Origin: Candidatus Nanohaloarchaea archaeon
GTDB lineage: Archaea; Nanohalarchaeota; Nanosalinia; Nanosalinales; Nanosalinaceae
Length of the DNA stretch: 64,000 nucleotides
Direction: 5' to 3'
Assembly: GCA_042218075.1 (NCBI GenBank)
Contig: JBDGRK010000018.1
Span: 32,001-96,000, forward strand
The translations under genes were made by a program, and so were the position numbers. Positions 1 to 64,000 of this stretch are shown one piece after another. The first letter of the stretch is position 1. Every line of letters begins with the position of its first letter. The notes below the pieces were generated by a model. That model did no database searches and was not told where the DNA came from. It was given only the letters and a program-made list of their open reading frames with translations.

Positions 1-176
1 GGAGTTATAATAACATCTCATGGGCTGGTAAGGAAATTTGACAGTCAACCAACTGTGCGTTCTACCTCCGGACCATACATCTGATTACACTTCTTGTAAC
101 TCAGCGAGTTCGGTTTCAATACTACTTCCAGCAGCCCGGTATCGGATTGATAAAGATTCTTGCACACGAATTCCTT

Positions 177-584
177 ATGGCTGTAAAACTCTGGATGGTT
201 TTCGAAGCTTTAGGACCGACCAAAGAAGCAGTTGAGGAATCCATGGCGGATCATGTGGAAACGCTTGGAGAGGACGAAGGTGTGAAAGTTGTGGAGAGGG
301 AAGAGGGTCAGACGGAAGAGATGGAGGACCCGCATCCAAACATGGAGAAGGGATACTCGAAGGTTGTGGAGCTGAAGGCGGAGTTCGACTCTTTCTCGCT
401 GGCGATAGATACAGTTATCAACTACGGTCCCACCTATGTGCAGTTCGAGCAGCCGGAAACTTACAATCTTGATCTAAAGGAGGCGCAGGAGACCCTCCAG
501 TCGGTGGCAAACATGATGCACAAGTACGCCCAGATGGGAGCCGGCGGCGTGGTGGTTTCCAGAGAGACTGATGAGAGCCCTTAA
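177..584 (+). CDS. Conserved hypothetical protein
   Basis: Acidic ORF; ATG at 177 preferred over the track's TTG at 147. Confidence 0.6.
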   Translation: MAVKLWMVFEALGPTKEAVEESMADHVETLGEDEGVKVVEREEGQTEEMEDPHPNMEKGYSKVVELKAEFDSFSLAIDTVINYGPTYVQFEQPETYNLDLKEAQETLQSVANMMHKYAQMGAGGVVVSRETDESP

Positions 585-603
585 GCATATAATTCTGTAG
601 AAA

Positions 604-1494
604 ATGATGATTTCCATGAGGAAGATTCTGCCGGTTTTTCTGGCGATTTTACTGATCTATGGGGCTGCCGCCACGAGTATAGAGTCCGAGAAAATGGTCA
701 TGGACCTTGAGGACTCAAAGGCGAGTGTGAGGGTGGAAATCTCGGAACTTACCTCCTCCAACTTCCACTACATCACCGGCGCAGACGTGAAATCGGTGAA
801 GTCTTCAAATCCCGGGATGTCCTGCAGGGTGGAGTCACAGTCGATAGGAGATGAGATAATCTGCGAGACAGACAGGAAGAGAAATTTCAGCGTGGAGCTC
901 TCCTTTAAGTTCGAGGATATAGTCGATAAAAATGGAGAAAAAAACGTATTCAAGTATACGCATCCGATCTACAGGCCTACCGATAGGTTCAGGCTGAAGG
1001 TGATACTGCCTGAGGGCTCCGGCCTGATGAACGATGAGAACATCTCGAGATCCATATCTCCGGCAAAGGGAAATATAGGTAGCACGGGGAGGAGGATATT
1101 TGTGGAATGGGATCAGAAGCCGAGAATCGGAGAAACACTGAGCTACGAGGTCAGGTACGAGGAGTTCAAGACCAGGGGTAACGGGCTGAGAATCCTGGCC
1201 GCACTGTTACTCGTCCTGATTATCGCGCCACTAGTCTATCTTTACTGGAAGAGGCTTAATAGGGAGGAGATCGAGAAACTCTACTCAGAGCTTTCAGATG
1301 ACCAGATGAAGATAGTGGAGATGCTGAGGGAAAACGATGGAGAGATGCTCCAGAAGGAAGTGGTTTCGGAATCAGATTACTCGAAGGCGAAGATATCGGG
1401 CCTGGTATCCGATCTTGTCGAAGAGGATATCGTGATAAAGGAGAAAGATGGAAGGAGCAACAAGCTGAAGATTTCAAGCAGCTTCAGCTACTGA
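604..1494 (+). CDS. Membrane protein with C-terminal winged helix-turn-helix
   Basis: Signal peptide, one TM helix, C-terminal MLQKEVVSESDYSKAKISGLVSDL wHTH. Confidence 0.7.
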   Translation: MMISMRKILPVFLAILLIYGAAATSIESEKMVMDLEDSKASVRVEISELTSSNFHYITGADVKSVKSSNPGMSCRVESQSIGDEIICETDRKRNFSVELSFKFEDIVDKNGEKNVFKYTHPIYRPTDRFRLKVILPEGSGLMNDENISRSISPAKGNIGSTGRRIFVEWDQKPRIGETLSYEVRYEEFKTRGNGLRILAALLLVLIIAPLVYLYWKRLNREEIEKLYSELSDDQMKIVEMLRENDGEMLQKEVVSESDYSKAKISGLVSDLVEEDIVIKEKDGRSNKLKISSSFSY

Positions 1495-1769
1495 TCCGAT
1501 ACCGTGACCGGATACAGCGTGCTTCCACTCTCGTCAATCTTCCTGCAGACACATCTCAGTCTGGAGGATTCGTTAACTTTTTCTGAAAGATTGACCTCAA
1601 GAACTCCAGGCGGATAACAACCGATAGATCCGTTAAACTTCTGCTGCTGTCTCGCCTCATCCTCGATCGAGCTGCAGTAGGAGGATCCTGAACTAACCAG
1701 ATTTTGACCCAAGAAACCTGCCCCGAAACCGATAAAGGCCAGAGCAGCCAGAGCAACTTGTTTCTTCAT
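1488..1769 (-). CDS. Small membrane-anchored hypothetical protein
   Basis: N-terminal hydrophobic segment, four Cys; ATGA overlap with upstream gene. Confidence 0.55.
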   Translation of the reverse strand: MKKQVALAALAFIGFGAGFLGQNLVSSGSSYCSSIEDEARQQQKFNGSIGCYPPGVLEVNLSEKVNESSRLRCVCRKIDESGSTLYPVTVSDQ

Positions 1770-2407
1770 TCTATCACACTCCTGAGCCTCTTTAGTGAGA
1801 CATATTCCCTGAAAGTCCTGTTTCCATTCACAACTACTGTAGGTCCATCAGTTACGTTGAAATCCTGCTTCAGTATCTCCATCACGGTGGAGTTTTTCGT
1901 ATCCAGGTTGTAGCTGAAAATGTAGGTTTCATTGTCTACCTCTTCCCTGTACTCCGTGAGAACCGTTCCCTGCCTCTGTGACTGGATTGATTCGTCGAAG
2001 AAGAAAAATATCGTGGTGGTGCTTGCGTTGCACCTTTTGTTGTACCCCTGTATTGTATTGTATAGCCTCAGCTGGTTCACATAGTATTCCTCCTTCAGCA
2101 GCTTGTATCTCGCCCTGTTGCTGACGCTCTTGCTCGAGAAAGACTGTAGATCCCGCCCTATCTGTGCGTTTTTCTCCGCGATGTCGGGGATCTGCCTCGA
2201 CACAACCTCGCAGTAGTTTTTGCTGGATTCGGAGAGATATTTTTCCGTCACCACGAAGGTCTGGGATCTGAGGCTTGATTCCTCAAGCTGCTGCTGTATG
2301 AAATCAGTTCTCATGTCGTCTGCCTGTAGCCCGGCCAGCAGACCAACCAGTAGTATGAGCAGGGTTATACTTCCTGCCTTCAGCATCGATTTCTTGACTA
2401 GTTCCAT
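1766..2407 (-). CDS. Membrane-anchored hypothetical protein, possible thioredoxin-like C-terminus
   Basis: N-terminal TM; C-terminal FNVTDGPTVVVNG resembles the Trx cis-Pro loop; no CxxC. Confidence 0.55.
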   Translation of the reverse strand: MELVKKSMLKAGSITLLILLVGLLAGLQADDMRTDFIQQQLEESSLRSQTFVVTEKYLSESSKNYCEVVSRQIPDIAEKNAQIGRDLQSFSSKSVSNRARYKLLKEEYYVNQLRLYNTIQGYNKRCNASTTTIFFFFDESIQSQRQGTVLTEYREEVDNETYIFSYNLDTKNSTVMEILKQDFNVTDGPTVVVNGNRTFREYVSLKRLRSVIE

Positions 2408-3621
2408 ACTCGTTTACTTCGAAGCATCTCTTTTATAATCGCTGATAGAGTGAAGAAACCCTGGATCGCGAAGAACCAGAGGAAGTAAACCATTACCGCC
2501 AGCGGATTTCTAACTTTCTTTCCTCCCGCCCTGTAAGCAGTCCTGATCATTACAGCCGAGATCACCATCCCGATCAGGAGAGGAACGTATATCTTGAACT
2601 GGAGTCCCAGTAAAATCCTGGATAGACTCATTGCCTCCAGGCTGGGAAGCTGAAACCCGACAGCGGAATAGCTTACAGCCATATTGAAGATGGATTCACC
2701 GAACCCGAATATTACAAGAACTAGTGAGGCTGAGGCCAGAAGGGGTGAGATAACGTGTACAGGTAGCTGCCACCTGCCGAACCATCCATAATCTGAGTCC
2801 AGGAACATCTCCCTGTGCTTTATCGAGTTAACTATAGATCCTCTCTTCCATCGGACTCTCTGCCTGTAAAGGTCTCGAAAGCTCTCCGGGAACTCCGTCC
2901 TGGACTCGGCAGAGTACACCATTTCAAGGTTCCTGCCAAGTTTCCTGAGCCTCCATGCCATCTCGAGGTCTTCAGTAGGATTGCCCTCGTCGAAGCCTCC
3001 AACCTTTTCAAGGTCGGAGGTCCTGTAGAGGGAGAAAGCGCCGGGTGTAACGTCCAGTGTCTCGATCGAGGACATCAGGTTCCTGTAGAAGTTGGTCATC
3101 TGGTACTGGACTCTCTGTAGCTTCCTGACGAAGGTATCGGATTCAAAGTTCTGTATCGCTCCTATAACCGCTCCGAGCTCCGGATCGTGCTGGAATTTCC
3201 TCAACCCTTTTCTCAGAAGATTGGAATGGATCACAGTATCCGCGTCCTGCACAACCGCGTACTCAGAGTCTATCTCTTCAAGTCCCCTGTTCAGTGCCTG
3301 CGCCTTTCCTTCATTTTTCTCCTTCTCGATTATCTCAAGTCTTTCACTCTCCTCGAAGCTTCTAGCCTTTTCAAGAGTTGAGTCAGTCGATCCATCATCT
3401 ATCATTAACACTTTAAGCGGCGAGTAATCGATTTCCAGTGCGCTCTCCAGCGCATCCTCGATAGTCTTCTCCTCGTTGTAAGCCGGTATAAGTATTGAAA
3501 CTGATGGATATGAATCCAGTTCCGGTAAACTCCCCTGCTGCCTGTTCATGAAAATATTCAGGTAGAAAAGCGCAAGGAAAGTTGCCCCGCCTATCAGCAG
3601 CCATGCAAGAAGAAAGAACAT
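2398..3621 (-). CDS. Processive family 2 glycosyltransferase
   Basis: ILIPAYNEE, QDAD, TED and QRVRW motifs plus TM helices. Confidence 0.9.
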   Translation of the reverse strand: MFFLLAWLLIGGATFLALFYLNIFMNRQQGSLPELDSYPSVSILIPAYNEEKTIEDALESALEIDYSPLKVLMIDDGSTDSTLEKARSFEESERLEIIEKEKNEGKAQALNRGLEEIDSEYAVVQDADTVIHSNLLRKGLRKFQHDPELGAVIGAIQNFESDTFVRKLQRVQYQMTNFYRNLMSSIETLDVTPGAFSLYRTSDLEKVGGFDEGNPTEDLEMAWRLRKLGRNLEMVYSAESRTEFPESFRDLYRQRVRWKRGSIVNSIKHREMFLDSDYGWFGRWQLPVHVISPLLASASLVLVIFGFGESIFNMAVSYSAVGFQLPSLEAMSLSRILLGLQFKIYVPLLIGMVISAVMIRTAYRAGGKKVRNPLAVMVYFLWFFAIQGFFTLSAIIKEMLRSKRVWN

Positions 3622-3700
3622 TTTTTTGCACCACTGGAAAATCTTTGATCCCTCTATTTTTTATCATGTTGGTACAGTAGAGCGCATGATGTGAACTAGA

Positions 3701-4858
3701 TCAGCTGTTCTTCATAATCTCTCTAAGGAAAACCGTGGCGTAGGCTCCCTTCGGAAGATCGAACTTTACGGTCATCATGTTCTTGTTCATGTTGAGATTG
3801 TCGTCTCCGATGTCAAGTACCTCAAAGTTCCGGAAGTCTGCGAACGCCCTCCTGTAACTCCCCTCCGACCTCAGTTCCGGGAAGTCCTGAAGCCTGAAAT
3901 CTTCCTGGTCGACCCCCTCCTCCTCAAGCACTTCTTCTATCAGGTTCTCCGGCTTCTCATCCTTCAGCTCAGTCTTGTAACCTACGAGAGGGATCTCGTA
4001 CTTTGGATCAAACCAATCTTCTTCGATCAGCTGCGAAAGCACCCGGTTGTAGACCCATGCCTGGTATGCGTGGATGAAAAGCTGCTGGAGGCCGTCCGGA
4101 AGTCTCTTCAGAGCACCCCTGTAGTCTTCTTCATTCTTTGTCAGGTGGTACAGCAGTGCTTTCTCATACCTGTACTGCTTCGGAAACTTCTCAGCCGCGT
4201 CTTCTACTTCCCTGGTGTCCCAGAGCTCCTGCCTTATCTTCCTTATGCTCTTGTACTCCTGGTCGTATGGCTTCGCGATGTAGGTCCAGACCGCTTCCTC
4301 GAACTCTCCCCTCAGAATGTGTCTTCCGACCTGGTGGGTTATCGGTCGCGAGGAACCGAACCTCTGCCGCCCGAAGTAATTTGGAAACTTTCCCTCAAGC
4401 TCATCCACGATTTTCAGTGTCCTGTCCCTGAGGTCCTCTATAGGCAGAGCCAGCTGCCTGACATTTATCTCGAACCTGTTCGCGTTCAGGTTGCCAAGTC
4501 CGATGTAACCGTTCCTGCCGACGACTTCAAGCTCAAACTCGTCTGTAAAAATCTGGTTGACATCCTCTTGGGAAACTCCCTGTATCGAGATGTACTGCTC
4601 CGTCACCGCTCTCTTATCCTTGTTGCCGGCGTAGCCGATCCTGTCCTTCGAGATGTGTAGCATGTTGGAGAGCTTGTCTATCCCCTCCATCGTGGTCATG
4701 TTCTGCTTCCTCAGTTTCACTATCAGGTGATCGCCTTCTTCGTCCGTCTGATGTGAAGCCAGTTCTGTGACTATGAAGTCGTTTACCTGTTCCTTTATCT
4801 CTCCCTTAATTCCCGGGAGTTCAGTGTAATAGTTCCAGTCCATTATCCTGTTTTCCAT
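3701..4858 (-). CDS. truD: tRNA pseudouridine(13) synthase TruD
   Basis: YAGNKDKRAVTEQ, FPNYFGRQRFG, FDLPKGAYAT; start could be 4858 or 4843. Confidence 0.92.
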   Translation of the reverse strand: MENRIMDWNYYTELPGIKGEIKEQVNDFIVTELASHQTDEEGDHLIVKLRKQNMTTMEGIDKLSNMLHISKDRIGYAGNKDKRAVTEQYISIQGVSQEDVNQIFTDEFELEVVGRNGYIGLGNLNANRFEINVRQLALPIEDLRDRTLKIVDELEGKFPNYFGRQRFGSSRPITHQVGRHILRGEFEEAVWTYIAKPYDQEYKSIRKIRQELWDTREVEDAAEKFPKQYRYEKALLYHLTKNEEDYRGALKRLPDGLQQLFIHAYQAWVYNRVLSQLIEEDWFDPKYEIPLVGYKTELKDEKPENLIEEVLEEEGVDQEDFRLQDFPELRSEGSYRRAFADFRNFEVLDIGDDNLNMNKNMMTVKFDLPKGAYATVFLREIMKNS

Positions 4859-4904
4859 CGTTCCACCCTGAAATATTGCAACCCAACTTTTGAAACACCC
4901 CGGG

Positions 4905-5252
4905 TCACTCCAGTAGCTGGAGTTCACCGGTGATTTGATCTATTTTTCCCGATTTTGCCGGCCCTATCGCCACCGCCGTTTTACTTCCCTCGTCGATTTC
5001 CGTCCTGCCCGCGTCCCTGACCTTATGAGCGGATAAATTGTTTCTCTCGGCCTCGGCATATAAATCTTCCATATCTCTGCCACCCGAAGAGAGTACTACT
5101 TTCGGAGAACCCTTTACCTCCCACTCCGATTTCACATCTTCGGAAACTTTTTCAACAGCCTTGAGGGAAGCATGGGCTACCTGAGCTGCAGTCTTCCCTC
5201 TTGACATGTTCAGCCGGGAATTCACCACAATAACCTGTTTGATATCTGACAT
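4905..5252 (-). CDS. pth2: Peptidyl-tRNA hydrolase Pth2
   Basis: MSRGKTAAQVAHA, VRDAGRTEI and TAVAIGP motifs. Confidence 0.93.
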   Translation of the reverse strand: MSDIKQVIVVNSRLNMSRGKTAAQVAHASLKAVEKVSEDVKSEWEVKGSPKVVLSSGGRDMEDLYAEAERNNLSAHKVRDAGRTEIDEGSKTAVAIGPAKSGKIDQITGELQLLE

Positions 5253-5330
5253 TTATCTGCCCTATTACATAATAACTCATGAAGTTTTTAATACTTATTG
5301 GTGACAACGGAAATTAACCTTTTTCTGAAA

Positions 5331-5444
5331 TGGGTTCGCCCGGATTCGAACCGGGGATCTTCGCCTTGTAAGGGCGACGTCATGATCCGGATCAGAACTC
5401 GTCTCTTAGACTGATACCCGGATAACCAACTAGACCACGAACCC
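5331..5444 (-). tRNA. tRNA-Val(TAC) with 40-nt D-loop intron (5382-5421)
   Basis: GGGTTCG/CGAACCC acceptor, TCGCC-CTTACAA-GGCGA anticodon arm; splice motif GGTT-AT^C...GATC-AT^G. Confidence 0.92.
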
Positions 5445-6419
5445 AAAGTTTGGTATACTAAAGTCGTCTTCTACTGAATTTTTAATGATTTCCGACCCCG
5501 CTGCTGGTAACCTATCATTTTCCATGTAGAAGATATACCTTTTAATATTACGAGAATTACTGCTTCCTATTTCTCGATAGAAATCTCGTATATTTTCATA
5601 ACCATAAGCCTGAAACTTATTATTTGAGAGTTTTAATGGTAAATCCAATATTTTAATTGCTTCAATCAAGAATTCACGGATCGAAGAATTCATTGATGTT
5701 ATATCAGCCATAATTTCTGAGTTAGGATGCGAGTATATTCCTCCATCGGTATCAAACAACCCTCTAACAACACTGCCAACCAGCCCGCTATTATAAAGAA
5801 CTTCAGGTATTCTAAATTCGGCCTCCTTCTTTTCACCCTTTACAAATCCGGAATTAATCAAAAATTCTGCAACTTTACGGCTATTAATTATAAGTCTAAC
5901 CACATTTTCACCTTCACTAAAATAGAATTTAGGCTCGATATCAAAAATTGAGCGGCATAGATCGGCTAAATACCCTAAATATTCTTCATCCAGGTCTGAA
6001 TTACCCGAAATACAGACTGTATTCATATCGGAATATATACAACCATCCCCTAAAAGAGCACCATAGAACTCCGCCAATTCTGGACTCCATGTTTCAGGTA
6101 TCTCTCCTCTTCTATTTGATATTTTCCCTCCCTTTCTCTGCCCATGCCAAGTTTGTTTGAACTCTTTTTCTACATTTTCCCCAGTTATTTTTTCTAATCT
6201 TCTAACAATAGATAGCGGTAAAGAATCAGATTCTTTCCTCCAAGTTCTCCTTACTGTATATTCGGATACACCAAATTCTTCTCCAAACTCTTTCCAAGTA
6301 CATTCTTTTGCTTTCTTGGCTTCATTAATTAGACTTCTAATTTGTTTTTGGTTATCAAAAAAGACTCTTTGTTCTCTAAAACGGCCATCAGTCGTTCTAT
6401 TCGCTTTTACATCATTCAT
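5430..6419 (-). mobile_element. Free-standing LAGLIDADG homing endonuclease-like gene with N-terminal HTH
   Basis: Motifs LAEFYGALLGDGCI and VVRGLFDTDGGI; visibly AT-rich; stop codon lies inside tRNA-Val. Confidence 0.85.
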
Positions 6420-6455
6420 AAAGTAAACTAATGTTTAAAAATATTATATTTCTTG

Positions 6456-8309
6456 CTAGATCTCTTCTCCCAGGATAGGGTCGAAAACCTTCTCTCCCCT
6501 CGAATAATAGGGATAGTATACAATCCTTTCCGGCTCGATTCCCAGATCCTCCGGTTGCATCTCGATCTCTATCATTTTATCTTTCTCAACTTTCTCAGAA
6601 TCTATACTCCTGTCAAATACCGTTTCAACCGGTTCGTTATCCTCGTCGATCCTCTGCTTCTGCTTCAGCGAATCAAAAACTGACGTCACCTTAGAAATAT
6701 TTAAGTCGAGCTCATCCATCACTCCGCTCTTATCTCTTCCTTCCGATAATAATTCCAGTACCTGTTGCTCCGTTCCCTCCGCTCTTTCGACCTCCGCCTT
6801 TTTCCCTCCCTTTACCGCATCGTAGAGAATTCTCTTTTTACCTCCATCAACCTCGTAAAGTGGATAATAGGCTTGATCGTATTTCTCACCCTTCCTTGAT
6901 TCCAGCTCCTCCAGCGATATCCCGGGTTCGAACACGAACACATCCTTCCTCTCAGAGTAGTTCTCCGCTGTCTGTGTCTCACCTCCATGTTTCGACCTCC
7001 TGATTCTAACGTCGGTCATTACAGGGTACTCGTTGCCTAGAAGAAAACAGACTCCGGGAGGCAGGGACTTGATCATTGATTCAACCTCGGATGTCACGCC
7101 CTCGAAAGATTTGGAAATCGCCTTAAGGTCGTTCGGGTTGGTAACGCGGAGTATAAACTGGGTGTTGCACTGGCTGAGCACGTTTTTATCAATTCTCGCC
7201 GGCCTCTGGGAGATGACTCCAAGGCCGAGGCCGAACTTCCTTCCCTCCGAGGCAATCTTCCTCAGTATCTTGTTGCTCAGTGCCTGTTCAAAACCTTTCT
7301 CAGGCGCAAAGTTGTGGGCTTCCTCAATCACCATCAAGAAGGGGGGTATCCTATCTTTCTTCCTCAGCTCAAACATCCTCTTCGCCAGGAGGAACATCGC
7401 CATCTCCGCGGTTTCCGGCTCCACCGCCTTCAGGTTTACGACCGTGGCCTCCCCCGGCTCCAGCAGATCCTGAAGTTCGATCGCATCTTCGGAGAAAAGC
7501 CCGGAGTTCTCCATCTGCTCCATCGAATTAAGCAGGTTCCACTTGGCCGTCGATTCTTCATGGGAAACCGCCTCCATGATATCCTTCAGGCTGTAATCCT
7601 CATCCTTCTCTCTCAACCTCTTCAGCGAGTTGTATAGAACCCCCATCTGTGAATTCGTCAGGGATTCCGGTATTACTTCCAGGAGCTCCTTTTTCCCCAT
7701 GTTCTTGGAAGAAAAAGACAGTTTCAGAGCCTCTCTATTGATATCAGTGTTTGGCGAGTACTCTGTGATTTCATATCCCTTCGGATCCTCGCTATCCGGG
7801 TTAGGTTCCCTCAGCGATGAATACTCTCCATGCGGATCGATCACCATCACCGGGAGATCCTTCTCCAGCATTTCTTCGATCAAGACCCCTGTGAGATACG
7901 ATTTCCCGGCTCCGGTCTGTGCCAGCACTGCAAAGTGCTTGTAGAAATCCTCCCTGTTGACATGTATGTCAATTTCTCCGTTGGTCTCCAGGTGTCCGAT
8001 CCTCAGGCCTTCATCTTCCAGCCCAAGCGTATCTGAAATCAGTTCCTGGTCAGCCGCGTAGACTATCGATCCCGGCTCAATTACTCGCCTCGGAGCCTTT
8101 GTCAGTCCCTTGTCCCTATAACCGATTATATTGGCATCCGCGAGGGTTTCGCCGTCCGGCTTCTTGGTCACCTGCTCGACCTGGGCCAGTATCCAGTTAT
8201 CGTCGCTCTTCACCGAGACAAAGTCGAACTTCTTCACCTCTTCAGTCGCCCTGAAGGAGAAACTCGACGTATCTACATCTCCCTCAATCGTTCCCAGCTG
8301 CATAGGCAA
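6456..8309 (-). CDS. HerA/DUF87-family ATPase
   Basis: HAS-barrel-like N-terminus, Walker A AQTGAGKS, IDPHGEY, IEEAHNF, EGRKFG, ISQRP. Confidence 0.88.
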   Translation of the reverse strand: MPMQLGTIEGDVDTSSFSFRATEEVKKFDFVSVKSDDNWILAQVEQVTKKPDGETLADANIIGYRDKGLTKAPRRVIEPGSIVYAADQELISDTLGLEDEGLRIGHLETNGEIDIHVNREDFYKHFAVLAQTGAGKSYLTGVLIEEMLEKDLPVMVIDPHGEYSSLREPNPDSEDPKGYEITEYSPNTDINREALKLSFSSKNMGKKELLEVIPESLTNSQMGVLYNSLKRLREKDEDYSLKDIMEAVSHEESTAKWNLLNSMEQMENSGLFSEDAIELQDLLEPGEATVVNLKAVEPETAEMAMFLLAKRMFELRKKDRIPPFLMVIEEAHNFAPEKGFEQALSNKILRKIASEGRKFGLGLGVISQRPARIDKNVLSQCNTQFILRVTNPNDLKAISKSFEGVTSEVESMIKSLPPGVCFLLGNEYPVMTDVRIRRSKHGGETQTAENYSERKDVFVFEPGISLEELESRKGEKYDQAYYPLYEVDGGKKRILYDAVKGGKKAEVERAEGTEQQVLELLSEGRDKSGVMDELDLNISKVTSVFDSLKQKQRIDEDNEPVETVFDRSIDSEKVEKDKMIEIEMQPEDLGIEPERIVYYPYYSRGEKVFDPILGEEI

Positions 8310-8365
8310 AGATTTCCGGTGGAAGATTCATAAATTAAGCTGCAGGATTGCGATAATTTAAGAAG

Positions 8366-8827
8366 GTGAAGCACGACAGGAACTTCATGGAGGCGGAAAT
8401 CAGCGAGGGTCTGAGGCACAACCTGATCTATCTGGGTATAATTCTGGTAATGATAGCAGGATTCGCCGCTACCAAGAACCTTGTAACTCCGGAAGAACCG
8501 GTGAAGGTCGGTTACACTGAAGTCCACACTGACTGTGTAGGGATGGATGCGGGCTTCTGCCTGGGGATGCAGAAGAGGGATCACGTAACCTACAACTACG
8601 ATAATTATACAGAAGTTAAGCCAGGGACTGAAAACTTTTACAGGCGGGTAGAGTCGGAACTGATGATCAGAGCCTACAATACCTGCGATCACTCCATGTC
8701 GGGAATGGAATGGACCTCGGAAGTAAGCTACAGGAACAGGACAGCATCAGAGTGGATGCAGAGCCCTAATGTGCAGCTGCTTCCATGCGAGAAGACTTTC
8801 TACAGGAATCTGACAGCCTCGAGATGA
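8366..8827 (+). CDS. Membrane-anchored hypothetical protein
   Basis: One TM helix and several Cys; start uncertain. Confidence 0.55.
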   Translation: MKHDRNFMEAEISEGLRHNLIYLGIILVMIAGFAATKNLVTPEEPVKVGYTEVHTDCVGMDAGFCLGMQKRDHVTYNYDNYTEVKPGTENFYRRVESELMIRAYNTCDHSMSGMEWTSEVSYRNRTASEWMQSPNVQLLPCEKTFYRNLTASR

Positions 8828-8873
8828 TTTCTTTAAAAATTTTCCTGCTTCATAAGCTTTCAAGGTGCAAAAA

Positions 8874-9365
8874 ATGAACGAGGGAGAATACGTGGAGAGA
8901 ACATTTGTCGCTATCAAACCGGACGCTGTGAAGAGAGGATTGATTGGAGAAATCGTATCAGTGTTAGAGGACGCCGGCTTCAAGATAATGGGTATGAAGA
9001 TGGTCCAGGCTACAGACCAACTTCTGGAGCAGCACTACGCTGAACACGTTGACAAGCCTTTCTACGAGGGACTCGCTGAATACATGAAACAGGGGCCGAT
9101 AGTTGCGATGGTTCTTGAAGGCGTTCACGCACAGGAGAACCTCAGGAAGATCGTGGGAGATACTTCCAACCGGGAGGCGCATCCCGCCACCATCAGGGGA
9201 AGGTTCGCCCACATGTCGATGGAGCACGCTGACGCGGAGGGGAAGAAATACAAGAATATTATACACGCTGCTGAATCTGGAGAAGCGGAGCGCGAGATAG
9301 AGATCTGGTTCGAGGAAGAAGAACTACACGACTACCAAACGGTTCACGAGACAGAAGTACAGTAA
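8874..9365 (+). CDS. ndk: Nucleoside diphosphate kinase
   Basis: ERTFVAIKPDAVKRGLIGEI and NIIHA motifs. Confidence 0.95.
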   Translation: MNEGEYVERTFVAIKPDAVKRGLIGEIVSVLEDAGFKIMGMKMVQATDQLLEQHYAEHVDKPFYEGLAEYMKQGPIVAMVLEGVHAQENLRKIVGDTSNREAHPATIRGRFAHMSMEHADAEGKKYKNIIHAAESGEAEREIEIWFEEEELHDYQTVHETEVQ

Positions 9366-9370
9366 ATAAA

Positions 9371-9481
9371 AAGCGACGGATGATGAGCCCTGCGGGCAAC
9401 TGCAGCGGCAGTTGGCAGCGCTGACCGGCCATGCCGGTCATATGTGAACTGGCAGCAGTTCTTTGAGTGCTGACGTCGCTT
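9371..9481 (+). ncRNA. Candidate structured RNA closed by a box C/D (K-turn) motif
   Basis: 8-bp terminal stem AAGCGACG/CGTCGCTT, ATGATGA at 9380-9386, CTGA at 9470-9473, four internal hairpins. Confidence 0.5.
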
Positions 9482-9494
9482 AAAATCTGTCTTC

Positions 9495-9787
9495 TTAATC
9501 CCGATCTATCTCCTTACCCACTATTTCTTCCTCAAGATCAATCGCTGTCTGTATGAGATAGTCTCCAAGTTCACGTCCTCTTCCCTCCGGTAAATCTCTC
9601 TCGCTGAAGAGACGTTCAAACTCCTCTTTAACCTCTTCCTCCCTTTCCCTATCGATAATATCCATGTCGTTCTGATGCTTGTACTCCGCTACTTTGACCA
9701 CCAGCTCCATCTTTCATCCACGATATCGACGATTTCTTCGTTAAGTTCGTCAAGATCCTCCCTTATCTGATCCAGGTCTAAACTCAT
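9495..9787 (-). pseudogene. Chorismate mutase-like gene split by a 1-nt frameshift
   Basis: MSLDLDQIREDLDELNEEIVDIVDER (9787-9710) continues as MELVVKVAEYK...IIDREREEEV in the -1 frame. Confidence 0.65.
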
Positions 9788-9799
9788 TTTTCTCCTCCT

Positions 9800-11461
9800 C
9801 TAGTCTTTCTTTTCGGTTTTCAGATAATTCTCCAATTTATACACATTTAGTTCGAATCCGGAAACCGGCTGTTCAAGTTCCCAGTCTTCAAGCACTTCCC
9901 CGGATAATTCACCTATTATACCTATCCTCTCTCCTCTACATCTGATCTCGCCCTGTCTTCCCTGCCTGAAACAGTCTTTCCCAACATCTCTTACCTCCAG
10001 CTGAATACCTAAATCCCTTTCCAGAACCTGTAGAACTTCTCTAGCGTCTGTGAAATCTGCATCTCCATGAGATTCGACGTAGGCAAGTTTCCTACAGTTT
10101 CTCACACCGGTGTATGATGATTCTGAGGGTATTGAGACATCATCAACCTCAAAGAACTTCTGCGGGTAACTTCTATGCTTATTTCTCTTCAGCACATTCA
10201 TCATGCTTGGTAACAGCCAGTTCCTCACAACAGTGTAATCCTCGGTTAATGCATTGCTCATCTCGGCAACCTCTTTTTCTTCGACATTCATTCTCTTGAA
10301 AAGTTTCTCTTTGTTCGAGAGTATGTAAGTATTTGTCTCAAGTGCACCTGTTCCCTGAAGTACATCCCTCAAAATATTGCTGAAATCGCTTAATTGGTTT
10401 TCTTCAGCAGTCTGATCAACCTCAGGCAGTTCAGGCTGAATATTATCATACCTGTGCGCGATAACTATATCCTCTATCAGGTCATACTGATGCATTATGT
10501 CGGTCCTGTAAGCCGGTACCTCAACCTTTATCTCATCACCCGCTTCCGCACCGAACTTCATCTGCTTCAGTCTATCCATCATCTCCGATCTGGAAAGTTC
10601 AAGCCCTGAAATTCTATTGGCATATTCGGGATCGATCTTCCATTCCCCTGGGGAAAGCTCCGGCATTTTTTCACCATCTAATTCAACTGACTCGATAACT
10701 CCTCCCCGCTCTTCCAGAGCAGTGACCAGAATGTTAAGCGCCTTTACAACCGATTTCCTATCATTCCCGGTAACATCTATGAAAATCTCACTCGTCCCTG
10801 TATCTACTTCGGTCAGCTGGTTGTTTATTATGGGGGGAAAACTAAGCACCTTGCCCTCCGAATCCTCGATAATTGGATATCTATCATTATCCTCCAGTAT
10901 CCAGGAGTACTTTATCCCTTTCTCGTGCTCGCTCAGGATTTCACCCAGCTGCATATGGCTGTCGTATTCCAGCGGTTTGAAGCTGACCTTTTCGGGCTCG
11001 ACCGCCCTGTAGGTGAAAGGAGGTTCTAAAACTGAGAGATCGTGAAGCCCAATAGCGAGTTTCTCCCTTCTTCTTCCTATCGTCTCGTGCAGCTTTTCCT
11101 GCATCTGGATGAGTCCGTTTATCATCCTGTCTGAAAGTTCTAAATTCCTGACAACAGCCCCGGCTATAACCGGCCTTACTTCATCTACCGATTCATGGAT
11201 ATCTACAGATATATCGCCTCTTTTCACATTGTAACCCTCTATACCTGTATCAACGCCAAAGAATCCTCTGTAGGCTCTTGCCAGACCTTCAACCGATAGA
11301 AGATCTGGCCTGTTTGGATATACTTCTACATCCCATTTTTCACCTTCTACATGGTTCCAGTGGACTCCCAGAAAAGAAGCCTCCTCGTCCAGTCGCTGTT
11401 CCTCTATTTTTTGTCCAACCAGTTCATCGAATTCTCTCTTGTTGATCTTGATGTGCGCCAT
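9800..11461 (-). CDS. pheT: Phenylalanyl-tRNA synthetase beta subunit
   Basis: PNRPDLLSVEGLARA, QEKLH, VLSFPPIIN, VPAYRTDIMH. Confidence 0.96.
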   Translation of the reverse strand: MAHIKINKREFDELVGQKIEEQRLDEEASFLGVHWNHVEGEKWDVEVYPNRPDLLSVEGLARAYRGFFGVDTGIEGYNVKRGDISVDIHESVDEVRPVIAGAVVRNLELSDRMINGLIQMQEKLHETIGRRREKLAIGLHDLSVLEPPFTYRAVEPEKVSFKPLEYDSHMQLGEILSEHEKGIKYSWILEDNDRYPIIEDSEGKVLSFPPIINNQLTEVDTGTSEIFIDVTGNDRKSVVKALNILVTALEERGGVIESVELDGEKMPELSPGEWKIDPEYANRISGLELSRSEMMDRLKQMKFGAEAGDEIKVEVPAYRTDIMHQYDLIEDIVIAHRYDNIQPELPEVDQTAEENQLSDFSNILRDVLQGTGALETNTYILSNKEKLFKRMNVEEKEVAEMSNALTEDYTVVRNWLLPSMMNVLKRNKHRSYPQKFFEVDDVSIPSESSYTGVRNCRKLAYVESHGDADFTDAREVLQVLERDLGIQLEVRDVGKDCFRQGRQGEIRCRGERIGIIGELSGEVLEDWELEQPVSGFELNVYKLENYLKTEKKD

Positions 11462-11472
11462 TCACAATCACC

Positions 11473-12852
11473 TCAGAGATTCGGCCTCCAGACCGACGTG
11501 TTTTCCAGTAGTTCGATATCATTCCTGTAGAGTTCCCTGACATCTTCAAGACCGGCTGATCTCATCGCAATCCTTGGAATTCCAAGTCCCCAAGCCAATA
11601 CCGTAGCCTCGAATCCTAACATGGGTTTTACCACCTCAGGCCGGAACATGCCTGATCCGCCGAGACCTATCCATTCCTTTTCCTGGGAATCCCAGACCTG
11701 GACTTCCACGCTCATCTCGGTGTAGGGGTAATAGCTGGGGATAAGCCTGAATTGATCGTATCCCATCTTTTCAAAGAACTGGCTCAAATAGGCCTTAAGA
11801 TTCACGAAGTTTAGATCTTCTCCCACCACAATACCATCCGACTGGTAGAACTCAGCATTATGATAACGATCAATAGTTTCATTCCTGAAAACTCTTGAAG
11901 TAGTGAAGAACTTGGCCGGAAGATCTTTCTTCTCAAGTTCCGCAAGTTTCTGCGCCGAGACACCTGTAGTATGAGTCCTTAAAACATTTCTTGAAGCCTC
12001 CTTCTCCGACCAATCATATTCCCATCCAGAGCTTCCGGTCTCCCAGCCGTTCTCATGAGTTTGCTTTACTCTTTCAACGTAGTCTCCCTGCTCTGACAGA
12101 TCTGATTTCTCAGGCTTTTTCATAAAGAATGTGTCCTGCAACTCTCTTGCCGGGTGATCCTGCGGTATGTAGAGCGAATCAAAGCACCAGAAGCCCGGCT
12201 GAATGAAGGATCCTTCCATTTCTTTGAATCCCATTTCCCTCCATGTTTTGTTTGCATATTCTATTATCTGCTTGTAGAAGTGCTTCTTTCCCGTCCTGGG
12301 CGTCTTAGTCCTCGCCTCAACGTTGAAATCTTCTTCTATCTCATCCGGTTCTATCTCGTCTCCTCTCTCCGAAAGCAGAAGCTCTCTCCTGGTGGCTTTC
12401 TCAACCTCAACTAGCCCTCTTTCCTGAATCTCTTCATCAAATTCTCCTTCCTCCAGCCTCTGCCGGGTAACATCTTCAGCATCTTCACCTGGTTCAGTCA
12501 GGTAAACTTCTCCTTGGTCGACTTCCACCCAATTCTTCTCACGGGCCTTCCCGAGCGCAACGTCCAGTTCGAGATTTTCAAGCTCCGAGAGTTGTTTCTC
12601 GCCTCTGCTGACCCTCTCCACCAGCCTGTACTCCGGCGACCCTTCTTCAACTATCTCCTCTCCCTCACCTGTTAGTTCGTAGCCGATAACCTCTTCTTCC
12701 TCGACTTCTACAAGATCTTTCTCCTCCAGTTCTAAAGCCGCCCTGTTAACCATGCTCTGGTCGTATCCCATTGCTTCAAGGTCCTCTACCGTAAGTTCGG
12801 AGTGATCCTTGAGCTCTTCCAGGATCTGGATGGCCTGGGAGGAAAGCCTCAT
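11473..12852 (-). CDS. pheS: Phenylalanyl-tRNA synthetase alpha subunit
   Basis: PQDHPARELQDTF, LRTHTT, FRNETID, GMFRPE; ATG 12852 follows SD GGAGGTG. Confidence 0.96.
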   Translation of the reverse strand: MRLSSQAIQILEELKDHSELTVEDLEAMGYDQSMVNRAALELEEKDLVEVEEEEVIGYELTGEGEEIVEEGSPEYRLVERVSRGEKQLSELENLELDVALGKAREKNWVEVDQGEVYLTEPGEDAEDVTRQRLEEGEFDEEIQERGLVEVEKATRRELLLSERGDEIEPDEIEEDFNVEARTKTPRTGKKHFYKQIIEYANKTWREMGFKEMEGSFIQPGFWCFDSLYIPQDHPARELQDTFFMKKPEKSDLSEQGDYVERVKQTHENGWETGSSGWEYDWSEKEASRNVLRTHTTGVSAQKLAELEKKDLPAKFFTTSRVFRNETIDRYHNAEFYQSDGIVVGEDLNFVNLKAYLSQFFEKMGYDQFRLIPSYYPYTEMSVEVQVWDSQEKEWIGLGGSGMFRPEVVKPMLGFEATVLAWGLGIPRIAMRSAGLEDVRELYRNDIELLENTSVWRPNL

Positions 12853-12972
12853 GCGTGCACACCTCCGGAGTGAAGCTTTAATAACCCGGCCTGTATCCAA
12901 AAATCTATAGCTGAGTCCGAATAGAAATTTTCAATACTCGAAAAAACGTCCACCCTTCAAAGACAGACTCAT
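12849..12972 (-). promoter_or_regulatory. pheS leader: uORF MSLSLKGGRFFEY* with candidate +1 shift site CGT-TTT-TTC
   Basis: uORF 12972-12931; +1 frame open 30 codons to a TGA overlapping the pheS ATG; TATA-like CTTAAG at 12995-13000. Confidence 0.7.
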
Positions 12973-13010
12973 GAAATACTTATGAAAACAAAAACTTAAG
13001 TAGATTGGCT

Positions 13011-13772
13011 CTATGCAGTCTCGATTACCGCCGCAAGTAGTATAAGGCCTAGACCCAGGGACACCAGCTTTAGATAGTCGATCCAGGTGTCTCTCTCGAA
13101 GTGCTTTCTGTAGACCGCTGCGGAGATCAGAGATCCTGAAACACCCGCAACTATGAACCCTAACATCTCAAGTGTAGCATGTGGGATATAAACCACGGAA
13201 TGGGCTGCAGACAGTTTCTTGGCTAAGAATCCCATGAATGTTCCTAGAACCGATGCGTTCCATACAAGTATGAAGGCTCCTGAAGAGCTTATTACGGCTG
13301 AAACAACGAGGATTATTCCAAAGACCAGTAAATTATTGATCAAAACCGATAGAAAAGCTGAAGGCGATGCTGCAGACCCGGTCACGACTGCCTGGATACT
13401 TGAACCTCCAATAGTAGAAACTCCTAGCGACTCTAACTGGGCTGCATACTGTGAGACCTGTATTGAAAGGTTCTCCGGCGAAACCAGTATCGCTAGAAGG
13501 AAGAAAGCCGCTACCTCACCCAGGAACAGCGAGCCGTATATCCTGATCTCCTCAAAATGAGGTCTGCCATCCTCCCTTTCATCCTCCAGGAAAGTTCTGG
13601 TGAGGGGATAAAGGAGAGGAATAGATGCGAAAACTACAGCGAGAATCGATACATCCGAGGGAAAAGCAACGGTCGCGGCAATGTATCCCAACAGTCCGGA
13701 TGAAAGTCCGAGCAGTGCCAGCAAAATGTAATTGTCCTGCTTTCCCTCCCTGTAGATCAGCTCCGGAAGCAT
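13011..13772 (-). CDS. SpoIIM/DUF95-family membrane protein
   Basis: Multi-TM; INN, WNASVLG, PHATLE and AAVIE motifs. Confidence 0.8.
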   Translation of the reverse strand: MLPELIYREGKQDNYILLALLGLSSGLLGYIAATVAFPSDVSILAVVFASIPLLYPLTRTFLEDEREDGRPHFEEIRIYGSLFLGEVAAFFLLAILVSPENLSIQVSQYAAQLESLGVSTIGGSSIQAVVTGSAASPSAFLSVLINNLLVFGIILVVSAVISSSGAFILVWNASVLGTFMGFLAKKLSAAHSVVYIPHATLEMLGFIVAGVSGSLISAAVYRKHFERDTWIDYLKLVSLGLGLILLAAVIETA

Positions 13773-13850
13773 GTACAGGTTATAAATTGCTAATTTAAAG
13801 GAGTTCAGACCAGAGTATTTTTATGTTTTAAATCCAATACATTATAACAC

Positions 13851-14165
13851 GTGATCGGAATGGGAAGCACTCTCACCGCCAGAGTATCGGACGAGTTGAA
13901 CGAAGCCCTCGACAAGATCAGCGAAAAGGAAAAACTTGAGAAGAGCGCTGTAGCCAGGAGATTTCTGGAGAAGGCGGTTAAAGATTACCGTATGGATAGA
14001 GCACTTGAAGAGTACAGTGGAGGAGAAGCAACACTTAGAAAGGCGGCTGATACAGCTGGCGTCAGCCTGTGGGAGTTCATGGAGAGAGTGAAGCAGGAGG
14101 GAATCAAGCTTAACTACACGGAAAGAGACCTGGAAGAAGACTTGCAGGCTGTAAAGAATGAATAA
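13851..14165 (+). CDS. UPF0175-family putative antitoxin
   Basis: RHH-like N-terminus, ATLRKAADTAGVSLWEF; overlaps PIN gene. Confidence 0.8.
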   Translation: MIGMGSTLTARVSDELNEALDKISEKEKLEKSAVARRFLEKAVKDYRMDRALEEYSGGEATLRKAADTAGVSLWEFMERVKQEGIKLNYTERDLEEDLQAVKNE

Positions 14166-14673
14166 AGCTGTAGCCGATGCCACGGTGCTGATCTACCTCG
14201 CGAAGTTGGACAGGCTAGAAGTTCTGCTGGACGAATTTGAGAGAATACTTGTGCCGGAAAAGGTGGAGGAAGAAGTTATTGATGGAGGCAGAAAGGCAGG
14301 GAGGGAAGACTACCTGAAGATAGACAGCTTCATGGAAAATGACGAAGTGGAGCTAAATGAAGCAGAAATACCTGAAAAGGCGGAAAGACTTGGTATGGAG
14401 CCGGGAGAGAGATCTGTCCTGTCTCTGGCCCTGAATATGGATGTGAATGTCGTACTCGTTGATGAAAGCAGTGTCAGGGAGGCGGCTAAAAGTCTTGATC
14501 TAGAGCCCAGGGGCACCCTATACCTTCTGCTGAAACTGGTTAGAAGAGGAGAGATAGATTTCGAGGGTTTCCTGGATATCATGGACAGGCTAACCGAATC
14601 AGGTTTTTACCTGGATGAAAGAGTTTACTCGAAAGCAGTGAGAGAAGCCAGCAAACTGGACTCTACAACATGA
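14158..14673 (+). CDS. DUF3368-like PIN-domain protein (putative toxin)
   Basis: VADATVLIYL, GERSVLSLA, VLVDE, PRGTL. Confidence 0.8.
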   Translation: MNKAVADATVLIYLAKLDRLEVLLDEFERILVPEKVEEEVIDGGRKAGREDYLKIDSFMENDEVELNEAEIPEKAERLGMEPGERSVLSLALNMDVNVVLVDESSVREAAKSLDLEPRGTLYLLLKLVRRGEIDFEGFLDIMDRLTESGFYLDERVYSKAVREASKLDSTT

Positions 14674-14674
14674 T

Positions 14675-15778
14675 TTAAACCGAAAACTCCAGCTCTTCCT
14701 CCACGTACTGCTCGACTCTCGGCGCTTTTTCTTCTCTTTTCTGCTGGTGTTCATTCAGGAACTCCTCCATTTTCTGCCTGGCGATCTGCTTGAGTTCACC
14801 GGAAAGCATTTTCCCGCTCGAGTACTCCTGCTTGATTCTCTGGAGCTCTGAATCATCCTCTACCAGGTGGAATGTCAGAAGCTCGAAAACCATATCTTCA
14901 GATAGATCGGCTCCCTTTTTCCTGTGTTCTTCAACGGAATCCTGTCCCCCGGTCTTTGCTTCATCGATCTTCTGCTTCGCCTCCTCGATCGAATCCGTGA
15001 GCGCGATATAGCTCTTTGGGTCGCTGCTCGACATCTTGCCTCCCTGAAGGCCTCTCATGAACTTGTTGTAGGTGGAGGAAGGCTTCACGAAATCCTGCCT
15101 TCTGTACTTCGATGCGACCTCCCTTGTCAGCCTGATATGCGGATCCTGGTCCAGACCGACCGGAACAACTGTAGGTTTCGGACCTCCGTTCTCCGGGAAC
15201 TGTGGCCTCAGGATGTCAGCATACTGCGTGAGGGCCGAGGCTATCTTGCCGGGTTCCGCGTTTCCGTATGTTGCCTCCATTTCATTCTGCGTCAGGTGCT
15301 TGGCAAACATTTTGGATCTCGCAAGGTGGTCGTTTCCAGCCTGGCTCTGGAAGTAGAAATCCACGCTCTCAATATCAATCCCCAGAGCCGCATAATTCTT
15401 CAGGTACTGCTCCACCACCATCTCTCTCGCCTCTTCAAACGATATGTCTCGAGTATTATAGGATTCAATGTCCGCCGCCGCGATCGTGACCTCTGCACCC
15501 ATCTGCTGGTACATCTTGATCTGGTCGACCACGCACTTGTGGCCGAAGTGGAAGATTCCGGAGGGCATTATACCGGTGATCATCGCAAAGTCCTCTCCAT
15601 CCTCTTTCGCATCGAGAAGCACATCCAGGTCCCGGTGGCCGAAGACAATATTCCTCCTGATGAACCTGTGGTCCGGCATCCGGTCCTCTACTTCCTCTAT
15701 AGGCTCGATACCAAACTTCTCCATCTTCTCTCGATAGTTTCCAATCTCAACATCTCCCCAAGGATCGATCTCAGGCAT
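14675..15778 (-). CDS. trpS: Tryptophanyl-tRNA synthetase
   Basis: TGIMPSGIFHFGH, VPVGLDQDPH, KMSSS. Confidence 0.96.
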   Translation of the reverse strand: MPEIDPWGDVEIGNYREKMEKFGIEPIEEVEDRMPDHRFIRRNIVFGHRDLDVLLDAKEDGEDFAMITGIMPSGIFHFGHKCVVDQIKMYQQMGAEVTIAAADIESYNTRDISFEEAREMVVEQYLKNYAALGIDIESVDFYFQSQAGNDHLARSKMFAKHLTQNEMEATYGNAEPGKIASALTQYADILRPQFPENGGPKPTVVPVGLDQDPHIRLTREVASKYRRQDFVKPSSTYNKFMRGLQGGKMSSSDPKSYIALTDSIEEAKQKIDEAKTGGQDSVEEHRKKGADLSEDMVFELLTFHLVEDDSELQRIKQEYSSGKMLSGELKQIARQKMEEFLNEHQQKREEKAPRVEQYVEEELEFSV

Positions 15779-15782
15779 TTTG

Positions 15783-16880
15783 TCAACCTCTTACTTCGAT
15801 TTTCTTCTCTGTAAACTTTTCAAGCTTCTTATGATTGATTTTTGACTCAAATTCTGGATTTGAAGGTATCTCGATATGGCCATTCTTCATCTCTGGCTTA
15901 TCCATAATAGTTTCTCTGAAGTATCTCGACTGCGGAGCTATATCCGAAGGATGTGCAACCTGGCTCATGCTTGCAGCAGCTAATTGGTACATGGCGCCGA
16001 TACCTGATTCAACCAAGCCCCCTATCCATAGATCAATATCTTTCTCTTCGCATATGGAGTTTATCTCCTTCGAGGCTTGAATGCCTCCTACTCTCTGAGG
16101 CTTCAGATTGATTATACTACAGGCATCAAGCTTAGAAGCTCTTCTTACATCCTCAGGACTTCTTATACTTTCATCCAGACAGATAGGAGTATCTAAATCC
16201 TGAGAAAGAATGGAGTGATTCACGATATCTCTGTGGCCGAGAGGCTGTTCAATCATCTGAAGATTAAACTCGTCAAATTTCTGAATCCTCTCTCTATCTT
16301 CAAGATTGTAGTTCGAGTTCGCATCCACCATCAGATCATAGTCAGGAAATTCGTCCCTCACAGCTTTGACATACTTGACATCGTTACCAGACCTGATTTT
16401 TATTTTAGCCCTAGAATACCCCTTTTTCCTGTATTTTCGAACCTTATCAACGAGTTGTTCAGGATTTTCCTGTATTCCTATACTTACACCACATTCAGCT
16501 CTTTCTTCCTCTCCTTCAAACAGTTCAGAGAGATTTTTCTCTTCCTCGATCATTTTCCTGTTATGAAGAAGCATTTCACCTGCAGACTTAGCCATCAGAT
16601 TGCCTTTATACCCGGAAATTGATTCTCGATATTCCTCTATAGATTCAGCATTTCTTATAGCAGGTATAGCGAATCTTTCCATAAACTCAATTACAGCTTC
16701 CGTATATTCATGGTTATAGAGAGGAGCGAACTGAGCAGAAGCCTCACCATAGTAAAATCTCTCATCGTCAAAACACATCAAAATCACTACTTCTCTGTTC
16801 CTAATCTCTCCAAAACCAGTCTCAAAAGGATTCTTCAAGGGAAGCTGGACCTTTCTAATCTCGAATTTCTCAAAATCCAT
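15783..16880 (-). CDS. OSBS/N-succinylamino acid racemase (enolase superfamily)
   Basis: PFETGFG, KIK, DANS, EQPL, LDES, NLKPQRVGG. Confidence 0.85.
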   Translation of the reverse strand: MDFEKFEIRKVQLPLKNPFETGFGEIRNREVVILMCFDDERFYYGEASAQFAPLYNHEYTEAVIEFMERFAIPAIRNAESIEEYRESISGYKGNLMAKSAGEMLLHNRKMIEEEKNLSELFEGEEERAECGVSIGIQENPEQLVDKVRKYRKKGYSRAKIKIRSGNDVKYVKAVRDEFPDYDLMVDANSNYNLEDRERIQKFDEFNLQMIEQPLGHRDIVNHSILSQDLDTPICLDESIRSPEDVRRASKLDACSIINLKPQRVGGIQASKEINSICEEKDIDLWIGGLVESGIGAMYQLAAASMSQVAHPSDIAPQSRYFRETIMDKPEMKNGHIEIPSNPEFESKINHKKLEKFTEKKIEVRG

Positions 16881-17931
16881 CAGAGACCTCCTCCAAGAAG
16901 GTTTGCAAGATTTTACAGTACTGTTCCATACTCTCTATCTCAACGTATTCATTCTCGCCGTGGAGATCGTATCCTTCAGGGCCGAAACAGACCGCAGGTA
17001 TTCCTCTCTCCGTGAAGAACCTCATGTCACTGGCAAAGTTTTCTCTTCTGAAACCTGCTTGACCTGAAACCTCTTCAGCAGAGCTCCTCAGACCCTGTAC
17101 AAAGACATTATCTTCATCCGCCTCCATCATCGGAGCTTCTTTCAGGATCTCTGTATCAATTCCTTCTATACCTTCAATGTCCTCCAATACCTGATCTCTC
17201 GGATATTGATTTGAGAAACGTATATCGAGCTGTACAGACGCCTTATTCGGAATTTTGTTTACAGGACCTTCTGAAGAAATTTTTCCAAGGTTGATAGTGG
17301 TTGAAAAATTTTTTTCGTGGTCGAAGTTTTCCCTGATTTCCTGGTATTTTTCCAAAAGTTTTTCTGCCGCGTTTTCACCTTTCTCCGGTTTTGATGAGTG
17401 CGCTGATTTTCCTTCAGTCGAGATTTCCAGCTGTAGCACTCCCTTCTGCCTGGTTACTATGGAGGGAAAGCTTCCTGAATCATCAGGCTCACCGGATACA
17501 ACGAACTCGGGCTCGAGATCGGCCTCATCGATCACATAGCCTGTGCCGTTAAATCCTCCTCTCTCCTCATCTGAGGTCAAGAGAAGTGCGACATCTTCAT
17601 CCTCTAACCCCTCCAAAACTTTCATCATGCAGGCCACGCCCGACTTCATGTCAGCAGCACCTCTCCCATAGATTCTGCCGTTTTCTACCTCTGGTTCGAA
17701 AATTTCGTCTTCTGCTCCGATCACATCAAGGTGGCCATGAAGAAGTATCCGGGGGTTTTCACCCCTTGAGATCAGAACAGATTTCTCATCATTTTTCTCG
17801 AATCGCTGAAAATCTAGCCCGGAATCAAGCTGTCCTTCTATGTAGTTCAGACAGTTTCCGAGTTCCTGAGCGTTTCCTTCAACGGTTTTGAACCGGATAA
17901 GATCTTTCGTGGTTTCCTCAACGGTTTTCAT
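16870..17931 (-). CDS. M20 metallo-amidohydrolase (ArgE/DapE family)
   Basis: HGHLDV, YGRGAADMK, DEE, GEP, C-terminal HGENE. Confidence 0.9.
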   Translation of the reverse strand: MKTVEETTKDLIRFKTVEGNAQELGNCLNYIEGQLDSGLDFQRFEKNDEKSVLISRGENPRILLHGHLDVIGAEDEIFEPEVENGRIYGRGAADMKSGVACMMKVLEGLEDEDVALLLTSDEERGGFNGTGYVIDEADLEPEFVVSGEPDDSGSFPSIVTRQKGVLQLEISTEGKSAHSSKPEKGENAAEKLLEKYQEIRENFDHEKNFSTTINLGKISSEGPVNKIPNKASVQLDIRFSNQYPRDQVLEDIEGIEGIDTEILKEAPMMEADEDNVFVQGLRSSAEEVSGQAGFRRENFASDMRFFTERGIPAVCFGPEGYDLHGENEYVEIESMEQYCKILQTFLEEVSDGF

Positions 17932-18705
17932 GCTACTCTCTCACCGTTTTCCCGGAACTCGTAGTCTGAGGCTCGGGCTGCTTTTGCTAGGCTTTGTGCA
18001 GCATCTACTTCGGAAACTTCTCCTGCCACTACTATTGCATCTCCATCTTCGAAGGACATATCTAGGCCTTCTTCTCCATACATGAATTCTTCAAATTTAT
18101 CGTTGGGAGGAACTTCCGAGTACATACCTCCGTCGTATATATCCGCGTAGGCTTCCCTCATTACTGCTCCATCCATTTCCTTGCTTGGATTAATCTCATT
18201 TCCCAAAGCCTGAATTTCCTCCATAATTTCATCGTCTTCTCTTTCAGGATGCGGGTAAAACTCGAAACAGTTGTCGGCGCACTGGACCATATCGGGATTC
18301 TGAGTCCTGTAACCTACCAATTCCTCTCCATCAGCCAACTCCATTACTCCCCTACTCAGCAGTGTGCTTCCTACACATCTGCCCTGTAAATGATCACTTA
18401 CGGCTAGTCCCTCCTCATAGATCGCATCAGCCTTCTTGGAGACACCTGAAAAGGCCACATACTCGCCGCTCTCATCCTTCGCAGTGATTAAGAGAGGAAC
18501 ACGCAGATGAGCCTCGGCATCCTCTTCAGTAGGAACACCTTCCTTGGAGAAAGCATCCTGCGCCACATCAACAAGCTGGGACTCAGCCTCAGGATTCTCA
18601 TCCAGAAAACTTTCAGGATTTTGATAAACCTCTATCTCAAGGCTGTTTCCAAAAGCGTCCACCCTTCGGGGCTTCCGCTGTACCGTAGTCTTCTTGTGCT
18701 TTCAT
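17928..18705 (-). CDS. GNAT-like acyltransferase, probably expressed via a +1 frameshift near 18652
   Basis: LAVSDHLQGRCVGSTLL acetyl-CoA motif; ATG 18705 frame (MKAQEDYGTAEAPKGGRFWKQP*) joins the main ORF by +1 at TTT-TGG; GTG 18662 is the alternative start. Confidence 0.65.
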
Positions 18706-18803
18706 AATCAAATCACGTAACCAAACATAGTCACAAAAACCTTAAAAAGGTTCTCAGATGGTAAAAGAAAAATTGGTTATAGCTGAGTCTATTTCAGCGT
18801 AAA

Positions 18804-18951
18804 TTAAAAGTTTAGATTCAGTCTTGGATCCAGAAAAATCTTGAGAACTAAATACCATGAGAAATTCTTGATGGAAGAAATTCGGACGTAACTACGACTG
18901 ATTAAATCAATAGATACAGCGGGTCCAAAAACATCCACCTTTCAGCCGCAT
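18804..18951 (-). promoter_or_regulatory. Upstream Trp leader: uORF MRLKGGCFWTRCIY* with shift motif TGT-TTT-TGG
   Basis: uORF 18951-18907 after TATA-like TTTTTAAG (18973-18980); +1 frame open 40 codons to TAA at 18804. Confidence 0.6.
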
Positions 18952-18981
18952 ATTAAATATTCCAAGAGAAAGCTTAAAAAT

Positions 18982-19743
18982 TCACTCCCATTCCATCTTC
19001 TTGGCCTTGTGACCCAGCATGCCATCGTAGCCTGAAGTCGACATCAGGACAGGATAGAATTCCTTCTCAGCTCTCATCTCTTCACTCTCTCCTCTCGCGA
19101 AAACTTCTCCTTTATCGACCTTCTCAAAGTTCTCCGCTACAAACTCCCAGTCGCCCATCACTGTTCCTATCCTCTTGAAATGTTCTGGAGAGGAAGTCTC
19201 GAACTCCTGTTCTATCACACCCTCGGATGCTAGAAAGTTCTTCATCACCCTATAGGCGTTCTCCGCAGCTTTTCCGGTTCCCTGCTCACCGGCTTCAAGA
19301 GTAACTCCATCTACTTGCTCATTCAAAGCTCCTACACTCACAGGAAAATGGCACGAATAATCAACCCCTGTCGATTCAATAAGCGATCTGACCTCAGTAT
19401 TCTTCCTGCTGTGGTTTGCAAACGGTCTATCAAACGATTTTGTCGAATGGACGTCGAGAACCTTCGTGCCTTTGACTTTTTCTAGTATTTTCGCCGCGAG
19501 CCTCTCCTCGTAATTTTCAGAATCTAAATTGCCGGGAAAAGACCTGTTAAGATCCACTTCAGTGAACCTCTCTCCCTTTTCTAGAGCTCTTTGATTCGCT
19601 ACCAGGAACTGGACGGGTTTCCTGAACTCCCACTCCTTGTCGAGGAATCTTTCAATCGCCTCCTTGCCGCAGGGCTCGTCACCATGTATGCATCCCGATA
19701 CCGTGTACTCTGGATTTTCTTCTCCCCTTCTTTCTACTCTCAC
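18982..19743 (-). CDS. Succinylglutamate desuccinylase/aspartoacylase family protein
   Basis: IHGDEPCG, DLNRSFPG, LDVHST, TLEAG. Confidence 0.88.
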   Translation of the reverse strand: MRVERRGEENPEYTVSGCIHGDEPCGKEAIERFLDKEWEFRKPVQFLVANQRALEKGERFTEVDLNRSFPGNLDSENYEERLAAKILEKVKGTKVLDVHSTKSFDRPFANHSRKNTEVRSLIESTGVDYSCHFPVSVGALNEQVDGVTLEAGEQGTGKAAENAYRVMKNFLASEGVIEQEFETSSPEHFKRIGTVMGDWEFVAENFEKVDKGEVFARGESEEMRAEKEFYPVLMSTSGYDGMLGHKAKKMEWE

Positions 19744-19767
19744 AGCTTAAGAATACTAAGACGGCAT

Positions 19768-20940
19768 TTAAGAATTCTTCTCGAGTGCCTGGATCGCTGG
19801 AAGATCCTCTCCGCTCATGAATCTCACGAAAGCTCCACCCGCAATCGAAACGTGTGAGAACTCGTCCAGTTCGTGATCGAAGCGGTGCACAAGCGAGGAA
19901 GTGTGGCCGCCTCCCAGCACGGTGAAGCAATCTGTCTCCGCTATGGCTTCAACTATTTTCCTCGTTCCTTCAGGGTGTTCCTCGAATGCTCCCATCGGAC
20001 CCTTCATCAGGATATCATCCGCCTCTCTTATCTCTGATACAAATTTTTTTGTAGTTCCCTCGCCGATGTCCCAGGTCATCTCTCCCCCGGGCACTTCCCC
20101 AACCTCGTAATCGCCAGAATCAGTCCTTACATCTGCGGGAAGAACAATCTTCTCGCCATGTTTATCCAGTATCTGTCTCAACTCTTCCTCCCTTGAGGAA
20201 AAGCTCTGCTCCTCTATCCACTCGCTCTTCTCACCCAGATCGTGCCCCTTGATCTTCAGCGCCAGTTCTCCGGGGATCCCGCCCAGAAGCACCTTATCCA
20301 CGTCTTCAATCATTTCGTTCATAATCCCTATCAGATCTGAAGGTTTTTCTCCCCCTAAAACCATCAATCCGTCGTGGAATTCCTCACTGACTCTGGAGCA
20401 GTTCTCATACTCCTTCTGCATTATGGGTCCGGCACAGGATTCCAGCCTTTCCGTAAACCCGACCATCGAGCCGTGGGATCTATGTGCGGCGGAGAAGGCA
20501 TCATCGACATAGATATCGAAGTACTGGGATATCTTCTCAACAAAAAAGTCGTGAGCGTGGACCTGTGCGGGAGCGTTCTGGAGCTCTTCGGACAGGAACC
20601 GTATGTTCTCCAGCATCGCCACCTCACCATTATCCATCCTCGCAACTTTCTCCCCGAGTTCGGGACCGAAGAAACTTGGTACGAACTCAACTTCTCTTTC
20701 CATGGATTCTTCGAGTATTTCCGAATGTTTCTCCAAGGACAGGAAATCCTTCCTTGCCGGCCTCCCCTGGTGCGCGACTATCACCACTTTCGCATCTTTT
20801 CCACTCAGTTCCTCGATAGTTTCCAGGTATCTCTCGAACCTCACAGTCTTCCTGGGTTCGCCATCCTCTATAGGAAGGTTCAGGTCCGTCCTGAGAAGTA
20901 CTCTCCTTCCCTCTAACTCCACATCTTCAAAAGTCCGCAT
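19768..20940 (-). CDS. pgk: Phosphoglycerate kinase
   Basis: RTDLNLP, HQGRP, LENIRF, DAFSAAHRSH, GGGHT. Confidence 0.95.
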   Translation of the reverse strand: MRTFEDVELEGRRVLLRTDLNLPIEDGEPRKTVRFERYLETIEELSGKDAKVVIVAHQGRPARKDFLSLEKHSEILEESMEREVEFVPSFFGPELGEKVARMDNGEVAMLENIRFLSEELQNAPAQVHAHDFFVEKISQYFDIYVDDAFSAAHRSHGSMVGFTERLESCAGPIMQKEYENCSRVSEEFHDGLMVLGGEKPSDLIGIMNEMIEDVDKVLLGGIPGELALKIKGHDLGEKSEWIEEQSFSSREEELRQILDKHGEKIVLPADVRTDSGDYEVGEVPGGEMTWDIGEGTTKKFVSEIREADDILMKGPMGAFEEHPEGTRKIVEAIAETDCFTVLGGGHTSSLVHRFDHELDEFSHVSIAGGAFVRFMSGEDLPAIQALEKNS

Positions 20941-20998
20941 CAGTATTACGTTGTATTACCTCGATCGTTTTTAAGGCTTAACCGGGAAAAAACCAGAT

Positions 20999-21454
20999 AT
21001 GACAGAAGAACTGAAAATCAGGGTAGAGGACGAAAGTCGGGCCAAAAACAGGATTAAAGAGGTTGGAGCCGATCTAGAGAAAAAAGTTTCGGTGAAAGAC
21101 ACTTACTTCCAGGGACAGGGAGAAGACGAACTCAAAATAACGGAAACTGGTGAAGGAGAGTTTCTAAGGAAGTATGAGAAAAAAGATTCCGGCTTTCAGC
21201 AGGTAAAAAATGATGAAGTTGAAAATCCTGATGAAAAGAAACAGCAACTGGAGCAGCAATTCGGCATAAAGACAGTACAGCAGAAAGAGATAAGCTACTA
21301 TTCACTGGGAGACAAGACCATAATTCTGAACAGGATACGGAATACAGGAGTCTTCCTAATTCAGGGAGAAAACGTTAGGAAAGAGTTTCTGGAAGAAGAA
21401 CTTGGTTTTGAGAACTCTGAGTATATTGAAGCACCGTTCAGCGATCTTGAATGA
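20999..21454 (+). CDS. CYTH-domain protein
   Basis: N-terminal EELKIRV and DTYF motifs. Confidence 0.7.
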   Translation: MTEELKIRVEDESRAKNRIKEVGADLEKKVSVKDTYFQGQGEDELKITETGEGEFLRKYEKKDSGFQQVKNDEVENPDEKKQQLEQQFGIKTVQQKEISYYSLGDKTIILNRIRNTGVFLIQGENVRKEFLEEELGFENSEYIEAPFSDLE

Positions 21455-21733
21455 CTATGCCTCAACTTTCCTAGAATTCTCAATCTCCTCATCCATAATT
21501 TTGCCAAGATAGTTCACGATCTCTGAATCCGGGTTCAGCCTGTAGAGGGTTGTTCCAACGTACTTCTTTTTCTCCATAACTATGCGGTTTTGTTCCAGTT
21601 TATCCCATATTTTGTAAAGTGTGGAGCGTGAAATCTCTGCTTTATCCGCCAGTTCTGTTTTGGAGTATCCTACGTTCGGATGATCGAGTAAAACATCCAA
21701 AACTTTTTCTATCCTGTCATCAATCAGAGTCAT
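21455..21733 (-). CDS. Winged-helix DNA-binding protein
   Basis: YSKTELADKAEISRSTLY HTH. Confidence 0.75.
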   Translation of the reverse strand: MTLIDDRIEKVLDVLLDHPNVGYSKTELADKAEISRSTLYKIWDKLEQNRIVMEKKKYVGTTLYRLNPDSEIVNYLGKIMDEEIENSRKVEA

Positions 21734-21814
21734 ATAAGGTAGGAAGAATCAAGATATATAATTGTTTTGATTTTCCAACACTGAACGTCCAGAAATATAC
21801 ACACAAGGGAAAAT

Positions 21815-22093
21815 ATGGACTCAGAGGAAAAGAAAATAGCCATTCTGGCGAAACTTGCGAGGAAGAAAAAGTTAGGCATGAACTACATCCCTAAAGAAAA
21901 GGCTTTCAGCAAGATTCCATCTCACGACCGCGGAAATCTTGACAGTATTCTCAAAGAAATGCGTAGAAACGGACTGATCGAATTTCACAAGAACCGGAAA
22001 TGTATTTCCATCAATCCCGGAGCAGTGCCTGAAGTTATCGAACCAATTGGCGAGGAAGTTCCTGATTATATCATCGAGAGACTGGAGAGCTAG
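21815..22093 (+). CDS. Small hypothetical protein, possibly winged-helix
   Basis: 92-aa ORF divergent from the wHTH gene. Confidence 0.55.
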   Translation: MDSEEKKIAILAKLARKKKLGMNYIPKEKAFSKIPSHDRGNLDSILKEMRRNGLIEFHKNRKCISINPGAVPEVIEPIGEEVPDYIIERLES

Positions 22094-22135
22094 TCAAACC
22101 ATATTTAACTTCTTCCTCGTAAAACTTCAACACTA

Positions 22136-22283
22136 ATGAAAGGTGAATATTTTGGATTGTCGCAGGTTCCATCTGGAAGCTGCGTTGAGAAGCAGAATTC
22201 CTGCTTCGAATCGGCGATCAAGTAAAGTTTCTATAAAACCAGCTGTAGCTATAAAAACTTCTTCTCCGAGTGATTCTGCATGA
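22136..22283 (+). promoter_or_regulatory. glyS leader: 29-aa uORF MKGEYFG... with candidate +1 shift site TAT-TTT-GGA
   Basis: uORF 22136-22225; +1 frame open 42 codons to TGA 22281-22283 overlapping glyS ATG 22280; TATA-like ATTTAA at 22103-22108. Confidence 0.68.
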
Positions 22284-23989
22284 GGCTAGGCGAGAAAGTC
22301 ACCGAGCTTTCGAAGAGAAGAGGCTTCTATTTCCATACCTCCGGGGCTTATGGTGGAGTCGGAGGCTTCCAGACTTTCGGTCCAGAGGGAGCAGAACTGA
22401 AGAGAAATATTGAAGACTCCTGGAGAGATAAGTTCTCGCGCGAGCTTGGAAACAGGGAGATTGAAGCTCCGACAATCATGCAGGAAGACGTTTTCCGGGC
22501 TTCTGGCCACCTGGAGACTTTCGATGATATGATCATCGAGTGCCCGGAATGCGGAGAGTCCATCAGGGCAGACCACCTGGTCGAAGACAACACCGGTATA
22601 GAGGAAGCGGAGAGCCTTTCGACGGAGAGAATAGAAGAGCTGATCTCCGGGCACGACATCAAGTGCGGCTCATGCGGCAATGAACTCTCGGAAATCGAGG
22701 TGGAAGACTTCAACCTGATGTTCGAGACTTCTATCGGTCCGGGAGATTCACAGCCCGGATACCTGAGGCCAGAGACAGCGCAGGGCATCTTCGTTGAGTT
22801 TCCGCAGCTGAAAGAATACGAGAGAAACCAGCTCCCGTTTGGTATAACCCAGATAGGTAAGGCGTACAGGAACGAGATATCTCCGAGGAAAGGGCTTGTC
22901 AGGGTCAGGGAGCTGACTCAGGCAGAACTGGAAAAGTTCATCGATCCGGTGGAGGATGAACCGCCGCTTGAGGAGGTAGATGACGTGGAGCTTAAGCTCT
23001 ATCCGCGTGAAAGACAGGGAGAAGGAGAACAGGATTACCTCAGGCTCACCGTTAGAGAGGCAGTCGAAGAGGAAGTTGTTGAGTCTGAGTGGATAGCCTA
23101 CTACCTCGCTCACGCCAAGCTCTGGTTCGAGTCGATTGGAGTCGACATGGAAAGGTTCAGGTTCCGCCAGCACCTGGAGGACGAGCTCTCCCACTACTCG
23201 ACGGACTGCTGGGACGCTGAATCACAGGTGGATGGAGACTGGATAGAGATCGCGGGATTCTCATACAGGGGGTGCTACGACCTTTCAAAGCACGAAAAGT
23301 ATTCCCAAGATGACTTCAAAGTCTTCAAAGAATATGAAGAGCCGAGGGTCGAGAAAAGAGCGAAGGTGGATCCCGACATGGGCTGGCTTGGTCCAACTTA
23401 CGGAGACCACGCTTCAGAGATAAGTGAAGAGCTAGAGAGGATGGTGGAGGAAGAGCCAGAAGTCTTCGAGAGGAATGAAGAGCTGAGGCTGGAGATTGAC
23501 GGAAAGATGTTTGAAGTTCCGGTTGAGAAGACAGGCTTCAAGATAGAAGAAGTTAAGAAGAACGGCGAGCACATTCTGCCACACGTCGCGGAGCCTTCCT
23601 TCGGCATCGACAGGGCAGTCTACACTGTGCTTGGCCACGCCTACGACGAGGACGAGGTTGATGGAGAAGAACGGAAGGTGCTCAGGATGTCGAATGATGT
23701 TGTGCCGACGCAAGTAGCTGTCTTTCCACTAATGGACAAGCCGGAGCTGAGTGAAAAAGCCAGAGAGGTCGAGCAAAAGCTGAGGAATGCTGGATTCTCT
23801 GTGAAGTACGATGAGTCGGGAAGCATCGGAAAGCGCTACAGGAGGCAGGACGAGATCGGGACTCCTTTCTGCATCACCGTTGACTACGAAACCCTTGAAG
23901 AGGAGCCGGAGACAGTCACTGTAAGGTACAGGGATTCGACAGAGCAGGAAAGAATAGACATCAGTAAACTCAAAGAATACCTGGAGTAA
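22280..23989 (+). CDS. glyS: Glycyl-tRNA synthetase (alpha2 type)
   Basis: YLRPETAQGIF, YRNEISPR, EPSFGIDR, RYRRQDEIGTP. Confidence 0.96.
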   Translation: MRLGEKVTELSKRRGFYFHTSGAYGGVGGFQTFGPEGAELKRNIEDSWRDKFSRELGNREIEAPTIMQEDVFRASGHLETFDDMIIECPECGESIRADHLVEDNTGIEEAESLSTERIEELISGHDIKCGSCGNELSEIEVEDFNLMFETSIGPGDSQPGYLRPETAQGIFVEFPQLKEYERNQLPFGITQIGKAYRNEISPRKGLVRVRELTQAELEKFIDPVEDEPPLEEVDDVELKLYPRERQGEGEQDYLRLTVREAVEEEVVESEWIAYYLAHAKLWFESIGVDMERFRFRQHLEDELSHYSTDCWDAESQVDGDWIEIAGFSYRGCYDLSKHEKYSQDDFKVFKEYEEPRVEKRAKVDPDMGWLGPTYGDHASEISEELERMVEEEPEVFERNEELRLEIDGKMFEVPVEKTGFKIEEVKKNGEHILPHVAEPSFGIDRAVYTVLGHAYDEDEVDGEERKVLRMSNDVVPTQVAVFPLMDKPELSEKAREVEQKLRNAGFSVKYDESGSIGKRYRRQDEIGTPFCITVDYETLEEEPETVTVRYRDSTEQERIDISKLKEYLE

Positions 23990-24016
23990 AGGCTCTGAAT
24001 ACTTTTTCCCTTTCTT

Positions 24017-24775
24017 ATGAAGCCAGAAAACATCGCTCCCTTCTTGAAGGAAATCCTGAGATCGGGACGTGAACTTGAAGGAGGCCTGTATTCGAACCCA
24101 GAACTCTACGATGCAGTATATACTCTGGATGCGGATTACCCGATCCTGGAAAGTAAAGTCAGGCAGAATATTGAGAAGGGTTCTTCTATTCTTTACATCG
24201 GCTGTGGTACGGGAAACCTGATAAGGAGGCTGGAGAACGACTACGAGATATTAGGAATTGACAGGAGCAGTCAGATGACAGATTACGCTTCAGAGAAAGT
24301 TGACTCTGAGATCAGAAATAAGAGTTCTTTCGAGATGGATTTTCATGAAGAATTCGACGCTGTGATACAGTTCGGTCTTTCTCTCAACTATATACTTTCG
24401 GAAAGAGAGATGGAGAGTCACTTCAGAAAGATAGGGGAGGCACTGAAGGAAGGAGGAGTATATCTGGCGGATTTCTGGACTTTGCTTGATAAGGGATCAG
24501 GATGGAAGACAGAATACGAGCTGGAAGGAGTTGATCTAGTTGTAGGATACAGCTTTGAAGAACTTGAGCATTGCATGGAGATGGAGATCAAGTTCAGGAT
24601 TTCCTCCGATTTAGGTTCAGAGAAATTTAACAACACCCACAGGATAAGGAGCTGGGAGGTCGCGGAAATCAAGCAAATTCTGGAGCTTGGTGGGCTTGAG
24701 GCCGTTGGTTCCGAAAAACTGTACGATCACCATAACTTCAGACTCGTAGAGGCAACCAGAGATAAAACAGGTTGA
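24017..24775 (+). CDS. Class I SAM-dependent methyltransferase
   Basis: ILYIGCGTG, GID, LKEGGVYLAD. Confidence 0.85.
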   Translation: MKPENIAPFLKEILRSGRELEGGLYSNPELYDAVYTLDADYPILESKVRQNIEKGSSILYIGCGTGNLIRRLENDYEILGIDRSSQMTDYASEKVDSEIRNKSSFEMDFHEEFDAVIQFGLSLNYILSEREMESHFRKIGEALKEGGVYLADFWTLLDKGSGWKTEYELEGVDLVVGYSFEELEHCMEMEIKFRISSDLGSEKFNNTHRIRSWEVAEIKQILELGGLEAVGSEKLYDHHNFRLVEATRDKTG

Positions 24776-24801
24776 TAAAGAAGGGAGTCGTAGATTCTGG
24801 T

Positions 24802-25761
24802 ATGGCTGAATGCTCAAAATGCGGGAAGGAATCGATGAGCTTCACCTGCAAGTACTGCGGTGAAAAATACTGCTCGGAGCACCGTCTTCCCGAGAAGCAT
24901 GATTGCGATGGGCTGGAGGAAAAGCTGGAGGAGGAAAAAGAAAAAGAGGAAGACCAGTGGTTCCAGGAGAATAAGGTGAAGAATCCCGCTCCCTCCCGGA
25001 CGGAAAGAGAGTTCAGGAAGCCCTCTATCAAGCGTGATCTCAAGGAAATAATCACGAGTAATGTAACACTGTCTATAATCGGCTTCACTACTCTTGTTTT
25101 CGCGGTCCAGTCGATAATAAGCTCTTCACCGGGTTCACAGGCCTACAGTGCATTCTACAGTCTGCTGATTCTTGACCCGGCACTTTCGAGTGTCCTCGCG
25201 AAACCATGGACGCTTCTGACTGTAATGATACTCCACGGAGGGCTCTTCCACCTCTTCGCCAACATGGTAACATTCTACTTCTTCGGTTCGCCGATTGAAA
25301 GACTGGTGGGAGGTAAAAAGCTGCTGAAGTTTTACGCCGGAGCTGGACTTGCAGCCAGCCTTGGATTCGTGTTTTTCAGAAACCTGCTTTTCCTTCTACA
25401 CGGTGAGGCACTGAGATGTATTGTACCGGGAGCCTGCGGAGGCATGGGCGTTCTGGGTCCGGCAGTAGGAGCTTCAGGTGCGGTGGTCGCGTGCTTTGCA
25501 GCGGTCTCAAGGCTTTATCCGGACGCAGAGGTGCTGCTCTACTTCATCATTCCACTGAAGATCAGGACAGCTTTCCTGCTTTTCGCCGGTTTCGAGGGAA
25601 TAAACATGCTTGTGATGCTTCTCGGTTACACTGTTCCGATTGTAGGCGGTCTTGCTTTCTCAGCACATTTCACTGGTCTGATAGTCGGACTCTGGTTCGG
25701 AGAGAGGATAAAGAAGAAGGTGAATACAAGGAGTTCAAGGTTCGAGCTACTGGCGAGATAA
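24802..25761 (+). CDS. Rhomboid intramembrane protease with AN1 zinc finger
   Basis: CKYCGEKYCSEHRLPEKHDC; HLFANM, GASG, AHFTG. Confidence 0.9.
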   Translation: MAECSKCGKESMSFTCKYCGEKYCSEHRLPEKHDCDGLEEKLEEEKEKEEDQWFQENKVKNPAPSRTEREFRKPSIKRDLKEIITSNVTLSIIGFTTLVFAVQSIISSSPGSQAYSAFYSLLILDPALSSVLAKPWTLLTVMILHGGLFHLFANMVTFYFFGSPIERLVGGKKLLKFYAGAGLAASLGFVFFRNLLFLLHGEALRCIVPGACGGMGVLGPAVGASGAVVACFAAVSRLYPDAEVLLYFIIPLKIRTAFLLFAGFEGINMLVMLLGYTVPIVGGLAFSAHFTGLIVGLWFGERIKKKVNTRSSRFELLAR

Positions 25762-25791
25762 ACTTAATAGATTTCATGTCACTGAATATCT

Positions 25792-26238
25792 GTGGGAAAA
25801 AGATTCGAAAATGCCGCTGCCGATGGCATCGAGAGTGTCGAAAACCCGGAGATAGAAGGAGTAAACGCAAATATAAGCTCTGGTTATAATATTCTGGATG
25901 CTTATATTTCGATCTCCACTTTACTCAATGAGTTTAATTCTCCGACAATGGTAGTTGAGGCTAAAAATAATACATGCTACGAAGCGGGAGATAGAGCAAT
26001 CGCAGAAATAAAGGGATATGAAGATTGTGGATTGTTCAATCTTATTTTCAAAAATTCAGAGGAACTTCCAGGTCTTTACAGTGGTGAAGAGCCTGAAGCA
26101 GTGGTTGAAGATCGAGATGGAGATATACAAAGCGGCCAGGTAGTATATTACCAGATTTTACCATATGAAATGGTTGAAAATGATCCAGTTCAAATCACAG
26201 GCGAAAATCCAATAGTCCAGAGATTTTTCTCGGATTAG
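25792..26238 (+). CDS. Hypothetical protein
   Basis: AT-rich acidic ORF filling the gap; start uncertain. Confidence 0.45.
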   Translation: MGKRFENAAADGIESVENPEIEGVNANISSGYNILDAYISISTLLNEFNSPTMVVEAKNNTCYEAGDRAIAEIKGYEDCGLFNLIFKNSEELPGLYSGEEPEAVVEDRDGDIQSGQVVYYQILPYEMVENDPVQITGENPIVQRFFSD

Positions 26239-26780
26239 GGAGTTACCCTTTCCACCTCGTAATAAGTCACCTGCCTCTCCGCGTCGACCACCGCCCAGAG
26301 CATCGTTGCTCGAATATTGTGTGCGAGCCTCACCGCCCTTGACATCTCTTGGAAGCTGGTGTTGTAATCCTCAGGTACTGCATGCACAATCCACTTGGTA
26401 TGCTCGTGGTCTTCCTTCGGCCCGTCCTTGTAAGGATTGACTCCCCTTGGATAGACCCTGAAGTGGGCTCCGAACTTGAAACCTGTCTTCACAATAAAAC
26501 CTCTCTCCCTGAGATCAGAGTAGGCAGCGTACTTGTGGTCGAACTCGTCATCCTCGCTCGAAAAACGGTGGTAAATCTCCTCCCTCTCCAGTTTTTCACC
26601 ATCCTCAACTATCTCAAGCTCCTCCCTATCGACGAGGTGGAGCGCTTCAACGAACGAAAGCTCCAGGTATTCCTCATCGTCAATAAACTTCCCGTAGTAA
26701 ACCTCATCGTGTATCTTCTCCGCTTCTTCCTCGTCCCAGACCTTGACCTTGGTGTCAGAAATTTTGCCTTCTGCAGTCAT
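26235..26780 (-). CDS. endA: tRNA splicing endonuclease (single catalytic unit, 181 aa)
   Basis: LELSFVEALHL, YSDLRERGFIVKTGFKFGAHFRVY; TATA-like TTTAAAA about 25 nt upstream of ATG 26780. Confidence 0.93.
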   Translation of the reverse strand: MTAEGKISDTKVKVWDEEEAEKIHDEVYYGKFIDDEEYLELSFVEALHLVDREELEIVEDGEKLEREEIYHRFSSEDDEFDHKYAAYSDLRERGFIVKTGFKFGAHFRVYPRGVNPYKDGPKEDHEHTKWIVHAVPEDYNTSFQEMSRAVRLAHNIRATMLWAVVDAERQVTYYEVERVTP

Positions 26781-26811
26781 AGCAGAAAAAACACAGTGAA
26801 CTTTTAAATTG

Positions 26812-27509
26812 TCAGAACTCTCCGAGCCCGCTCTGCTCAGACTCATCGATCAGGTCCTGTGAGGTACTCCAGCTCAACCTTGCCTCCGGCGGGAGTTCGC
26901 CTTTCTCTTTCAGGTATTTCTTCAGGAATTCTCTCGTCGGCTTGTCATGCGGGTAGCCCGACTTGAAGTCGTAGCCGTACTTTTTCTGAAGTTTTTCTAC
27001 ATGCTCCTCCCTTGCCGACTTTGCCACTATGGAAGCTGCTGATACTATATCATATTCTTCATCTGCCCCGTGCTCCGCCACAAACTTCATATCCTTGAAC
27101 TTAACCGGCAACTGGTCTTTCAGCTTCCGGATGAATCGGTCTCCATCCGGCTCCGGCAGATCCACAAATACTTCATCCGCATCCGACCTCCTTATGACGT
27201 CAACAAAACCTTTAACCTCGATCTCGTTCAGGTTCATCACCTGGCTGAGCTCATCTATCTCCGAGGCCTCTATCTCTTTCAGGAAAGTCCTTCCAAGACC
27301 ATCAAGCTGCTCTCTCAGTCTTTCCCTTTTCGAATCAGAAAGCTTCTTCGAATCTTTAACTCCAAGTTCGTCCAGTTCGTCCATTCGGGCCTCATCAACC
27401 ATGAAGCCTCCAATAAACATCGAGCCGATGACGGGGCCTTTAGGCCAAACAAGACCGGAGATCCCGTTTATCTGCCTGCCTCGTCAACGCCCATGATCTT
27501 TTTAGTCAC
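26812..27509 (-). CDS. rnhB: Ribonuclease HII, interrupted by a 32-nt intron
   Basis: Exon 1 27509-27472 plus exon 2 27439-26812 gives 221 aa MTKKIMGVDEAGRGPVIGSM...VKDSKKLS...VSAASIVAK...SGYPHD. Confidence 0.9.
27440..27471 (-). other. Bulge-helix-bulge intron in rnhB mRNA
   Basis: AGGC-AG^A...GCCT-AA^A: 4-bp helix, two 3-nt bulges, inner stem TAAACGGGA/TCTTGTTTG; removal restores frame and DEAGRGP. Confidence 0.85.
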
Positions 27510-28561
27510 AAAACGATCACCCTTTTATCAGTCTCAACAGTTTCCCATTCGTGATTCTGTTTTTTTATAAGCCCTAGTTCCTCCAGACGATATAGGTTTT
27601 TGTACGCAGATTTCTTTCTGACAGAGAAATATTCAGCTATTTCACTCACTTTAAGCGGATTATCTCTAAGGAGATCGAGGTAATCTGACTTAACTTCAGA
27701 AATGATTATCGCATTTTGATCTTCTCTTATCCAGTATGTAGATCCCTCAGTTTTGTAGTTCATCGCTTTTCCTTCTTCCTTTAGAAGCATTAAGACATCG
27801 CATAACCGGGCCTGAGATCTATCAAATTTTTCAGCCAACTCTCTGGTTTGCCATGGCGTATCCAGAAGTTCGAGGACTTCTTCCTTTAATTGACCTTTCT
27901 GATAGTGTGTCTCCTGAAAGCTCTCATAAATTCTCCAAAACTTATTTCTCTTTCTTAGATGTAGTTTAACAAGATCTAAATCAGCAAATATGTCCCAGTT
28001 TCTCTTCCTAGTTATTACGTAGGATCTGCTCTCGGCTTTGAAATTATAGTCCAATTCAAAATGATCTAACATAGTTTCTAAGAACTGGTTCTGCGCTCCT
28101 TGAGATATCCTTAATCTCCGACTATTTCTGGCTCCTTCATAGATGCTTCCCTCACCAGCAAAGAAACCCTGAAGAATATATTGATACAGTTCAGAATCAG
28201 ATTTTCCCTTTTCAACCGTATTCTTCCACTTTTTAACAAAATCAGTTGAAGCAAGCCGCAGCAGATAATATGTCTGAGTAGCTCTCTCATCAAAGTAAAA
28301 TTTAGTTTTAGCTTTTTCCAGAGAGTTGTAATCAGATCCTTCATTAGGTCTATAGACATACAGTCTGAATCTATCAAGACCGGAAAAATCCCGAATAGTT
28401 CTATAGAATAGCTCAACTAGTTCAAAGCAATTATTTGTGAAAGTAACCTCTCTTTCAGTTTTTGTATCTCCTTCAGCTAACCGAAGTCCTATACATCTAG
28501 CTGAATCTTTTTTCATGCCTGAAAATTCTTTAAACAGCTTAAAAAGACTATTTAATATCAT
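27506..28561 (-). mobile_element. Free-standing LAGLIDADG-like gene with C-terminal wHTH domains
   Basis: CIGLRLAEGD and ILQGFFAGEGSI motifs; AT-rich; TGA overlaps rnhB GTG. Confidence 0.75.
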
Positions 28562-28702
28562 TCCACTAGTTCCGTGAGAAAAACTACTGTCTCAGAATAA
28601 TGGCCTAACAAGTTCGAAAATGATAGGAAGATGTCTTAGCTTTTAGTTCGGCCAAGTGATAGTTTAAAAGAATAAACACCGACTCTATTTTTTACACTCT
28701 AA

Positions 28703-28777
28703 AGCGGGGTGGAGCAGCCAGGAGTGCTCGTCGGGCTCATAACCCGGAGGTCCCAGGTTCAAATCCTGGCCCCGCTA
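28703..28777 (+). tRNA. Initiator tRNA-Met(CAT)
   Basis: A1-T72 pair, GGG/CCC anticodon stem, CTCATAA loop. Confidence 0.95.
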
Positions 28778-28788
28778 TTTCAATATAT

Positions 28789-29328
28789 TCATTTTACTTT
28801 AGGCTTGTTGCGGGCAATCTCGTAGAGTTTTGAATACCTGTCAATTAAAGAAACATTCAAATAATAAGATTCATCACAGTTCGGCCCTGTAATATTTGTA
28901 TTAATATTTAGAGATTCCATCATAAGTTTAACATCCTTTAAACCGAGTTTATTAACAGATTTAATCCTCATTCTATTGTATTTCTGTTCGAAATGTCCTT
29001 CATCTCTAATAAAGGCTCTTAACCATTAGTATTTCTTTTCTTCAGGTAAATCTAGAATTTGCTCCGATATTCTCCAACAATTCGACAAAAATCTTTCAAA
29101 TTTCTCCTGAATCTGTTTAACTATTCCTACAGATTTCACCTTTACTTCATTCCGGTGTCGATACATATCAACACCGTACATTTCCTTCATATCTTTCCTG
29201 AACTCTCTCAGATTTGTCTCATCTTTATTTGTATATATTACAATTGCTCTTCTTTTTCTATCATCTTCATTAGTTTTGTAGAATGAAATATAACCGTCTC
29301 CACAAAGCCTTGCGTGTATTCCTACCAT
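28789..29328 (-). pseudogene. LAGLIDADG endonuclease pseudogene
   Basis: IHARLCGDGYI, in-frame TAA at 29026-29028, then WLRAFIRDEGHF continuing in frame into the 28789-28971 ORF. Confidence 0.7.
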
Positions 29329-29642
29329 TTATTCTTTCGTAAAGTAGAAAATGTAGATAAATTTTATAACTTGATTTTGCGGCTTTCCACTTGTTCCGGT
29401 AACTTTAAGCTATCTTCCAGGTAAAATAATCTATGAAACTTATATTTAGAACGAATTAAGAATGAAAATCATCTTTTCAATTGAAATAGCATTTTTAAGC
29501 ATATTATAATGGCTATGAAATTGATCTGAACATTCGAAGGATTGAGCGCTTGTATCCGTTAGTTTAAATAAAGGTTGTGATCGAGTATAATGTTGTAGGG
29601 GAATGATTCTTGAGGGGAGTGAAAAATGAAAAATGATCGATC

Positions 29643-29999
29643 ATGAAGAAGCTAGGAAACATCTTAATTGAGGTAATGCAGGATCTCTCCAGGATTTCTA
29701 CAAACGGTTCAGCCTATGTTAAAGTCAACAATCACATATGCGACCCCGAGAGATTTGAGCAGCTATTCAATTATTTTTCCAGAGGGACGATACTGGAAAG
29801 ACTTGAGATTGAAGTAGATTCTCTCGAAACCAAGATGGAGTGTGCGTGCGGTTTCGAAGAGAAAGTGGAGGAAGCCGACCACAACGGATACGATCGATGT
29901 CCTTCATGCGGAAGGTTCGCGGACATCAAGCAGGAAAACTATCGGCTGGAGAAACCCAACCCGGAAAGAGCGGGGAGAAGGGATAGCATCCGTTTCTAG
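29643..29999 (+). CDS. HypA-like zinc-ribbon protein
   Basis: CDPERFEQLFNYFSRGT, CxC and CPSC motifs. Confidence 0.5.
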   Translation: MKKLGNILIEVMQDLSRISTNGSAYVKVNNHICDPERFEQLFNYFSRGTILERLEIEVDSLETKMECACGFEEKVEEADHNGYDRCPSCGRFADIKQENYRLEKPNPERAGRRDSIRF

Positions 30000-30034
30000 G
30001 GATTAAAGATTTCGGAAACCTGATAGTAATTAAA

Positions 30035-30331
30035 ATGGTTCAGGCCTGGAGTCAGCAGGATCAAGATTCTGGAGGAATGACCGGTTCTAGATGGGAGGAT
30101 TATGATGTTATTCTGGTGAAACTGGAAAACGGAAGCAACTTGGAAATAATAGAAGCTCTGGAACAGACTAGTATGCCTGAATACTTTATAGGGGAAGCGG
30201 AAACAGATGATTATGACAGCAGGGTGGCCCTGAAGGGAAGATACACGGATGATTTAATCGATGAACTTGCTGCCAGGGAAGAAGTTCTGGATGCGAGGGA
30301 ATTCTCCCTGCTCGAGGGAAATACTGTTTAA
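30035..30331 (+). CDS. Hypothetical protein
   Basis: Acidic 98-aa ORF. Confidence 0.5.
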   Translation: MVQAWSQQDQDSGGMTGSRWEDYDVILVKLENGSNLEIIEALEQTSMPEYFIGEAETDDYDSRVALKGRYTDDLIDELAAREEVLDAREFSLLEGNTV

Positions 30332-30372
30332 AAGAGTTGGAAAGCCCAATTTATTTATCCTGATGAAACTTT

Positions 30373-30553
30373 GGGCCGGTAGCTCAGCCTGGCAGAGCAC
30401 TAGGCTCTTACGCCTCATAGTGCGGATGAGCATCGCATTCGATTATTCTGGGACTCGAGCCGAAGGGCGAGAGTGGACCGCAGTTGACCCAGAAGTCGAA
30501 GCGAACTGGCTTAGGATACCTAGCCGTCGCGGGTTCAAATCCCGTCCGGCCCA
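30373..30553 (+). tRNA. tRNA-Lys(CTT) with ~107-nt anticodon-loop intron (~30411-30517)
   Basis: GGGCCGG/CCGGCCC acceptor, CTAGG-CTCTTA...A-CCTAG, GGTTCAAATCC. Confidence 0.88.
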
Positions 30554-30641
30554 ACTCCAGTTGAATCGGCGCCCAAACCATGCTCCGCATCGCTTCCAGT
30601 TACTTCCAACTTGAAAAGTCAAGAGTTCCAATTTTTATCTC

Positions 30642-31511
30642 ATGAAAATTTACGTTACCGGAGGTACTGGCTTCGTAGGTTCACACTTAACCCGGAAACT
30701 TCTCGAACAGGATCATGAAGTGACCGTTGGAGGATTGAATCCTGAAAATTCCGTACTGGAACTACCTGAAGAAATTGGAAGAGAAGGGATTGATGTTACT
30801 GATCCCGCCAGTCTTGACTTTGAGGGATACGACTGCGTAATTCATCTAGTGGCGCTCTCCCCGCTGAGGAAACCTCCTGCATCCTACAGAGAGGTTCACG
30901 TCGAGGGAACCAGAAATGTCGTGGAGGAGGCCGAGAGATCAGGAGTCGACAAATTGGTTCACGTGAGTGCTATAGGTGCGGATCCTGAAGCAGAAACAGA
31001 GTACCTCAGGACGAAAGGAAAGGCGCAGGAAATTGTCGAGGAATCTGAACTTTCTTGGAGGATTTTCAGGCCCTCTATAATGTTTGGGGAAGGCGGAGAA
31101 TTCATGGAATTCGTATCTAAGCTTGCGACCCCTTTCTTCACTGTACAGCCAGGCAGAGACACCCTATTCCAGCCTCTCTACGTGGAAGATATGGTCGAAA
31201 TGGTTGAAGGGTCTCTACAAGATAAATACAATGGGAAGGTATTCGAGGTCGGAGGACCCGAGAAGCTTTCGCTTGGAAATATTGTAAGTATGGTTAAGAG
31301 GTCAGAGGGAAAGCCTGTGATGGTAGCGAAGCTTCCGGACACTTTCTTCAGGTTGGGAATGGAAGTCTCCGAGAGAATCCCGGTCTCACCTTTCGGAATG
31401 GACCAGTACAGGTCTCTCCAGTCTCAAAACATAGTGGAGAACAACGACGCAGAAAGACTCGGGAAGAAAGAATCCGAGTTAAAAACACTCCGAGAATATC
31501 TCGAAGTTTAA
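30642..31511 (+). CDS. NAD-dependent epimerase / NDUFA9-like SDR
   Basis: VTGGTGFVG, HVSAIGAD, YLRTK, RPSIMFG. Confidence 0.88.
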   Translation: MKIYVTGGTGFVGSHLTRKLLEQDHEVTVGGLNPENSVLELPEEIGREGIDVTDPASLDFEGYDCVIHLVALSPLRKPPASYREVHVEGTRNVVEEAERSGVDKLVHVSAIGADPEAETEYLRTKGKAQEIVEESELSWRIFRPSIMFGEGGEFMEFVSKLATPFFTVQPGRDTLFQPLYVEDMVEMVEGSLQDKYNGKVFEVGGPEKLSLGNIVSMVKRSEGKPVMVAKLPDTFFRLGMEVSERIPVSPFGMDQYRSLQSQNIVENNDAERLGKKESELKTLREYLEV

Positions 31512-33454
31512 AACCTTTTCCACGGGAAACCGACAACCCTGGTCTCGTATTCTCCTCCCTCTCCAGCAGGATTAAAGCCGTATTCCCGCGACAATTCGAT
31601 CAGTTCCTCGACAGATTCTTCATCAAGCTTTCTGCCCACCCAGCTTTCATTTAGACCCCTCGCCGTTACATCAGTGATCTCTATCTTGAAGCCCTCATTC
31701 ACAAGCCACTTCATGTAGTTCTCCTGGTCCTCGCTCCAGAGAGGCGTGAAAACTTTAAGCCCGAGTTCATCGGCTACTCTGTCAACCCTGTCTCTCTGGT
31801 AGGTAGAGGCCAGCGCTCCCGCGACAACTCCCTCAACACTGTATTCTTCAACAGCTCTCCTGAGACCCTCTCTCAGATCTTCCAGCTCCTCCTCCTTGAC
31901 TCCTTCAGTCTCCCGAACTATGAGAGGCAACCCCAGCTTATCTGCCTGGTTTTCTATCGCTGATTTGCTCTTCTTCGAATCAAACATGTAGCTGTCCTCA
32001 TTTTCAGATCTCAGGGTCAGGAGGCAGGATATCTGATTGTTCCTCCTCCACATCCTGTAGAGAGCTGCGTTGGAATCCTTCCCGCCTGATGTCAGCGCAA
32101 CCAACCGCTTGTTCGGTTCTTCTCTCATCGAGTTTAAGTATTCCTGCTTGTGTTCAAACCCTGCATTTTTTGCTAGCCTGGATATCGCCTTGTCGAAGTT
32201 GGAGCCGTACTGGGCCGCGGTCTTCTCCCTCCAGGCCACCTTCTCCGGAACACCAAGTTTCTCCGCTGCTTTCCTCAGCACGTACTTCCTGTACTCATTC
32301 TCGACCTTCATATCTTCAGGTAGATTGAGTGCGTGCTCCACCAGATCATGGTCCAGGAAGGGAACTCTCAGCTCATAGCCGTTCCTGAAGCTGATCACGT
32401 TATCCCTGTAGAGATCCCTCTCGAACAATGATCGTAGACCAGAGAGACATTCCCTGTTCAGGTAACCCTGGTGTCGATGATAACCCGCGTATAACTGCTC
32501 AGAGCCTAAACCGCTGATCACCACTTTCTCACTTCCATTCAGCGCAAGATGGAAAGGTAGGGCGACACCGTTCTTAACCACTGAAGTGGAGGAAATCCAG
32601 TCAGAGATTTGTGGAAGAGTATCCTCGACTTCCTCGAGATCTGACTCGTGAACCTCAAGATTGATATCCATTTCTTCCGCAACTTCTCTCGCCCACTCCA
32701 CATCTCTAGGAGCATTGACGTTTCCATGCTGGATTCCCGAGGTGTAGGCTGTGAAATCTTTACCGAGTTCATGGAGCGATGCAGCTATCATGGTGGAGTC
32801 AAGTCCGCCAGAGAAAAGAAGAGCAAGATCCTGATCCGGAATTCTCTTTTCCACCGCTTCAAGAAATCTCTGCTTTACTTCTTCCGCTGCCTCTTCTAGC
32901 TGCTTATCCTCATCTACATCAATTTCTAAAAACTCCCTATTCTCCAAACTGATCTCGCCTTCCTCAATATCATACTTCAGTACCTGCCTCGGATGAAGTT
33001 CTCTTATATCCTCAAAACCGGCCTTCTCAAGCGCCTTTTTCTCAGAGGCAAAGGCGAAAGGATTCTCAGAATACCAGACAGGGTTAACACCCAGGATATC
33101 CCGGGCAAGTACCAATTCTCCCTTTCTTAGATATGTAAAGGCGTAGATTCCGTCCAGTTCCTCAAGAGCATCTAGGCCTTTCCTTTCAAGTAACTTCAGG
33201 AGTAGTTCAGCATCGTTCGCCACTTCCCATCCATACTTATTCGCCAGCTCTCTCCAGTTGTATATCTCGCAGTTGGCTGTTAGAGCACCATCCTCCTCCA
33301 CAGGCTGTTCAACATGACCGACTATAGAGTGTAGAACGTTTCCGAGCGTGAAGTCTTCTTTCTCCCTGAAATTAGAACTCTCTCCACGATGATCCAGGTA
33401 GTCAAGCAACTCCTCAACTACTTCCCTTTCATGACTTCCCGCTATCCCGCACAT
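31508..33454 (-). CDS. Asparagine synthetase-like protein fused to diphthine-ammonia ligase (Dph6) domain
   Basis: MCGIAG Ntn start, SGGLDS, ELRVPFLD; C-terminal SGGKDS, EDSYMF, PAGEGGEYET. Confidence 0.85.
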   Translation of the reverse strand: MCGIAGSHEREVVEELLDYLDHRGESSNFREKEDFTLGNVLHSIVGHVEQPVEEDGALTANCEIYNWRELANKYGWEVANDAELLLKLLERKGLDALEELDGIYAFTYLRKGELVLARDILGVNPVWYSENPFAFASEKKALEKAGFEDIRELHPRQVLKYDIEEGEISLENREFLEIDVDEDKQLEEAAEEVKQRFLEAVEKRIPDQDLALLFSGGLDSTMIAASLHELGKDFTAYTSGIQHGNVNAPRDVEWAREVAEEMDINLEVHESDLEEVEDTLPQISDWISSTSVVKNGVALPFHLALNGSEKVVISGLGSEQLYAGYHRHQGYLNRECLSGLRSLFERDLYRDNVISFRNGYELRVPFLDHDLVEHALNLPEDMKVENEYRKYVLRKAAEKLGVPEKVAWREKTAAQYGSNFDKAISRLAKNAGFEHKQEYLNSMREEPNKRLVALTSGGKDSNAALYRMWRRNNQISCLLTLRSENEDSYMFDSKKSKSAIENQADKLGLPLIVRETEGVKEEELEDLREGLRRAVEEYSVEGVVAGALASTYQRDRVDRVADELGLKVFTPLWSEDQENYMKWLVNEGFKIEITDVTARGLNESWVGRKLDEESVEELIELSREYGFNPAGEGGEYETRVVGFPWKRF

Positions 33455-33627
33455 GGAAAAACAGTCTTTTCTGAAGTTTTTTGACTCTATTAAAAACTGG
33501 CTCTCCTTCCGATTCAGTACATCTTATTACCGGGATGAAGTGAGAGGTGAGTACCAGGATACATTATTGAGGTTTTCATAGAGAACGTAGAGATAAGTGA
33601 AACACTGGATTACAGCGATATCTACAA

Positions 33628-34407
33628 TCAGACTGTGTAATCTGCTCCAAAGTCACTCAGTCCTTTCTGCGAATTGTCTACAGCTTCATAGGATGCGATA
33701 ACGTCCTCCATCTCTACTTCCACGAATTCGAGGTTCCGCTCCTCCAGGTAATCCAGGATGCTGTCCGTCATCTTGGGAGCCACGAGTATGCCTCGAACTT
33801 CTCCCTTGAACTCTTCCTCTATCTCCTCCACGTAGCGCTGCAACTGCAAAACAGTGTTGTAATCAGGATTCCTCTTCACCTCCACAACCACATATCTATT
33901 GTCTGAATCCCTTGCAAATACATCGATGAAACCTGCTGGAGTCTCCCTTTCCCTCTCAATTACCTTCAGCTCTTCCTCGACTATCTCGGGATTATCTTCT
34001 ATCGAATCGTGGATATCCACCTCGTGTCCAGCCACCTTGAGATCGGACTTGTCAACCAGCTGGGAGACAGTTACCAGTTCAATTTCTTCAAAGAATATCT
34101 CCACCAGCTCATCCGGATTTTTTCTCGAGGCCTCCATCAGCAGTCCTTCAGCTGTAACCTCCAGGTTCCAGGAATCAACCTCCGGCTGCCAGTTCTTGGG
34201 CTGGTAGTTTTCTGGGCCATGGACAAGCAGAGCGGAATCCTGCTTCTTGATCACCAGTCTCTCGCCCCTGTCCAGCTTCGACTTCGCCCTTCCCTGGTAA
34301 TTCACTGAGCAGAGACCATTCACCTGGACAGTAAAATTGCGGTGTAGATACTCAGACAATACTGATTCCGCATCAGAAATACTAGGTTTCTCCACCAGTT
34401 CCTCCAT
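33628..34407 (-). CDS. nucS: Endonuclease NucS/EndoMS
   Basis: CSVNYQGRA, PKNWQP, IDVFARD, VVEVKR, QLQRY. Confidence 0.92.
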   Translation of the reverse strand: MEELVEKPSISDAESVLSEYLHRNFTVQVNGLCSVNYQGRAKSKLDRGERLVIKKQDSALLVHGPENYQPKNWQPEVDSWNLEVTAEGLLMEASRKNPDELVEIFFEEIELVTVSQLVDKSDLKVAGHEVDIHDSIEDNPEIVEEELKVIERERETPAGFIDVFARDSDNRYVVVEVKRNPDYNTVLQLQRYVEEIEEEFKGEVRGILVAPKMTDSILDYLEERNLEFVEVEMEDVIASYEAVDNSQKGLSDFGADYTV

Positions 34408-34421
34408 GCACGAGCTTTAAA

Positions 34422-34877
34422 CTAAATTTTCAAGTAAACTTCTGCTCCAGCCTCATATTCTTCGGTATCTGACCGGATATATTTTCCCTCCATTCTCTCC
34501 AGTAATTCTTCTGCCCCCGGATTTAGCCTATCCATTATATCTTCATCCAGTTCAATCCTGGGAAAGAGGTCACTTTCTGAGATAATTACTTCTCCTTCTT
34601 CCTTGAGCACTTTATATGCTTCGCTCGCTGTTAAAATATAATCATCTACTTCTATTTCCTCTGAACTAGAATCACTATCTGAAATGCTAGTCGTTATATC
34701 TTTCAATAGAGCCTTTGTGGCCGCCTCATGTGATGCCGCTGACTTATGGATTGAAGTTGGATAGACCTCTAGGCGTTCATAATTTTCAAACTCTATCCCG
34801 TCCTCCTCGAATTTGTTTATAAATTCAGATATATTCCAAAATAATCCATGAAGATGTAATAACTTCTGTTTCTTCAT
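34422..34877 (-). CDS. UPF0058-family protein with C-terminal extension
   Basis: MKKQKLLHLH...YERLEVYPTSIHKS. Confidence 0.7.
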   Translation of the reverse strand: MKKQKLLHLHGLFWNISEFINKFEEDGIEFENYERLEVYPTSIHKSAASHEAATKALLKDITTSISDSDSSSEEIEVDDYILTASEAYKVLKEEGEVIISESDLFPRIELDEDIMDRLNPGAEELLERMEGKYIRSDTEEYEAGAEVYLKI

Positions 34878-34958
34878 GTATCGAGGCGGTAGCGTAAATT
34901 TCAAATATTTCACGGTAACTGGAAAGTTTTTAATTCCATAATATTGCAAGATAAATTT

Positions 34959-35633
34959 ATGGATTACAGCATAAAAGACCTGCCTCAGAGCGAGCGTCCA
35001 AGAGAGAAACTTGAGGAAAACGGAGTTTCCTCTCTCACAGAGGTTGAGCTTCTTTCACTTATACTTAGAACCGGAAGTTCAGGAAAGAATGTGAATGAAC
35101 TGAGCGGAGAGATACTGAACTCATACTCACTTTCCAGCATAGCTGATAGACCTGTTGAAGAACTTCAGAACTTTCATGGGGTTTCAGATGTGAAGGCCGG
35201 GCAGCTGAAGGCCCTAAGCGAGCTCGGACGGAGGATGCAGAAGGAAGAAAGGGAAGAGATAGAAAGCTTCTCAGATGTGAAACATAGGGTTGAAGATATG
35301 AAATTTTTGGATGAAGAAGTTCTCAGGGTTATCGTACTTAACTCTGGCAATCAACTTTTAAGGGAGGAACAGATCCAGGGGGATGTAGACTCACTCAGTT
35401 TTTCTCCCAGAAAAATACTGCGTCCAGCAGTCAAGGAAAACGGATCTGCGATAATTATCGCCCACAACCATCCCTCCGGAAGACCTGAACCGACAGAAAA
35501 GGATATCCAGACAACTCAAGAGTTGGTGAATGCGGCGGATTCTCTCGGGATCGATCTTCTGGACCACGTCATAGTCGGAGATAAGATACTGAGCATGAAG
35601 GCAGATTCGGATAGAGGGCTTTTCGAGCCCTGA
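34959..35633 (+). CDS. radC: RadC (JAB domain) protein
   Basis: ERPREKL, AHNHPSG, LLDHVIVG. Confidence 0.92.
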   Translation: MDYSIKDLPQSERPREKLEENGVSSLTEVELLSLILRTGSSGKNVNELSGEILNSYSLSSIADRPVEELQNFHGVSDVKAGQLKALSELGRRMQKEEREEIESFSDVKHRVEDMKFLDEEVLRVIVLNSGNQLLREEQIQGDVDSLSFSPRKILRPAVKENGSAIIIAHNHPSGRPEPTEKDIQTTQELVNAADSLGIDLLDHVIVGDKILSMKADSDRGLFEP

Positions 35634-35759
35634 AAACCAATCAATAGAACCCCATTAAATACGTTTCGGTTGATCCGGACCACCTATTTAAAATTTACCT
35701 GAACCCTTCATGATTGTAGCTTCTCGAAAATAGACTTCACCCGCGAGGATCATCAAAAC

Positions 35760-35996
35760 ATGGCAATGGACATAACCGACCACGAGGCAGTTCCCGAACA
35801 CAGGAGACTGGAAGAAGACGAAGTTGAAGAAGTTCTGGAGCAGTACGATGCTGAAAAGGGAGACCTGCCGAAGATAGAGAGGACAGACGCGGCCCTGAAG
35901 CAGATGGAAGCTGAAGTCGGGGACGTGATCGAAATCAGGAGGCATTCGCCGACCGCGGGGAAGACAACCTACTACAGGACGGTAATAGAGGCATAG
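35760..35996 (+). CDS. rpoH: RNA polymerase subunit Rpo5/H
   Basis: VPEH, LPKI, GDVIEIRRHSPTAG. Confidence 0.95.
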   Translation: MAMDITDHEAVPEHRRLEEDEVEEVLEQYDAEKGDLPKIERTDAALKQMEAEVGDVIEIRRHSPTAGKTTYYRTVIEA

Positions 35997-35997
35997 T

Positions 35998-36099
35998 ATG
36001 AAAATCAGAGATTTTCTGGAACTCGAAAAACGCAGTTTTTCTGCGTTCACAAAGACGCGGAGCGTCTTTGAATCGAACAACCAAGAGGTAGTTCGATAA
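35998..36099 (+). other. 33-aa linker mini-ORF between rpoH and rpoB2
   Basis: ATG 1 nt after the rpoH stop; TAA abuts the rpoB2 ATG; hairpin-rich. Confidence 0.45.
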
Positions 36100-37557
36100 A
36101 TGCAGAGAGAGTTTCTGGACCAGCTGATAGAGCGCAACCTGGTAAAGCACCAGATCGACTCTTACAACCGATTTGTCGAGGAGAGAGTACAGGCGATTCT
36201 CAATGAAGTAGGAGAAATTGAGCCAGAATTACCGGATGGAGAAGAACTTGTTATCAAGATAGTGGACGTTGACATCGAGAGGCCCAAGCTTAACGAGGCA
36301 GATGGCTCCGTCAGGCAGATAACTCCCAAGGAGGCCAGAATGAGAGACCTGACATACTCCTCCGAGATCAGGGTCACGATGACACCTATATTCGAGGGCG
36401 TGCAGCAGGAGAGCGAAGAGGTTACAATCGGGGAAATACCCGTTATGGTGGGATCTGATCTCTGCTGGAGCTCCGAATGGGACGAGGAGGAAAGAAGAGA
36501 AAATGGAGAAGACCCCAAAGATCCGGGAGGATACTTCATAGTCAACGGATCTGAAAAGATAATAATCGCGATGGAGGAGATGGCGAACAACAAGCCTGTA
36601 TACCAGGACGATGACGGAGAACAGGTCTGCAGAATCAACTCCGAAAGCCAGGGATACGTCCAGAGACATGTTCTCAGGAGAGACGATGATATTGTCAACA
36701 TCAGCTTTGCGAACGTGAAGAAGACTCCAGCGGTTTCCCTGATTCGGGCACTAGGACTTGAAACGGATAAGGAGATAGTTGAAGCGATCGGAGAAGACTA
36801 CGCATCCGATGTCTACCTGAATATATACGAGACAGGCGCCTCAAACCAGGAAGAAGCCTACGAGTACGTTGCGAACCAGGCAGGGATAACAAACGATATC
36901 CAGGAAAGAGTTGACTCGATACTCGACGAATATTTACTACCGCATTTAGGGCAGGAACCAGACGCCAGGGATGACAAGGCAGAGTTCCTGGCCAACCTCA
37001 TCAGAAATACAATAGCGCTCGGGAAGGGAGATATCAAGGAGGACGACATGGACCACTACGCCAACAAGAGGATCAACCTTGCGGGAGAGCTGCTTGAGAT
37101 GCAGTTCAGGAGCGTTTTCCTAGGAAAATGGGGTCTTCTTGCGAGAATGAAATACAACTTCAGGAAGAGCGCGAAGAGAGGAAGGCTTCCCTCACTTCAG
37201 TCAACGATCGTCGCTGACACCCTGACAAAACAGATAATGGGGGCTATGGCAACAGGCAACTGGGTGGGCGGAAGGACTGGAATCTGCCAGAGAATGAACA
37301 GAGGAAACAGGATAAAGACCCTGGCCCACCTGAGACAGGTTAACTCTCCGCTCAGCTCGGAGAGACAGCACTTCGAGGCACGTGATCTGCACCCGACCCA
37401 GTGGGGCAGGATAGGACCTATCAAAACTCCTGAAGGAATGAACATCGGACTCAGAACTCACCTGGCTATGGCAGCCAACGTATCAACAGGGATGAATGAT
37501 ATGCAGAGAAACTCACTAAAGGCCAAGCTGGAAGAAGAGGGGATTGACGCAAGATGA
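36100..37557 (+). CDS. rpoB2: RNA polymerase subunit B'' (Rpo2N)
   Basis: HQIDSYN, DPGGYFIVNGSE, ARDLHPTQWG, TPEG. Confidence 0.96.
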   Translation: MQREFLDQLIERNLVKHQIDSYNRFVEERVQAILNEVGEIEPELPDGEELVIKIVDVDIERPKLNEADGSVRQITPKEARMRDLTYSSEIRVTMTPIFEGVQQESEEVTIGEIPVMVGSDLCWSSEWDEEERRENGEDPKDPGGYFIVNGSEKIIIAMEEMANNKPVYQDDDGEQVCRINSESQGYVQRHVLRRDDDIVNISFANVKKTPAVSLIRALGLETDKEIVEAIGEDYASDVYLNIYETGASNQEEAYEYVANQAGITNDIQERVDSILDEYLLPHLGQEPDARDDKAEFLANLIRNTIALGKGDIKEDDMDHYANKRINLAGELLEMQFRSVFLGKWGLLARMKYNFRKSAKRGRLPSLQSTIVADTLTKQIMGAMATGNWVGGRTGICQRMNRGNRIKTLAHLRQVNSPLSSERQHFEARDLHPTQWGRIGPIKTPEGMNIGLRTHLAMAANVSTGMNDMQRNSLKAKLEEEGIDAR

Positions 37558-37673
37558 TGAAAGGCAACATTAACTTGAAGGAAGACCGGGGAGAAAAATC
37601 TCTAAAGAAAAAAGCGAGAGCTATTGAGAGCGAAGCTCGAATGCAGCTCAGGATGCTGAAACTCTCGAGGTGA
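37554..37673 (+). other. 39-aa linker mini-ORF between rpoB2 and rpoB1
   Basis: ATGA overlap with the rpoB2 stop; its TGA lies in the GAGGTGA SD of rpoB1. Confidence 0.45.
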
Positions 37674-37678
37674 GTTTC

Positions 37679-39472
37679 ATGACGAAGGTATTTCTTGATG
37701 GAGAACTGGTGGACGAGATAGAAGAGCCTGAAGAGATAAAAGATTCTGTTATGGAAAGAAGAAGGAGCGGTGAACTGGATAAAGAAGTCTCAGTATACTA
37801 TGCTGAAGACAAGGACGAGCTGAGGATAAACTCCGATGCGGGAAGGGTCCAGAGACCTGTAATTATAGTTGAAGATGGAGAGCCGCAGCTGACGGACGAC
37901 CAGAGAGAAAAGCTCTCCGAGGGGAAAATTACACTAGAAGACCTGGAAGAGAAGGGAGTTATAGAGTATATTGACGCGGAGGAAGAGGAGAACGCGTATG
38001 TGGCTATGGATGAGGAAGAAGTGACCGAGGAGCACACTCACATGGAGATCGACCCGGCGATCACCCACGGCCTATCCGCCTCACTCGTGGTCTTTCCCGA
38101 ACACAACAGGGGAGACAGGGTCAACTTCGGAGCAAAAATGTCGGGACAGGGAATTGGAATGTATTCGCGCGAATATCCGCAGAGGTTCGACACCAACGCT
38201 AACGTACTGACATACGCGCAGCAGCCTGTAGTCGAGACGCAGACGTACGATACGCTTCTACACGACCACCCGATAGGCCAGAACATGATAATCGCACTTG
38301 GTTCTTTCGACGGCTACAATATTGAGGACGCTGTTATAATGAACAAGGCGAGTATTGAGAGAGGGCTCGCGAGATCAGCCTACATGAGAACCTACAAGAC
38401 AGAGGCACAGAGGTTCTGGGGCGGACAGCAGGATGAAATTGGAGTACCGGACAAGGATGTAAGAGGATACAGGAGCGAGGAAGCATACGCTCACCTGGAT
38501 GAGGATGGAATAGTCAACCCCGAGACAGAGGTCGATTCAGATGACGTACTGGTCGGGAAGACCTCGCCTCCGAAGTTCTTGGGATCCGGAGGAGAAGACG
38601 TCAAGATGGGGCTTGCAGACAGGAGGGAGACCAGTCTCACGGTCAGACACGGAGAGCAGGGCAAGATCGATACTGTGATGGTCTCCGAGACAGGAGAAGG
38701 AGACAAACTCATCAAGATGAAACTTCGCGAGTACAGAATTCCGGAGCTCGGCGACAAGTTCGCGACCAGACATGGCCAGAAGGGAGTCATAGGGATGATT
38801 GCATCCGAGGAAGACATGCCTTTCACCAGGCAGGGAATCACACCGGACATGATCCTTTCAACCCACGCCATCCCCAGCCGCATGACAGTGTCACAGATAA
38901 TCGAACTGATCGGCGGAAAGGTAGGTGCGATGAGAGGAGAGCCTGTAGACGGTACCGCCTTCCACTCCGAAGACAAGGACGAACTCAAGGAGGAGCTGGA
39001 AGAACTTGGATTCAGGTCCTCAGGAAAGGAAGTGATGTACGACGGAGTAACGGGAGAGGAAATGGAGGCGGAGATACTGATTGGGCCAGGATACTACCTG
39101 AAACTGGATCATCAGGTCGGCGACAAGATTCACGCAAGAGCCAGAGGACCGGTCACCCTCCTGACAAAACAGCCTACCGAGGGAAGATCCCAGGAGGGAG
39201 GTCTAAGGCTGGGAGAGATGGAAAAAGATGTCTTCGTAGGACACGGAGCTTCCCTGCTACTCAAGGAGAGATTCGGGGCTGACGCCACCGAGATCAAGGT
39301 ATGTGAGAAGTGTGGAGAAGTAGGTATGCTTGACCGCGAGGAAAACGCTGAATACTGTCCAAACTGCGAATCAGGCGACCTCGAAGAGACAGAAGTACCT
39401 CATGCATTCCTGCTGCTCCTGAACGAGCTAAAATCACTTATGATCGACTCCGAGATAGAACTCGAAAGCTGA
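37679..39472 (+). CDS. rpoB1: RNA polymerase subunit B' (Rpo2C)
   Basis: GYNIEDA, GDKFATRHGQKG, GLRLGEME. Confidence 0.96.
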   Translation: MTKVFLDGELVDEIEEPEEIKDSVMERRRSGELDKEVSVYYAEDKDELRINSDAGRVQRPVIIVEDGEPQLTDDQREKLSEGKITLEDLEEKGVIEYIDAEEEENAYVAMDEEEVTEEHTHMEIDPAITHGLSASLVVFPEHNRGDRVNFGAKMSGQGIGMYSREYPQRFDTNANVLTYAQQPVVETQTYDTLLHDHPIGQNMIIALGSFDGYNIEDAVIMNKASIERGLARSAYMRTYKTEAQRFWGGQQDEIGVPDKDVRGYRSEEAYAHLDEDGIVNPETEVDSDDVLVGKTSPPKFLGSGGEDVKMGLADRRETSLTVRHGEQGKIDTVMVSETGEGDKLIKMKLREYRIPELGDKFATRHGQKGVIGMIASEEDMPFTRQGITPDMILSTHAIPSRMTVSQIIELIGGKVGAMRGEPVDGTAFHSEDKDELKEELEELGFRSSGKEVMYDGVTGEEMEAEILIGPGYYLKLDHQVGDKIHARARGPVTLLTKQPTEGRSQEGGLRLGEMEKDVFVGHGASLLLKERFGADATEIKVCEKCGEVGMLDREENAEYCPNCESGDLEETEVPHAFLLLLNELKSLMIDSEIELES

Positions 39473-39477
39473 TAATC

Positions 39478-41943
39478 ATGAAAGAGATAGAAAAGATAGA
39501 ATTCGGAATTGTTGACGCGGAGAAAATCCAGAATATTGCGGTAAAGGAGATTGATAAAGCAGAAGTCTACGATGCGGACGGATTTCCCGTTGAAGACGGT
39601 GTCATGGATCCAGCGCTGGGAGTGATCGATCCGGGTATGACATGCCAGACCTGCGGCGGAAAGATTCGGGAGTGCAAGGGCCACTTCGGAAAGATTACTT
39701 TAAGCCGCCCGGTTGTACATGTACTACACAACAAGAAGGTGAGAAACCTTCTGAGGTTCACCTGCCACGAATGCCATACGCTGTGCATAAAGAATGAGGA
39801 TAAATCGCTCAGGAAGTCCAACATGATGAACGAGTGCCCGGAATGCGGGGAAGAAGTTATGGACGTGAGACTTGACAAACCGTATTCATACTACGAGGAT
39901 GGCGAAGAGCTAAAGCCACAGGACATACAGGAAAGATTTGAAGAGGTAAGCGACGAGACCGCTGCAACTCTGGGAGTCGAAGGCGGGAGGCCTGAAGATC
40001 TTATCATAACTCACGTTCCGGTGCCCCCTGTGACAATGAGACCGAGCATCACGCTGGAGACAGGGGAGAGGTCCGAGGACGATATCACTCACAAGCTTGT
40101 AGATGTTATCAGGATAAACAAGAGGCTTCAAAACAATATAGAAATCGAGGCTCCCGACTTTATTATCGACGATCTTCACGAACTGCTGCAGTACCACGTT
40201 TCAACGCTGTTCTACAACGACATGAGTAATGTTCCGCCTGCAAGACACAGATCCGGAAGATCGCTCAAGTCGCTGATTGAGAGAGTTCAGGGTAAAGAGG
40301 GGCGTTTCAGGCAGAACCTGATCGGCAAGAGGGTCAACTTTTCCTCTAGAACAGTCATATCCCCCGATCCAAACATCGGCATCAACGAGGTAGGAGTACC
40401 GAAGCAGGTGGCCAGAAAGCTTACTATCAAGGTGAAGATAGATGAAGAGAATATGGATCGGGTGAAGAAATGGATTGAGAATGGAAGAGAGGAACACCCC
40501 GGGGCGAACTACGTTTTCCAGCCTGACGGAAGAAGGAGAAGAATCACTGAAGAGAACAAGGAAGATATGATCGAAGCCGTGGAGCCTGGAGAGGGATGGG
40601 AAATCGAGAGACATCTCCAGGACGGCGACATCTCACTGTTCAACAGGCAACCCTCACTACACAGGATGTCGATCATGGCACACCACGTGAGAGTTCTTCC
40701 ATACCGAACATTCCGCATCAACCCGAACGTCTGCGCTCCCTACAACGCCGACTTCGACGGTGACGAGATGAACCTGCATATCCCACAGACAGAGGAAGCA
40801 AGGGCGGAGGCAGAGGAACTGCTCAAGGTGCAGGAGCACGCCAAGTCTCCAAAGATGGGAGGACCGATCCTCGGCATGCTACAGGACTACGTGTCCGGAC
40901 TATACCTTCTTACGCAGGAGGACATGGAACTCTCCAGGGAGAAAGCTTTCAACCTTCTCGCAGAGGCGGGAGAGCACGAGAAAAGTCTACCTGACAAGGA
41001 TACCATAACCGGCAAGGAAATGGTTTCGATGTTCATACCGGACGACATCTCTCTTACCATAAACGAGGGAGAGGAAAACGAGGTAGTTATTGAAGACGGA
41101 GAACTGGCTGAAGGAGTGCTGGACGAGGACGCACTCGGGGACTACGGGGGCGAGATCATCCAGCAGCTAAATATTGAATACGGGAGCGAAAAGGTAGCGG
41201 AGTTCCTGAACAGGGTTTCCAGAATCGGCGCCGTCTACCTGACAAGGAGAGGTTTCTCCATCAGTCTGGACGACCTTGAAGTACCTGAGGAAGCCACGGA
41301 TGAAATCCACGAACTAATAGAACAAACTATTAACGACGCTGAAGAAGTCATCGAAGGGTACAGGTCGGGAGAGATGGAACCGATTACAGGCAAGACACTG
41401 GACGAGACACGCGAGATAAGGATCACACAGACCCTGAACAACGTGTTTACCGATATTGGAGAAATAATAAGAGAAAACGTTGAAGATGATAGCTCAGCAT
41501 ACATCATGGCCGACTCCGGTGCGAGAGGCTCCATGGAGAACGTTACAACCATGGCAGGACTGATGGGGCAGAACTCGGTCCGAGACCAGAGGATAAACAG
41601 GGGATACAAGGACAGGACCACATCCCACTTCAAGCCCGGAGAACTGTCTCCGAAGGCTAAAGGATTCGTATCCTCATCGATCCTGGAAGGACTTGACGCA
41701 CAGGAAATGTTCTTCCACCAGATGTCGCAGAGAAAGGCTCTGATGGACAAGTCGTTGAGAACCAAGACATCCGGATACATGTACCGTCGACTGTCCAACT
41801 CCCTCCAGGACCTTACTGTGAGAGAAGACCAGACGGTGAGGAACGCGCAGGACGATATAATCCAGTTCAGAGCTGGAGAAGACGGAGTTGACCCACAAAA
41901 ATCCGACAGAGGAATAATATCCACGGAAATAGAGACCAGCTAG
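39478..41943 (+). CDS. rpoA1: RNA polymerase subunit A' (Rpo1N)
   Basis: Catalytic YNADFDGDEMN; FNRQPSLH. Confidence 0.97.
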   Translation: MKEIEKIEFGIVDAEKIQNIAVKEIDKAEVYDADGFPVEDGVMDPALGVIDPGMTCQTCGGKIRECKGHFGKITLSRPVVHVLHNKKVRNLLRFTCHECHTLCIKNEDKSLRKSNMMNECPECGEEVMDVRLDKPYSYYEDGEELKPQDIQERFEEVSDETAATLGVEGGRPEDLIITHVPVPPVTMRPSITLETGERSEDDITHKLVDVIRINKRLQNNIEIEAPDFIIDDLHELLQYHVSTLFYNDMSNVPPARHRSGRSLKSLIERVQGKEGRFRQNLIGKRVNFSSRTVISPDPNIGINEVGVPKQVARKLTIKVKIDEENMDRVKKWIENGREEHPGANYVFQPDGRRRRITEENKEDMIEAVEPGEGWEIERHLQDGDISLFNRQPSLHRMSIMAHHVRVLPYRTFRINPNVCAPYNADFDGDEMNLHIPQTEEARAEAEELLKVQEHAKSPKMGGPILGMLQDYVSGLYLLTQEDMELSREKAFNLLAEAGEHEKSLPDKDTITGKEMVSMFIPDDISLTINEGEENEVVIEDGELAEGVLDEDALGDYGGEIIQQLNIEYGSEKVAEFLNRVSRIGAVYLTRRGFSISLDDLEVPEEATDEIHELIEQTINDAEEVIEGYRSGEMEPITGKTLDETREIRITQTLNNVFTDIGEIIRENVEDDSSAYIMADSGARGSMENVTTMAGLMGQNSVRDQRINRGYKDRTTSHFKPGELSPKAKGFVSSSILEGLDAQEMFFHQMSQRKALMDKSLRTKTSGYMYRRLSNSLQDLTVREDQTVRNAQDDIIQFRAGEDGVDPQKSDRGIISTEIETS

Positions 41944-41953
41944 GTGATCAGGC

Positions 41954-43063
41954 ATGAATGACATACTTGAATGGCGTGAAAGGGCTGAACGGCTTCCTGA
42001 AAAGTACGATAACCTAGATCTTACTGAGGAACAGAAGGAAACTCTTAAAGAGCGCTACCAGAAGATGCAGTACGAGCCCGGAGAATCGATCGGTCTGGTC
42101 GCCGCTCAGTCTTTGGGAGAACCGGCGACACAGCTGACGATGGAAACATACCACGCAGCAGGAGCCGCCCAGGTGAGTCTTACCGCGGGGCTTCCGAGGC
42201 TGGAGGAAATAGTTGACGCGAGGAGAAACCCTGATACGCCTTCAATGGATGTATACCTGCATGAAGACTACGATAATGAGGAAGACGCGAAGCAGGTGGC
42301 TAGAAAGCTCCGGGAGGTAACTTTCGGGGACCTGATCCGGAAGGATACTCTCGATATAATGCAACTTGAGGTCGAATACGAACTTAATGAAGACCTGATG
42401 GAAGACTATGATGTTGACGCGGAGGACATAAAGTCAAGGATCAAGGACTCCGTGAAGAAAGTTAAGGTGGAGATCGACGGGAATACCCTTACACTGACTT
42501 CTTCTGAAGACGACTACGATCTAAGAGATCTGAAGGACCTGAAGAATGATGCGGAAGAGGCAAGGATCAAGGGCATAAAGGGAATAGAACAGGTTGTTGT
42601 CAACCAGCAGAACGGTGAGTGGAGGCTCCAGACCGCGGGCACCTCTCTGAGAAAAACACTGAAAATTGAAGAGGTTGACGAGACACGCACCATCTCAAAT
42701 GATCTCTACGAAGTTAAGAAAGTGGTTGGGGTGGAAGCACTGAGGCAGAGGATCGTGGAGGAGATCAACGACACGCTGGACGCGCAGGGAATCGGAGTCG
42801 ACGACAGGCACATCATGTTACTCGCAGATATGATGACAAAGGAAGGAGAACTCAACGGAACCACAAGGTACGGTATAGTCGGAAACAAGGAATCGGTACT
42901 GGCAAGATCAGCATACGAGGAGACCAAGAAACATCTCACGAACGCCTCACTCTGGGGAGAGAGCGACGAGCTTGAAGGTATCGTCGAGAACCTGATGGTT
43001 GGCCAGGCAGTACCCACAGGAACAGGAGTTGTAGAGCTCAAACCGGGATTCGGCGATGACTAG
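41954..43063 (+). CDS. rpoA2: RNA polymerase subunit A'' (Rpo1C)
   Basis: AAQSLGEPATQLTM, GLPRLEEI, RHIMLLADMMT. Confidence 0.96.
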   Translation: MNDILEWRERAERLPEKYDNLDLTEEQKETLKERYQKMQYEPGESIGLVAAQSLGEPATQLTMETYHAAGAAQVSLTAGLPRLEEIVDARRNPDTPSMDVYLHEDYDNEEDAKQVARKLREVTFGDLIRKDTLDIMQLEVEYELNEDLMEDYDVDAEDIKSRIKDSVKKVKVEIDGNTLTLTSSEDDYDLRDLKDLKNDAEEARIKGIKGIEQVVVNQQNGEWRLQTAGTSLRKTLKIEEVDETRTISNDLYEVKKVVGVEALRQRIVEEINDTLDAQGIGVDDRHIMLLADMMTKEGELNGTTRYGIVGNKESVLARSAYEETKKHLTNASLWGESDELEGIVENLMVGQAVPTGTGVVELKPGFGDD

Positions 43064-43144
43064 AGAACAGAGGTTTATAAAATATGGGTCTAAATTTGAT
43101 GGTACAGAAGCTGTAAACAGAATATTGTTCTCAGAGGATAATAC

Positions 43145-43567
43145 ATGTCAACAGTAACCTACGACACGGAAAACATCCGCGCGATGAACATGTTTGAATC
43201 GGTGAGCGGTGTAGAAGCTATCGACGTTATTCTGAAGGACAGTGAGGCCTACTTCGTTGTTCCCGAGGGAAAGGCAGGCATGGCGATTGGAAAGGGAGGA
43301 AAGGTTGTCAACAAGATACAGGACAAGCTGGACAAGGATGTGAAGATCTACGAGTACAGCGACAACCTCGGCAAGTTCCTGAACAACCTTGTGCCCACAG
43401 ACCTGAGAGGAGTGGATATCGAGAATGGGGAAGAAGAGAAGAAGGTCGAAATTTCTGTCGCCCCGGACAACAAGGGAAGGGTTGTCGGAAAGAACGGAAA
43501 CAAGATCGACTCAATCAGAAAGGTTTTACAGAGAACACACGGAGTCGACGAAGTAGTGGTGGATTAA
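43145..43567 (+). CDS. nusA: Archaeal NusA
   Basis: Two KH motifs AIGKGG and VVGKNG; conserved position. Confidence 0.92.
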   Translation: MSTVTYDTENIRAMNMFESVSGVEAIDVILKDSEAYFVVPEGKAGMAIGKGGKVVNKIQDKLDKDVKIYEYSDNLGKFLNNLVPTDLRGVDIENGEEEKKVEISVAPDNKGRVVGKNGNKIDSIRKVLQRTHGVDEVVVD

Positions 43568-43588
43568 AGCTTTGAAGCTTGAGTTCGA

Positions 43589-43909
43589 ATGAACTCTATG
43601 GCTGACGAAATCCATTTCTGTCCAAACTGCGGTTCGCTGAACGTGGAACCTGATACCTCTAACAGGGCCGAGATATACTTTTCAGGCGGTAACCCGAACA
43701 AGTGGATGTGTAATGAGTGCAAGTACAATGGCTTAATGCCGGAGGGAGACCCTGAAGAGGATTTCGGGGATGAAATGGATCAAGCGGAGTTTGATACCGA
43801 CCAAGAATACGTGAGAATTGACACAGGTTTTGGCGAAGGATACCTCAAATTTGTGATTTACATTATTATTCCGGCAACTTTTATCTACCTCGTTCTGCTC
43901 TACATCTGA
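43589..43909 (+). CDS. Zinc-ribbon protein with C-terminal TM
   Basis: CPNC and CNEC motifs; hydrophobic tail. Confidence 0.6.
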   Translation: MNSMADEIHFCPNCGSLNVEPDTSNRAEIYFSGGNPNKWMCNECKYNGLMPEGDPEEDFGDEMDQAEFDTDQEYVRIDTGFGEGYLKFVIYIIIPATFIYLVLLYI

Positions 43910-43944
43910 GTAACCTTATTTTTAACCCTGCCAAATTCAGTTGT

Positions 43945-45510
43945 ATGAAGAATCCGAAAAAGGATCTGGAAGACTTTAACCGGTTCAGGAAAGTTCTCAC
44001 AATTATAACTGAAGAAGGATTCAAGTACCTGCTTGACCGCATCAATCTCTCTGAACACGTCCCGCTCACGAAGAGAGTGGTGAACAGGAAGAGGGAGACC
44101 AGGCCGGAGAGGGTCAGGGAGACGGTCGAAAAGCTCGGAACCACCTACATAAAGTTCGGCCAAATACTCGCGGAGAGGCCCGACATAGTATCAGAAAAGT
44201 ACTGCGAGGAGCTGGAAAAGCTTGAGGACTCGGCACCTGAATTCCCGATTGAAAAAGCCAGGAATGTAGTGGATGAAGAAATAGGTCTTGATGAGATCGA
44301 GGAATTTGAGGAGGAAGCCATAGCGGCAGCCTCAATAGCCCAGGTCCACAGGGGAAAATTGAAGAATGGCGATGAAGTCATCTTCAAGATCAGGAGGCCT
44401 GGAGTGGTGGAACAGGTCGAGAAAGACCTTGACATACTTCTCTATATTGCGAGCAAGGTTGACGGGCACGTGGGGATTGGAAAAAACTTCATCTACAAGG
44501 AGGCGGAGGAATTCGCCAGGTGGACCAGAAACGAGCTTGATTTCGAGAAAGAGGCCAGGAACGCAAGGGTTTTCAGGGAAAACATGGAAGACGAGGAAAA
44601 TGTCAGGGTGCCGAAAATATACCCTGAACTCAGTTCCGAAAGGCTGCTGGTGATGGAGTACATCGATGCATTCAAGTGTGACAACGTTGAAAAAATCCGT
44701 GAGGCAGGCGTTGATGAGAAAGAGATAGCGCGCTCCGGTATAAGAGCGGTCCTGAAACAGATTCTCAGGGATGGACTTCTCCACGCGGACCCTCATCCAT
44801 CCAACTTCATGGTGGATAAAGACGGTAATCTTGTTTTCCTGGATTTCGGGATGATGACAAGGATCTCAGAGGAAACTCAGAGGGAACTAGGGATGATGAT
44901 GCTCCAGATTGGAAACCAGGATGTGGAAGGCCTCCTCGAAACGATCAGGCGTATAGCAGAAGTAAAAGAAGACGCTGATATAGAGAGCTTCAAGAAAGAG
45001 CTCGAGAGAGAAACACTCAAACTCCGGGACACTTCGATAGAAGAGCAGAGCGTTAGCAGGGTTCTGATAAGGCTCTCCCAGCAGGCCGCTACTCACAGAA
45101 TATACCTTCCAACAAAGATCACGCTGATAGGGAAGGGGATACTGACAATAGAAGGCATAGGCCTCAAAATATACCCGGAATTCGAGGTTGGAGACGAGTT
45201 CCAGGATCAGGTTGAAAAACTTCTGCTCAAGCAGAACAGCCCGGACGATATGGCGAAGGATTTCCTGTTCAACATGATACAGAACAGGGAGCTGATCACG
45301 AAGATGCCGGAGAAATTGAACAAGAAGATCGACGAGGTAGAAAGGAAGCAGAAGATAGAGATCAGACAGAAGAAGAGACAAAAGTTTCTGCCAATCATTC
45401 TGATCATCAGTTCAACCATTCTGGTGGCTGCCTCACTTTACGACCGCATGTTCCTCTACATAGGTTTGCTGGAGCTTCTGTATGGTCTGCATCTTTTCGA
45501 GAAAAACTGA
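43945..45510 (+). CDS. ABC1/UbiB (AarF) family atypical kinase
   Basis: [27 protein letters not shown]. Confidence 0.92.
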
Positions 45511-45551
45511 TCATCTCATATAAAAAACTTCACTCCGTTTTTCAGGTTACG

Positions 45552-45974
45552 ATGGGGCTCTACAACGCTCGAAAAATGAGGAAGAAGCGCCAGCAGTACC
45601 GCTGGAGCGACATCGATTACAAGCGGAGGATGAAGAACCTGAAGGAGAAGGCCGATCCCCTGGAAGGATCACCTCAGGGAAGAGGCATTGTCCTGGAGAA
45701 AAGGATTATCGAGGCAAAGCAGCCGAACTCCGCGCTGAGAAAATGCGTTCGAGTCCAGCTAATCAAAAACGGGAAACAGCTGACAGCCTTCGTTCCCGGA
45801 GACGGAGCCATCGATCACATAGACGAGCACGACGAGGTACTGATCGAGGGAATCGGAGGGGCAGACGCCGGACCGAAGGGAGACATCCCGACAGTAAGGT
45901 ACCAGGTTGTGAAGGTCAACGGAGTATCGCTGATCGAACTGGTCAGAGGCAACCAGCAGAAACCGACGAGGTAA
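45552..45974 (+). CDS. rps12: 30S ribosomal protein S12
   Basis: [17 protein letters not shown]. Confidence 0.97.
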
Positions 45975-45987
45975 GGTGAATAATAAA

Positions 45988-46614
45988 ATGACGAGTGCAA
46001 CCAAGATTGAAGTCGAGGACGAACTCCTCACGATGGGAAGATGGGACGCGGGAGAAGCGGATATAGATGACGATGGACTCGTGAGATACATCAACCTGGA
46101 GAATATTCTGGCTCCCAGATCAAGGGGAAGGCACAGCGAAAAGCAGTTCTACAAAGCTGATGTCCCAATCGTTGAGAGGCTTTTGAACCGGCTTTACGTA
46201 GCCGGGCACCGCGGATCGAAGCATTACATCGACTCGGGACACAACACGGGAAAGAGCCAGAAGCTCTGGAAGATGATCGAGGAAACCTTCGAGATAATCG
46301 AAGAAGAAACTGGAGAGAATCCCGTGCAGGTTCTTGTTGATGCGATTGAAAACTCTTCACCAGCTGAAGAGGTAGTCACATACCAGAGAGGAGGAGTCAG
46401 GGCAAGAAAAGCAGTTATCGTTTCCCCGCAGAGGAGAGTCGATCTCGCACTCAGACTACTGATCCAGGGCTCCTACGAGAAAAGGAGAAACGACCCGGAT
46501 ACAGCTGCGGAGACGCTCGCCAACGAACTGATCATCGCCGCCAACGGGAACGACGATGCGAGAGCAGTGAGAGAGAAAGAGAGGAGAGAGAAGGAAGCAG
46601 AAGGTGCGAGGTAG
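45988..46614 (+). CDS. rps7: 30S ribosomal protein S7
   Basis: NPVQVLVDAIEN, SPQRRVDLALR. Confidence 0.96.
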   Translation: MTSATKIEVEDELLTMGRWDAGEADIDDDGLVRYINLENILAPRSRGRHSEKQFYKADVPIVERLLNRLYVAGHRGSKHYIDSGHNTGKSQKLWKMIEETFEIIEEETGENPVQVLVDAIENSSPAEEVVTYQRGGVRARKAVIVSPQRRVDLALRLLIQGSYEKRRNDPDTAAETLANELIIAANGNDDARAVREKERREKEAEGAR

Positions 46615-46664
46615 GCAGATTGCCTTTTAGAGAATCAGCAAGATTTTCGCGAATGTGAGATTTT

Positions 46665-47069
46665 ATGGCTATCCTGAAAAAATGGGTAAGAAAGAAATAT
46701 TTCGAAGACATTCTAGAAGGAGATAAGACAGTTGAAGTGAGATCGCCGGACTCAAGAGATAATGATTACAGGAATTTTGCGGAAGGAGATATTCTGAAGC
46801 TGAAGAACGAGGAAAGAGGAACTGCCTGCTTTGAGTTAACAGGTGTTGCCAATTATAATTCTGCACAAGAACTTCTATATGAAGAAGGAGTAGAGAGTGT
46901 TCTACCTGAAGCAGATCGTATTGAGGAAGCAGAAGAGGAAATCCATGGAGTATATGAACCTGATAGAATTAATAAAAATGGAATCTACGCTATCAGGCTT
47001 GGAGACCTTCTGCGTTCAAATCCTTGGCCTTTCCTATCAGAGTACGAAGAAGCCGCAATGCCCTTTTAA
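46665..47069 (+). CDS. ASCH-domain protein
   Basis: YFEDILEGDKTVEVR and EGD motifs. Confidence 0.8.
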   Translation: MAILKKWVRKKYFEDILEGDKTVEVRSPDSRDNDYRNFAEGDILKLKNEERGTACFELTGVANYNSAQELLYEEGVESVLPEADRIEEAEEEIHGVYEPDRINKNGIYAIRLGDLLRSNPWPFLSEYEEAAMPF

Positions 47070-47111
47070 ATCTTGCAACTGCTTCTTACTACATAATTCG
47101 AGGTATAACTG

Positions 47112-47172
47112 AAAATGAACGAAATTCAAAGAATTTCTGGGCATCCAGAAAATAACCTACGGTGATTTTCGA
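47112..47172 (+). repeat. Leader repeat copy 1 (u[19 protein letters not shown]) before fus
   Basis: 41/42 nt identical to 52806-52847; uORF 47115-47165 ends in the GGTGA SD. Confidence 0.8.
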
Positions 47173-50100
47173 ATGTCAGACGAGCTTGACGCCATTAAAG
47201 AGGTAATCAACGATCCCGAACACATCCGAAATATTGCTATCGCCGCTCATATAGACCACGGCAAATGCGTATCTCCGGACCAGCGGATCGCGCTTTCCGG
47301 CGGAAAACAGGTAAAAGCGGAAGAACTTTTTGAAGAATTCAGCGATAAAGGTGAAATTGTATCGAAAGGAGAAGAGACACAGATAAAGGTAGATTCTGGA
47401 GATGTTAGGGTCAAATCTCTCGATAAGAGAACGGGAGAAGTTGTAGACGGCGAAGTAACTGATCTGTGGAAGATGGAGAATAAAGACTCGATCTATAGAG
47501 TAGAACTTGAAGATGGAAAAAAAGTTGAGACAACTCCGGAACACGAATTTCTAACTCTAAGGCAGAATGGAAGCTTTGACTTCGTGGAGGCGAGAAACCT
47601 ATCTGAAAACCACACAGTAGTGGGTTCAAGGCTTCTGGAGGCCGATTCGCTAAGCGAGTCTGAACTGAAAGTGGAAATACTTGAAAGACTTTCAGAGGAC
47701 GCCAATTACTATATCAGGCTTGAAGAAGAGTTTGCGGAAAAGCTACAGTCTGATATGAAGGAATTAGGGATGGAAAAAACATATGAACAGATTAGACCTG
47801 TTCTCGAGTTCGAATCTTTCAGGCATTGCAGCTGGAGGGGAGAGTACAGGCTGAAGACAGTTCTACAACTTGCGGAAAAGTTCTCCAGTAAAGCAGAACT
47901 CTACGATAGTATTGAAACAGTTAATAGGAGAGGAACAGATAGCAAGGGAGTTCAGTCTTCGATCGAGGTAGAACTTCCAGACGATCTCTCCGGACTTTTC
48001 TACCTTGCAGGCATGTTCTTCGGAGACGGAGACCTTGAAGGGAACATTACTAATGACAACGAAGAGATCCAAAAGATTGTAGGGCGGAAGGCAGCAGATC
48101 TTGGGCTTGAACCTATTGCAAGAGAGTTTGAAGAAAGAGCTACAAGAATTGAGATAGGAGGAAAGACTCTCAGGAGAATTCTTGAAGATCTATTTGACTA
48201 TCCTGAAGAAGATAAATCAGCGAGCATCAAAATTTCAGATCTTGTATTCCGGTCGCCTGAAAGATACATTAGCGAGTTCATCAGGGGCTACATGGACGCG
48301 GACGGGACTGTAGAAGATTCCAGATCAGCGGTATCCGTAGGTTCAAAGAGCCTTAAAATGCTGGAAGACCTGCAGTTATTGCTCCAGAGGTTCGATATCG
48401 CTTCAAAGCTTAACAGGGAGAATAAAACCCTATACATCTCGGGAAGTCTATCTCTTGAGAACTACCTTGAGATCGGTTTCGAGCACCCGGTTAAACAGCA
48501 GAAGCTGGAGGAACTGGTTAAAGAAGCGGAAAGCTCAAAGGCTGATAGAGTTCCTATTGATGGAGAAGAGGTCAGAGAAGTAAGGAAGAAAGCCGAACTA
48601 ACGCAGAGCGATATGATCACCTCTTACACTAATTATGAGAACAATCATGTAGGTCTTACCAAGAAATCACTCAGAAAAATAACGGAGAGATTCGAGGAAG
48701 AAGGATTTGAAGGGCAGAAACTCAGAAGGCTGGAAAGACTCGCAGTCGCAGATACAACCTTCTCAAAGGTCAAAAATATAGAGAAGATGGAGAATACAGA
48801 GACTGTCTACGACTTCACGGTAGAGGATCACCACAACTTCATATCGGAGGGAATAGTTGTACATAACACTACTCTCACAGATAATTTACTGGCCAGAGCA
48901 GGCATGATTTCGGACAAGCTGGCAGGAGATCAAAGATTCATGGACTTCGACGACCAGGAGGCTGAGAGAGGGATCACGATCTACTCCGCCAACATCTCGA
49001 TGGTCCACGAGTTTGACGGCGACGATTACCTGATCAACCTTATCGACACTCCAGGCCACGTCGACTTCGGGGGAGACGTTACAAGAGCGATGAGGGCTGT
49101 CGACGGCGTTGTTGTCCTGGTTGACGCGGTTGATGGTGTCATGCCCCAGACCGAGACAGTCATGAAGCAGGCGCTGCAGGAAGGCGTCAAGCCTGTACTG
49201 TTCATCAACAAGGTAGACCGCCTGATAGAAGAGATGCAGCTGACTCCGGAGGAGATGCAGGAGCGGTTCAAGAAGATAATCAGAGAGGTCAACACCGCTC
49301 TTAGAAAGTATGCGGACGACGAGACCGCGGAGAACTGGAAGATGAAGGTGGATGATGGAACTGTAGCGTTTGGATCAGCGCTGATGAACTGGGCGATCTC
49401 GGTTCCATTTATGAAGGAGACCGGCATCTCGTTCGGGGAAATAATCGAAAGAGTAAACGAAGACGATCACGAAGGACTCGCGGAGGATGCACCGATCGAG
49501 GAAGTGGTGCTGGACATGGTTGTAAAGCACCTTATAGATCCCCATACCTCCGCGGAGTGGAGGATTCCAGCTGTATGGCCCGGCGACGTTGACTCGGAAG
49601 TAGGAAAGGACATGATGCAGCACGACCAGGATGGAAGACTGGTAGGTGTCGTAACGAATGTTGAAGACGATGAGCACGCGGGAACTATAGCCACCGCGAG
49701 ACTCTTTTCAGGAACAGTGAACGAGGGAGACGAGCTCTACGGTATAGGATCGCAGAAGACAGAGCGCGCCCAGCAGGTTGGAATTTACTCAGGACCCAGA
49801 AAGCTCACAGTTGACTCCGTTCCATGCGGAAATATCGCCGCGATCACCGGTCCTGACTTCTCAACGGGAGAGACTTTCATTCTGGATGGAGAGGAGGAGA
49901 TCCAGCCGTTCGAGCAGATCGAGCACGTCTTCGAGCCTGTTGTTACCAAGTCGATCGAGCCGAAGAGAACCTCCGATCTCCCCAAGCTTATCGAGGCGCT
50001 GAGGAAGCGCTCAAAGGAAGACAATACTATCGAAGTCGATATTGACGAGGAGACCGGCGAGACACTGGTCTCGGGACTCGGAGAACTCCACATAGAAGCC

Positions 50101-50958
50101 AAAGTTGAAAGACACCTGGAAGAGAAGGGAATCGATATTGAGGTTTCTGAACCCATCGTGGTATTCAGGGAAGGCATCGATGACTCCTCACCAGAGATGA
50201 TGGGCAAGTCGCCCAATCGCCACAACAAGCTGGAAATCTCGGTCGAGCCTCTGGATGAATCTGTAAGGAAGTTTTTGAAGGAGGATTTGCAGGAAGTTAA
50301 AATGGAGGCGGATGAAGACAGGGAGATTACGGATGCGATGATCGAGGCAGGGCTCGATAAGGAAGACGCGGAGAACGTGATGGATGTGTTTGAGGAGAAC
50401 CTGTTTATCAACGCCTCAAGAGGTATCAAGAACCTAAGAGAGATCAAAGAGTATCTTGTGGATGCGTTCCACGAGTTCTGCGAGGAAGGACCTCTCGCGG
50501 GAGAACCTGTGATTGGTCTAAAGGTAAAGCTTCACGACGCACAGCTCCACGAGGACGCAATTCATAGAGGTCCCGCACAGATGATACCCGCTACCAAAGA
50601 TGCGATGAAGAGAGGATTCCTAGAGGCGACTCCAAGACTGATCGAGCCTAAACAGGTGCTCAGGATCGACACACCTAGCGATACAATGGGAGATGCGATG
50701 ACCGAAGTCTCCAACAGAAGAGGAGACGTAATAAACATGGAGGAAGAGGGCGACTCATCTGTGATCAAATGCAAATTACCCGTAGAAGAGCTTTTCGGGT
50801 TTGAAGCAGATCTAAAGGGAGCCACGAATGGAAAGGGGTTCTTCTCGCTGATCGACCTGATCTTCGAGCCGCTGCCTAGAAACCTCCAGGAGGAGAAGAT
50901 CATGGATATTAGAGAGCGGAAGGGAATGAAGCAAGAGATGCCAAGCGTGGAGGAGTAG
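47173..50958 (+). CDS. fus: Elongation factor EF-2 containing an intein
   Basis: AHIDHGK|TT, ERGITI, DTPGHVDF, diphthamide loop HEDAIHRG. Confidence 0.96.
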   Translation: MSDELDAIKEVINDPEHIRNIAIAAHIDHGKCVSPDQRIALSGGKQVKAEELFEEFSDKGEIVSKGEETQIKVDSGDVRVKSLDKRTGEVVDGEVTDLWKMENKDSIYRVELEDGKKVETTPEHEFLTLRQNGSFDFVEARNLSENHTVVGSRLLEADSLSESELKVEILERLSEDANYYIRLEEEFAEKLQSDMKELGMEKTYEQIRPVLEFESFRHCSWRGEYRLKTVLQLAEKFSSKAELYDSIETVNRRGTDSKGVQSSIEVELPDDLSGLFYLAGMFFGDGDLEGNITNDNEEIQKIVGRKAADLGLEPIAREFEERATRIEIGGKTLRRILEDLFDYPEEDKSASIKISDLVFRSPERYISEFIRGYMDADGTVEDSRSAVSVGSKSLKMLEDLQLLLQRFDIASKLNRENKTLYISGSLSLENYLEIGFEHPVKQQKLEELVKEAESSKADRVPIDGEEVREVRKKAELTQSDMITSYTNYENNHVGLTKKSLRKITERFEEEGFEGQKLRRLERLAVADTTFSKVKNIEKMENTETVYDFTVEDHHNFISEGIVVHNTTLTDNLLARAGMISDKLAGDQRFMDFDDQEAERGITIYSANISMVHEFDGDDYLINLIDTPGHVDFGGDVTRAMRAVDGVVVLVDAVDGVMPQTETVMKQALQEGVKPVLFINKVDRLIEEMQLTPEEMQERFKKIIREVNTALRKYADDETAENWKMKVDDGTVAFGSALMNWAISVPFMKETGISFGEIIERVNEDDHEGLAEDAPIEEVVLDMVVKHLIDPHTSAEWRIPAVWPGDVDSEVGKDMMQHDQDGRLVGVVTNVEDDEHAGTIATARLFSGTVNEGDELYGIGSQKTERAQQVGIYSGPRKLTVDSVPCGNIAAITGPDFSTGETFILDGEEEIQPFEQIEHVFEPVVTKSIEPKRTSDLPKLIEALRKRSKEDNTIEVDIDEETGETLVSGLGELHIEAKVERHLEEKGIDIEVSEPIVVFREGIDDSSPEMMGKSPNRHNKLEISVEPLDESVRKFLKEDLQEVKMEADEDREITDAMIEAGLDKEDAENVMDVFEENLFINASRGIKNLREIKEYLVDAFHEFCEEGPLAGEPVIGLKVKLHDAQLHEDAIHRGPAQMIPATKDAMKRGFLEATPRLIEPKQVLRIDTPSDTMGDAMTEVSNRRGDVINMEEEGDSSVIKCKLPVEELFGFEADLKGATNGKGFFSLIDLIFEPLPRNLQEEKIMDIRERKGMKQEMPSVEE
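47266..48867 (+). mobile_element. 534-aa intein with LAGLIDADG endonuclease in the EF-2 P-loop
   Basis: Starts Cys after GK, TTPEHEF block B, LAGMFFGDG and IRGYMDADG, ends VYDFTVEDHHNF...VHN before Thr. Confidence 0.95.
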
Positions 50959-50966
50959 AACTTTCT

Positions 50967-51290
50967 CTATCCCTGCTTCCCTTCCGCTATCCTATCCAGA
51001 AGGTTGTATAACTCTTCTTCCTCGTAGTCGAGTTCTTCTCTGTGGAATATGTCCAGAATGTAAACTTTTGACTCAATTTTAGCGAAGAAAACTCTATAGT
51101 TAAGCTCGCCTTCTTTAAAATCCAGTTTGTCCCAAGGATTGCCGTGATGATCATAAACATAGCTGTAAGATTCATGGTTAAAGAACTCTTCAGCGGATGC
51201 TTCCTCTATCTTATCTCTAATCTTTTCCCTTGTTTCTATTGAAAAATTGGATAGAGATTCAAACGCCTTCTCTGTATACTCATATTTCAT
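50967..51290 (-). CDS. RelE/ParE-family toxin-like protein
   Basis: YTEKAFESL, YRVFF, VYILDIFHRE; ATGA overlap with RHH gene. Confidence 0.75.
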   Translation of the reverse strand: MKYEYTEKAFESLSNFSIETREKIRDKIEEASAEEFFNHESYSYVYDHHGNPWDKLDFKEGELNYRVFFAKIESKVYILDIFHREELDYEEEELYNLLDRIAEGKQG

Positions 51291-51532
51291 CCCGAAAGCC
51301 TTCGCTCAACTTCTTCAGGCGTTAGAGTATTGCCTCTCTCAACATCTCTCAGTGCCTTTTCCAGTCTTTCAACTGTGCTACCCTTAATTACATCTGTATC
51401 AAGCTTTCTATTCTCCATCTTCATTCTCAATGCATCTCTAATAAGCTCTGACTTCGAATTGTACCTGCCTCTCTCAACTTCTTCCTCTACAAAGCGTTCA
51501 AGTTCATCCGGCAGATCCGTGCTTACAGCCAT
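51287..51532 (-). CDS. Ribbon-helix-helix antitoxin
   Basis: LPDELERFVEEEVERGRYNSKSELIRDALR. Confidence 0.85.
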   Translation of the reverse strand: MAVSTDLPDELERFVEEEVERGRYNSKSELIRDALRMKMENRKLDTDVIKGSTVERLEKALRDVERGNTLTPEEVERRLSG

Positions 51533-51617
51533 AACCAATAATAGTTATTGTTAAATTTTTATTTCTTCCTCCGGGAGATGAAACCAACTAAAAAGAGTTT
51601 TAATCAGAATAATCGCC

Positions 51618-52736
51618 ATGAAGATAGCCATCTACCAGCCCTACCTGAAGGAGAGAGGAGGTATGGAGAAAGTTGTCCTGGAGTACGCGAAGAATTCAGA
51701 ACACAAGATAGAAATTCTTACCATGAATTACGACAGGGAGGGTACTTTCGACGAATTTGAAGAAGCTGAAGTGAGAGAGATAGGAAATTATGGTTCACCG
51801 GGTTCTTTCCTTGAACAGGCAATAAACTTCGGCATTAGACCGCTCTTCAGGAAAGTGGGCCTAGAAGATTATGACGTTCTGGTTGTATCTGAAGCAGGTT
51901 TCGGATCTCCGATCACTGTTAGGAACGATGAATTACCAATTATAGCTTATGTACATACTCCTCTCAGAGCCGCCTTACCCAAATTCAGGCAGAGATACAG
52001 GCAGGAGTTTGCACTACCTCTTCGGCCTTTCTTCCCGATGTTCATTCTTGGATACAATATTCTGGAGAGGCTGGGCTGGAGCAACTTTGAGAAGGTGATC
52101 GCGAACAGCGAACTGACCAAAAATAGGATGGATTCTAAAGGTCTAAGAAGAAAGGAGGAAGTCGAAGTAATTAACCCGGGAGTTGAAGTTGAAGGAAAAT
52201 CATCCTCTAATTATGAGAAATACTTTTTCTACCCGAGCAGGTTCGAGCCCTACAAGAGGCAGGAAATGGCAATAGAGGCGTTTAAACAGGCGGAGCTAGA
52301 GGATTTCGAGCTAGTACTGGCAGGAGCCTCGGCCGACGAGAATTACGTTGAAGAGCTGAGAGTTATGGCTGGAGAAAACGTCAGGATTGAGGTAGATGTG
52401 CCGGGAGATAAATGGGAGGAACTGTATTCAGACTCCTACTCTGTACTGTTCTGCGCAGAGAAGGAGGACTGGGGCATAATTCCGCTTGAAGCAGGAAGTT
52501 TCGGGAAACCGGTTGTAGCGGTTGATGAGGGGAGTACAAGCGAGACAGTAGAGGATAACGAGACAGGTTTTCTTGTGGAGGCGAATGCTTCTGAAATAGC
52601 TGAGAAAATGGAGCGCCTGGCGAAAAATCCGGAACAGGTCAGAGAGATTGGAGAGAAAGGGAGGGAACACTCGCAAGAATACAGCTGGGAAAAGTTTGCA
52701 GCAAGGCTGGATGAAGAGATTGAGGATATGAAGTAA
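51618..52736 (+). CDS. Family 4 glycosyltransferase
   Basis: GGMEKV, IANS, EDWGIIPLEAGSFGKPVV. Confidence 0.9.
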   Translation: MKIAIYQPYLKERGGMEKVVLEYAKNSEHKIEILTMNYDREGTFDEFEEAEVREIGNYGSPGSFLEQAINFGIRPLFRKVGLEDYDVLVVSEAGFGSPITVRNDELPIIAYVHTPLRAALPKFRQRYRQEFALPLRPFFPMFILGYNILERLGWSNFEKVIANSELTKNRMDSKGLRRKEEVEVINPGVEVEGKSSSNYEKYFFYPSRFEPYKRQEMAIEAFKQAELEDFELVLAGASADENYVEELRVMAGENVRIEVDVPGDKWEELYSDSYSVLFCAEKEDWGIIPLEAGSFGKPVVAVDEGSTSETVEDNETGFLVEANASEIAEKMERLAKNPEQVREIGEKGREHSQEYSWEKFAARLDEEIEDMK

Positions 52737-52805
52737 TCTGGCTGTTTCAATTCCTTTTTAAAGTTTAACCGGTCAATTCCAGAATATACGCAAAAGGTGA
52801 AATCT

Positions 52806-52863
52806 AAAATGAACGAAATTCAAAGAATTTCTGGGCAACCAGAAAATCACGGGTGATTTTCGG
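52806..52863 (+). repeat. Leader repeat copy 2 (u[18 protein letters not shown]) before tuf
   Basis: Near-identical to 47112-47153; uORF 52809-52856 has its own AGGTGA SD and ends in the tuf SD. Confidence 0.8.
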
Positions 52864-54147
52864 ATGGCAGATAAACCACACGTTAACCTGGTGTTCATAG
52901 GACACGTTGACCACGGGAAGTCCACCACTATCGGCAGGCTTCTCTGGGACACTGAAAACCTACCGGAAGAAGAGATGCGAAAGCTTGAAGATGCGGCAGA
53001 AGAGAAAGGGAAGGAAACGTTCGGATTCGCTTTCGCAATGGACACTATCGAAGAGGAGAGGGAGAGAGGTGTAACAATCGACCTCGCCCACAAGGATTTT
53101 GACTCTGATAATTACTTCTTCACGATTATCGACGCTCCCGGCCACCGGGACTTCATTAAAAACATGATCACAGGAGCCTCGCAGGCAGACGCAGGAGTTC
53201 TGACGGTCGCGGCTGACGACGGAATCCAGCCACAGACCAAGGAACATGCGTACCTGGCGAAGACACTCGGAATCGACCAGCTGATCGTTTCAGTCAACAA
53301 GATGGACGTGGAAGACTACGACGAGAGCAGGTTTGAAGAGCTTAAAGACGAAGTATCCGACCTGCTACAGGGAGTCGGTTACGATCCAAGCGAGATCGAC
53401 TTCGTCCCGATCTCCGCATTCGAGGGAGACAACGTAGTTGAAGAGTCAGACGAAATGGGATGGTACGATGGACCTACACTGCTCGACGCCCTAGACGACC
53501 TTGAAGAGCCGGAGAAGCCGGAAGACCTTCCAACCAGAATCCCGGTACAGGACGTATACTCGATCTCAGGGATCGGAGCTGTGACAGTTGGAAGAGTTGA
53601 GACAGGAGATATATCCGGAGGAGACGACATCGTCTTCCAGCCAGCTTCCGAGAGACTCAACCAGAACATAGGTGGAGAAGTGAAGACCATCGAGATGCAT
53701 CACGAGGAAGTTGACGAAGCCAATCCGGGAGACAACATCGGATGGAACACCAGAGGAGTAGGAGAAGACGACGTCAAGAAGGGAGATGTCGCAGGACCTG
53801 CCGACAATCCTCCGACAGTTGTCGATTCGTTCGAGGCACAGGTAATCGTCCTCAACCACCCCAACGTGGTTTCCGAAGGATACACCCCGGTATTCCACGT
53901 AAACACTGCACAGGTCTCATGCACATTCACAGACCTGAAGAAGACGATGGATCCGAAGACAGGAGAGACACTGGAAGAAGATCCAGACTACATCAAGCAG
54001 GGACAGGCAGCAATCGTGGAGATCACACCCCAGCAGCCTCTTGTCATTGAGGAGAACGACGACATTCCCCAGCTTGCGAGGTTTGCTGTCAGGGATATGG
54101 GGCAGACAGTCGGCGCAGGACAGTGCCTCGAAGTCAACGAGAAGTAG
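52864..54147 (+). CDS. tuf: Elongation factor EF-1alpha
   Basis: [28 protein letters not shown]. Confidence 0.97.
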
Positions 54148-54152
54148 AGTTA

Positions 54153-54229
54153 CGCTCAGGTCGAAACTCCACTTCGGAGTTTCTGGCTATACACAAACTC
54201 GCTGTGAAGCGAGTTTGGAATACTGAGCG
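54153..54229. repeat. Branched palindromic element after tuf
   Basis: CGCTCAG/CTGAGCG enclosing GAAACTCC/GGAGTTTC and CAAACTCGC/GCGAGTTTG hairpins. Confidence 0.6.
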
Positions 54230-54302
54230 ACAGCGCATTCAGCCTGACGGCTCAATCCACTTTTCTCCTTTCTAATTTCTATTATTTATAAAAACTAACA
54301 GC

Positions 54303-54734
54303 TTACCTGAAATCCCAGAATGTATGCAACTCAAAATCATGTTTTTCCCTAAGATATCTCTTAGAAGGTTTTCCAAAAGCTGCAGTCCCCGGCTGAATAT
54401 CTTCATCAGAGATATTATCGATCTCTTCCAAGCCATCCTCACTCATTTTGTAAAGATAGACATTTGACACGACATCAGATGTATCATCTGAGTGCGATAA
54501 AGCTACTCTCTTCCCATTTAAAATATCCAAATTTGATAAAAATTCTAGAAATCCGGGTCTAGTTTGTATAGGCCCTTGACCATCATGAAACCTGTCCAGC
54601 ATCTCATTGGAATCTAGAAGAATTGAGAAGTAACTACTCGATTTAATACTCTCTCTTACGAGATTACCGAAAAGATGAATAATTTGCTCTTCAGAGCTAT
54701 AATCTTCGATCGTAAGTATATCGTAGCCTGCCAT
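54303..54734 (-). CDS. Hypothetical protein
   Basis: AT-rich ORF antisense between tuf and rps10. Confidence 0.5.
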   Translation of the reverse strand: MAGYDILTIEDYSSEEQIIHLFGNLVRESIKSSSYFSILLDSNEMLDRFHDGQGPIQTRPGFLEFLSNLDILNGKRVALSHSDDTSDVVSNVYLYKMSEDGLEEIDNISDEDIQPGTAAFGKPSKRYLREKHDFELHTFWDFR

Positions 54735-54803
54735 GAAGAACAATTACTAAGGGTTACTTGAAAGTATTTGCCATTTATAAGAATTAAGTTAGTAGCTGAT
54801 AGT

Positions 54804-55112
54804 ATGCAAAAGGCACGTGTAAAGCTGAAGTCGACGAGCCAGGAGAAGATTGACGAGCTGGCGGAAGAAGTCATCGAGATCGGAGAAGAGTACAACGCGG
54901 AGATCTCAGGACCTGTACCTCTACCGACGGAGACACTGACGATCCCGACCAGAAAGGCTCCGGACGGGGAGGGAAGCGAGACCATCGAACGCTACGAGAT
55001 GCACATCCACAAGAGACTCATCGACCTGAAAGACTCGGAGAGAGCACTGAGACAGGTCATGAGAGTTCACGTCCCGGAAGGAGTCGACATCGAGATCGAG
55101 CTCGAGGAGTAA
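54804..55112 (+). CDS. rps10: 30S ribosomal protein S10
   Basis: GPVPLPT, RKAPDGEG, IHKRLID. Confidence 0.96.
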   Translation: MQKARVKLKSTSQEKIDELAEEVIEIGEEYNAEISGPVPLPTETLTIPTRKAPDGEGSETIERYEMHIHKRLIDLKDSERALRQVMRVHVPEGVDIEIELEE

Positions 55113-55143
55113 GAACTTAATTTTTGGATTTCCAAAAGGTTTC

Positions 55144-55620
55144 ATGGAAAACTGTTTTTTCTGTAAAGAGGCGCTTGAAAGAGGAATCGTGATAACCGAA
55201 ACAGATAATTTCTATGCTAGGCTCTCGGATGTTCCACTGAATCCCGGATCATTTCATATCATAACAAAAGAGCACAAGGAATCATTCTTTGAACTAGATT
55301 CTAAGGAATGGAGCGAACTCAGAGATATAATCGAGAAGGGAATAGAGGAAATTAAAAGTATGGATCTGGAGAGGAAATATCAAAAGCTAAGAGATGACGT
55401 ACCTAAACAGAAGTTTGTTAATTTTATAGAAGACGCTCTTGAAAGCGAATTTCTGGATAGCGACCCGGACGGATATAACCTAGGAATAAATGAGGGAAGA
55501 GCTGCAGGAAGAAGCATAGATCACTTCCACTTGCATGTAATCCCTAGATTCGAAGGAGACGTGGATGAAAAGAGATACGGCATAAGAAACATATTTCCGG
55601 AAAAAGCAGATTACGAATAG
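55144..55620 (+). CDS. HIT-family hydrolase
   Basis: CFFC, YNLGINEGRAAG, HFHLHVIPR. Confidence 0.9.
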   Translation: MENCFFCKEALERGIVITETDNFYARLSDVPLNPGSFHIITKEHKESFFELDSKEWSELRDIIEKGIEEIKSMDLERKYQKLRDDVPKQKFVNFIEDALESEFLDSDPDGYNLGINEGRAAGRSIDHFHLHVIPRFEGDVDEKRYGIRNIFPEKADYE

Positions 55621-55784
55621 AAAATTCCGATCTAATTTAAAGATTCTACGATCAACTTCCTCTACAGAGACTTCCGAAAGCCATTCACAGAATGGCTTCT
55701 TGCGATGTAAGAGCGTAACCTTACTGCCGGAGGTCGAAAACTCCGATGGAGTTTTCTCGGCCCCGGTCAAATCCAAAAGGATTT

Positions 55785-56009
55785 GCCGGAGTGACTGAGT
55801 GGCTAACGCGGGCGAAAACCCTTAACGGGTTTTCTAAAGCGAGGCTTCCTTCGCCGACTGCTCGTAAGGCTCGCTGGCTAAAGGTGCCACCTTGGAGACA
55901 ACAGCTTCTCATCTCGTTGAGAAGCCGGTTTGAGAAAATCTCTGATTTTCGAATCCTGATAGGTGGTGGGCCATCTGCGCCCTCCTGGGTTCAAATCCCA
56001 GCTCCGGCG
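55785..56009 (+). tRNA. tRNA-Ser(GGA) with two introns (D-loop 55807-55881; anticodon loop ~55898-55960)
   Basis: GCCGGAG/CTCCGGC acceptor, G73, CCACC-TTGGAG...A-GGTGG, long variable arm. Confidence 0.85.
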
Positions 56010-56067
56010 ATATCATCGCCTATGCTGGCATTTGATAAGAGAAGCTCCAACTTCTGCGAGCTTCGGA

Positions 56068-56386
56068 TTCAAATCCCAGCTCCGGCGCTATGCTTTTTGC
56101 CAAACGATGCAAAAAGTAGAAGGTTTACAAAAAGATCTGCCAAACTGCTCCAAAATCCCAGAGGAGTTTGTGCGAACACAGAAACCGCAAAACGGTTTCG
56201 ACTGGATCGCCTGCCAGTTGCGGTACAAATCCCAGCTTTGGCGCAACTCCTATCACAGAGTTGGCATGCGACAAGCCATGCAACAGGCATGGCTCTCAGA
56301 AGATTAAGTTTCCCAAAAAAATCAAGTTCATTGAAAGGATGAACGAGGAAAGAGAAAATACCTGATTTTCGACTCCAGCTCCGGCG
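56068..56386 (+). repeat. Three extra copies of the tRNA-Ser 3' end
   Basis: TTCAAATCCCAGCTCCGGCG exact at 56068-56087; degenerate at 56222-56243 and 56368-56386. Confidence 0.8.
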
Positions 56387-56428
56387 CTTACTTTATATTT
56401 TATTAACAGAGTAAGGCAAAGATTCTTC

Positions 56429-56842
56429 ATGACCAAAACCGCCGGGGAATTAATGGATGATCCTGTATTCGTGGATGTAGATGCTCCTGTTGAAGAGGTA
56501 AAGGACATAGTTAAGGGATCGGAGAACACCGTGATAGTGAGGAAGGAAGGAGAGGTTGTGGGAGAGATACATGAAAACTCCCTCCTCAAACTTCTGATAC
56601 CTCAGGAAAGGATAGATGAGGAGAAAGTGATTGGAATACTCGGCCTTTCCTTCGACAGGAGCTACGTCGCTGAGAAGGCGGAGGACCTGATGAATCACCA
56701 TGAAATTACCGTCGAACCGGGAGAGGAAATAGGTGAGATAGCTTTTCTTATGGAGAGGGAAGATGTTAGGGCTATCCCGGTGGAAGATAATGGAGAAATA
56801 GTCGGCGTGGTACACGAAAACAGTCTAGTGGAGGAGATCTGA
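56429..56842 (+). CDS. CBS-domain protein
   Basis: TAGELMDD, AEDLM, AIPVEDNGEIVGVV. Confidence 0.85.
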   Translation: MTKTAGELMDDPVFVDVDAPVEEVKDIVKGSENTVIVRKEGEVVGEIHENSLLKLLIPQERIDEEKVIGILGLSFDRSYVAEKAEDLMNHHEITVEPGEEIGEIAFLMEREDVRAIPVEDNGEIVGVVHENSLVEEI

Positions 56843-58011
56843 TGGCAGGAATAAGCGGCGAAGTGCTTTTCAACGTTTCAGTGCTTCTTGCATCTTCCTT
56901 TCTAGTTGGTGAAGTCTTCGAAAGGATCGGGCTGGAATCTATAATAGGCTACATTGTAACAGGCCTGATACTGGGTCCTGCGCTGCTGAACGTGATGACT
57001 CCTAAATCAGTTGCGGCATTCGGCTCCATCGGAGCGACATTGATACTTTTCCAGGCAGGACTTAGAGAGGAAAACGCTATCGACATTTTCAGGCACGAGG
57101 AAGGACTCGATCTCGGATTGAGCGTTCTTATAGGATCATTCACGTTCATACTTGCATTCCTCGTATTTTTCGGACCCTCTGTTCTTCCATACACCGAAAT
57201 ACAGGCCTTCGTGCTGATTGCTCTCTCCTACGCTATCGTGGATATAGGAGTACCATCTAAACTGATGCTTTCCAGAAATATGCTTAGAGATGAAGTCGGT
57301 ACGTACACGATTAAATCATGCGTAATAAATGTTACCGCAGGACTGGCAGTTCTGACAGTTATCGCGCTTATGGCATCTGCCGGGGCGAAAGACCTTGTAC
57401 TGAAAGTCGGCAGCATACTGGGTTTTACAGCTGTGTTCTTTCTTCTCCACGAATTCATACATCGTCTGGACGACTATATAGTGATGTTCGAAGAGACTGA
57501 GGCACAGTTCGCGATAACTTTCGCGCTACTTCTCTTCATGGCCTACCTGACAGAAGCTATAGGGTTATCTAGCGTACTAGGTGCGTTCTTTGCAGGCATC
57601 ATAGTTTCAAGAAGCGAATTCTCCGAATCAAGGGCTTTCAGAGAAAAGATCAGCGCTATAGGAGAGGGACTTTTCATACCGATCTTCTTCGCATGGTTCG
57701 GTCTTACACTCAAAATATTTGGTCCTGCAGGTATGCTGGCAAACCTTGAAGCTGCTGTATTCCTATTTGCTCTCTCAACAGTATCAAAGTTCGGTATTGG
57801 CTATTTCATGAGCAGAAGACATGATATGGAACCTTTTACGGTAGCTTCATCGCTTCTCAGCCTGGACATCGAATCTCTAGTTGTACTTCTTATCGGAATA
57901 GATCTAGGTCTCCTATCAGAACAGATTTTACAGATATTCGCTCCATCCGTGCTTTTCACTACGACAACGATAGTGGTACTTTTCTCAGTGAAGCAGAGAA
58001 TGGATCTTTGA
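56842..58011 (+). CDS. Cation:proton antiporter (CPA2-like)
   Basis: Multi-TM; GYIVTGLILGP, LGAFFAG, FIPIFF. Confidence 0.88.
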   Translation: MAGISGEVLFNVSVLLASSFLVGEVFERIGLESIIGYIVTGLILGPALLNVMTPKSVAAFGSIGATLILFQAGLREENAIDIFRHEEGLDLGLSVLIGSFTFILAFLVFFGPSVLPYTEIQAFVLIALSYAIVDIGVPSKLMLSRNMLRDEVGTYTIKSCVINVTAGLAVLTVIALMASAGAKDLVLKVGSILGFTAVFFLLHEFIHRLDDYIVMFEETEAQFAITFALLLFMAYLTEAIGLSSVLGAFFAGIIVSRSEFSESRAFREKISAIGEGLFIPIFFAWFGLTLKIFGPAGMLANLEAAVFLFALSTVSKFGIGYFMSRRHDMEPFTVASSLLSLDIESLVVLLIGIDLGLLSEQILQIFAPSVLFTTTTIVVLFSVKQRMDL

Positions 58012-58054
58012 ACACTGTTTATAAATTTCGGAGTGAGAACCTTAATCATCTCTC

Positions 58055-58196
58055 AGCCCCCTGGTGTAGCGGTCAAACCGTTTCACGGTTTTCCCACCGA
58101 CCAACTCTATCGAGTAAGTCGGAGGGTCAAAGCCCGCGGGACAATTCATGAGAGGCCCTGGCCCTCTCGACGCAGGTTCGAATCCTGCGGGGGCTA
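58055..58196 (+). tRNA. tRNA-Gln(CTG) with ~69-nt D-loop insert and atypical C33
   Basis: AGCCCCC/GGGGGCT acceptor, AGAGG-CCCTGGC-CCTCT anticodon arm. Confidence 0.7.
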
Positions 58197-58246
58197 ACTC
58201 TACTCTTTTTTAAGAATTCGATCCTTTTTTAGACGTGTAAGGCGTC

Positions 58247-58371
58247 AGCCCCCTGGTGTAGCGGTCAAAGTCGAAAATGTAATTTCTCGACATTTATTTA
58301 ATGTCGAGGACGGCGATCATACATAGTGGCCTTTGGAGCCGCTGACCCAGGTTCGAATCCTGGGGGGGCTA
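58247..58371 (+). tRNA. tRNA-Gln(TTG) with 52-nt D-loop intron (58269-58320)
   Basis: GTGGC-CTTTGGA-GCCGC arm; splice motif GGTC-AA^A...GATC-AT^A. Confidence 0.9.
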
Positions 58372-58373
58372 TT

Positions 58374-58655
58374 ATGACGGAAGTCAGAGCATCACACATA
58401 CTTGTTGAAAACGAGGAACACGCAAAACAGATCAAGCTCGAGCTGGAGAGAAGTGACAAGACTTTCTCAGACCTGGCGGAAGAGAAGTCCGAAGGTCCTT
58501 CAGCGGATAACGGCGGAGACCTCGGATGGTTCGGCAGAGGAGATATGGTGAAGCCGTTCGAGAAAAAAGCTTTCGAACTGGATGAGGGCGAGGTCAGTGA
58601 TCCTGTGGAGACCAGGTTCGGATGGCACCTGATCAAGAAAGAAGACGAAAAATAG
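58374..58655 (+). CDS. Parvulin-type peptidyl-prolyl isomerase
   Basis: VRASHILV, GGDLGWF, TRFGWHLI. Confidence 0.93.
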   Translation: MTEVRASHILVENEEHAKQIKLELERSDKTFSDLAEEKSEGPSADNGGDLGWFGRGDMVKPFEKKAFELDEGEVSDPVETRFGWHLIKKEDEK

Positions 58656-58718
58656 AGCCAGAAGCATCTTCTCACCTTTATAAAATTTAATCGAACTCTG
58701 GTTGGATACGGGTATAAA

Positions 58719-59210
58719 ATGGCCGAGACAGAGCAGATAATAAGGATTGCGAGAACCGGGGTGGATGGAACCCAGCCTATCTCCAAGGCTCTCACGGGAT
58801 TGAAGGGGGTTGGAGATATGTACGCCAACGCAGTTGCGAAGGAACTGGAGGTAGACAAGGATAAAACTCTCGGCGACCTTGAAGAGGACAGGATCGATGA
58901 GATCGAGGAGATAGTCAAGAACCCTGACATGATCGATCTCCCGGAATGGCTGAGGAACAGGAGAAAGGATCGCGATACTGGAGAAGACCAGCATCTGATA
59001 GAATCGGATCTTGAACTACAGGAAGAATTCGATATCAGGAGACTGAAAGAGATTGAATCCTACAAGGGATGGAGGCACGAGATTGGCCTGCCTGTTAGAG
59101 GTCAAAAGACAAAATCCTCATTCAGGTCGGGCGCCAAGATAGGAGTATCCAGGGCGAGACTCCGTGAGGAAGCCGCGGAGGATACGGGAGAGGATGAAAC
59201 TGAAGAATGA
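58719..59210 (+). CDS. rps13: 30S ribosomal protein S13
   Basis: ALTGLKGVG, YKGWRHEIGLPVRGQ. Confidence 0.96.
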   Translation: MAETEQIIRIARTGVDGTQPISKALTGLKGVGDMYANAVAKELEVDKDKTLGDLEEDRIDEIEEIVKNPDMIDLPEWLRNRRKDRDTGEDQHLIESDLELQEEFDIRRLKEIESYKGWRHEIGLPVRGQKTKSSFRSGAKIGVSRARLREEAAEDTGEDETEE

Positions 59211-59231
59211 TTTTAAACAAAGGTGATCTTG

Positions 59232-59819
59232 ATGGTTAAGAAGCTGAAGCAGCAGTTCGAAACCCCGAATGAGGCATGGAGCGAGGACAGGATGCAGAGA
59301 GAGGAGGAACTGATAGAGGAATTCGGGCTGAAAAACAAGGAAGAAGTCTACAAGGCTGAGAGCACCCTCAGAGGGCTCAGGAGAGAGGCCAGGAAACTGG
59401 TGGCGGAAGAGGACGAGTCTCAGAAAGAAGCCCTGATCAACAAAGCCCACGAGACGGGACTTGTGAGGGAAGACGCAGAACTCGAGGATATCCTGACCCT
59501 GAACACGACCGACATACTTGAAAGAAGGCTCCAGACAGTTGTCAACAGGAGAGGTTACTCGGACACTGTTAGGCAGGCGAGACAGATGGTAACGCACGGA
59601 CACGTCTACATTGATGGAGAGAGAGTAACGATTCCCGGCTACCTTCTGACGCAGGAGGAGGAAAAACAGATCGGGGTTAGAATGCCGGAGCCGGACGAAG
59701 AGGCCTCCGGAACTGAAAGCGAGGAAGAAAATGAAGAAGGGAATGAGGAGATTGAGGAAACAGAAGAAGGAGAAGAATCCGAAACTCAGGAGAACGATGA
59801 AGAAGGTGAACAAGAATGA
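59232..59819 (+). CDS. rps4: 30S ribosomal protein S4
   Basis: [26 protein letters not shown]; acidic tail. Confidence 0.96.
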
Positions 59820-60196
59820 AAAAGGGTATCGTGAATATCTACTCCAGCTTTAACAACACAATAATTCACATAACCGATGCCACGGGAGCAGAGACCATCT
59901 CCAGGATTTCTGCAGGTATGGTAACCGACAAGGGAAGGCTACAGGGTTCTCCGTTCCCGGCGATGAAGGCGGCGAAGAAGGCTGTGGATGAAGCCCAGGA
60001 AAAAGGTATTGAGAAGGTAGATATTCAGGTAAGGGCTCCAGGAGGACAGGGGCAGAAGATGCCGGGAAAAGGAGCTCAGCCCGCTATCAGGGCGATCTCA
60101 AGATCAGACCTGGAGGTCGGAAATATTGAAGACGTCACTCCCGTACCGCACGACGGTTGCAGGGAGAAAGGAGGAAAGAGAGGTAGAAGAGTATGA
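59816..60196 (+). CDS. rps11: 30S ribosomal protein S11
   Basis: [23 protein letters not shown]. Confidence 0.96.
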
Positions 60197-60765
60197 AGCT
60201 TGAAACTGTAGAAGAAAGGGAAGATGTTCTGAAGCTCAAAATTGAAGGTATCAATGAAGTCATTTCAAACTCTCTCAGGAGGGCGATGATGACAAAGGTA
60301 CCGACACTGGCTGTAAAGAATCTCGAGATCAGGAAGAACGAGTCCGCGCTGTTCGACGAAGTGCTCGCAAACAGGATAGGTCAGGTTCCACTGAGTGTGC
60401 CTGATAACGTGGATAAAGAAGATACAGTTCACGTTGCACTGAAGCAGGAAGGTCCGGGAGAAGTTCTAGCGGAAGACCTCCAGATGGATAATGAGGAAGC
60501 AGAGCCTGTCAACCCGGAAGCGATACTTGTTACCCTGAAAGAAGATCAGGAAGTTGACCTGGAGGCTGAAGCAGTTCTTGATAGAGGAGAGACTCACGCA
60601 AAGCATCAGGGAGGAACGATAGGGTACGAAAAAGCAGATGAAGGAGAGTTCGTCTTCAGGATAGAGTCGACATCCGGCTACGGGAACGAGGAGCTCCTGG
60701 AGGAAGCAGTTGAGCAGATAAAGATGGAGCTTGACGAGTTTGAGGAAGCGGTCGAGGACTTATAG
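60193..60765 (+). CDS. rpoD: RNA polymerase subunit Rpo3/D (short form)
   Basis: [30 protein letters not shown]. Confidence 0.93.
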
Positions 60766-60813
60766 AACACGTTTCTACTTTAAACAGATTTCTACAATTC
60801 TATCTTAACTTAT

Positions 60814-60896
<83 letters not shown>

Positions 60897-61154
60897 ATAT
60901 ATTTTCTCAATCGGTCAAATCTCTGATCCAATAAGCGGAAAAGATAGGCCCGACCAGAAAATCTGACAGATCAGCGTATTGGCGAAAATATCGGATGAAG
61001 AGTGATATCGAATTCGAGAGGAAGTCATCTGGAACGAAAACTTGAGTAAGAGTGTAATCTGTTCTTGAAAGTAAAAGTAGCTCCCCCTTTATAAAATTCA
61101 GCTTAATTCTTTACTATACGCCATCAGTGGCGAGAGCCGCGAGGTAGATTAATT

Positions 61155-61505
61155 ATGGACGCTAAAGCAGACCCTACCAATCCGGTACTACTGGAAACTA
61201 TCGAGCAACTTCAGGAAAAGGATGCAGGGATATGGAACCAAGTAGCTGAAAATCTTGGAAAGGTAAACAGGAGAAGACCTGAAGTGAATATTTCTGATAT
61301 TGAGAGAAATTCGGAAGAAGGGGATACGGTCGTGGTTCCGGGAAAGGTGTTGGGAGCAGGAAGACTGACCAAGGAAGTTAAAGTTGCGGCTTTCAAGGCC
61401 TCTGGATCTGCAAAACAGCATATAGATGAGAAGGGGGAATTCATGTTGATCGAGGAACTTGTCGAGGAAAACCCGGAGGGAAGCGAGGTGAAGCTAATCA
61501 AATGA
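61155..61505 (+). CDS. rpl18e: 50S ribosomal protein L18e
   Basis: TNPVL, RPEVNIS, VVVPGKVLG. Confidence 0.95.
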   Translation: MDAKADPTNPVLLETIEQLQEKDAGIWNQVAENLGKVNRRRPEVNISDIERNSEEGDTVVVPGKVLGAGRLTKEVKVAAFKASGSAKQHIDEKGEFMLIEELVEENPEGSEVKLIK

Positions 61506-61558
61506 TGAAAATCGGATATTCTGGTGAAGCAGAAAGTAACAGAGGTGTTTTAGAATGA
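61502..61558 (+). other. 18-aa linker mini-ORF between rpl18e and rpl13
   Basis: ATGA overlaps at both ends. Confidence 0.5.
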
Positions 61559-61962
61559 CGGTTCTCGACGCAGGGAACAAGATAGTTGGAAGACTTGCCA
61601 CGGAAGTGGCCAGAAGAGTGAAAGAAGGAGAGCAGATAGATATAGTCAACTCGGAGAAAGCGGTGATTTCGGGCGAACGGGAAGAAGTGGTCGCCGACTA
61701 CAGGCAGAAGTACGAGAGAGGATCGAAGTACACCGGACCCCATTACCCGAAAAGGCCCGACAGAATACTGAAGAGGATTGTAAAAGGAATGCTTCCGGAC
61801 GACCAGGAGTTAAAATCAAATGTAAAGACTTACCTCGGGAATCCTGAAGGAGAGGCTGAAAATCCTGGAACGAAAGAGGGCAGTGATCTCAGGACCAAGA
61901 ACTATGTAAAACTTGGCGAAGTTTCCAAATCATTGGGCTGGAGCCCGGAGATCGAGGTGTAA
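61555..61962 (+). CDS. rpl13: 50S ribosomal protein L13
   Basis: VGRLAT, NSEKAVISG, VKGMLP. Confidence 0.95.
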   Translation: MTVLDAGNKIVGRLATEVARRVKEGEQIDIVNSEKAVISGEREEVVADYRQKYERGSKYTGPHYPKRPDRILKRIVKGMLPDDQELKSNVKTYLGNPEGEAENPGTKEGSDLRTKNYVKLGEVSKSLGWSPEIEV

Positions 61963-61965
61963 AAC

Positions 61966-62367
61966 ATGGCTACACACAGGGAAGGAAAGAGAAAGACGGC
62001 GAAGGCAAGAGCAACGGTCAGAGAGGGAGAGGGAACGCTGAGGATAAATTCACGACCTCTGAACACGTGGCAGGAGACAGCCGCGAAGAGGATTAAAGAA
62101 CCTCTGGTGATCGCGGGAGAAGATATAATCGGAGACCTCGAGATCGAGGTCAATACTGAAGGCGGAGGTATCCAGGGACAGGCAGAGGCAATAAGGATGG
62201 CGATTGCCAGAGCGCTTGTAGACCATACTGGAAGCGACGATCTAGAGAGAGATTTCCGCGACTACGACAGGAGCATGATGGTTGAAGACCCAAGGAGAAC
62301 TGAGACAAGAAAACCCTCACAGTCTAGCAAGGGAGCTAGACACAAACAGCAGAAATCCTACCGTTAG
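61966..62367 (+). CDS. rps9: 30S ribosomal protein S9
   Basis: GKRKTAKARA, GGGIQGQAEA, QKSYR. Confidence 0.96.
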   Translation: MATHREGKRKTAKARATVREGEGTLRINSRPLNTWQETAAKRIKEPLVIAGEDIIGDLEIEVNTEGGGIQGQAEAIRMAIARALVDHTGSDDLERDFRDYDRSMMVEDPRRTETRKPSQSSKGARHKQQKSYR

Positions 62368-62381
62368 GAGGTATTCAAATA

Positions 62382-62579
62382 ATGCAAGTACCAGTCAGAT
62401 GTATGTCTTGTGGAAAAGTCATCAGCGATAAATGGAACGAGTTCAACGAAAGAGTTGAAAATGGAGAGGAGAAGGGAGAAGTTCTCGACGATCTCGGGCT
62501 CGAAAAGTACTGCTGCAGGACAATCTTCCTGACCCACGTCGATACAGTGGAAGAAGTCGCAGAGCACGAGATTACCTGA
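62382..62579 (+). CDS. rpoN: RNA polymerase subunit Rpo10/N
   Basis: PVRCMSCGK, YCCR. Confidence 0.95.
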   Translation: MQVPVRCMSCGKVISDKWNEFNERVENGEEKGEVLDDLGLEKYCCRTIFLTHVDTVEEVAEHEIT

Positions 62580-62582
62580 TTA

Positions 62583-62960
62583 TTAGTTCAGGTTTCTCAG
62601 AGCAGGAAGTATCAACTCGATGTTAGGAGCTAACTCAATACTATCAAGTTCATCAGGACTTAACCATTCCATTCTCTCAAACTTATCCTCCTGCAGTTGG
62701 GGTTCACCTTCTATAATTTGAGCGAGGTATCCGTTCCAGAGAAATATATCTCCGTCATGCTGGAACTCGCCCGTGTAAAAGGGCTTCTCCAGCTCTACTT
62801 CGACCCCTATCTCCTCTTTGGCTTCCCTCCTTGCGGCCTCTGTAGGAGATTCATCTTCCTCCACCTTCCCACCGGGCACTTCCCAGTGCCCCTCATCTTT
62901 ACTGTAGAGAAGCAGTATTTTCCCGTCCTCAACTATCAGGTTTCCGGCGAGTTCTATCAT
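62583..62960 (-). CDS. NUDIX hydrolase
   Basis: PGGKVEEDESPTEAARREAKEEIG Nudix box. Confidence 0.92.
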   Translation of the reverse strand: MIELAGNLIVEDGKILLLYSKDEGHWEVPGGKVEEDESPTEAARREAKEEIGVEVELEKPFYTGEFQHDGDIFLWNGYLAQIIEGEPQLQEDKFERMEWLSPDELDSIELAPNIELILPALRNLN

Positions 62961-62996
62961 AAAATATCTTAAGATCTGAAGCCTTTTAGCTTAAAG

Positions 62997-63794
62997 CTAG
63001 AGGAACACGAAAAGGGGCAACATAATTCCGAGTCCCGCCAAAATGCCTAAGGTGAATGCCTTTCTCCAGTCATCTAGCTCCTCACCCTGCTCCCTTGCCT
63101 CCTCTATGAATTCCGTAATAACTAGATAGATCATTGCTCCCGCCGCAAAGCCGAAGCCTATAGGCATGAACTGCTTCGCCTGGCGAACAAAGATGAAGGC
63201 TATCACCGCTCCTATAGGCTGGGGAACACTCGAGAATATCGTGGCTCCCAGCATCTTCCACCTGTTCATTCCCATCGCCCGGAAAGGAATCGATATGGCG
63301 ATTCCCTCCGGTATGTTGTGGATGGAGATAGCGACTGTCATCAGTATGGCGAGCGGAGGTATCACGAATCCAAGCAATGGAACTCCTCCCTCGAAGCCAA
63401 GCTCCGCAAATGCAACACCTATCGCAACTCCCTCCGGGAACGAATGAACTGTAAGGACGCCGAGGATCAATACCATCTTCCGGAAGGTGGCTTGCTCGAA
63501 AGTTCCAGGATCCAGCTCGTGCTCGTCAAGGAGTCGTGAAGCACCTTCGACAAGGACAACCCCTACGAGAAGACCGATCGAAACCTCCAGAATAGTTCCC
63601 GACGCCAGACCCTCGGGAATCAATCCGAATACCGAGGCGAAAAACATGATACCTGAGGCTAGACCCCACAGAGCGACGAGCCAGCTGTCGCTGAAGTCTT
63701 GCTTGAAGAAGAAAGGTAAAGCTCCTATCCCGGTCGCAAGATCGGTAATCAGCCCAGCTACAAGTACCAGCAGAAGGTTTTCGAGTAGAGCCAT
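62997..63794 (-). CDS. ZIP (GufA/ZupT) metal transporter
   Basis: HSFPEGVA, HNIPEGIA, FAAGAM. Confidence 0.92.
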   Translation of the reverse strand: MALLENLLLVLVAGLITDLATGIGALPFFFKQDFSDSWLVALWGLASGIMFFASVFGLIPEGLASGTILEVSIGLLVGVVLVEGASRLLDEHELDPGTFEQATFRKMVLILGVLTVHSFPEGVAIGVAFAELGFEGGVPLLGFVIPPLAILMTVAISIHNIPEGIAISIPFRAMGMNRWKMLGATIFSSVPQPIGAVIAFIFVRQAKQFMPIGFGFAAGAMIYLVITEFIEEAREQGEELDDWRKAFTLGILAGLGIMLPLFVFL

Positions 63795-63816
63795 ACCAGG
63801 AAATACTCTGCTAGGC

Positions 63817-63999
63817 TTAAGTCATCTGCGATCCGATCCTCTCCGCTATTTCATCTCCATCCTCAAGCTCCGATCTATCGTAATCTATCTCAAGCTCGTC
63901 GCCAGTGTACCTTGGAGTCACATGGAAATGGAGATGTTTCACCTCCTGTCCCGCTACTTCACCATTATTCTGATCTACATTGATTCCTCCAGGTTCAAA
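63817..63999 (-). CDS. HIT-family protein, 3' part only (truncated by window edge)
   Basis: Translates as FEPGGINVDQNNGEVAGQEVKHLHFHVTPRY...; stop at 63817. Confidence 0.8.
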   Translation of the reverse strand, partial: FEPGGINVDQNNGEVAGQEVKHLHFHVTPRYTGDELEIDYDRSELEDGDEIAERIGSQMT

Positions 64000-64000
64000 A

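Follow-up and report, generated by a model that had tools for sequence, protein, structure and literature searches.

The locus considered here lies on the minus strand of the window (the whole stretch of 64,000 nucleotides that was analysed, from a nanohaloarchaeal contig), where four closely packed genes follow one another and the first is out of frame with the ATG that precedes it:

17928..18662, minus strand: GNAT acyltransferase ORF, 244 codons, in the +1 frame
16870..17931, minus strand: M20 ArgE/DapE-family deacylase, its start overlapping the GNAT stop by 4 nt
15783..16880, minus strand: enolase-superfamily NSAR/OSBS-type enzyme (TIGR01928, 278 bits, above cutoff), with an 11-nt overlap with the M20 gene
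14675..15778, minus strand: trpS, tryptophan--tRNA ligase (NF008925, 433.7 bits), 4 nt past the NSAR/OSBS-type gene

The spacings from GNAT to trpS (overlaps of 4 and 11 nt, then a gap of 4 nt) suggest genes packed for translational coupling. Taken alone, the product of the first ORF falls below the Pfam cutoff (17.4 vs 20.7 bits); PF00583 matches 8 of 10 members of its family, with a best E of 3.3e-9, and the predicted structure (pLDDT 78, with the first four residues disordered) has GNAT enzymes for all of its top PDB matches. We assign the gene to the GNAT acyltransferases, and its product is probably an amino-acid N-succinyltransferase. The M20 protein scores under the NCBIfam cutoffs. A GNAT succinyltransferase, an NSAR/OSBS enzyme and an M20 desuccinylase have been described as a pathway for D-to-L amino-acid conversion (bioRxiv 10.1101/2022.03.03.481873). 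All three enzyme families are encoded together here, and the operon is a probable means of D-to-L tryptophan salvage, if the enzymes have the substrates that we infer for them.

Two similar cassettes precede these genes: cassette B, at the start of the GNAT gene, and cassette A, 5' of it:

18741..18748, minus strand: TATA-like box of cassette B, TTTTTAAG, 43 nt 5' of ATG 18705
18712..18716, minus strand: Shine-Dalgarno-like GUGAU, 6 nt 5' of ATG 18705, conserved in orthologous loci
18637..18705, minus strand: frame-0 mini-ORF of cassette B, MKAQEDYGTAEAPKGGRFWKQP and a stop, 22 codons from ATG 18705
18649..18663, minus strand: head B, GGTGGACGCTTTTGG, the proposed +1 shift site, with SD-like GGGUGG (18659-18664), E-site CGC (18655-18657), P-site UUU (18652-18654) and sensor UGG (18649-18651)
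18973..18980, minus strand: TATA-like box of cassette A, TTTTTAAG, its first base 29 nt 5' of ATG 18951
18907..18951, minus strand: frame-0 mini-ORF of cassette A, MRLKGGCFWTRCIY and a stop
18925..18939, minus strand: head A, GGTGGATGTTTTTGG, with SD-like GGUGG, E-site UGU, P-site UUU and sensor UGG
18804..18938, minus strand: +1 ORF of cassette A, a small protein of 44 codons
18763..18772, minus strand: T-tract between the cassettes, TTTTTCTTTT, possibly an archaeal terminator of transcript A

From 18705 to 18637 the minus strand reads ATG...AAG GGT GGA CGC TTT TGG AAA CAG CCT TGA, and its frame-0 translation ends in KGGRF-W-KQP-stop with the GNAT ORF in the +1 frame, just as the preliminary description had it. 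The sole canonical start of the GNAT ORF near its conserved N-terminus is GTG 18662, inside GGT-GGA; the earliest in-frame ATG comes about 106 codons in. The window has two copies of a 16-nt motif, GGTGGAYGYTTTTGGA, at 18648-18663 and 18924-18939, both on the minus strand, and the 1.1-Mb genome has no others; over 100 shuffles the mean was 0.13 per shuffle, and a count of 2 was reached in one.

Is the break merely a sequencing error, or the mark of a decaying pseudogene? The bare frame break is all that can be said for such a reading, to which we give practically no credence. The two heads are also covered by contigs from an independent study (X2 record 3: 18587-18792; X3 record 7: 18590-18700; X3 record 8: 18851-19035), which are identical there, with 0 differences and 0 gaps. 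Both heads persist, with the same break at the same motif, in GNAT orthologues of 77, 73, 39 and 35% identity, and the break is found in dozens of genomes; the downstream GNAT ORF is intact, and a GNAT fold is predicted for it. The break is missing from the two weakest homologues, of 36% and 27% identity, whose ATG start aligns just past the motif. Orthologues, second-study contigs and the survey of UGG heads described below together refute the idea of an error or a pseudogene, and sequence comparison confirms the frame break as real and conserved.

The head is an element of 15 nt, GGUGGA-YGY-KUU-UGG, and 78 such UGG heads were found in 40 loci of the nanohaloarchaeal phylum (one further row, L078, lies inside a long ORF and was left out of the counts as a chance match). 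Seventy-four have an in-frame ATG of their own; the remaining four have the +1 ORF of an earlier head running into them in frame, and such cascades can link two or three heads. Anything from 1 to about 25 codons separates ATG and head, with the frame always kept. In all 78, frame 0 ends 0-17 codons past the UGG (median 5), and from the head onward the +1 frame stays open for 21-710 codons, encoding GNAT, TrpD-like, aminotransferase or M20 proteins, or bridges; this early closure of frame 0 with a functional product in the +1 frame is that of an RF2-type site. Among the small proteins of the cassette A type, a C-terminal motif, approximately Y.xISS[VI]KxxSW, is conserved in most of 35 aligned +1 peptides. 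The P-site codon is UUU in 65 of the 78 (perfect +1 re-pairing, C-UUU-UGG) and GUU in 13. Head variants with GGUGA or GGGGG keep or improve the pairing with the 16S 3' end and change the amino acid in both frames, and relaxed head patterns lacking GGTG returned nothing in the genome itself but false positives inside genes.

What lies behind these heads is mostly tryptophan. Genes for trpS or for trp biosynthesis are downstream in 23 of the 30 UGG loci scanned: in 21 a class-I W/Y synthetase gene (TrpRS-like in 21/21), and in two more trpB, trpA, trpC or trpD. In several loci trpE/G or trpB/A stands directly behind the head. Seven loci have no trp or trpS gene in the scanned stretch, three of them truncated where the contig or the fetched stretch ends.

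The family is wider than tryptophan, however, and the preliminary description's remark that the motif is shared with other leaders proves correct: the same head precedes pheS (12940-12954, minus) and glyS (22142-22156, plus) in the window. The codon at head positions 13-15 varies and matches the downstream synthetase gene. In this genome the pairs are Gly with glyS, Phe with pheS, Thr with thrS, Val with valS, Tyr with tyrS, Ser with serS, Pro with proS, His with the hisS operon and Ile with an ilvA-like gene; other genomes add Cys with cysS and further cases. The two sister leaders in the window are laid out as follows:

12931..12972, minus strand: Phe leader frame-0 ORF, MSLSLKGGRF-F-EY-stop
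12849..12953, minus strand: Phe +1 bridge ORF, 34 codons, its TGA overlapping the pheS ATG (12850-12852) as ATGA
22136..22225, plus strand: Gly leader frame-0 ORF, MKGEYF-G-...
22143..22283, plus strand: Gly +1 bridge ORF, 46 codons, its stop overlapping the glyS ATG 22280 as ATGA

The sequence GGAGGTG stands 7 nt 5' of the pheS ATG; we place the pheS start at ATG 12852, where the ORF list has TTG 12900.

Across 54 heads of five genomes (a set that leaves out own-genome row C40, whose P-site codon is CTT), the +1 frame stays open for at least 26 codons, with a median of 39 against 12 for the +2 frame, and is the longer of the two in 52. Twenty-one heads directly precede a synthetase gene (13 named by NCBIfam, 8 recognised by N-terminal likeness), and in every one the +1 ORF ends no more than 13 nt from the synthetase ATG, nine times as an ATGA overlap. 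The sensed amino acid is not avoided in the +1 bridges (119 codons observed vs 115.9 expected). Some heads have no cognate gene: Leu heads stand before glutamine-amidotransferase-like or unnamed genes, one Lys head before endonuclease V and one Phe head before an unnamed gene. TATA-like 5-mers peak at -32 to -28 from the frame-0 ATG (54 heads), a spacing at which a leaderless mRNA would present frame 0 to the ribosome. The position of the cassette A box likewise predicts a leaderless transcript, and that of the cassette B box a leader of about 12 nt, its spacing matched by a minor peak at -42/-41 in the same 54 heads.

In those heads, too, the codon in the P site varies with the base that begins the sensor. 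It is UUU before every sensor that starts with A (9/9) or G (12/12); sensors starting with U have 16 UUU and 3 GUU, and those starting with C have 13 GUU and 1 UUU. Since UUU_C would let tRNA(Phe) slip to the better codon UUC, such tuning is sensible only if re-pairing in the P site matters. The preliminary description had proposed simple re-pairing at TTT-TGG, and at head B itself re-pairing is indeed perfect; for some sister leaders the proposal fails. Sensors starting with A or G allow re-pairing at only two of three positions (UUU to UUA or UUG), and because it is imperfect for these and for GUU heads, UUU_U slippage is no general rule. The candidate rule itself, along with an apparent restriction to sensors beginning with U, was gone once position 13 was left free in the search.

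How, then, might a ribosome that starts at ATG 18705 come to make the GNAT enzyme? We observe a conserved frame architecture, an association with trp genes, a match of codon to gene and 16S complementarity, and on these we base, with moderate confidence, the proposal of an RF2-like programmed +1 frameshift, set off by a slow-to-decode sense codon, that would switch on the probable D-to-L tryptophan salvage operon and trpS according to the charging of tRNA(Trp). Translation would start at ATG 18705 from its own GUGAU ribosome-binding site and, at codon 18, would bring peptidyl-tRNA(Phe) onto the P-site UUU with UGG (Trp) in the A site. The 3' end of the genome's own 16S rRNA reads ...GGAUCACCUCC, with which GGGUGG at 18659-18664 can form six pairs, two of them G-U; the stretch ends 4 nt before UUU, so that head B has the SD-like complementarity of an RF2-type site, and the two would pair in the geometry of the bacterial prfB (RF2) site. 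The A-site codon, presumably slow to decode, is tied to the regulated gene by the link of UGG to trp genes and trpS and by the cognate codons of the sister leaders.

With charged tRNA(Trp) plentiful, Trp would be inserted and a stop met three codons later; with it scarce, the ribosome would move +1 (UUU_U to U_UUU) and read GGA. The shifted product would be MKAQEDYGTAEAPKGGRF-GNSLEIEVY..., that is, a GNAT enzyme beginning MKAQ...KGGRF|GNSLEIEVY..., and its tryptic junction peptide would be FGNSLEIEVYQNPE..., preceded by ...KGGR. Translational coupling would then carry ribosomes through the M20 deacylase and the NSAR/OSBS-type racemase to trpS. The comparative tests speak for the preliminary description's central idea, that recoding under Trp starvation gates the coupled genes down to trpS. 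For the wider family, we lean slightly towards the view that nanohaloarchaea, and perhaps many Archaea, have genome-wide frameshift leaders gauging at least 13 amino acids, in which a +1 slip would deliver the ribosome, singly or via cascades, to the cognate synthetase, biosynthesis or salvage genes. That one pattern (SD-like GGUGG, YRY, NUU, cognate codon) underlies these leaders genome-wide we hold to be somewhat more probable than its opposite.

A frameshift is not the only way to read such a locus. The GNAT gene might start at GTG 18662, giving a protein that begins (M)DAFGNSLEIEVY..., with the ATG frame an overlapping uORF whose Trp codon modulates GTG initiation or the fate of the mRNA. 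The preliminary description had named this start as the case that would overturn it, and we disfavour it as unlikely; yet the GTG is kept in 76 of 78 UGG heads and in all true heads of this genome. The two frames of the head also differ in kind, V-D-[A/V/M/I]-F-G in +1 and G-G-[R/C/Y/H]-[F/V] in frame 0. The conserved +1 reading, V-D-[A/V]-F-G, is chemically the more coherent of the two, and a C/T exchange at position 7 is synonymous there and an Arg/Cys swap in frame 0, all of which is what translation of the +1 frame from the GTG onward would predict. The disorder of the first four model residues means that a short MDAFG extension would be harmless. Against this start, the GTG lacks a ribosome-binding site, is a mere 7 nt away from the leaderless 5' AUG in minimal leaders, and is never replaced by ATG; in two heads it is replaced by GGG with frame 0 intact, one of them with an intact conserved +1 small protein. 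Being 8 nt before the P-site codon, it would be covered by a ribosome stalled with UGG in the A site, so that starvation would block initiation there, the wrong sign for trp biosynthesis genes. Nor does a GTG start account for the correspondence between the first bases of P-site codon and sensor.

A bacterial-type attenuator, in which the pause of the ribosome alters RNA folding or transcription termination and the +1 frame is incidental, seems to us quite improbable, even though a short leader ORF with an operon-cognate codon is just what trpL and pheL, as classical attenuators, have. In its favour are also the T-tract between cassettes A and B and a sister-family Cys leader (6-7 Cys codons) that precedes a tRNA-Cys gene, whose product needs no translation. 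The folds of five leaders are no better than those of shuffles (z -1.07, -1.17, +0.37, +1.44, -1.03), and runs of at least five T are not enriched (14 of 50 bridges vs 11.4 +/- 2.8 in shuffles); accordingly neither SD-sequestering hairpins in the bridges, whose folds are also no better than shuffles, nor terminator and antiterminator structures that exclude each other downstream of the leader (five folded leaders, and 50 bridges for T runs) find support. No Rfam match rises above noise: at E up to 10 over 18400-19200 there are three noise hits and no T-box or other structured leader. An attenuator would also leave unexplained the always-open +1 frame, its end on the synthetase start codon and the in-frame chains of heads. 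A tRNA scan of the window gave three ordinary tRNAs, none near head B or the GNAT site. (Over the whole genome aragorn reports just 12 tRNAs, three with odd anticodon loops, ctac, tgcc and ga, which are probably intron-bearing genes misparsed.) Most improbable of these three readings, to our minds, is that the 15-mer serves as an operator in the DNA, or as an RNA target of a trans-acting factor, just past the transcription start, with the frames secondary. Conservation at the nucleotide level, third codon positions included, and the fixed position relative to the TATA box in minimal leaders would suit it; one shared operator cannot yield a gene-cognate triplet in at least ten families, and the varying distance from ATG to head, with the frame always kept, would have no explanation.

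Set beside known systems, the frameshift that we favour is closest to bacterial prfB, whose shift site is AGG GGG UAU CUU UGA C, with a gap of 3 nt between the SD and the P-site codon. That gene is described as an autoregulatory +1 programmed frameshift (PMC5009743). Both have an NUU codon in the P site, with an SD-like stretch 3-4 nt ahead of it and an A-site codon after it that is slow to decode (here presumably), a YRY codon in the E site, an early end to frame 0 and a product that restores A-site decoding, giving negative feedback (here presumably so). In prfB, however, a protein factor reads a stop codon in the A site, and here an aminoacyl-tRNA reads a sense codon; the nanohaloarchaeal element is archaeal and belongs to a family in which each amino acid has its own codon, its +1 frame is often a mere bridge to the start codon of a separate gene, and its heads may be chained two or three together. 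In the leader-peptide transcription attenuators of bacteria (trpL, pheL, thrL), a tiny ORF with the operon's codons lets the ribosome sense charged tRNA. Our leaders share the cognate codon in a tiny ORF and the ribosome as sensor, but they usually have one sensor codon and no detectable alternative hairpins or terminator, and the apparent readout is a change of frame. T-box riboswitches precede aminoacyl-tRNA synthetase genes of Firmicutes, and the logic of the regulon is alike, each synthetase or biosynthesis operon having its own cis element, whose "specifier" codon matches the amino acid. The nanohaloarchaeal leaders, in contrast, lack a structured RNA for binding tRNA and give no Rfam match, and their codon would be read by a translating ribosome. 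GGGUGG itself presumably resembles a T-box sequence, a likeness supported by no test.

Frameshifting at hungry codons (Gallant) and the yeast Ty1 site CUU_AGG_C have both been described (PMC5009743); the former is a laboratory effect of starvation and the latter an expression device of a retrotransposon. The recoding review, at least where it treats such products, knows of no natural trans-frame products specific to starvation (PMC5009743), and the relevant part of a 2021 review counts a single proven frameshift in Archaea, a -1 case (PMC8211752). In the literature that we searched on archaeal and nanohaloarchaeal frameshifting, leader peptides and synthetase attenuation (at abstract level, with subscription journals outside the scope), such leaders are undescribed, and we found no established leader-peptide attenuation in Archaea. 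We know of no T-boxes in Archaea, and to our knowledge the way in which archaeal synthetase and amino-acid pathway expression is matched to charged tRNA is largely unknown. The element is compact (15 nt) and easily mutated, and since it makes a separate prediction for every amino acid, the question can be tested directly.

If the proposal is true, hungry-codon frameshifting would here have its first natural regulatory use, and Archaea a counterpart of T-boxes and attenuators. Gene finders would miscall the true products and starts of leader-controlled genes, pheS among them. For the organism itself, the proposal would mean a D-to-L tryptophan salvage induced by tryptophan starvation, together with a conserved small protein that recoding alone produces, and the locus points to the salvage of tryptophan from D-amino acids in a host-dependent symbiont.

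Might the frame break before the GNAT gene be nothing more than an error of sequencing? That explanation is excluded, since contigs from a second study span both copies of the 16-nt motif GGTGGAYGYTTTTGGA with 0 differences and 0 gaps. The copies lie at 18648-18663 and 18924-18939 of the window (both minus; 2 against a mean of 0.13 in 100 shuffles), and the rest of the 1.1-Mb genome held no further copy. The preliminary description had proposed a +1 shift at a Trp codon, and both of its frames are where it placed them: ATG 18705 (minus) encodes MKAQEDYGTAEAPKGGRFWKQP, ending at 18637, and the GNAT ORF runs in +1 relative to that frame for 244 codons, 17928-18662 (minus). GTG 18662, inside the GGT-GGA codons of the short frame, is the sole canonical start near the conserved N-terminus of the GNAT ORF, whose next in-frame ATG lies ~106 codons inward.

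We call the 15-nt element at the break—GGUGGA-YGY-KUU-UGG, comprising an SD-like GGUGG, an E-site codon, a P-site codon and, at positions 13-15, a sensor codon—the head. Frame 0 is that of the short ATG-started leader ORF, and the +1 ORF is the overlapping frame open from the head, called a bridge where it runs to the start of a separate gene. The window holds two such cassettes, A (ATG 18951, with a small +1 ORF) and B (ATG 18705, with the GNAT gene in +1).

A six-frame search found the GNAT protein in 7 of 41 genomes, our own counted, and the break with its whole arrangement, as the orthologue check had called for, is kept in the four best homologues (77, 73, 39 and 35% identity). In these, the first cassette pairs a frame-0 ORF (e.g., MAQKGGRFW...) with a small +1 ORF. 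Some 250-330 nt downstream comes the second, in which frame 0 closes a few codons after ...GGR[F/V]W and the +1 ORF is GNAT. Neither of the two weakest homologues (36 and 27% identity) has the cassettes, and one of them begins at an ATG aligning just past the motif, so the head is an addition to the GNAT gene and belongs to no part of the enzyme itself. The structure model shows residues 1-4 disordered and the first strand starting from residue 7.

The head reaches well beyond this one gene. Its pattern GGTGGAYGYKTTTGG (at most 1 mismatch) occurs in 54 of 70 genomes, the whole set covered for the order and phylum, and exact copies are mostly same-strand pairs spaced 240-340 nt apart. From 40 fetched loci we collected 78 UGG heads, leaving out one chance match within a long gene. 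An in-frame ATG belongs to 74 of them; the other 4 share the frame of the +1 ORF from a head ~58 nt upstream, forming cascades (L043, L044, L046, L068), and a fifth cascade of this kind (L063) has an in-frame ATG at its second head. Among the 78, frame 0 stops 0-17 codons (median 5) past UGG, the +1 frame continues for 21-710 codons without a stop, and head positions 2-4 are GTG in 76 and GGG in 2. What lies in the second cassette's +1 frame differs by genome: GNAT, TrpD-like, aminotransferase, M20 peptidase, inositol-monophosphatase-like or GCS2-like ligase, or else a short unconserved peptide of 31-63 codons ending at the next gene. The minimal leader ATGAARGGTGGAYGYKTT, scanned in 185,579 species' genomes, matched at least 80 loci, where ~280 chance matches in 596 Gb are expected by calculation; the 80 matches listed comprise 17 titled Nanohaloarchaea, Nanohalarchaeota, Nanosalina or Nanohalobium, 2 Asbonarchaeaceae, 7 "uncultured archaeon" and 54 single matches in assorted bacteria. 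The head is thus characteristic of nanohaloarchaea, the group to which the window's organism belongs.

When the bases after the head are freed, other frame-0 codons appear at positions 13-15, and the codon tends to name the gene that follows.

Leaders with other sensor codons, in the window and elsewhere in its genome
Window 22136-22283, plus: Gly leader MKGEYF-G before glyS; +1 bridge of 46 codons, with ATGA on the glyS start
Window 12849-12972, minus: Phe leader MSLSLKGGRF-F before pheS; +1 bridge of 34 codons, with ATGA on the pheS start
Own genome: Thr leader MKGGRF-T before thrS
Own genome: Val leader ...KGGRF-V before valS
Own genome: Tyr leader MKGGRF-Y before tyrS
Own genome: Ser leader MKGGRF-S before serS
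Own genome: two or three Pro heads before proS
Own genome: His leader MKGDCV-H before an operon with hisS last
Own genome: Ile leader MKGGRF-I before an IlvA-like threonine ammonia-lyase gene (362 bits; cutoff 379)
Contig C36 ~64171-64240, minus (L243): Val, Ile and Leu heads in tandem, 18 nt apart, in one frame-0 ORF, MFHKALSTAPTGEYF-V-QGGCF-I-QGGHV-L-LG*

Codon and gene also match in four other genomes (Cys-cysS, Tyr-tyrS, Val-valS, Gly-glyS, Thr-thrS, Ser-serS). The exceptions are Leu heads before glutamine-amidotransferase-like or unnamed genes (L203, L210, L214), a Lys head before endonuclease V (L219) and one Phe head before an unnamed gene; the genes behind the Val-Ile-Leu tandem carry no family name. 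At four loci of a sister family in the same order (L020, L023, L024, L025), a Cys leader MKGG[RC]V-C with 5-6 further Cys codons precedes a tRNA-Cys(GCA) gene by 60-250 nt, with the leader's +1 frame open for 68-123 codons straight through the tRNA gene; an ORF with a putative CysRS-like N-terminus lies further downstream, and two of the loci carry a partial copy of the 5' half of tRNA-Cys.

The +1 frame appears to be functional. Across 54 heads from five genomes, collected with patterns that left positions 10 and 13 free, it runs at least 26 codons without a stop (median 39), against a median of 12 for +2, and it is the longer in 52. Wherever a head directly precedes a synthetase gene (21 of 21; 13 named by NCBIfam, 8 recognized by N-terminal likeness only), the +1 ORF ends at most 13 nt from the synthetase ATG, with an ATGA overlap in 9, window glyS and pheS among them. 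That overlap places the pheS start at ATG 12852 and not at TTG 12900 of the ORF list. Before proS (C40 ~12540-13050, minus; L245), three Pro heads are chained, each in the preceding head's +1 frame, and the last +1 ORF (102 codons) overlaps the proS start as ATGA. In cassette A, the small +1 protein (window 18804-18938, minus; counterparts in 35 loci) varies in the middle but is conserved at its end, ~Y.xISS[VI]KxxSW with the Trp invariant; its third-position variation suggests that it is protein-coding, and it has its own TATA-like box upstream and a T-tract downstream.

How, then, is the +1 frame entered? We think a +1 frameshift at the head the probable answer. TATA-like boxes peak 28-32 nt upstream of the frame-0 ATG (54 heads), the spacing expected for leaderless archaeal mRNAs, and cassette B differs in having GUGAU 6 nt upstream of ATG 18705; either way, the ribosome is presented with frame 0. 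The head shows complementarity to the 3' end of 16S rRNA (...GGAUCACCUCC), with GGUGG ending 4 nt before the P-site codon, and in the rare variants GGUGA and GGGGG this pairing is as good or better, with the residue changed in both frames. The head would work like the bacterial prfB site, whose layout is an SD-like stretch, then YRY, NUU and a slow A-site codon. Which P-site codon is used varies with the sensor's first base: UUU before A (9/9) and G (12/12), 16 UUU and 3 GUU before U, and 13 GUU and 1 UUU before C (Fisher's exact 6.6e-9, the related genomes not being independent); by family, GUU goes with Leu, His, Pro and Arg, and UUU with ten others. UUU followed by C would allow tRNA(Phe) to slip onto the better codon UUC at any time, and we can explain its avoidance only if P-site re-pairing matters. 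That tRNA, the usual P-site tRNA of heads, may lack wyosine: the wyosine-forming Taw1 domain (PF08608) went unmatched in our genome, which is 92% complete, with a Haloferax control likewise silent, and a Trm5/TYW2-family gene is present (C15 46583-46888).

We consider it unlikely that the +1 ORF instead starts at the GTG, with frame 0 as a regulatory upstream ORF. Against the frameshift, the GTG is nearly invariant, and the +1 reading V-D-[A/V/M/I]-F-G is chemically tidier than frame-0 G-G-[R/C/Y/H]-[F/V]; re-pairing is imperfect in GUU heads and with A- or G-first sensors, and the sensed amino acid is not depleted in bridges (119 codons vs 115.9 expected). The GTG has no ribosome-binding site, however, and in minimal leaders only 7 nt separate it from the 5' end. 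It would be covered by a ribosome stalled at the sensor, and starvation would then repress, the opposite of what trp biosynthesis genes call for. In cassette A of one complete genome, GGG replaces GTG, and both frame 0 (MAQKGGYFW) and the conserved small +1 protein are intact. In one relative, GGG also replaces GTG in the second cassette (L044:1141-1230), and the +1 ORF there is interrupted once more at seven consecutive G, past which the homologous protein resumes in another frame; a pseudogene, a slip in assembly or a second slippery site could account for this. The results give no support to an attenuator of the bacterial type (folds of five leaders are no better than those of shuffled sequences, T-runs are not enriched in bridges, and Rfam gives no match), and a DNA operator would leave the codon-to-gene match unexplained.

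The UGG heads are linked to tryptophan genes. A Pfam scan of same-strand ORFs at 30 loci found a class-I W/Y synthetase gene in 21, all TrpRS-like (36-81% identity to the window TrpRS, which NCBIfam names tryptophan--tRNA ligase, vs 23-25% to TyrRS); in several, trpB-trpA, trpE-trpG or a TrpD-like gene comes immediately behind the head. Two further loci have trpB/trpA plus trpC or trpD, and neither trpS nor trp genes were seen in 7, 3 of them cut by a contig end or the end of the fetched stretch. The four genes behind cassette B are closely packed (4-nt overlap, 11-nt overlap, 4-nt gap). In most relatives, SpoIIM-pheS-pheT adjoin trpS; in the window, two small overlapping ORFs (13851-14673, plus) lie on the opposite strand between them and look, by eye, like an antitoxin/PIN-toxin pair.

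The protein behind the break is a GNAT: 8 of 10 family members match PF00583, and the top PDB matches of its model (pLDDT 78) are all GNAT enzymes. Next come genes for an M20 ArgE/DapE-type deacylase and a TIGR01928 NSAR/OSBS-type enzyme. With a Trp sensor before it and trpS behind it, this set may serve to recover L-tryptophan from D- or N-acyl-tryptophan.

A review of recoding states that no natural trans-frame products of starvation frameshifting are known (PMC5009743), and a 2021 review counts one proven archaeal frameshift, a -1 (PMC8211752). Our literature searches on archaeal and nanohaloarchaeal frameshift leaders found no description of such leaders. A family of amino acid-specific sensors of charged tRNA that controls archaeal synthetase genes would be without described counterpart in the literature covered.

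Follow-up and report, generated by a model that had tools for sequence, protein, structure and literature searches.

The glycyl-tRNA synthetase gene glyS of a member of Candidatus Nanohaloarchaea is preceded by a short open reading frame (ORF) in which a Shine–Dalgarno (SD)-like element is followed closely by a phenylalanine codon and a glycine codon. This arrangement raises the question of whether the glycine codon reports on the supply of charged tRNA and whether a +1 frameshift at this site couples translation of the leader to that of glyS, as a sequence-only reading of the locus had proposed. We addressed this question in a window of 64,000 nucleotides, that is, the whole stretch of DNA that was analyzed and whose numbering is used below, together with the host genome (1.10 Mb, 40 contigs) and the genomes of relatives.

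The glyS gene (22280–23989, forward strand) encodes a dimeric, archaeal/eukaryal-type glycine–tRNA ligase of 569 amino acids (TIGR00389, 631 bits; Pfam HGTP_anticodon and tRNA-synt_2b). The zero-frame leader ORF on the same strand (22136–22225) begins with an ATG at 22136, comprises 29 codons (MKGEYFGLSQVPSGSCVEKQNSCFESAIK) and terminates at a TAA (22223–22225), leaving a gap of 54 nt before glyS. The SD-like sequence AGGTGA (22141–22146, forward strand) is contained in a core of the form RGGTGRA and is complementary to the 3′ end of the 16S rRNA (...GGATCACCTCC, contig C28). It is followed by four nucleotides, ATAT, and then by TTT; counted from GGTGAA (22142–22147), the intervening sequence is TAT. 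TTT (22151–22153, forward strand) is the proposed P-site, or shift, codon, and GGA (22154–22156, forward strand) is the glycine sensor ('specifier') codon and the proposed hungry A-site codon. A tRNA-Gly(UCC) gene is present in the host genome, and TTT is the minor phenylalanine codon there (33%). The +1-frame ORF (22155–22283, forward strand) starts with GAT at 22155 and contains 42 sense codons before it ends in GCA TGA (22278–22283), its TGA (22281–22283) overlapping the glyS ATG at 22280 in ATGA. A weak SD-like element, GTGA (22270–22273, forward strand), is located inside the +1 ORF 7–10 nt 5′ of the glyS ATG, and in most relatives it reads GGTG. The sequence TATAAAACC (22232–22240, forward strand) is the window version of a conserved AAAACC(TTCTAG) motif positioned about 45–51 nt before the synthetase start, which was also found in the thrS, tyrS and serS leaders of the host genome. 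These positions agree with the sequence-only reading, which had placed AGGTGA four nucleotides before TTT-GGA, ended the zero frame at 22225 and followed the open +1 frame over 42 codons to GCA TGA across the glyS ATG.

Taken on its own, the leader in the window is unremarkable. The openness of its +1 frame is within chance, as 11% of mononucleotide shuffles stay open (p = 0.11), and the ATGA overlap requires merely an A as the first base of the second glyS codon. It is only when relatives and other synthetase genes are compared that the glyS leader becomes significant.

Both the leader and glyS appear to have promoters of their own. A TATA-like box, ATATTTAA (P1; 22101–22108, forward strand), lies 28–35 nt 5′ of the leader ATG, and the corresponding hexamers of relatives start at −31 to −33 from this ATG in short leaders or at −37/−38 in leaders with two extra codons, a placement from which the transcript would start no more than about 9 nt before the leader ORF. 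The regions preceding 551 first genes of the host genome have an A/T peak at −34 to −23 from the ATG and a WW signal at −11/−10 but lack a general SD peak, as is typical of archaea whose TATA boxes serve leaderless mRNAs. The second box, TATAAAAA (P2; 22250–22257, forward strand), occupies positions −30 to −23 from the glyS ATG. Since this is the genome-wide TATA distance of leaderless genes, P2 is very probably the promoter of glyS itself and the source of a leaderless mRNA. A search for RNA sequencing runs covering 21800–23000 listed none. The sequence-only reading had pointed to promoter-like boxes between 22232 and 22257; the second of them coincides with P2 at the canonical distance, but the first (22232–22238) is a version of the AAAACC motif. 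SD motifs are also in use in this genome, to judge from the complementary 16S 3′ end and from GGTG, which peaks at −11 before ATGs genome-wide and starts at −15 to −9 in 38 of 184 internal genes.

A TATA-like motif at −29 to −31 from glyS was found in 22 of 31 relatives. The other nine lack it and keep the leader nonetheless, and in these glyS expression may depend on the leader transcript. The canonical distance of P2 in the 22 relatives and the presence of a separate TATA box before the upstream unit are compatible with an alternative reading, in which glyS is expressed from P2 only and the upstream unit is an independent small gene (for a micropeptide or a small RNA) or a relic.

The distribution of the leader among relatives bears on this alternative. 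The glyS loci of relatives were first chosen by protein homology only, which yielded 20 family loci with upstream sequence. The leader is present in 15 of them and absent from five, and this absence, which also favors an independent unit, indicates that the leader is dispensable and that P2 alone can suffice. A dispensable leader next to a probable P2 can only add a regulated component. The motif occurs once in the host genome. A pattern search found it at 38 places in 37 of 50 family genomes (12 places in the reversed control). At all but a few of these places, glyS follows on the same strand at a distance of 72–165 nt; these loci represent 31 distinct genomes. After removal of duplicates, 31 leaders were tabulated, and the addition of two leaders with a different second codon, L005 and L006, brought the set to 33. 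One apparent further case, an inverted glyS cassette in genome G002 (L012), proved to be a divergent Trp cassette (MRLKGGCFW), and G002 has no glyS leader.

All 33 leaders conform to the consensus ATG..AAR GGT GRA YRY TTT GGR, with zero or two extra codons after the ATG in the 15 loci found by homology. Of the 31 tabulated leaders, 30 have a short zero-frame ORF of 14–29 codons with an in-frame ATG, as do both added ones; in L039, an in-frame ATG 18 nt 5′ of AAA was read by eye from the alignment. A check named in the sequence-only reading was whether relatives keep a glycine codon at this position. They do, with GGA in 32 of the 33 leaders and GGG in one. The zero-frame peptides share only M(xx)KG[GE][RCYH]FG, and their tails past KGG(R/C/Y)FG are unconserved. 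Nucleotide changes are limited to transitions, and GGT and TTT are never exchanged for synonyms, so that the constraint appears to act at the nucleotide level, a reading that is partly set by the search pattern, which fixed part of the cassette.

The +1 frame is constrained in a different manner. Counted from the sensor codon to 13 nt short of the glyS ATG, the 956 +1-frame codons of the 31 tabulated leaders include no stop, compared with 84 stops among 928 codons in the zero frame and 42 among 953 in the +2 frame; for single sequences, the chance of a stop-free +1 frame is 0.05–0.53. In all 33 leaders the +1 frame stays open as far as the glyS start, ending within −13 to +12 nt of it. The +1 stop is located at +1 relative to the glyS start in 17 leaders, at +5 in two, at +10 in seven and at −6 to −13 in five. 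The ATGA/GTGA overlap, the conservation of which was another check named for this locus, is therefore kept in part: 17 of the 31 tabulated leaders have it, as does L005 of the two added ones, whereas the others end at +5, +10 or −6 to −13. This end point is held despite insertions and deletions in the spacer, the length of which is not always a multiple of three.

No conservation of the +1 peptide was found across the leaders, and the frame in which the AAAACC motif is read is not fixed among relatives (18, 9 and 2 leaders in the three frames). With an unconserved peptide and motifs read in differing frames, the leaders keep an open +1 frame and the place where it ends rather than a protein. 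Glycine codons are not depleted in the +1 ORF (36 of 1052, vs 25 of 1046 and 37 of 1049 in the other frames). The adjacency of stop and start, a feature of termination-reinitiation, was also found at pheS, thrS, proS, cysS, leuS and other genes.

Cassettes of this kind also precede other synthetase genes, each with a codon of its own. The pheS leader in the window (12972–12931, reverse strand) reads ATG AGT CTG TCT TTG AAG GGT GGA CGT TTT TTC GAG TAT TGA, with a phenylalanine codon, TTC, after the TTT, and its +1 frame ends in GCA TGA over the pheS ATG at 12852. This GCATGA (12854–12849, reverse strand) confirms the ending common to glyS and pheS that the sequence-only reading had pointed out. 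A genome-wide search of the host, in which an in-frame ATG and a short zero frame were present and genes were named by NCBIfam, identified the cassettes GGA-glyS, TTC-pheS, ACC-thrS, GTT-valS, TAC-tyrS, TCC-serS and CCA-proS. The proS gene with a cassette (GTT-CCA) is of the bacterial type. In this survey, which covered synthetase genes other than those for Met, Arg, Glu, Asp, Asn, Lys and Ala, the cassette was absent at cysS, hisS, two class-Ia paralogues and the archaeal-type proS. The window also contains an operon headed by two TGG cassettes, which comprises an ORF of 244 amino acids of unknown function, an M20 deacylase gene, a gene resembling OSBS/N-acylamino-acid racemase and, as the last gene, trpS (14675–15778, reverse strand). 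The +1 frame of the second Trp cassette extends over 241 codons, directly into the ORF at 17928–18662.

We inspected all pattern matches in five further genomes from three families (G020, G021, G031, G032 and G027). They comprise thrS (five), serS (three), tyrS, glyS, valS, pheS, leuS (CTA), cysS (three; TGT), trpS (TGG) and hisS (CAC). When every uORF-type cassette was counted that has one of 11 synthetase types starting at most 700 nt downstream, the six genomes gave 25 cognate and no non-cognate cassettes for 11 amino acids, a count in which four reference proteins were taken from cassette-bearing loci and the NCBIfam naming is independent of the codon. Synonymous codons differ among species (TCC/TCT, TAC/TAT, GTT/GTA and ACC/ACA), and it is thus the identity of the amino acid that is conserved. 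In most cases the +1 stop meets the synthetase start, even when the +1 ORF is as long as 99 codons (proS) or 107 codons (cysS). One leader ORF has three tandem cassettes, whose Val, Ile and Leu codons share a zero frame and which all open the same +1 ORF, an arrangement that fits a shift better than a pause alone.

We consider it near certain that a cognate-codon leader family exists. As far as comparison of sequences goes, these results support the proposal that a glycine codon marks the shift site and that the +1 frame couples to glyS. They also make it highly unlikely that the upstream unit is independent of glyS: such a unit would not bear the codon of the downstream synthetase (25 of 25), nor would it hold a frame that looks non-coding open to the start of its neighbor (no stops in 956 codons), and it has neither a conserved peptide tail nor a match to an Rfam family.

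The cassette itself was examined in a pool of 79 matches. All 79 have GGTGRA followed by a three-nucleotide YRY and then TTT or GTT, a form imposed by the search pattern; as the pattern also fixed the core RGGTGRA, the invariance of the core is not independent evidence. Among letters that were not fixed, A is found at −3 in 65 cassettes and at −2 in 73. The P-site codon is TTT in 68 and GTT in 11 (the pattern allowed only K as the first letter), and it tracks the first base of the sensor codon, being GTT in 7 of the 8 cassettes with C-starting sensors and TTT in 67 of the 71 others. Such a dependence of the P-site codon on the sensor is expected only if +1 re-pairing matters. TTT is followed by TGA in one pattern match and by TAA in another, neither of the uORF type.

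Re-pairing in the +1 frame is perfect on UUU_U, as with Phe, Trp, Tyr, Ser and Cys sensors; UUU_G (Gly and Val) and UUU_A (Thr and Ile) leave a mismatch at the wobble position, and GUU_C offers no re-pairing at all. The caveat already attached to glyS, namely that re-pairing from TTT to TTG is imperfect, is justified, as tRNA-Phe moving from UUU to UUG meets a G-G clash at the wobble position. UUU_Ynn has been described as especially prone to +1 shifting (PMC5009743). RGGUGR gives a 6-bp SD-like match; its GGTG begins at −9 from the P-site codon, which shortens the modal start spacing of −11 by 2 nt. Because −9 is within natural initiation spacings, the strain on the ribosome would be modest compared with that in prfB, the gene for bacterial release factor 2 (RF2).

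Downstream of the sensor codon, the leader in the window contains two hairpins. Hairpin 1 (22161–22184, forward strand), with a CGCAG/CTGCG stem and an inner TTCC/GGAA stem, is located just 3′ of the sensor codon; hairpin 2 (22189–22207, forward strand) is formed by GAAGCAG and CTGCTTC, and at its site leader L013 has, as read by eye, a covarying GAAACAC/GTGTTTC pair. In 14 short-type relatives, the equivalent of hairpin 1 starts at the GG of the sensor codon and is supported by 97.9% paired positions and 12 compensatory cells, which none of 500 shuffles matched. Because it starts at the sensor codon, this hairpin would already be melted with UUU in the P site; it may prevent ribosomes from initiating within the cassette or delay the oncoming ribosome. 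RNAalifold applied to the 14 leaders returned one covarying hairpin and no competing or mutually exclusive helix with covariation. In some minimum-energy folds and in the RNAalifold consensus, UGGAYGUUUU pairs over a long range with AAAAAUUUCCA in the P2 region; this helix was rejected as it shows no compensatory change.

A single specifier codon that matches the synthetase, together with UGGA occurring twice in the cassette, might suggest a T-box-like RNA, in which uncharged tRNA would read the codon by binding the leader RNA without translation. We regard this as extremely improbable. At the gathering score, Rfam detected only tRNAs in the 64-kb window, and a relaxed scan (E ≤ 10) of 22050–22330 gave only chance-level matches (CnfY thermometer, E = 0.84; BtsR1, E = 5), with no T-box among either set of hits. 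The whole leader in the window folds no better than its shuffles (z = −0.63) and is far too short and unstructured to accommodate Stem I and an antiterminator. Further, every leader has an in-frame ATG that opens a short ORF, UGGA lies merely 9 nt from the codon, and a T-box-like RNA gives no role to the conserved open +1 frame.

The cognate-codon rule and a covarying hairpin abutting the sensor codon fit any stalling sensor, including one without a frameshift. The paused ribosome would then remodel the leader RNA, for example by preventing hairpin 1, and so expose the start or alter the fate of the transcript, while the +1 ORF would be entered separately at a GTG or TTG of the cassette. Potential entry sites exist: GTG is present in the +1 frame of every cassette, no cassette without it having been found, and glyS cassettes carry in addition a TTG 6 nt past GGTG, a normal start spacing. 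Mycobacterial leaderless short ORFs with cognate codons, which are reported to be attenuators (bioRxiv 10.1101/834739), offer a precedent. However, the GTG, 9 nt upstream, would be occluded by the paused ribosome, so that regulation would run in the wrong direction; moreover, it has no SD of its own and is only about 8 nt from the 5′ AUG. TTG is missing from non-Gly cassettes (TTT-ACC, TTT-TCC and others). Ordinary initiation at the TTG in TTT-GGA, with GGTGGA as SD, was accordingly rejected as a general explanation, there being no start codon at that place in other synthetase cassettes. In addition, the 14 aligned leaders lack mutually exclusive covarying helices, and stalling alone leaves unexplained both the openness of the +1 frame from cassette to start and the dependence of the P-site codon on the sensor base. 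Since a +1-frame GTG is found in all cassettes, these points only lower the standing of internal initiation, and we judge a stalling sensor without frameshift to be unlikely.

The computed features (a conserved cassette, cognate codons, a +1 frame without stops up to the start codon, and a hairpin) led us to a frameshift model, in which we infer zero-frame translation, a +1 shift, its response to tRNA charging, and reinitiation. We consider it probable that the leader ORF, located where the transcript begins, is a sensor of charged tRNA and that a +1 shift is followed by reinitiation at the synthetase start. The P1 transcript would begin a few nucleotides before the ORF, which has the form ATG, 0–14 codons, AAR GGT GRA YRY TTT and the cognate codon, here GGA. 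With ample charged tRNA-Gly, GGA would be decoded in frame and the ribosome would stop at 22223–22225. With scarce Gly-tRNA, the ribosome would wait on a vacant A site while UUU occupies the P site, and pairing of GGTGRA with the 16S 3′ end, together with the shift-prone UUU/tRNA-Phe, would push it into the +1 frame. The stop-free +1 frame would then carry it to a stop on or beside the glyS start, where reinitiation would be aided by the upstream GGTG/GTGA. P2, with its TATA box at −30, probably supplies a basal leaderless glyS mRNA. The predicted outcome is homeostatic, with lower tRNA charging leading to more synthetase.

We compared this leader family with known regulatory systems by their defining features. 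The closest analog of the predicted shift is bacterial prfB, which likewise has a short zero-frame ORF, an internal SD-like element 3 nt before the shift codon and a highly conserved cassette (PMC5009743). As proposed for the leaders, prfB encodes what is needed to decode its own A-site codon, and too little of it leads to a +1 shift and more synthesis (PMC5009743). In contrast, the A site of prfB holds an in-frame UGA stop, whereas that of the leaders holds a sense codon whose tRNA is the substrate of the enzyme, and the shift codon is CUU in prfB and UUU or GUU in the leader cassettes. The main coding sequence of prfB continues in the +1 frame, whereas the +1 frame of the glyS leader is a spacer ORF, direct continuation being found only at the second Trp cassette; as the glyS +1 ORF ends on the gene start, output would need reinitiation. 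The P-site tRNA of prfB can re-pair in the +1 frame (CUU_U); in the leader cassettes this varies with the sensor codon. Finally, prfB is bacterial, whereas the leader is archaeal and one design is reused with at least 11 codons.

Leader-peptide attenuation, exemplified by E. coli pheST/pheM and the trp and his operons, also relies on a short 5′ leader, predicted to be translated in our case, with cognate codons that report charged tRNA. It uses a run of codons, whereas the archaeal leader has a single sensor codon in a fixed nucleotide cassette. It also depends on a terminator and an antiterminator, neither of which was found here; no run of five or more T is present between the leader and glyS in the window, and the conserved +1 frame ends on the downstream start instead. 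Leaderless short ORFs encoding polycysteine in mycobacteria are a further leader-peptide case (bioRxiv 10.1101/834739).

A different kind of resemblance is seen at the level of the regulon. The T-boxes of Gram-positive bacteria are long structured RNAs that bind uncharged tRNA directly and act without translation. Like the archaeal leaders, a T-box regulon applies one leader design to many synthetase genes, with a single specifier codon matching the enzyme, but the archaeal leader has no Rfam match. By the defining features tested, the leader family belongs to none of the three systems, prfB, leader-peptide attenuators or T-boxes.

The two events that the model would combine each have precedents. 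A P-site UUU followed by a slowly decoded A-site codon causes +1 shifts, as on UCC_UUU_CGU of influenza PA-X (PMC5009743). Such shifts, on hungry UUU_Ynn codons or in PA-X, are incidental or serve viral expression, whereas here the shift is proposed to be harnessed as a synthetase sensor. Termination-reinitiation at overlapping stop and start codons is established in haloarchaea (PMC6728339, PMC10666635). As in such gene pairs, the stop of the leader overlaps or lies near the downstream start and an SD-like motif is found inside the upstream ORF; unlike in them, the upstream ORF can be entered only through the +1 frame of a leader, and its product is not a conserved protein. Among archaeal frameshifts, the portions available to us of a 2016 recoding review name only those of a viral tail chaperone and of Mg-chelatase (PMC5009743). 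A search of the literature outside subscription journals found no published account of leaders of this kind.

To delineate the lineages that carry the cassette, we scanned 185,579 species genomes with ATGAARGGTGGAYGYTTT and obtained at least 80 loci. Among the 80 matches listed, 23 are from records titled Nanohaloarchaea, Nanosalina, Nanohalobium or Asbonarchae* and six from records titled 'uncultured archaeon'; the remaining 51 are single occurrences in assorted bacteria, which fit the roughly 140 chance matches given by an arithmetic estimate. With the bacterial singletons at chance level, the titled records bearing the cassette are Nanohaloarchaeota. In a sample of 70 genomes of the phylum, matches to RGGTGRAYRYKTT exceed those in the reversed control in family f1 (50 genomes; 379 vs 36), in family f4 (63 vs 15) and in genus g27 of family f3 (16 vs 0), but not in the other eight genomes of f3 (10 vs 16) or in families f2 and f5 together (0 vs 4).

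The Wyosine_form (Taw1/TYW1) domain was detected in none of the 60 genomes of the cassette-rich lineages (f1, f4 and g27), whereas 5 of the remaining 10 genomes of the phylum and three control archaea contain it. Its absence suggests a tRNA-Phe without wyosine in the cassette-rich lineages, a comparison that is a lead only, as these lineages are few and related. We hypothesize that the loss of wyosine on tRNA-Phe may have made the switch possible.

Taken together, we lean slightly towards the view that Nanohaloarchaeota possess a modular, 'programmable' +1 switch composed of RGGUGRA-YRY-UUU and a specifier codon, a translation-based counterpart of the T-box regulon that would control at least 11 synthetase types and operons for amino-acid salvage and metabolism. 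If this is correct, the specificity of a 15-nt cassette would be set by one codon, and amino-acid-specific programmed frameshifting on a sense codon would become testable. It would also be the first natural case of hungry sense-codon frameshifting used as a sensor. The cassette could mark amino-acid-linked genes, such as the unknown ORFs behind Trp, Leu, Ile and Val/Ile/Leu cassettes, and its design might be adapted for compact synthetic codon- or tRNA-responsive switches. We know of no described mechanism for the regulation of aminoacyl-tRNA synthetases in archaea, and the leaders would, to our knowledge, be the first cis-regulatory system for synthetase genes in this domain. The wyosine link, if upheld, would tie the loss of a tRNA modification to the birth of a regulatory system, one that would join three principles: the leader-ORF sensing of attenuation, the +1 autoregulation of prfB and the termination-reinitiation of archaea.

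The leader of pheS in the window carries the same cassette as that of glyS, that is, a short leader ORF with a Shine-Dalgarno (SD)-like GGTGRA, three nucleotides, a TTT or GTT P-site codon and then a sensor codon for the amino acid of the downstream synthetase. This leader (MSLSLKGGRFFEY*) occupies 12972–12931 on the minus strand, with the TTC sensor codon at 12942–12940, and its +1 frame, the frame proposed to be entered after the P-site codon, is open for 30 codons and ends in a TGA overlapping the pheS ATG at 12852. Across the phylum, the Wyosine_form domain of Taw1/TYW1, a wyosine-synthesis protein for tRNA-Phe, was detected solely in genus g23 and family f5 (five genomes), lineages that show no cassette enrichment; the 60 genomes of the cassette-rich lineages yielded no match.

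Two Trp (TGG) cassettes stand in series in the window (18951–18907 and 18705–18637, minus strand) at the head of an operon comprising a 244-aa ORF (17928–18662), an M20 ArgE/DapE-type deacylase gene, an OSBS/N-acylamino-acid-racemase-like gene and trpS, the genes after the 244-aa ORF lying at 16870–17931, 15783–16880 and 14675–15778, all on the minus strand. From the second cassette, the +1 frame extends over 241 codons directly into the 244-aa ORF, and the predicted arrangement is therefore a fusion like that of prfB, in which the shifted frame is continuous with the following ORF, rather than coupling.

Elsewhere in the same genome, contig C40 encodes two ProRS genes on the minus strand, at 11316–12548 and about 66508–67647. 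The short bacterial-type ProRS (TIGR00409) is preceded by a Pro cassette whose +1 ORF spans 99 codons; the archaeal-type gene has no cassette and an ordinary, leaderless-looking promoter. Non-synthetase genes also follow cassettes, on contig C36 (loci L064 and L065) and in relatives (L068, L073 and L086). This set includes an ilvA-like threonine ammonia-lyase gene behind an ATC cassette and a 255-aa ORF behind a GTT-CTG cassette. One leader ORF contains three tandem cassettes, GTG, ATC and CTG (Val, Ile and Leu), with unnamed ORFs downstream, and Val+Leu and Ile+Leu tandems are present in relatives.

Among 79 pooled cassettes, collected with a pattern that allows only TTT or GTT at the P site, GTT replaces TTT in seven of the eight whose sensor codon starts with C and is found in 4 of the other 71. 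By this codon usage, UUU_C seems to be avoided.

In the whole genome, ARAGORN reported 12 tRNA genes when run without its intron option and 37 when introns were allowed, which suggests that the majority of the tRNA genes contain introns. The aEF-2 ORF in the window (47173–50958, plus strand; 1261 aa) matches EF-2 only over residues 560–1255, and matches to intein N-terminal and other intein-host-like sequences fall within its first 560 residues; the gene probably contains an intein.

Upstream of glyS, a conserved AAAACC(TTCTAG) motif (22235–22240) recurs in the thrS, tyrS and serS leaders and in relatives, about 45–51 nt 5′ of the synthetase start and at a near-constant distance upstream of P2, the TATA-like box at −30 from the glyS ATG. 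The motif may bind a P2-acting factor or serve as an anti-SD-like RNA element. In certain relatives (L002, L003, L005, L006, L011, L017, L019, L021 and L022), a palindrome, GTAATAC-N3-GTATTAC or a permutation of it, stands beside a TTTTTAAG box on the 5′ side of the glyS leader promoter. This palindrome, which is absent from the window, probably serves as a transcription-factor site within a divergent promoter region. At locus L012 of G002, a genome of the same genus, glyS retains both the AAATCTTCTAG motif and the TATA box of P2 without a Gly leader, and a divergent Trp cassette lies about 170–200 nt upstream. Loss of the leader is thus possible within a single genus.

What the first reader, a model, noticed from the sequence alone, without database searches (positions are those of the whole stretch)
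27440..27471. BHB intron in the catalytic motif of a protein-coding gene (rnhB)
Seen: 32 nt containing an immediate in-frame TAA split DEAGR|GP. The junctions fold as a 4-bp helix AGGC/GCCT with bulges AGA and AAA, an inner stem and an exon-exon stem with one bulged G and one mismatch. Cutting after the second base of each bulge restores AGA-GGC-CCC and a 221-aa protein with GGTGA SD and GTG start. Established: archaeal mRNA introns are rare, cbf5 being the well-studied case. Inference: RNase HII synthesis depends on EndA, encoded by the next gene; standard annotation would give a truncated protein.
Basis: partly seen in the sequence, partly recalled or inferred. Interest (0 to 1): 0.88.

Follow-up and report, generated by a model that had tools for sequence, protein, structure and literature searches.

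The report
Mobile mini-intron splitting archaeal RNase HII
A 32-base intron of the type that archaea normally cut out of tRNAs interrupts the catalytic motif of the RNase HII gene; the same interruption recurs in many distant archaea and often sits next to a DNA-cutting "homing" gene, so it may show how such introns get into protein genes.

Summary
On the minus strand, 32 nt (27440-27471) split rnhB between DEAGR and GP. They fold as a 3-4-3 bulge-helix-bulge (BHB). Removing them gives an open 221-aa RNase HII.

No RNA run was listed.
- 28 of 28 readable relatives are intronless.
- Same-site inserts of 21-34 nt occur in 88 verified rnhB loci, 78 of them distinct. The records are titled Nanohaloarchaea, Woesearchaeota, Hadarchaeota, Asgard and others.
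- The 4-bp central helix covaries with synonymous exon positions: 295 of 312 pairs form, and 0 of 2000 shuffles reach that.
- All 9 inner-stem pairs show compensatory changes.
- None of the 78 can be read through.
- EndA and RtcB are present.

New finding: the gene directly upstream (27506-28561) is an I-DmoI-like LAGLIDADG protein with C-terminal winged helices. In a sampling that started from this protein, it lies directly upstream of rnhB in 14 of 14 loci, and 13 of those carry the insert. None of 28 intronless relatives has it.

I read this as a free-standing homing endonuclease travelling with a BHB intron. That part is inference.

The parts
27472..27509 (-). rnhB exon 1: GTG start, 12 codons plus 2 bases. 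It carries the catalytic D-E of DEAGRGP.
   Evidence: The N-terminus matches relatives' M-x-K-(V/I)-L-G-(I/V)-DEAGRGP.
27440..27471 (-). 32-nt BHB intron, in the canonical cut register after base 2 of each 3-nt bulge
   Evidence: Fold. Same-site homologues and covariation. Unique in the genome.
26812..27439 (-). rnhB exon 2, including the stop
   Evidence: Pfam RNase_HII, E 8.6e-37, from profile position 15. The spliced frame is open.
27426..27489 (-). Whole BHB fold: exon-exon helix, 4-bp central helix, two bulges and an 11-bp intron hairpin
   Evidence: MFE. Exon 2 third codon positions are biased towards bases that pair with exon 1 in intron-bearing alleles.
27517..27521 (-). GGTGA Shine-Dalgarno-like motif 7 nt before the GTG. 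It lies inside the end of the upstream ORF.
   Evidence: Read from the sequence. Its function is inferred.
27506..28561 (-). Free-standing LAGLIDADG (I-DmoI-like) gene with C-terminal tandem winged helices. It is 351 aa from the first ATG, or 336 aa from the ATG at 28516 that aligns with homologues' starts. Its TGA overlaps the rnhB GTG.
   Evidence: Pfam TrmB HTH 6.3e-9; LAGLIDADG_3 below cut-off. Both motif glutamates are invariant. AF2 pLDDT 88.5. Best Foldseek hits are I-DmoI. Linkage to the intron.
26235..26846 (-). endA, the tRNA-splicing endonuclease. It is a single alpha-type unit and the only copy found in the genome. It overlaps the end of rnhB.
   Evidence: Pfam N-terminal and catalytic domains. 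Single hit in the genome. Aligns full-length with chain 1a79.
28662..28669 (-). TTTTAAAC box, a likely archaeal promoter element. It now lies upstream of the LAGLIDADG gene.
   Evidence: The same motif lies some 50-75 nt upstream of rnhB in many intronless relatives. Its function is inferred.
28703..28777 (+). tRNA-Met, divergent neighbour. In two intronless relatives it lies directly upstream of rnhB.

Best explanation
The 32 nt are a genuine bulge-helix-bulge intron in the rnhB pre-mRNA.

Layer 1, the intron (about 0.85). The transcript folds so that the last exon bases AGGC pair with the last intron bases GCCU. Two 3-nt bulges flank this helix, an 11-bp intron hairpin lies on one side, and a helix between the two exons lies on the other. 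The cell's single alpha-type EndA, encoded by the next gene, cuts after the second base of each bulge. RtcB joins the exons and restores AG|A GGC. Only then can a 221-aa RNase HII with its catalytic D-E be made. Unspliced mRNA gives a 13-residue peptide. The structure, the enzymes and the comparative constraints are shown. The cleavage and the ligation are inferred.

Layer 2, how it got there (about 0.55). The intron belongs to a family that occupies this one site in rnhB of many archaea. In small-genome (DPANN-type) lineages, including this one, it is linked to a free-standing I-DmoI-like LAGLIDADG gene inserted between the promoter and rnhB. I infer that this enzyme cuts intronless rnhB DNA at the conserved DEAGR/GP-coding site. 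The intron would protect the carrier's own copy, and break repair would copy gene and intron together. This is the pattern called collaborative homing in phages. Lineages that lost the endonuclease would keep the intron as a relic.
For: Structure and frame.

Machinery:
- EndA and RtcB are present.
- tRNA genes of the same genome carry 3-4-3 BHBs at ARAGORN's intron borders: Lys 74 nt, Met 76, Trp 170.

Need for the gene: no RNase HI was found with PF00075 in this 92%-complete genome, and the rnhB protein query found only this one copy.

Family at the same site:
- At least 6 of 70 genomes of the phylum carry it.
- 26 of the 120 stretches returned by the metagenome scan are such rnhB loci.
- 59 of 65 genome-contig hits are verified.
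- In all, 88 verified loci and 78 distinct sequences.

Constraint on the RNA structure:
- Central helix: 295 of 312 pairs form. Shuffled mean is 232, sd 5, and 0 of 2000 shuffles reach the observed value.
- In the 36 distinct 30-nt introns, 90.7% of cells pair, against 79.8% when shuffled (0 of 500) and 31-46% when partners are slid. 11 of 20 pairs change on both sides, including 9 of 9 inner pairs.
- Inner hairpins: median z = -4.1.
- Unspliced reading: 75 of 78 have an in-frame stop, 3 are frameshifted and 0 are open.
- Intron lengths fall in all three classes modulo 3.
- 79 of 82 loci have an upstream in-frame start. 76 of 81 spliced frames have 170-260 codons.

Layer 2:
- Fold and motifs of the upstream protein.
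- It is single-copy in the 3 of 5 other genomes tested that carry it.
- Phylum: 5 strong hits, all directly upstream of intron-bearing rnhB. One has an in-frame TAG and one is in fragments.
- 0 of 28 intronless loci have it.
- Sampling that started from the protein, in another phylum: 13 of 401 genomes plus one more, 14 of 14 directly upstream of rnhB, 13 of 14 with the insert.
- The one exception has AAG GGT (DEAGKGP) exactly at the site.
- The family is rare: 47 proteins in 5.8 billion.
Against: - No RNA was seen: no spliced read, no circular intron.
- MFE folding of the short segments gives the strict BHB in only 31 of 78 cases.
- 17 of 78 sequences have one mismatch in the central helix.
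- In this window the 3' bulge is 3 nt only if one G is left bulged.
- Alpha4-type enzymes are said to be strict about the motif (PMC5829648, abstract and passages).

Against layer 2:
- Within the phylum the endonuclease diverges about as much as RNase HII does (63 vs 65%, 56 vs 59%, 42 vs 48% identity to the window's proteins). That fits old vertical descent with many losses as well as it fits transfer.
- Sliding-window identity gave no clear co-conversion tract.
- None of the 25 loci from Asgard-titled records has the gene; 20 of them have at least 1 kb of upstream sequence.
- No cleavage site is known.
- The pattern scans fixed most exon letters, so exon conservation cannot be counted as evidence.
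Confidence: 0.8

Rival explanations
1. The intron is real and spliced, but it is ancient and vertically inherited with many precise losses. The upstream LAGLIDADG protein would not be its vehicle. It could be a maturase-like RNA-binding helper or a regulator of the operon that also holds rnhB and endA.
For: - Divergence of the protein tracks that of RNase HII inside the phylum.
- Foldseek also lists the bI3 LAGLIDADG maturase, and for the C-terminus the SelB winged helices that bind an mRNA hairpin.
- Sources name the family as HTH protein or regulator.
- Its stop overlaps the rnhB start, and in one locus it runs in frame into exon 1.
Against: - Both LAGLIDADG glutamates are invariant in 9 sequences from several phyla.
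- Copies with a stop or in fragments exist while the intron stays.
- The intron persists without the gene in many lineages, so no helper is needed.
- Between phyla the protein is more alike (36-46%) than RNase HII (30-38%).
- Vertical descent needs losses in nearly every genus: 64 of 70 genomes show neither by my searches.
Confidence: 0.25
2. The insert is not removed. rnhB would be a decaying pseudogene, or a 202-aa protein would be made from the internal ATG.
For: - No RNA evidence.
- An ATG opens a 202-aa ORF.
- 5 of 81 homologous loci have odd spliced lengths.
Against: - The 202-aa form lacks the D-E of the DEAGRGP motif (profile from position 15). That these residues are catalytic is recalled knowledge of archaeal RNase HII.
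- Exon 1 keeps its start and frame in 79 of 82 loci.
- The helices covary.
- No other RNase H was found.
Confidence: 0.04
3. Ribosomes hop over the 32 nt, as in translational bypassing of phage T4 gene 60: a stop after the take-off codon followed by a hairpin.
For: A stop directly follows AGA and a stable hairpin comes next.
Against: - No matching take-off and landing codons would keep DEAGRGP.
- In most homologues the stop is not adjacent.
- The covariation is between exon bases and the intron's last four bases, in exact 3-4-3 geometry. Bypassing does not require that.
Confidence: 0.03
4. Assembly or sequencing artefact.
For: The genome is a 40-contig assembly. The run that bridges both junctions may be its own source.
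Against: - A second study's run holds the insert unchanged. A diverged strain holds it with two substitutions that both keep stem pairs.
- Five other genomes of the phylum and dozens elsewhere carry homologous inserts.
Confidence: 0.01

Closest known systems
cbf5 pre-mRNA intron of Crenarchaeota (Desulfurococcales, Sulfolobales)
   Same: [quoted passage not shown] Its distribution is patchy, with gains and losses (PMC2738675: abstract and passages read).
   Different: - Another gene, and lineages outside the Crenarchaeota.
- The site is in the catalytic motif 38 nt from the start codon.
- In this organism the enzyme is a single alpha unit, not the (alpha-beta)2 type.
- It is linked to a homing-endonuclease-like gene.
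- Splicing of cbf5 was shown experimentally. Here it was not.
Archaeal rRNA BHB introns that encode LAGLIDADG endonucleases (I-DmoI of Desulfurococcus mobilis 23S rRNA)
   Same: A BHB intron combined with a monomeric two-motif LAGLIDADG enzyme. I-DmoI is the best structural match of the upstream protein.
   Different: - There the endonuclease ORF lies inside a long intron of an rRNA gene (recalled).
- Here the intron is 32 nt with no ORF, the gene stands free upstream, it carries extra winged-helix domains, and the host gene encodes a protein.
Collaborative homing: free-standing F-CphI next to the intron-bearing psbA of cyanophage S-PM2. T4 mobE with the I-TevIII intron is a related case.
   Same: A free-standing endonuclease gene lies beside a gene whose intron interrupts the enzyme's target. 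The intron prevents self-cleavage and the enzyme gives the intron mobility (PMC6083498, Background passage read; PMC2790892, listing and abstract start only).
   Different: - Those are group I self-splicing introns in phages, with Endo VII or HNH enzymes.
- Here it is a protein-spliced BHB intron in cellular archaea with a LAGLIDADG enzyme.
- Cleavage specificity is untested here.
BHB in the 5' region of the Haloferax volcanii HVO_1309 mRNA
   Same: A euryarchaeal-type EndA acts on an mRNA BHB in vivo and in vitro (PMC7714728, passages read).
   Different: From the passages I read, that case is described as cleavage of an mRNA substrate. I did not see it described as an intron within a reading frame.

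Membership tests
Archaeal BHB (bulge-helix-bulge) intron | Two 3-nt bulges on opposite strands, separated by a 4-bp helix | tested here: met
   AGGC/GCCU with an AGA bulge. The 3' bulge is AAA if one G is left bulged, and AAAG in the MFE. Across the family all four central pairs form in 61 of 78 sequences.
Archaeal BHB (bulge-helix-bulge) intron | Flanking helices on both sides (hBHBh') | tested here: met
   An 11-bp inner stem, and an exon-exon helix of 8 pairs with one mismatch and one bulged base. Inner stems: 62 of 78 have z < -2. The outer helix is 91% paired in 36 sequences.
Archaeal BHB (bulge-helix-bulge) intron | Cutting at the canonical bulge positions gives a functional product | tested here: met
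   An open 221-aa frame with DEAGRGP restored. In the 8 of 78 with bulge AGT, only this register restores Arg.
Archaeal BHB (bulge-helix-bulge) intron | Splicing endonuclease and RtcB-type ligase encoded by the organism | tested here: met
Archaeal BHB (bulge-helix-bulge) intron | Spliced RNA, or cleavage by EndA, observed | not testable with these tools
   No RNA run was listed. There is no enzyme assay.
LAGLIDADG homing endonuclease (upstream gene) | Two LAGLIDADG helices with conserved acidic residues | tested here: met
   E30 and E137 are invariant in 9 sequences.
LAGLIDADG homing endonuclease (upstream gene) | Match to a curated family model | tested here: not met
   Pfam LAGLIDADG_3 scores 16.9 bits against a cut-off of 22.5, E 0.0078. 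Some homologues carry PF14528 in precomputed hits.
LAGLIDADG homing endonuclease (upstream gene) | LAGLIDADG fold | tested here: met
   AF2 model pLDDT 88.5. The top Foldseek matches are I-DmoI chains, E about 1e-5, with TM normalised by target 0.50-0.60.
LAGLIDADG homing endonuclease (upstream gene) | Site-specific cleavage of the allele that lacks the element | not testable with these tools
   Inferred only from linkage.
LAGLIDADG homing endonuclease (upstream gene) | Selfish-element pattern: sporadic presence, one fixed site, decayed copies | tested here: met
   5 of 70 and 13 of 401 genomes carry it, always upstream of rnhB. Copies with a TAG or TGA, or in fragments, occur.
RNase HII (Pfam PF01351) | Full-length match including the N-terminal DEAGRGP | tested here: met
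   Exon 2 alone matches profile positions 15-198. The spliced N-terminus aligns with 28 relatives.

The most novel reading that the evidence does not exclude
Archaea have their own version of collaborative homing. A free-standing I-DmoI-like LAGLIDADG endonuclease targets the invariant DEAGR/GP-coding DNA of rnhB. A 21-34-nt BHB mini-intron, spliced by the tRNA machinery, both shields the carrier's gene and rides along. This would be the first observed route by which BHB introns enter and spread among protein-coding genes. The intron-only alleles in records titled Asgard and Hadarchaeota would be relics of past invasions.
Probability: 0.5. Interest if true: 0.93.

Novelty: new variant of a known kind. 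Interest (0 to 1): 0.9.

Why it matters
Status in print:
- In the papers I could read, only cbf5 is cited as an mRNA that carries the BHB motif (PMC7714728, PMC2738675).
- Nine full-text searches found no paper that links RNase HII with a BHB intron.
- Subscription journals and supplementary files were not searchable.

What changes if the reading holds:
- A second protein-gene intron family exists. It is present across records titled DPANN-type, Hadarchaeota, Bathyarchaeia and Asgard, so EndA/RtcB splicing of mRNA would be a recurrent part of archaeal gene expression, not a crenarchaeal oddity.
- Gene callers would be truncating or splitting an essential enzyme in many genomes.
- The linkage to a homing-type endonuclease gives a concrete, testable mechanism for the origin and spread of such introns. 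It would also explain why they sit in invariant catalytic motifs.
- The minimal 21-34-nt natural substrates, with their covariation map, are useful for defining what different EndA types accept.

Tried and rejected
RNA evidence. The look-up of sequencing runs listed no RNA holder, so expression and splicing could not be examined. Read laying used DNA contigs only. In X2 and X3 no single listed record bridges the 3' junction with 31 or more bases on both sides.

A source for the intron. blastn-short of the 32 nt against the whole genome found only the intron itself. Rfam found only three tRNAs in the window.

Genome-wide search for further mRNA introns.
- A loose BHB and ORF-rescue scan gave 31,430 hits, of which 3,418 passed. 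This was uninformative.
- A strict scan gave 593 hits (665 in the reversed genome) and 14 ORF-rescue candidates, with rnhB listed first.
- The other 13 candidates are unverified. By reading, at least one (C14, minus strand) is just the start of the next gene and one (C16) cannot form its stem.

MFE conformity. Only 31 of 78 short segments fold into the strict BHB as the MFE. I rely on pair counts instead.

Co-conversion. Sliding-window identity of rnhB between carriers and their congeners showed no clear tract. The only hint is G038 against G034: 73% in the first 60 nt, 83% overall.

Exon third-position bias compares different clades, so codon usage may contribute.

The Asgard sample gave 31 of 301 genomes with a pattern match. 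About 27 look like the intron by eye and 4 do not. I did not verify the protein context.

Record titles may be wrong. A genome whose record is titled Methanosarcinales was drawn as part of the same phylum as a genome whose record is titled Woesearchaeota.

Supplementary files of papers were not requested. They may hold predicted intron lists that I could not see.
Full report
WHAT IS IN THE WINDOW

rnhB lies on the minus strand. A GTG at 27509 is preceded by GGTGA and opens 12 codons that end in GVDEAG plus the first two bases of an Arg codon. Then come 32 nt (27471-27440) that place TAA directly after AGA. The frame resumes with GPVIGSMF... down to 26812.

Without the 32 nt the gene is 666 nt, giving 221 aa with no internal stop. 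With them, translation ends after 13 codons. The 202-aa ORF that a gene caller would report matches Pfam RNase_HII only from profile position 15 of 199.

The next gene downstream (26235-26846) has both tRNA-intron-endonuclease domains. It is the only such gene in the 1.10-Mb, 92%-complete genome. It aligns over its full length with chain 1a79. RtcB is present on another contig. No RNase HI was found.

THE FOLD

- a 4-bp helix AGGC/GCCU;
- a 3-nt AGA bulge;
- an 11-bp intron hairpin with four G-U pairs;
- an exon-exon helix with one mismatch.

The MFE draws the 3' bulge as AAAG. AAA plus one bulged G is the equivalent register. Energy alone is weak evidence: z = -2.65, and the antisense strand scores about the same. 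Geometry is stronger evidence. Strict BHBs occur at chance level in this genome (593 hits against 665 in the reversed control), which makes about 6e-6 for one given site and length.

IS IT REAL DNA?

A run from a second study holds the insert and its 5' junction with no difference. Another run holds a diverged copy with 14 differences in 116 bases and no gaps. Its two listed substitutions inside the intron turn G-U into A-U and A-U into G-U, so both keep the stem. The same run also holds an intronless relative that departs exactly at 27439. The 3' junction is bridged with long flanks only in the run that may be the source of this DNA.

RELATIVES

All 28 relatives whose rnhB 5' end could be read have the motif uninterrupted. 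That includes the four of the same genus.

A DNA search of the family, two exon-anchored patterns over all 70 genomes of the phylum, and a search with the upstream protein then found five more carriers, in five genera of four families. Their inserts are 33, 32, 30, 33 and 29 nt at the identical site. Their hairpins share almost no sequence but all pair. Where the exon reads GGGC the intron ends GCCC.

THE WIDER FAMILY

The same pattern was run on the public collections.
- Species genomes: a tighter pattern gave 65 stretches. 60 come from archaeal records and 59 have verified RNase HII context. The 5 bacterial stretches are chance hits.
- By record title: 25 Asgard, 8 Hadarchaeota, 7 Woesearchaeota, 5 "Methanosarcinales" (at least one of which the tool places in the same phylum as a Woesearchaeota-titled genome), 3 Nanohaloarchaea, 2 Bathyarchaeia, 7 unclassified, and one each of Diapherotrites, Micrarchaeota and Norongarragalinales.
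- In a sample of 301 genomes of the Asgard phylum, 31 matched a looser pattern. About 27 look genuine by eye, but their context was not verified.
- The state is therefore widespread but in the minority.

CONSTRAINT

After collapsing duplicates there are 78 distinct sequences with introns of 21-34 nt.
- The four bases before the 5' bulge include the free third positions of the Ala and Gly codons. They pair with the four intron bases before the 3' bulge in 295 of 312 cases. All four pairs form in 61 of 78 sequences.
- Re-dealing the intron tetramers among sequences gives a mean of 232 with sd 5. None of 2000 shuffles reaches 295.
- Position 0 shows U-A 36, G-C 15, A-U 12, C-G 3, G-U 2. Position 3 shows U-G 29, C-G 18, U-A 15, G-C 11, A-U 4.
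- For the 36 distinct 30-nt introns, which align without gaps, the full BHB structure pairs 90.7% of cells. Shuffled it is 79.8 +/- 0.7% (0 of 500). With partners slid by 1-3 columns it is 31-46%.
- 11 of 20 pairs change on both sides: all 9 pairs of the inner stem and 2 of the 4 central pairs.
- Inner hairpins are far more stable than shuffles: median z = -4.1, and 62 of 78 are below -2.
- None of the 78 inserts can be translated through: 75 have an in-frame stop and 3 are frameshifted. Lengths fall in all three classes modulo 3.
- 79 of 82 loci keep an in-frame start upstream. 76 of 81 spliced frames have 170-260 codons.
- In 8 of the 78, the 5' bulge reads AGT. Only a cut after its second base, joined to the last bulge base A, restores the Arg codon.
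- The first three codons of exon 2 prefer third-position pyrimidines that pair with exon 1: 63, 68 and 62 of 77, against 15, 11 and 9 of 28 in intronless nanohaloarchaeal alleles. The clades differ, so this is only supportive.

Against all this, MFE prediction on the short segments reproduces a strict BHB in only 31 of 78. 17 of 78 have one central mismatch.

THE UPSTREAM GENE

The ORF 27506-28561 ends in a TGA that overlaps the rnhB GTG. Pfam sees a TrmB-type HTH and a sub-threshold LAGLIDADG_3 match.

Homologues lie directly upstream of intron-bearing rnhB in four other carriers of the phylum. One has an in-frame TAG and one is in fragments. They also lie there in a dozen distant loci, but in none of the 28 intronless relatives' loci that reach upstream of rnhB. 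A sixth carrier has the intron but no detectable copy in the 927 nt available upstream.

Nine sequences align with 54% mean column identity. Both LAGLIDADG glutamates (E30, E137) are invariant. The AlphaFold model (pLDDT 88.5) matches I-DmoI best, the endonuclease of an archaeal rRNA intron. Then come the engineered E-DreI, the bI3 maturase and PI-SceI. The C-terminal third matches the SelB winged helices.

The family is rare: 47 proteins in 5.8 billion. They are named hypothetical, HTH or regulator, and their labelled sources are all small-genome (DPANN-type) archaea. The gene is single-copy where it was found.

To avoid circularity I sampled by the protein. In 401 genomes of another phylum 13 have it. 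With one more genome this makes 14 loci. All 14 have it directly upstream of rnhB, and 13 carry the insert at the site. Twelve of those have three or four central pairs by my reading, and one is relaxed. The single exception has an intact endonuclease gene next to an intronless rnhB whose site reads AAG GGT (DEAGKGP).

In two intronless relatives tRNA-Met lies directly upstream of rnhB. In the window the 1-kb gene lies between them, behind the TTTTAAAC box that precedes rnhB elsewhere.

READING

Layer 1. This is a BHB intron spliced by EndA and RtcB, and RNase HII cannot be made without that splicing. I put it at about 0.85. What is missing is RNA.

Layer 2. The intron and the free-standing LAGLIDADG gene form one mobile unit. 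This is analogous to collaborative homing of F-CphI with the psbA intron in cyanophages (PMC6083498, Background passage). The only DNA nearby that is conserved across phyla is the DEAGR/GP-coding site that the intron interrupts. I put this at about 0.55.

For layer 2:
- the near-perfect linkage;
- the fixed location;
- the sporadic distribution;
- the decayed copies;
- the invariant catalytic residues;
- the altered site in the one intronless neighbour;
- higher similarity of the endonuclease than of RNase HII between phyla (36-46% against 30-38%).

Against layer 2:
- parallel divergence within the phylum;
- no visible co-conversion tract;
- the absence of the gene from the 25 loci of Asgard-titled records;
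- no biochemical data.

A maturase or regulator role is the main rival for the upstream protein.

LITERATURE

Nine full-text searches were run.
- No paper holds both "ribonuclease HII" and "bulge-helix-bulge".
- No listed paper contains rnhB together with the intron terms.
- PMC2738675 (abstract and passages) states that no archaeal pre-mRNA splicing had been confirmed outside cbf5.
- PMC7714728 (passages) speaks of the motif in "one mRNA" and adds one Haloferax mRNA substrate.
- PMC5829648 (abstract and passages) gives the EndA types and reports alpha4 enzymes with an extra loop in DPANN lineages and in Hadesarchaea.
- Subscription journals and supplements were not searchable, so "not in print" is limited to this library.

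Noticed in passing
L168:6891-7940 (+): In one record titled Woesearchaeota the LAGLIDADG ORF has no stop before rnhB. It runs in frame through exon 1 (...VIVGVDEAG) into the intron. Splicing would then encode an endonuclease-RNase HII fusion.
   Followed up: no
L247 (G405:C4), about 2514-2570: The only locus with an intact LAGLIDADG gene next to an intronless rnhB. The site reads AAG GGT (DEAGKGP) instead of AGA GGN, which could be a cleavage-resistant variant.
   Followed up: partly
window 28789-29328 (-): Two small ORFs beyond tRNA-Met. The one at 29026-29328 contains an 'ARLCGDGYISF' stretch that resembles a LAGLIDADG motif. It has no Pfam hit. It may be a remnant of another homing-endonuclease gene.
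   Followed up: no
G000 contigs C13, C14, C16, C23, C33, C36 (coordinates): Thirteen further places where a strict BHB-like motif would fuse reading frames. By reading, at least two are false. The rest were not checked against homologues.
   Followed up: partly
G000, whole genome: ARAGORN finds only 23 tRNA genes. Twelve of the candidates I examined have predicted introns of 12-226 nt, and several of those have canonical 3-4-3 BHBs at position 37/38. The tRNA set looks heavily interrupted or incompletely detected.
   Followed up: partly
L249 (G325:C9), just upstream of GTTGATGAAGCAGG: Exon 1 of this carrier has no ATG, GTG or TTG in frame after the stop of the endonuclease gene. Initiation may be unusual, or the copy may be decaying (my reading of the printed stretch).
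   Followed up: no
L254 (G332:C21): An insert at the rnhB site with a relaxed motif: a central A/A mismatch, a longer 3' bulge and an AAT 5' bulge. It lies next to an endonuclease gene with no stops.
   Followed up: no
window 26812-26846: rnhB and endA overlap by 35 nt. EndA follows rnhB in 22 of 29 relatives' loci, all within the window's own family, intron or not.
   Followed up: yes
L196 / G072 and other 'Methanosarcinales'-titled records: Genomes of about 1.1 Mb titled 'uncultured Methanosarcinales' carry the endonuclease and the intron. One of them was drawn by the tool as a member of the same phylum as a Woesearchaeota-titled genome, so the titles look unreliable.
   Followed up: no
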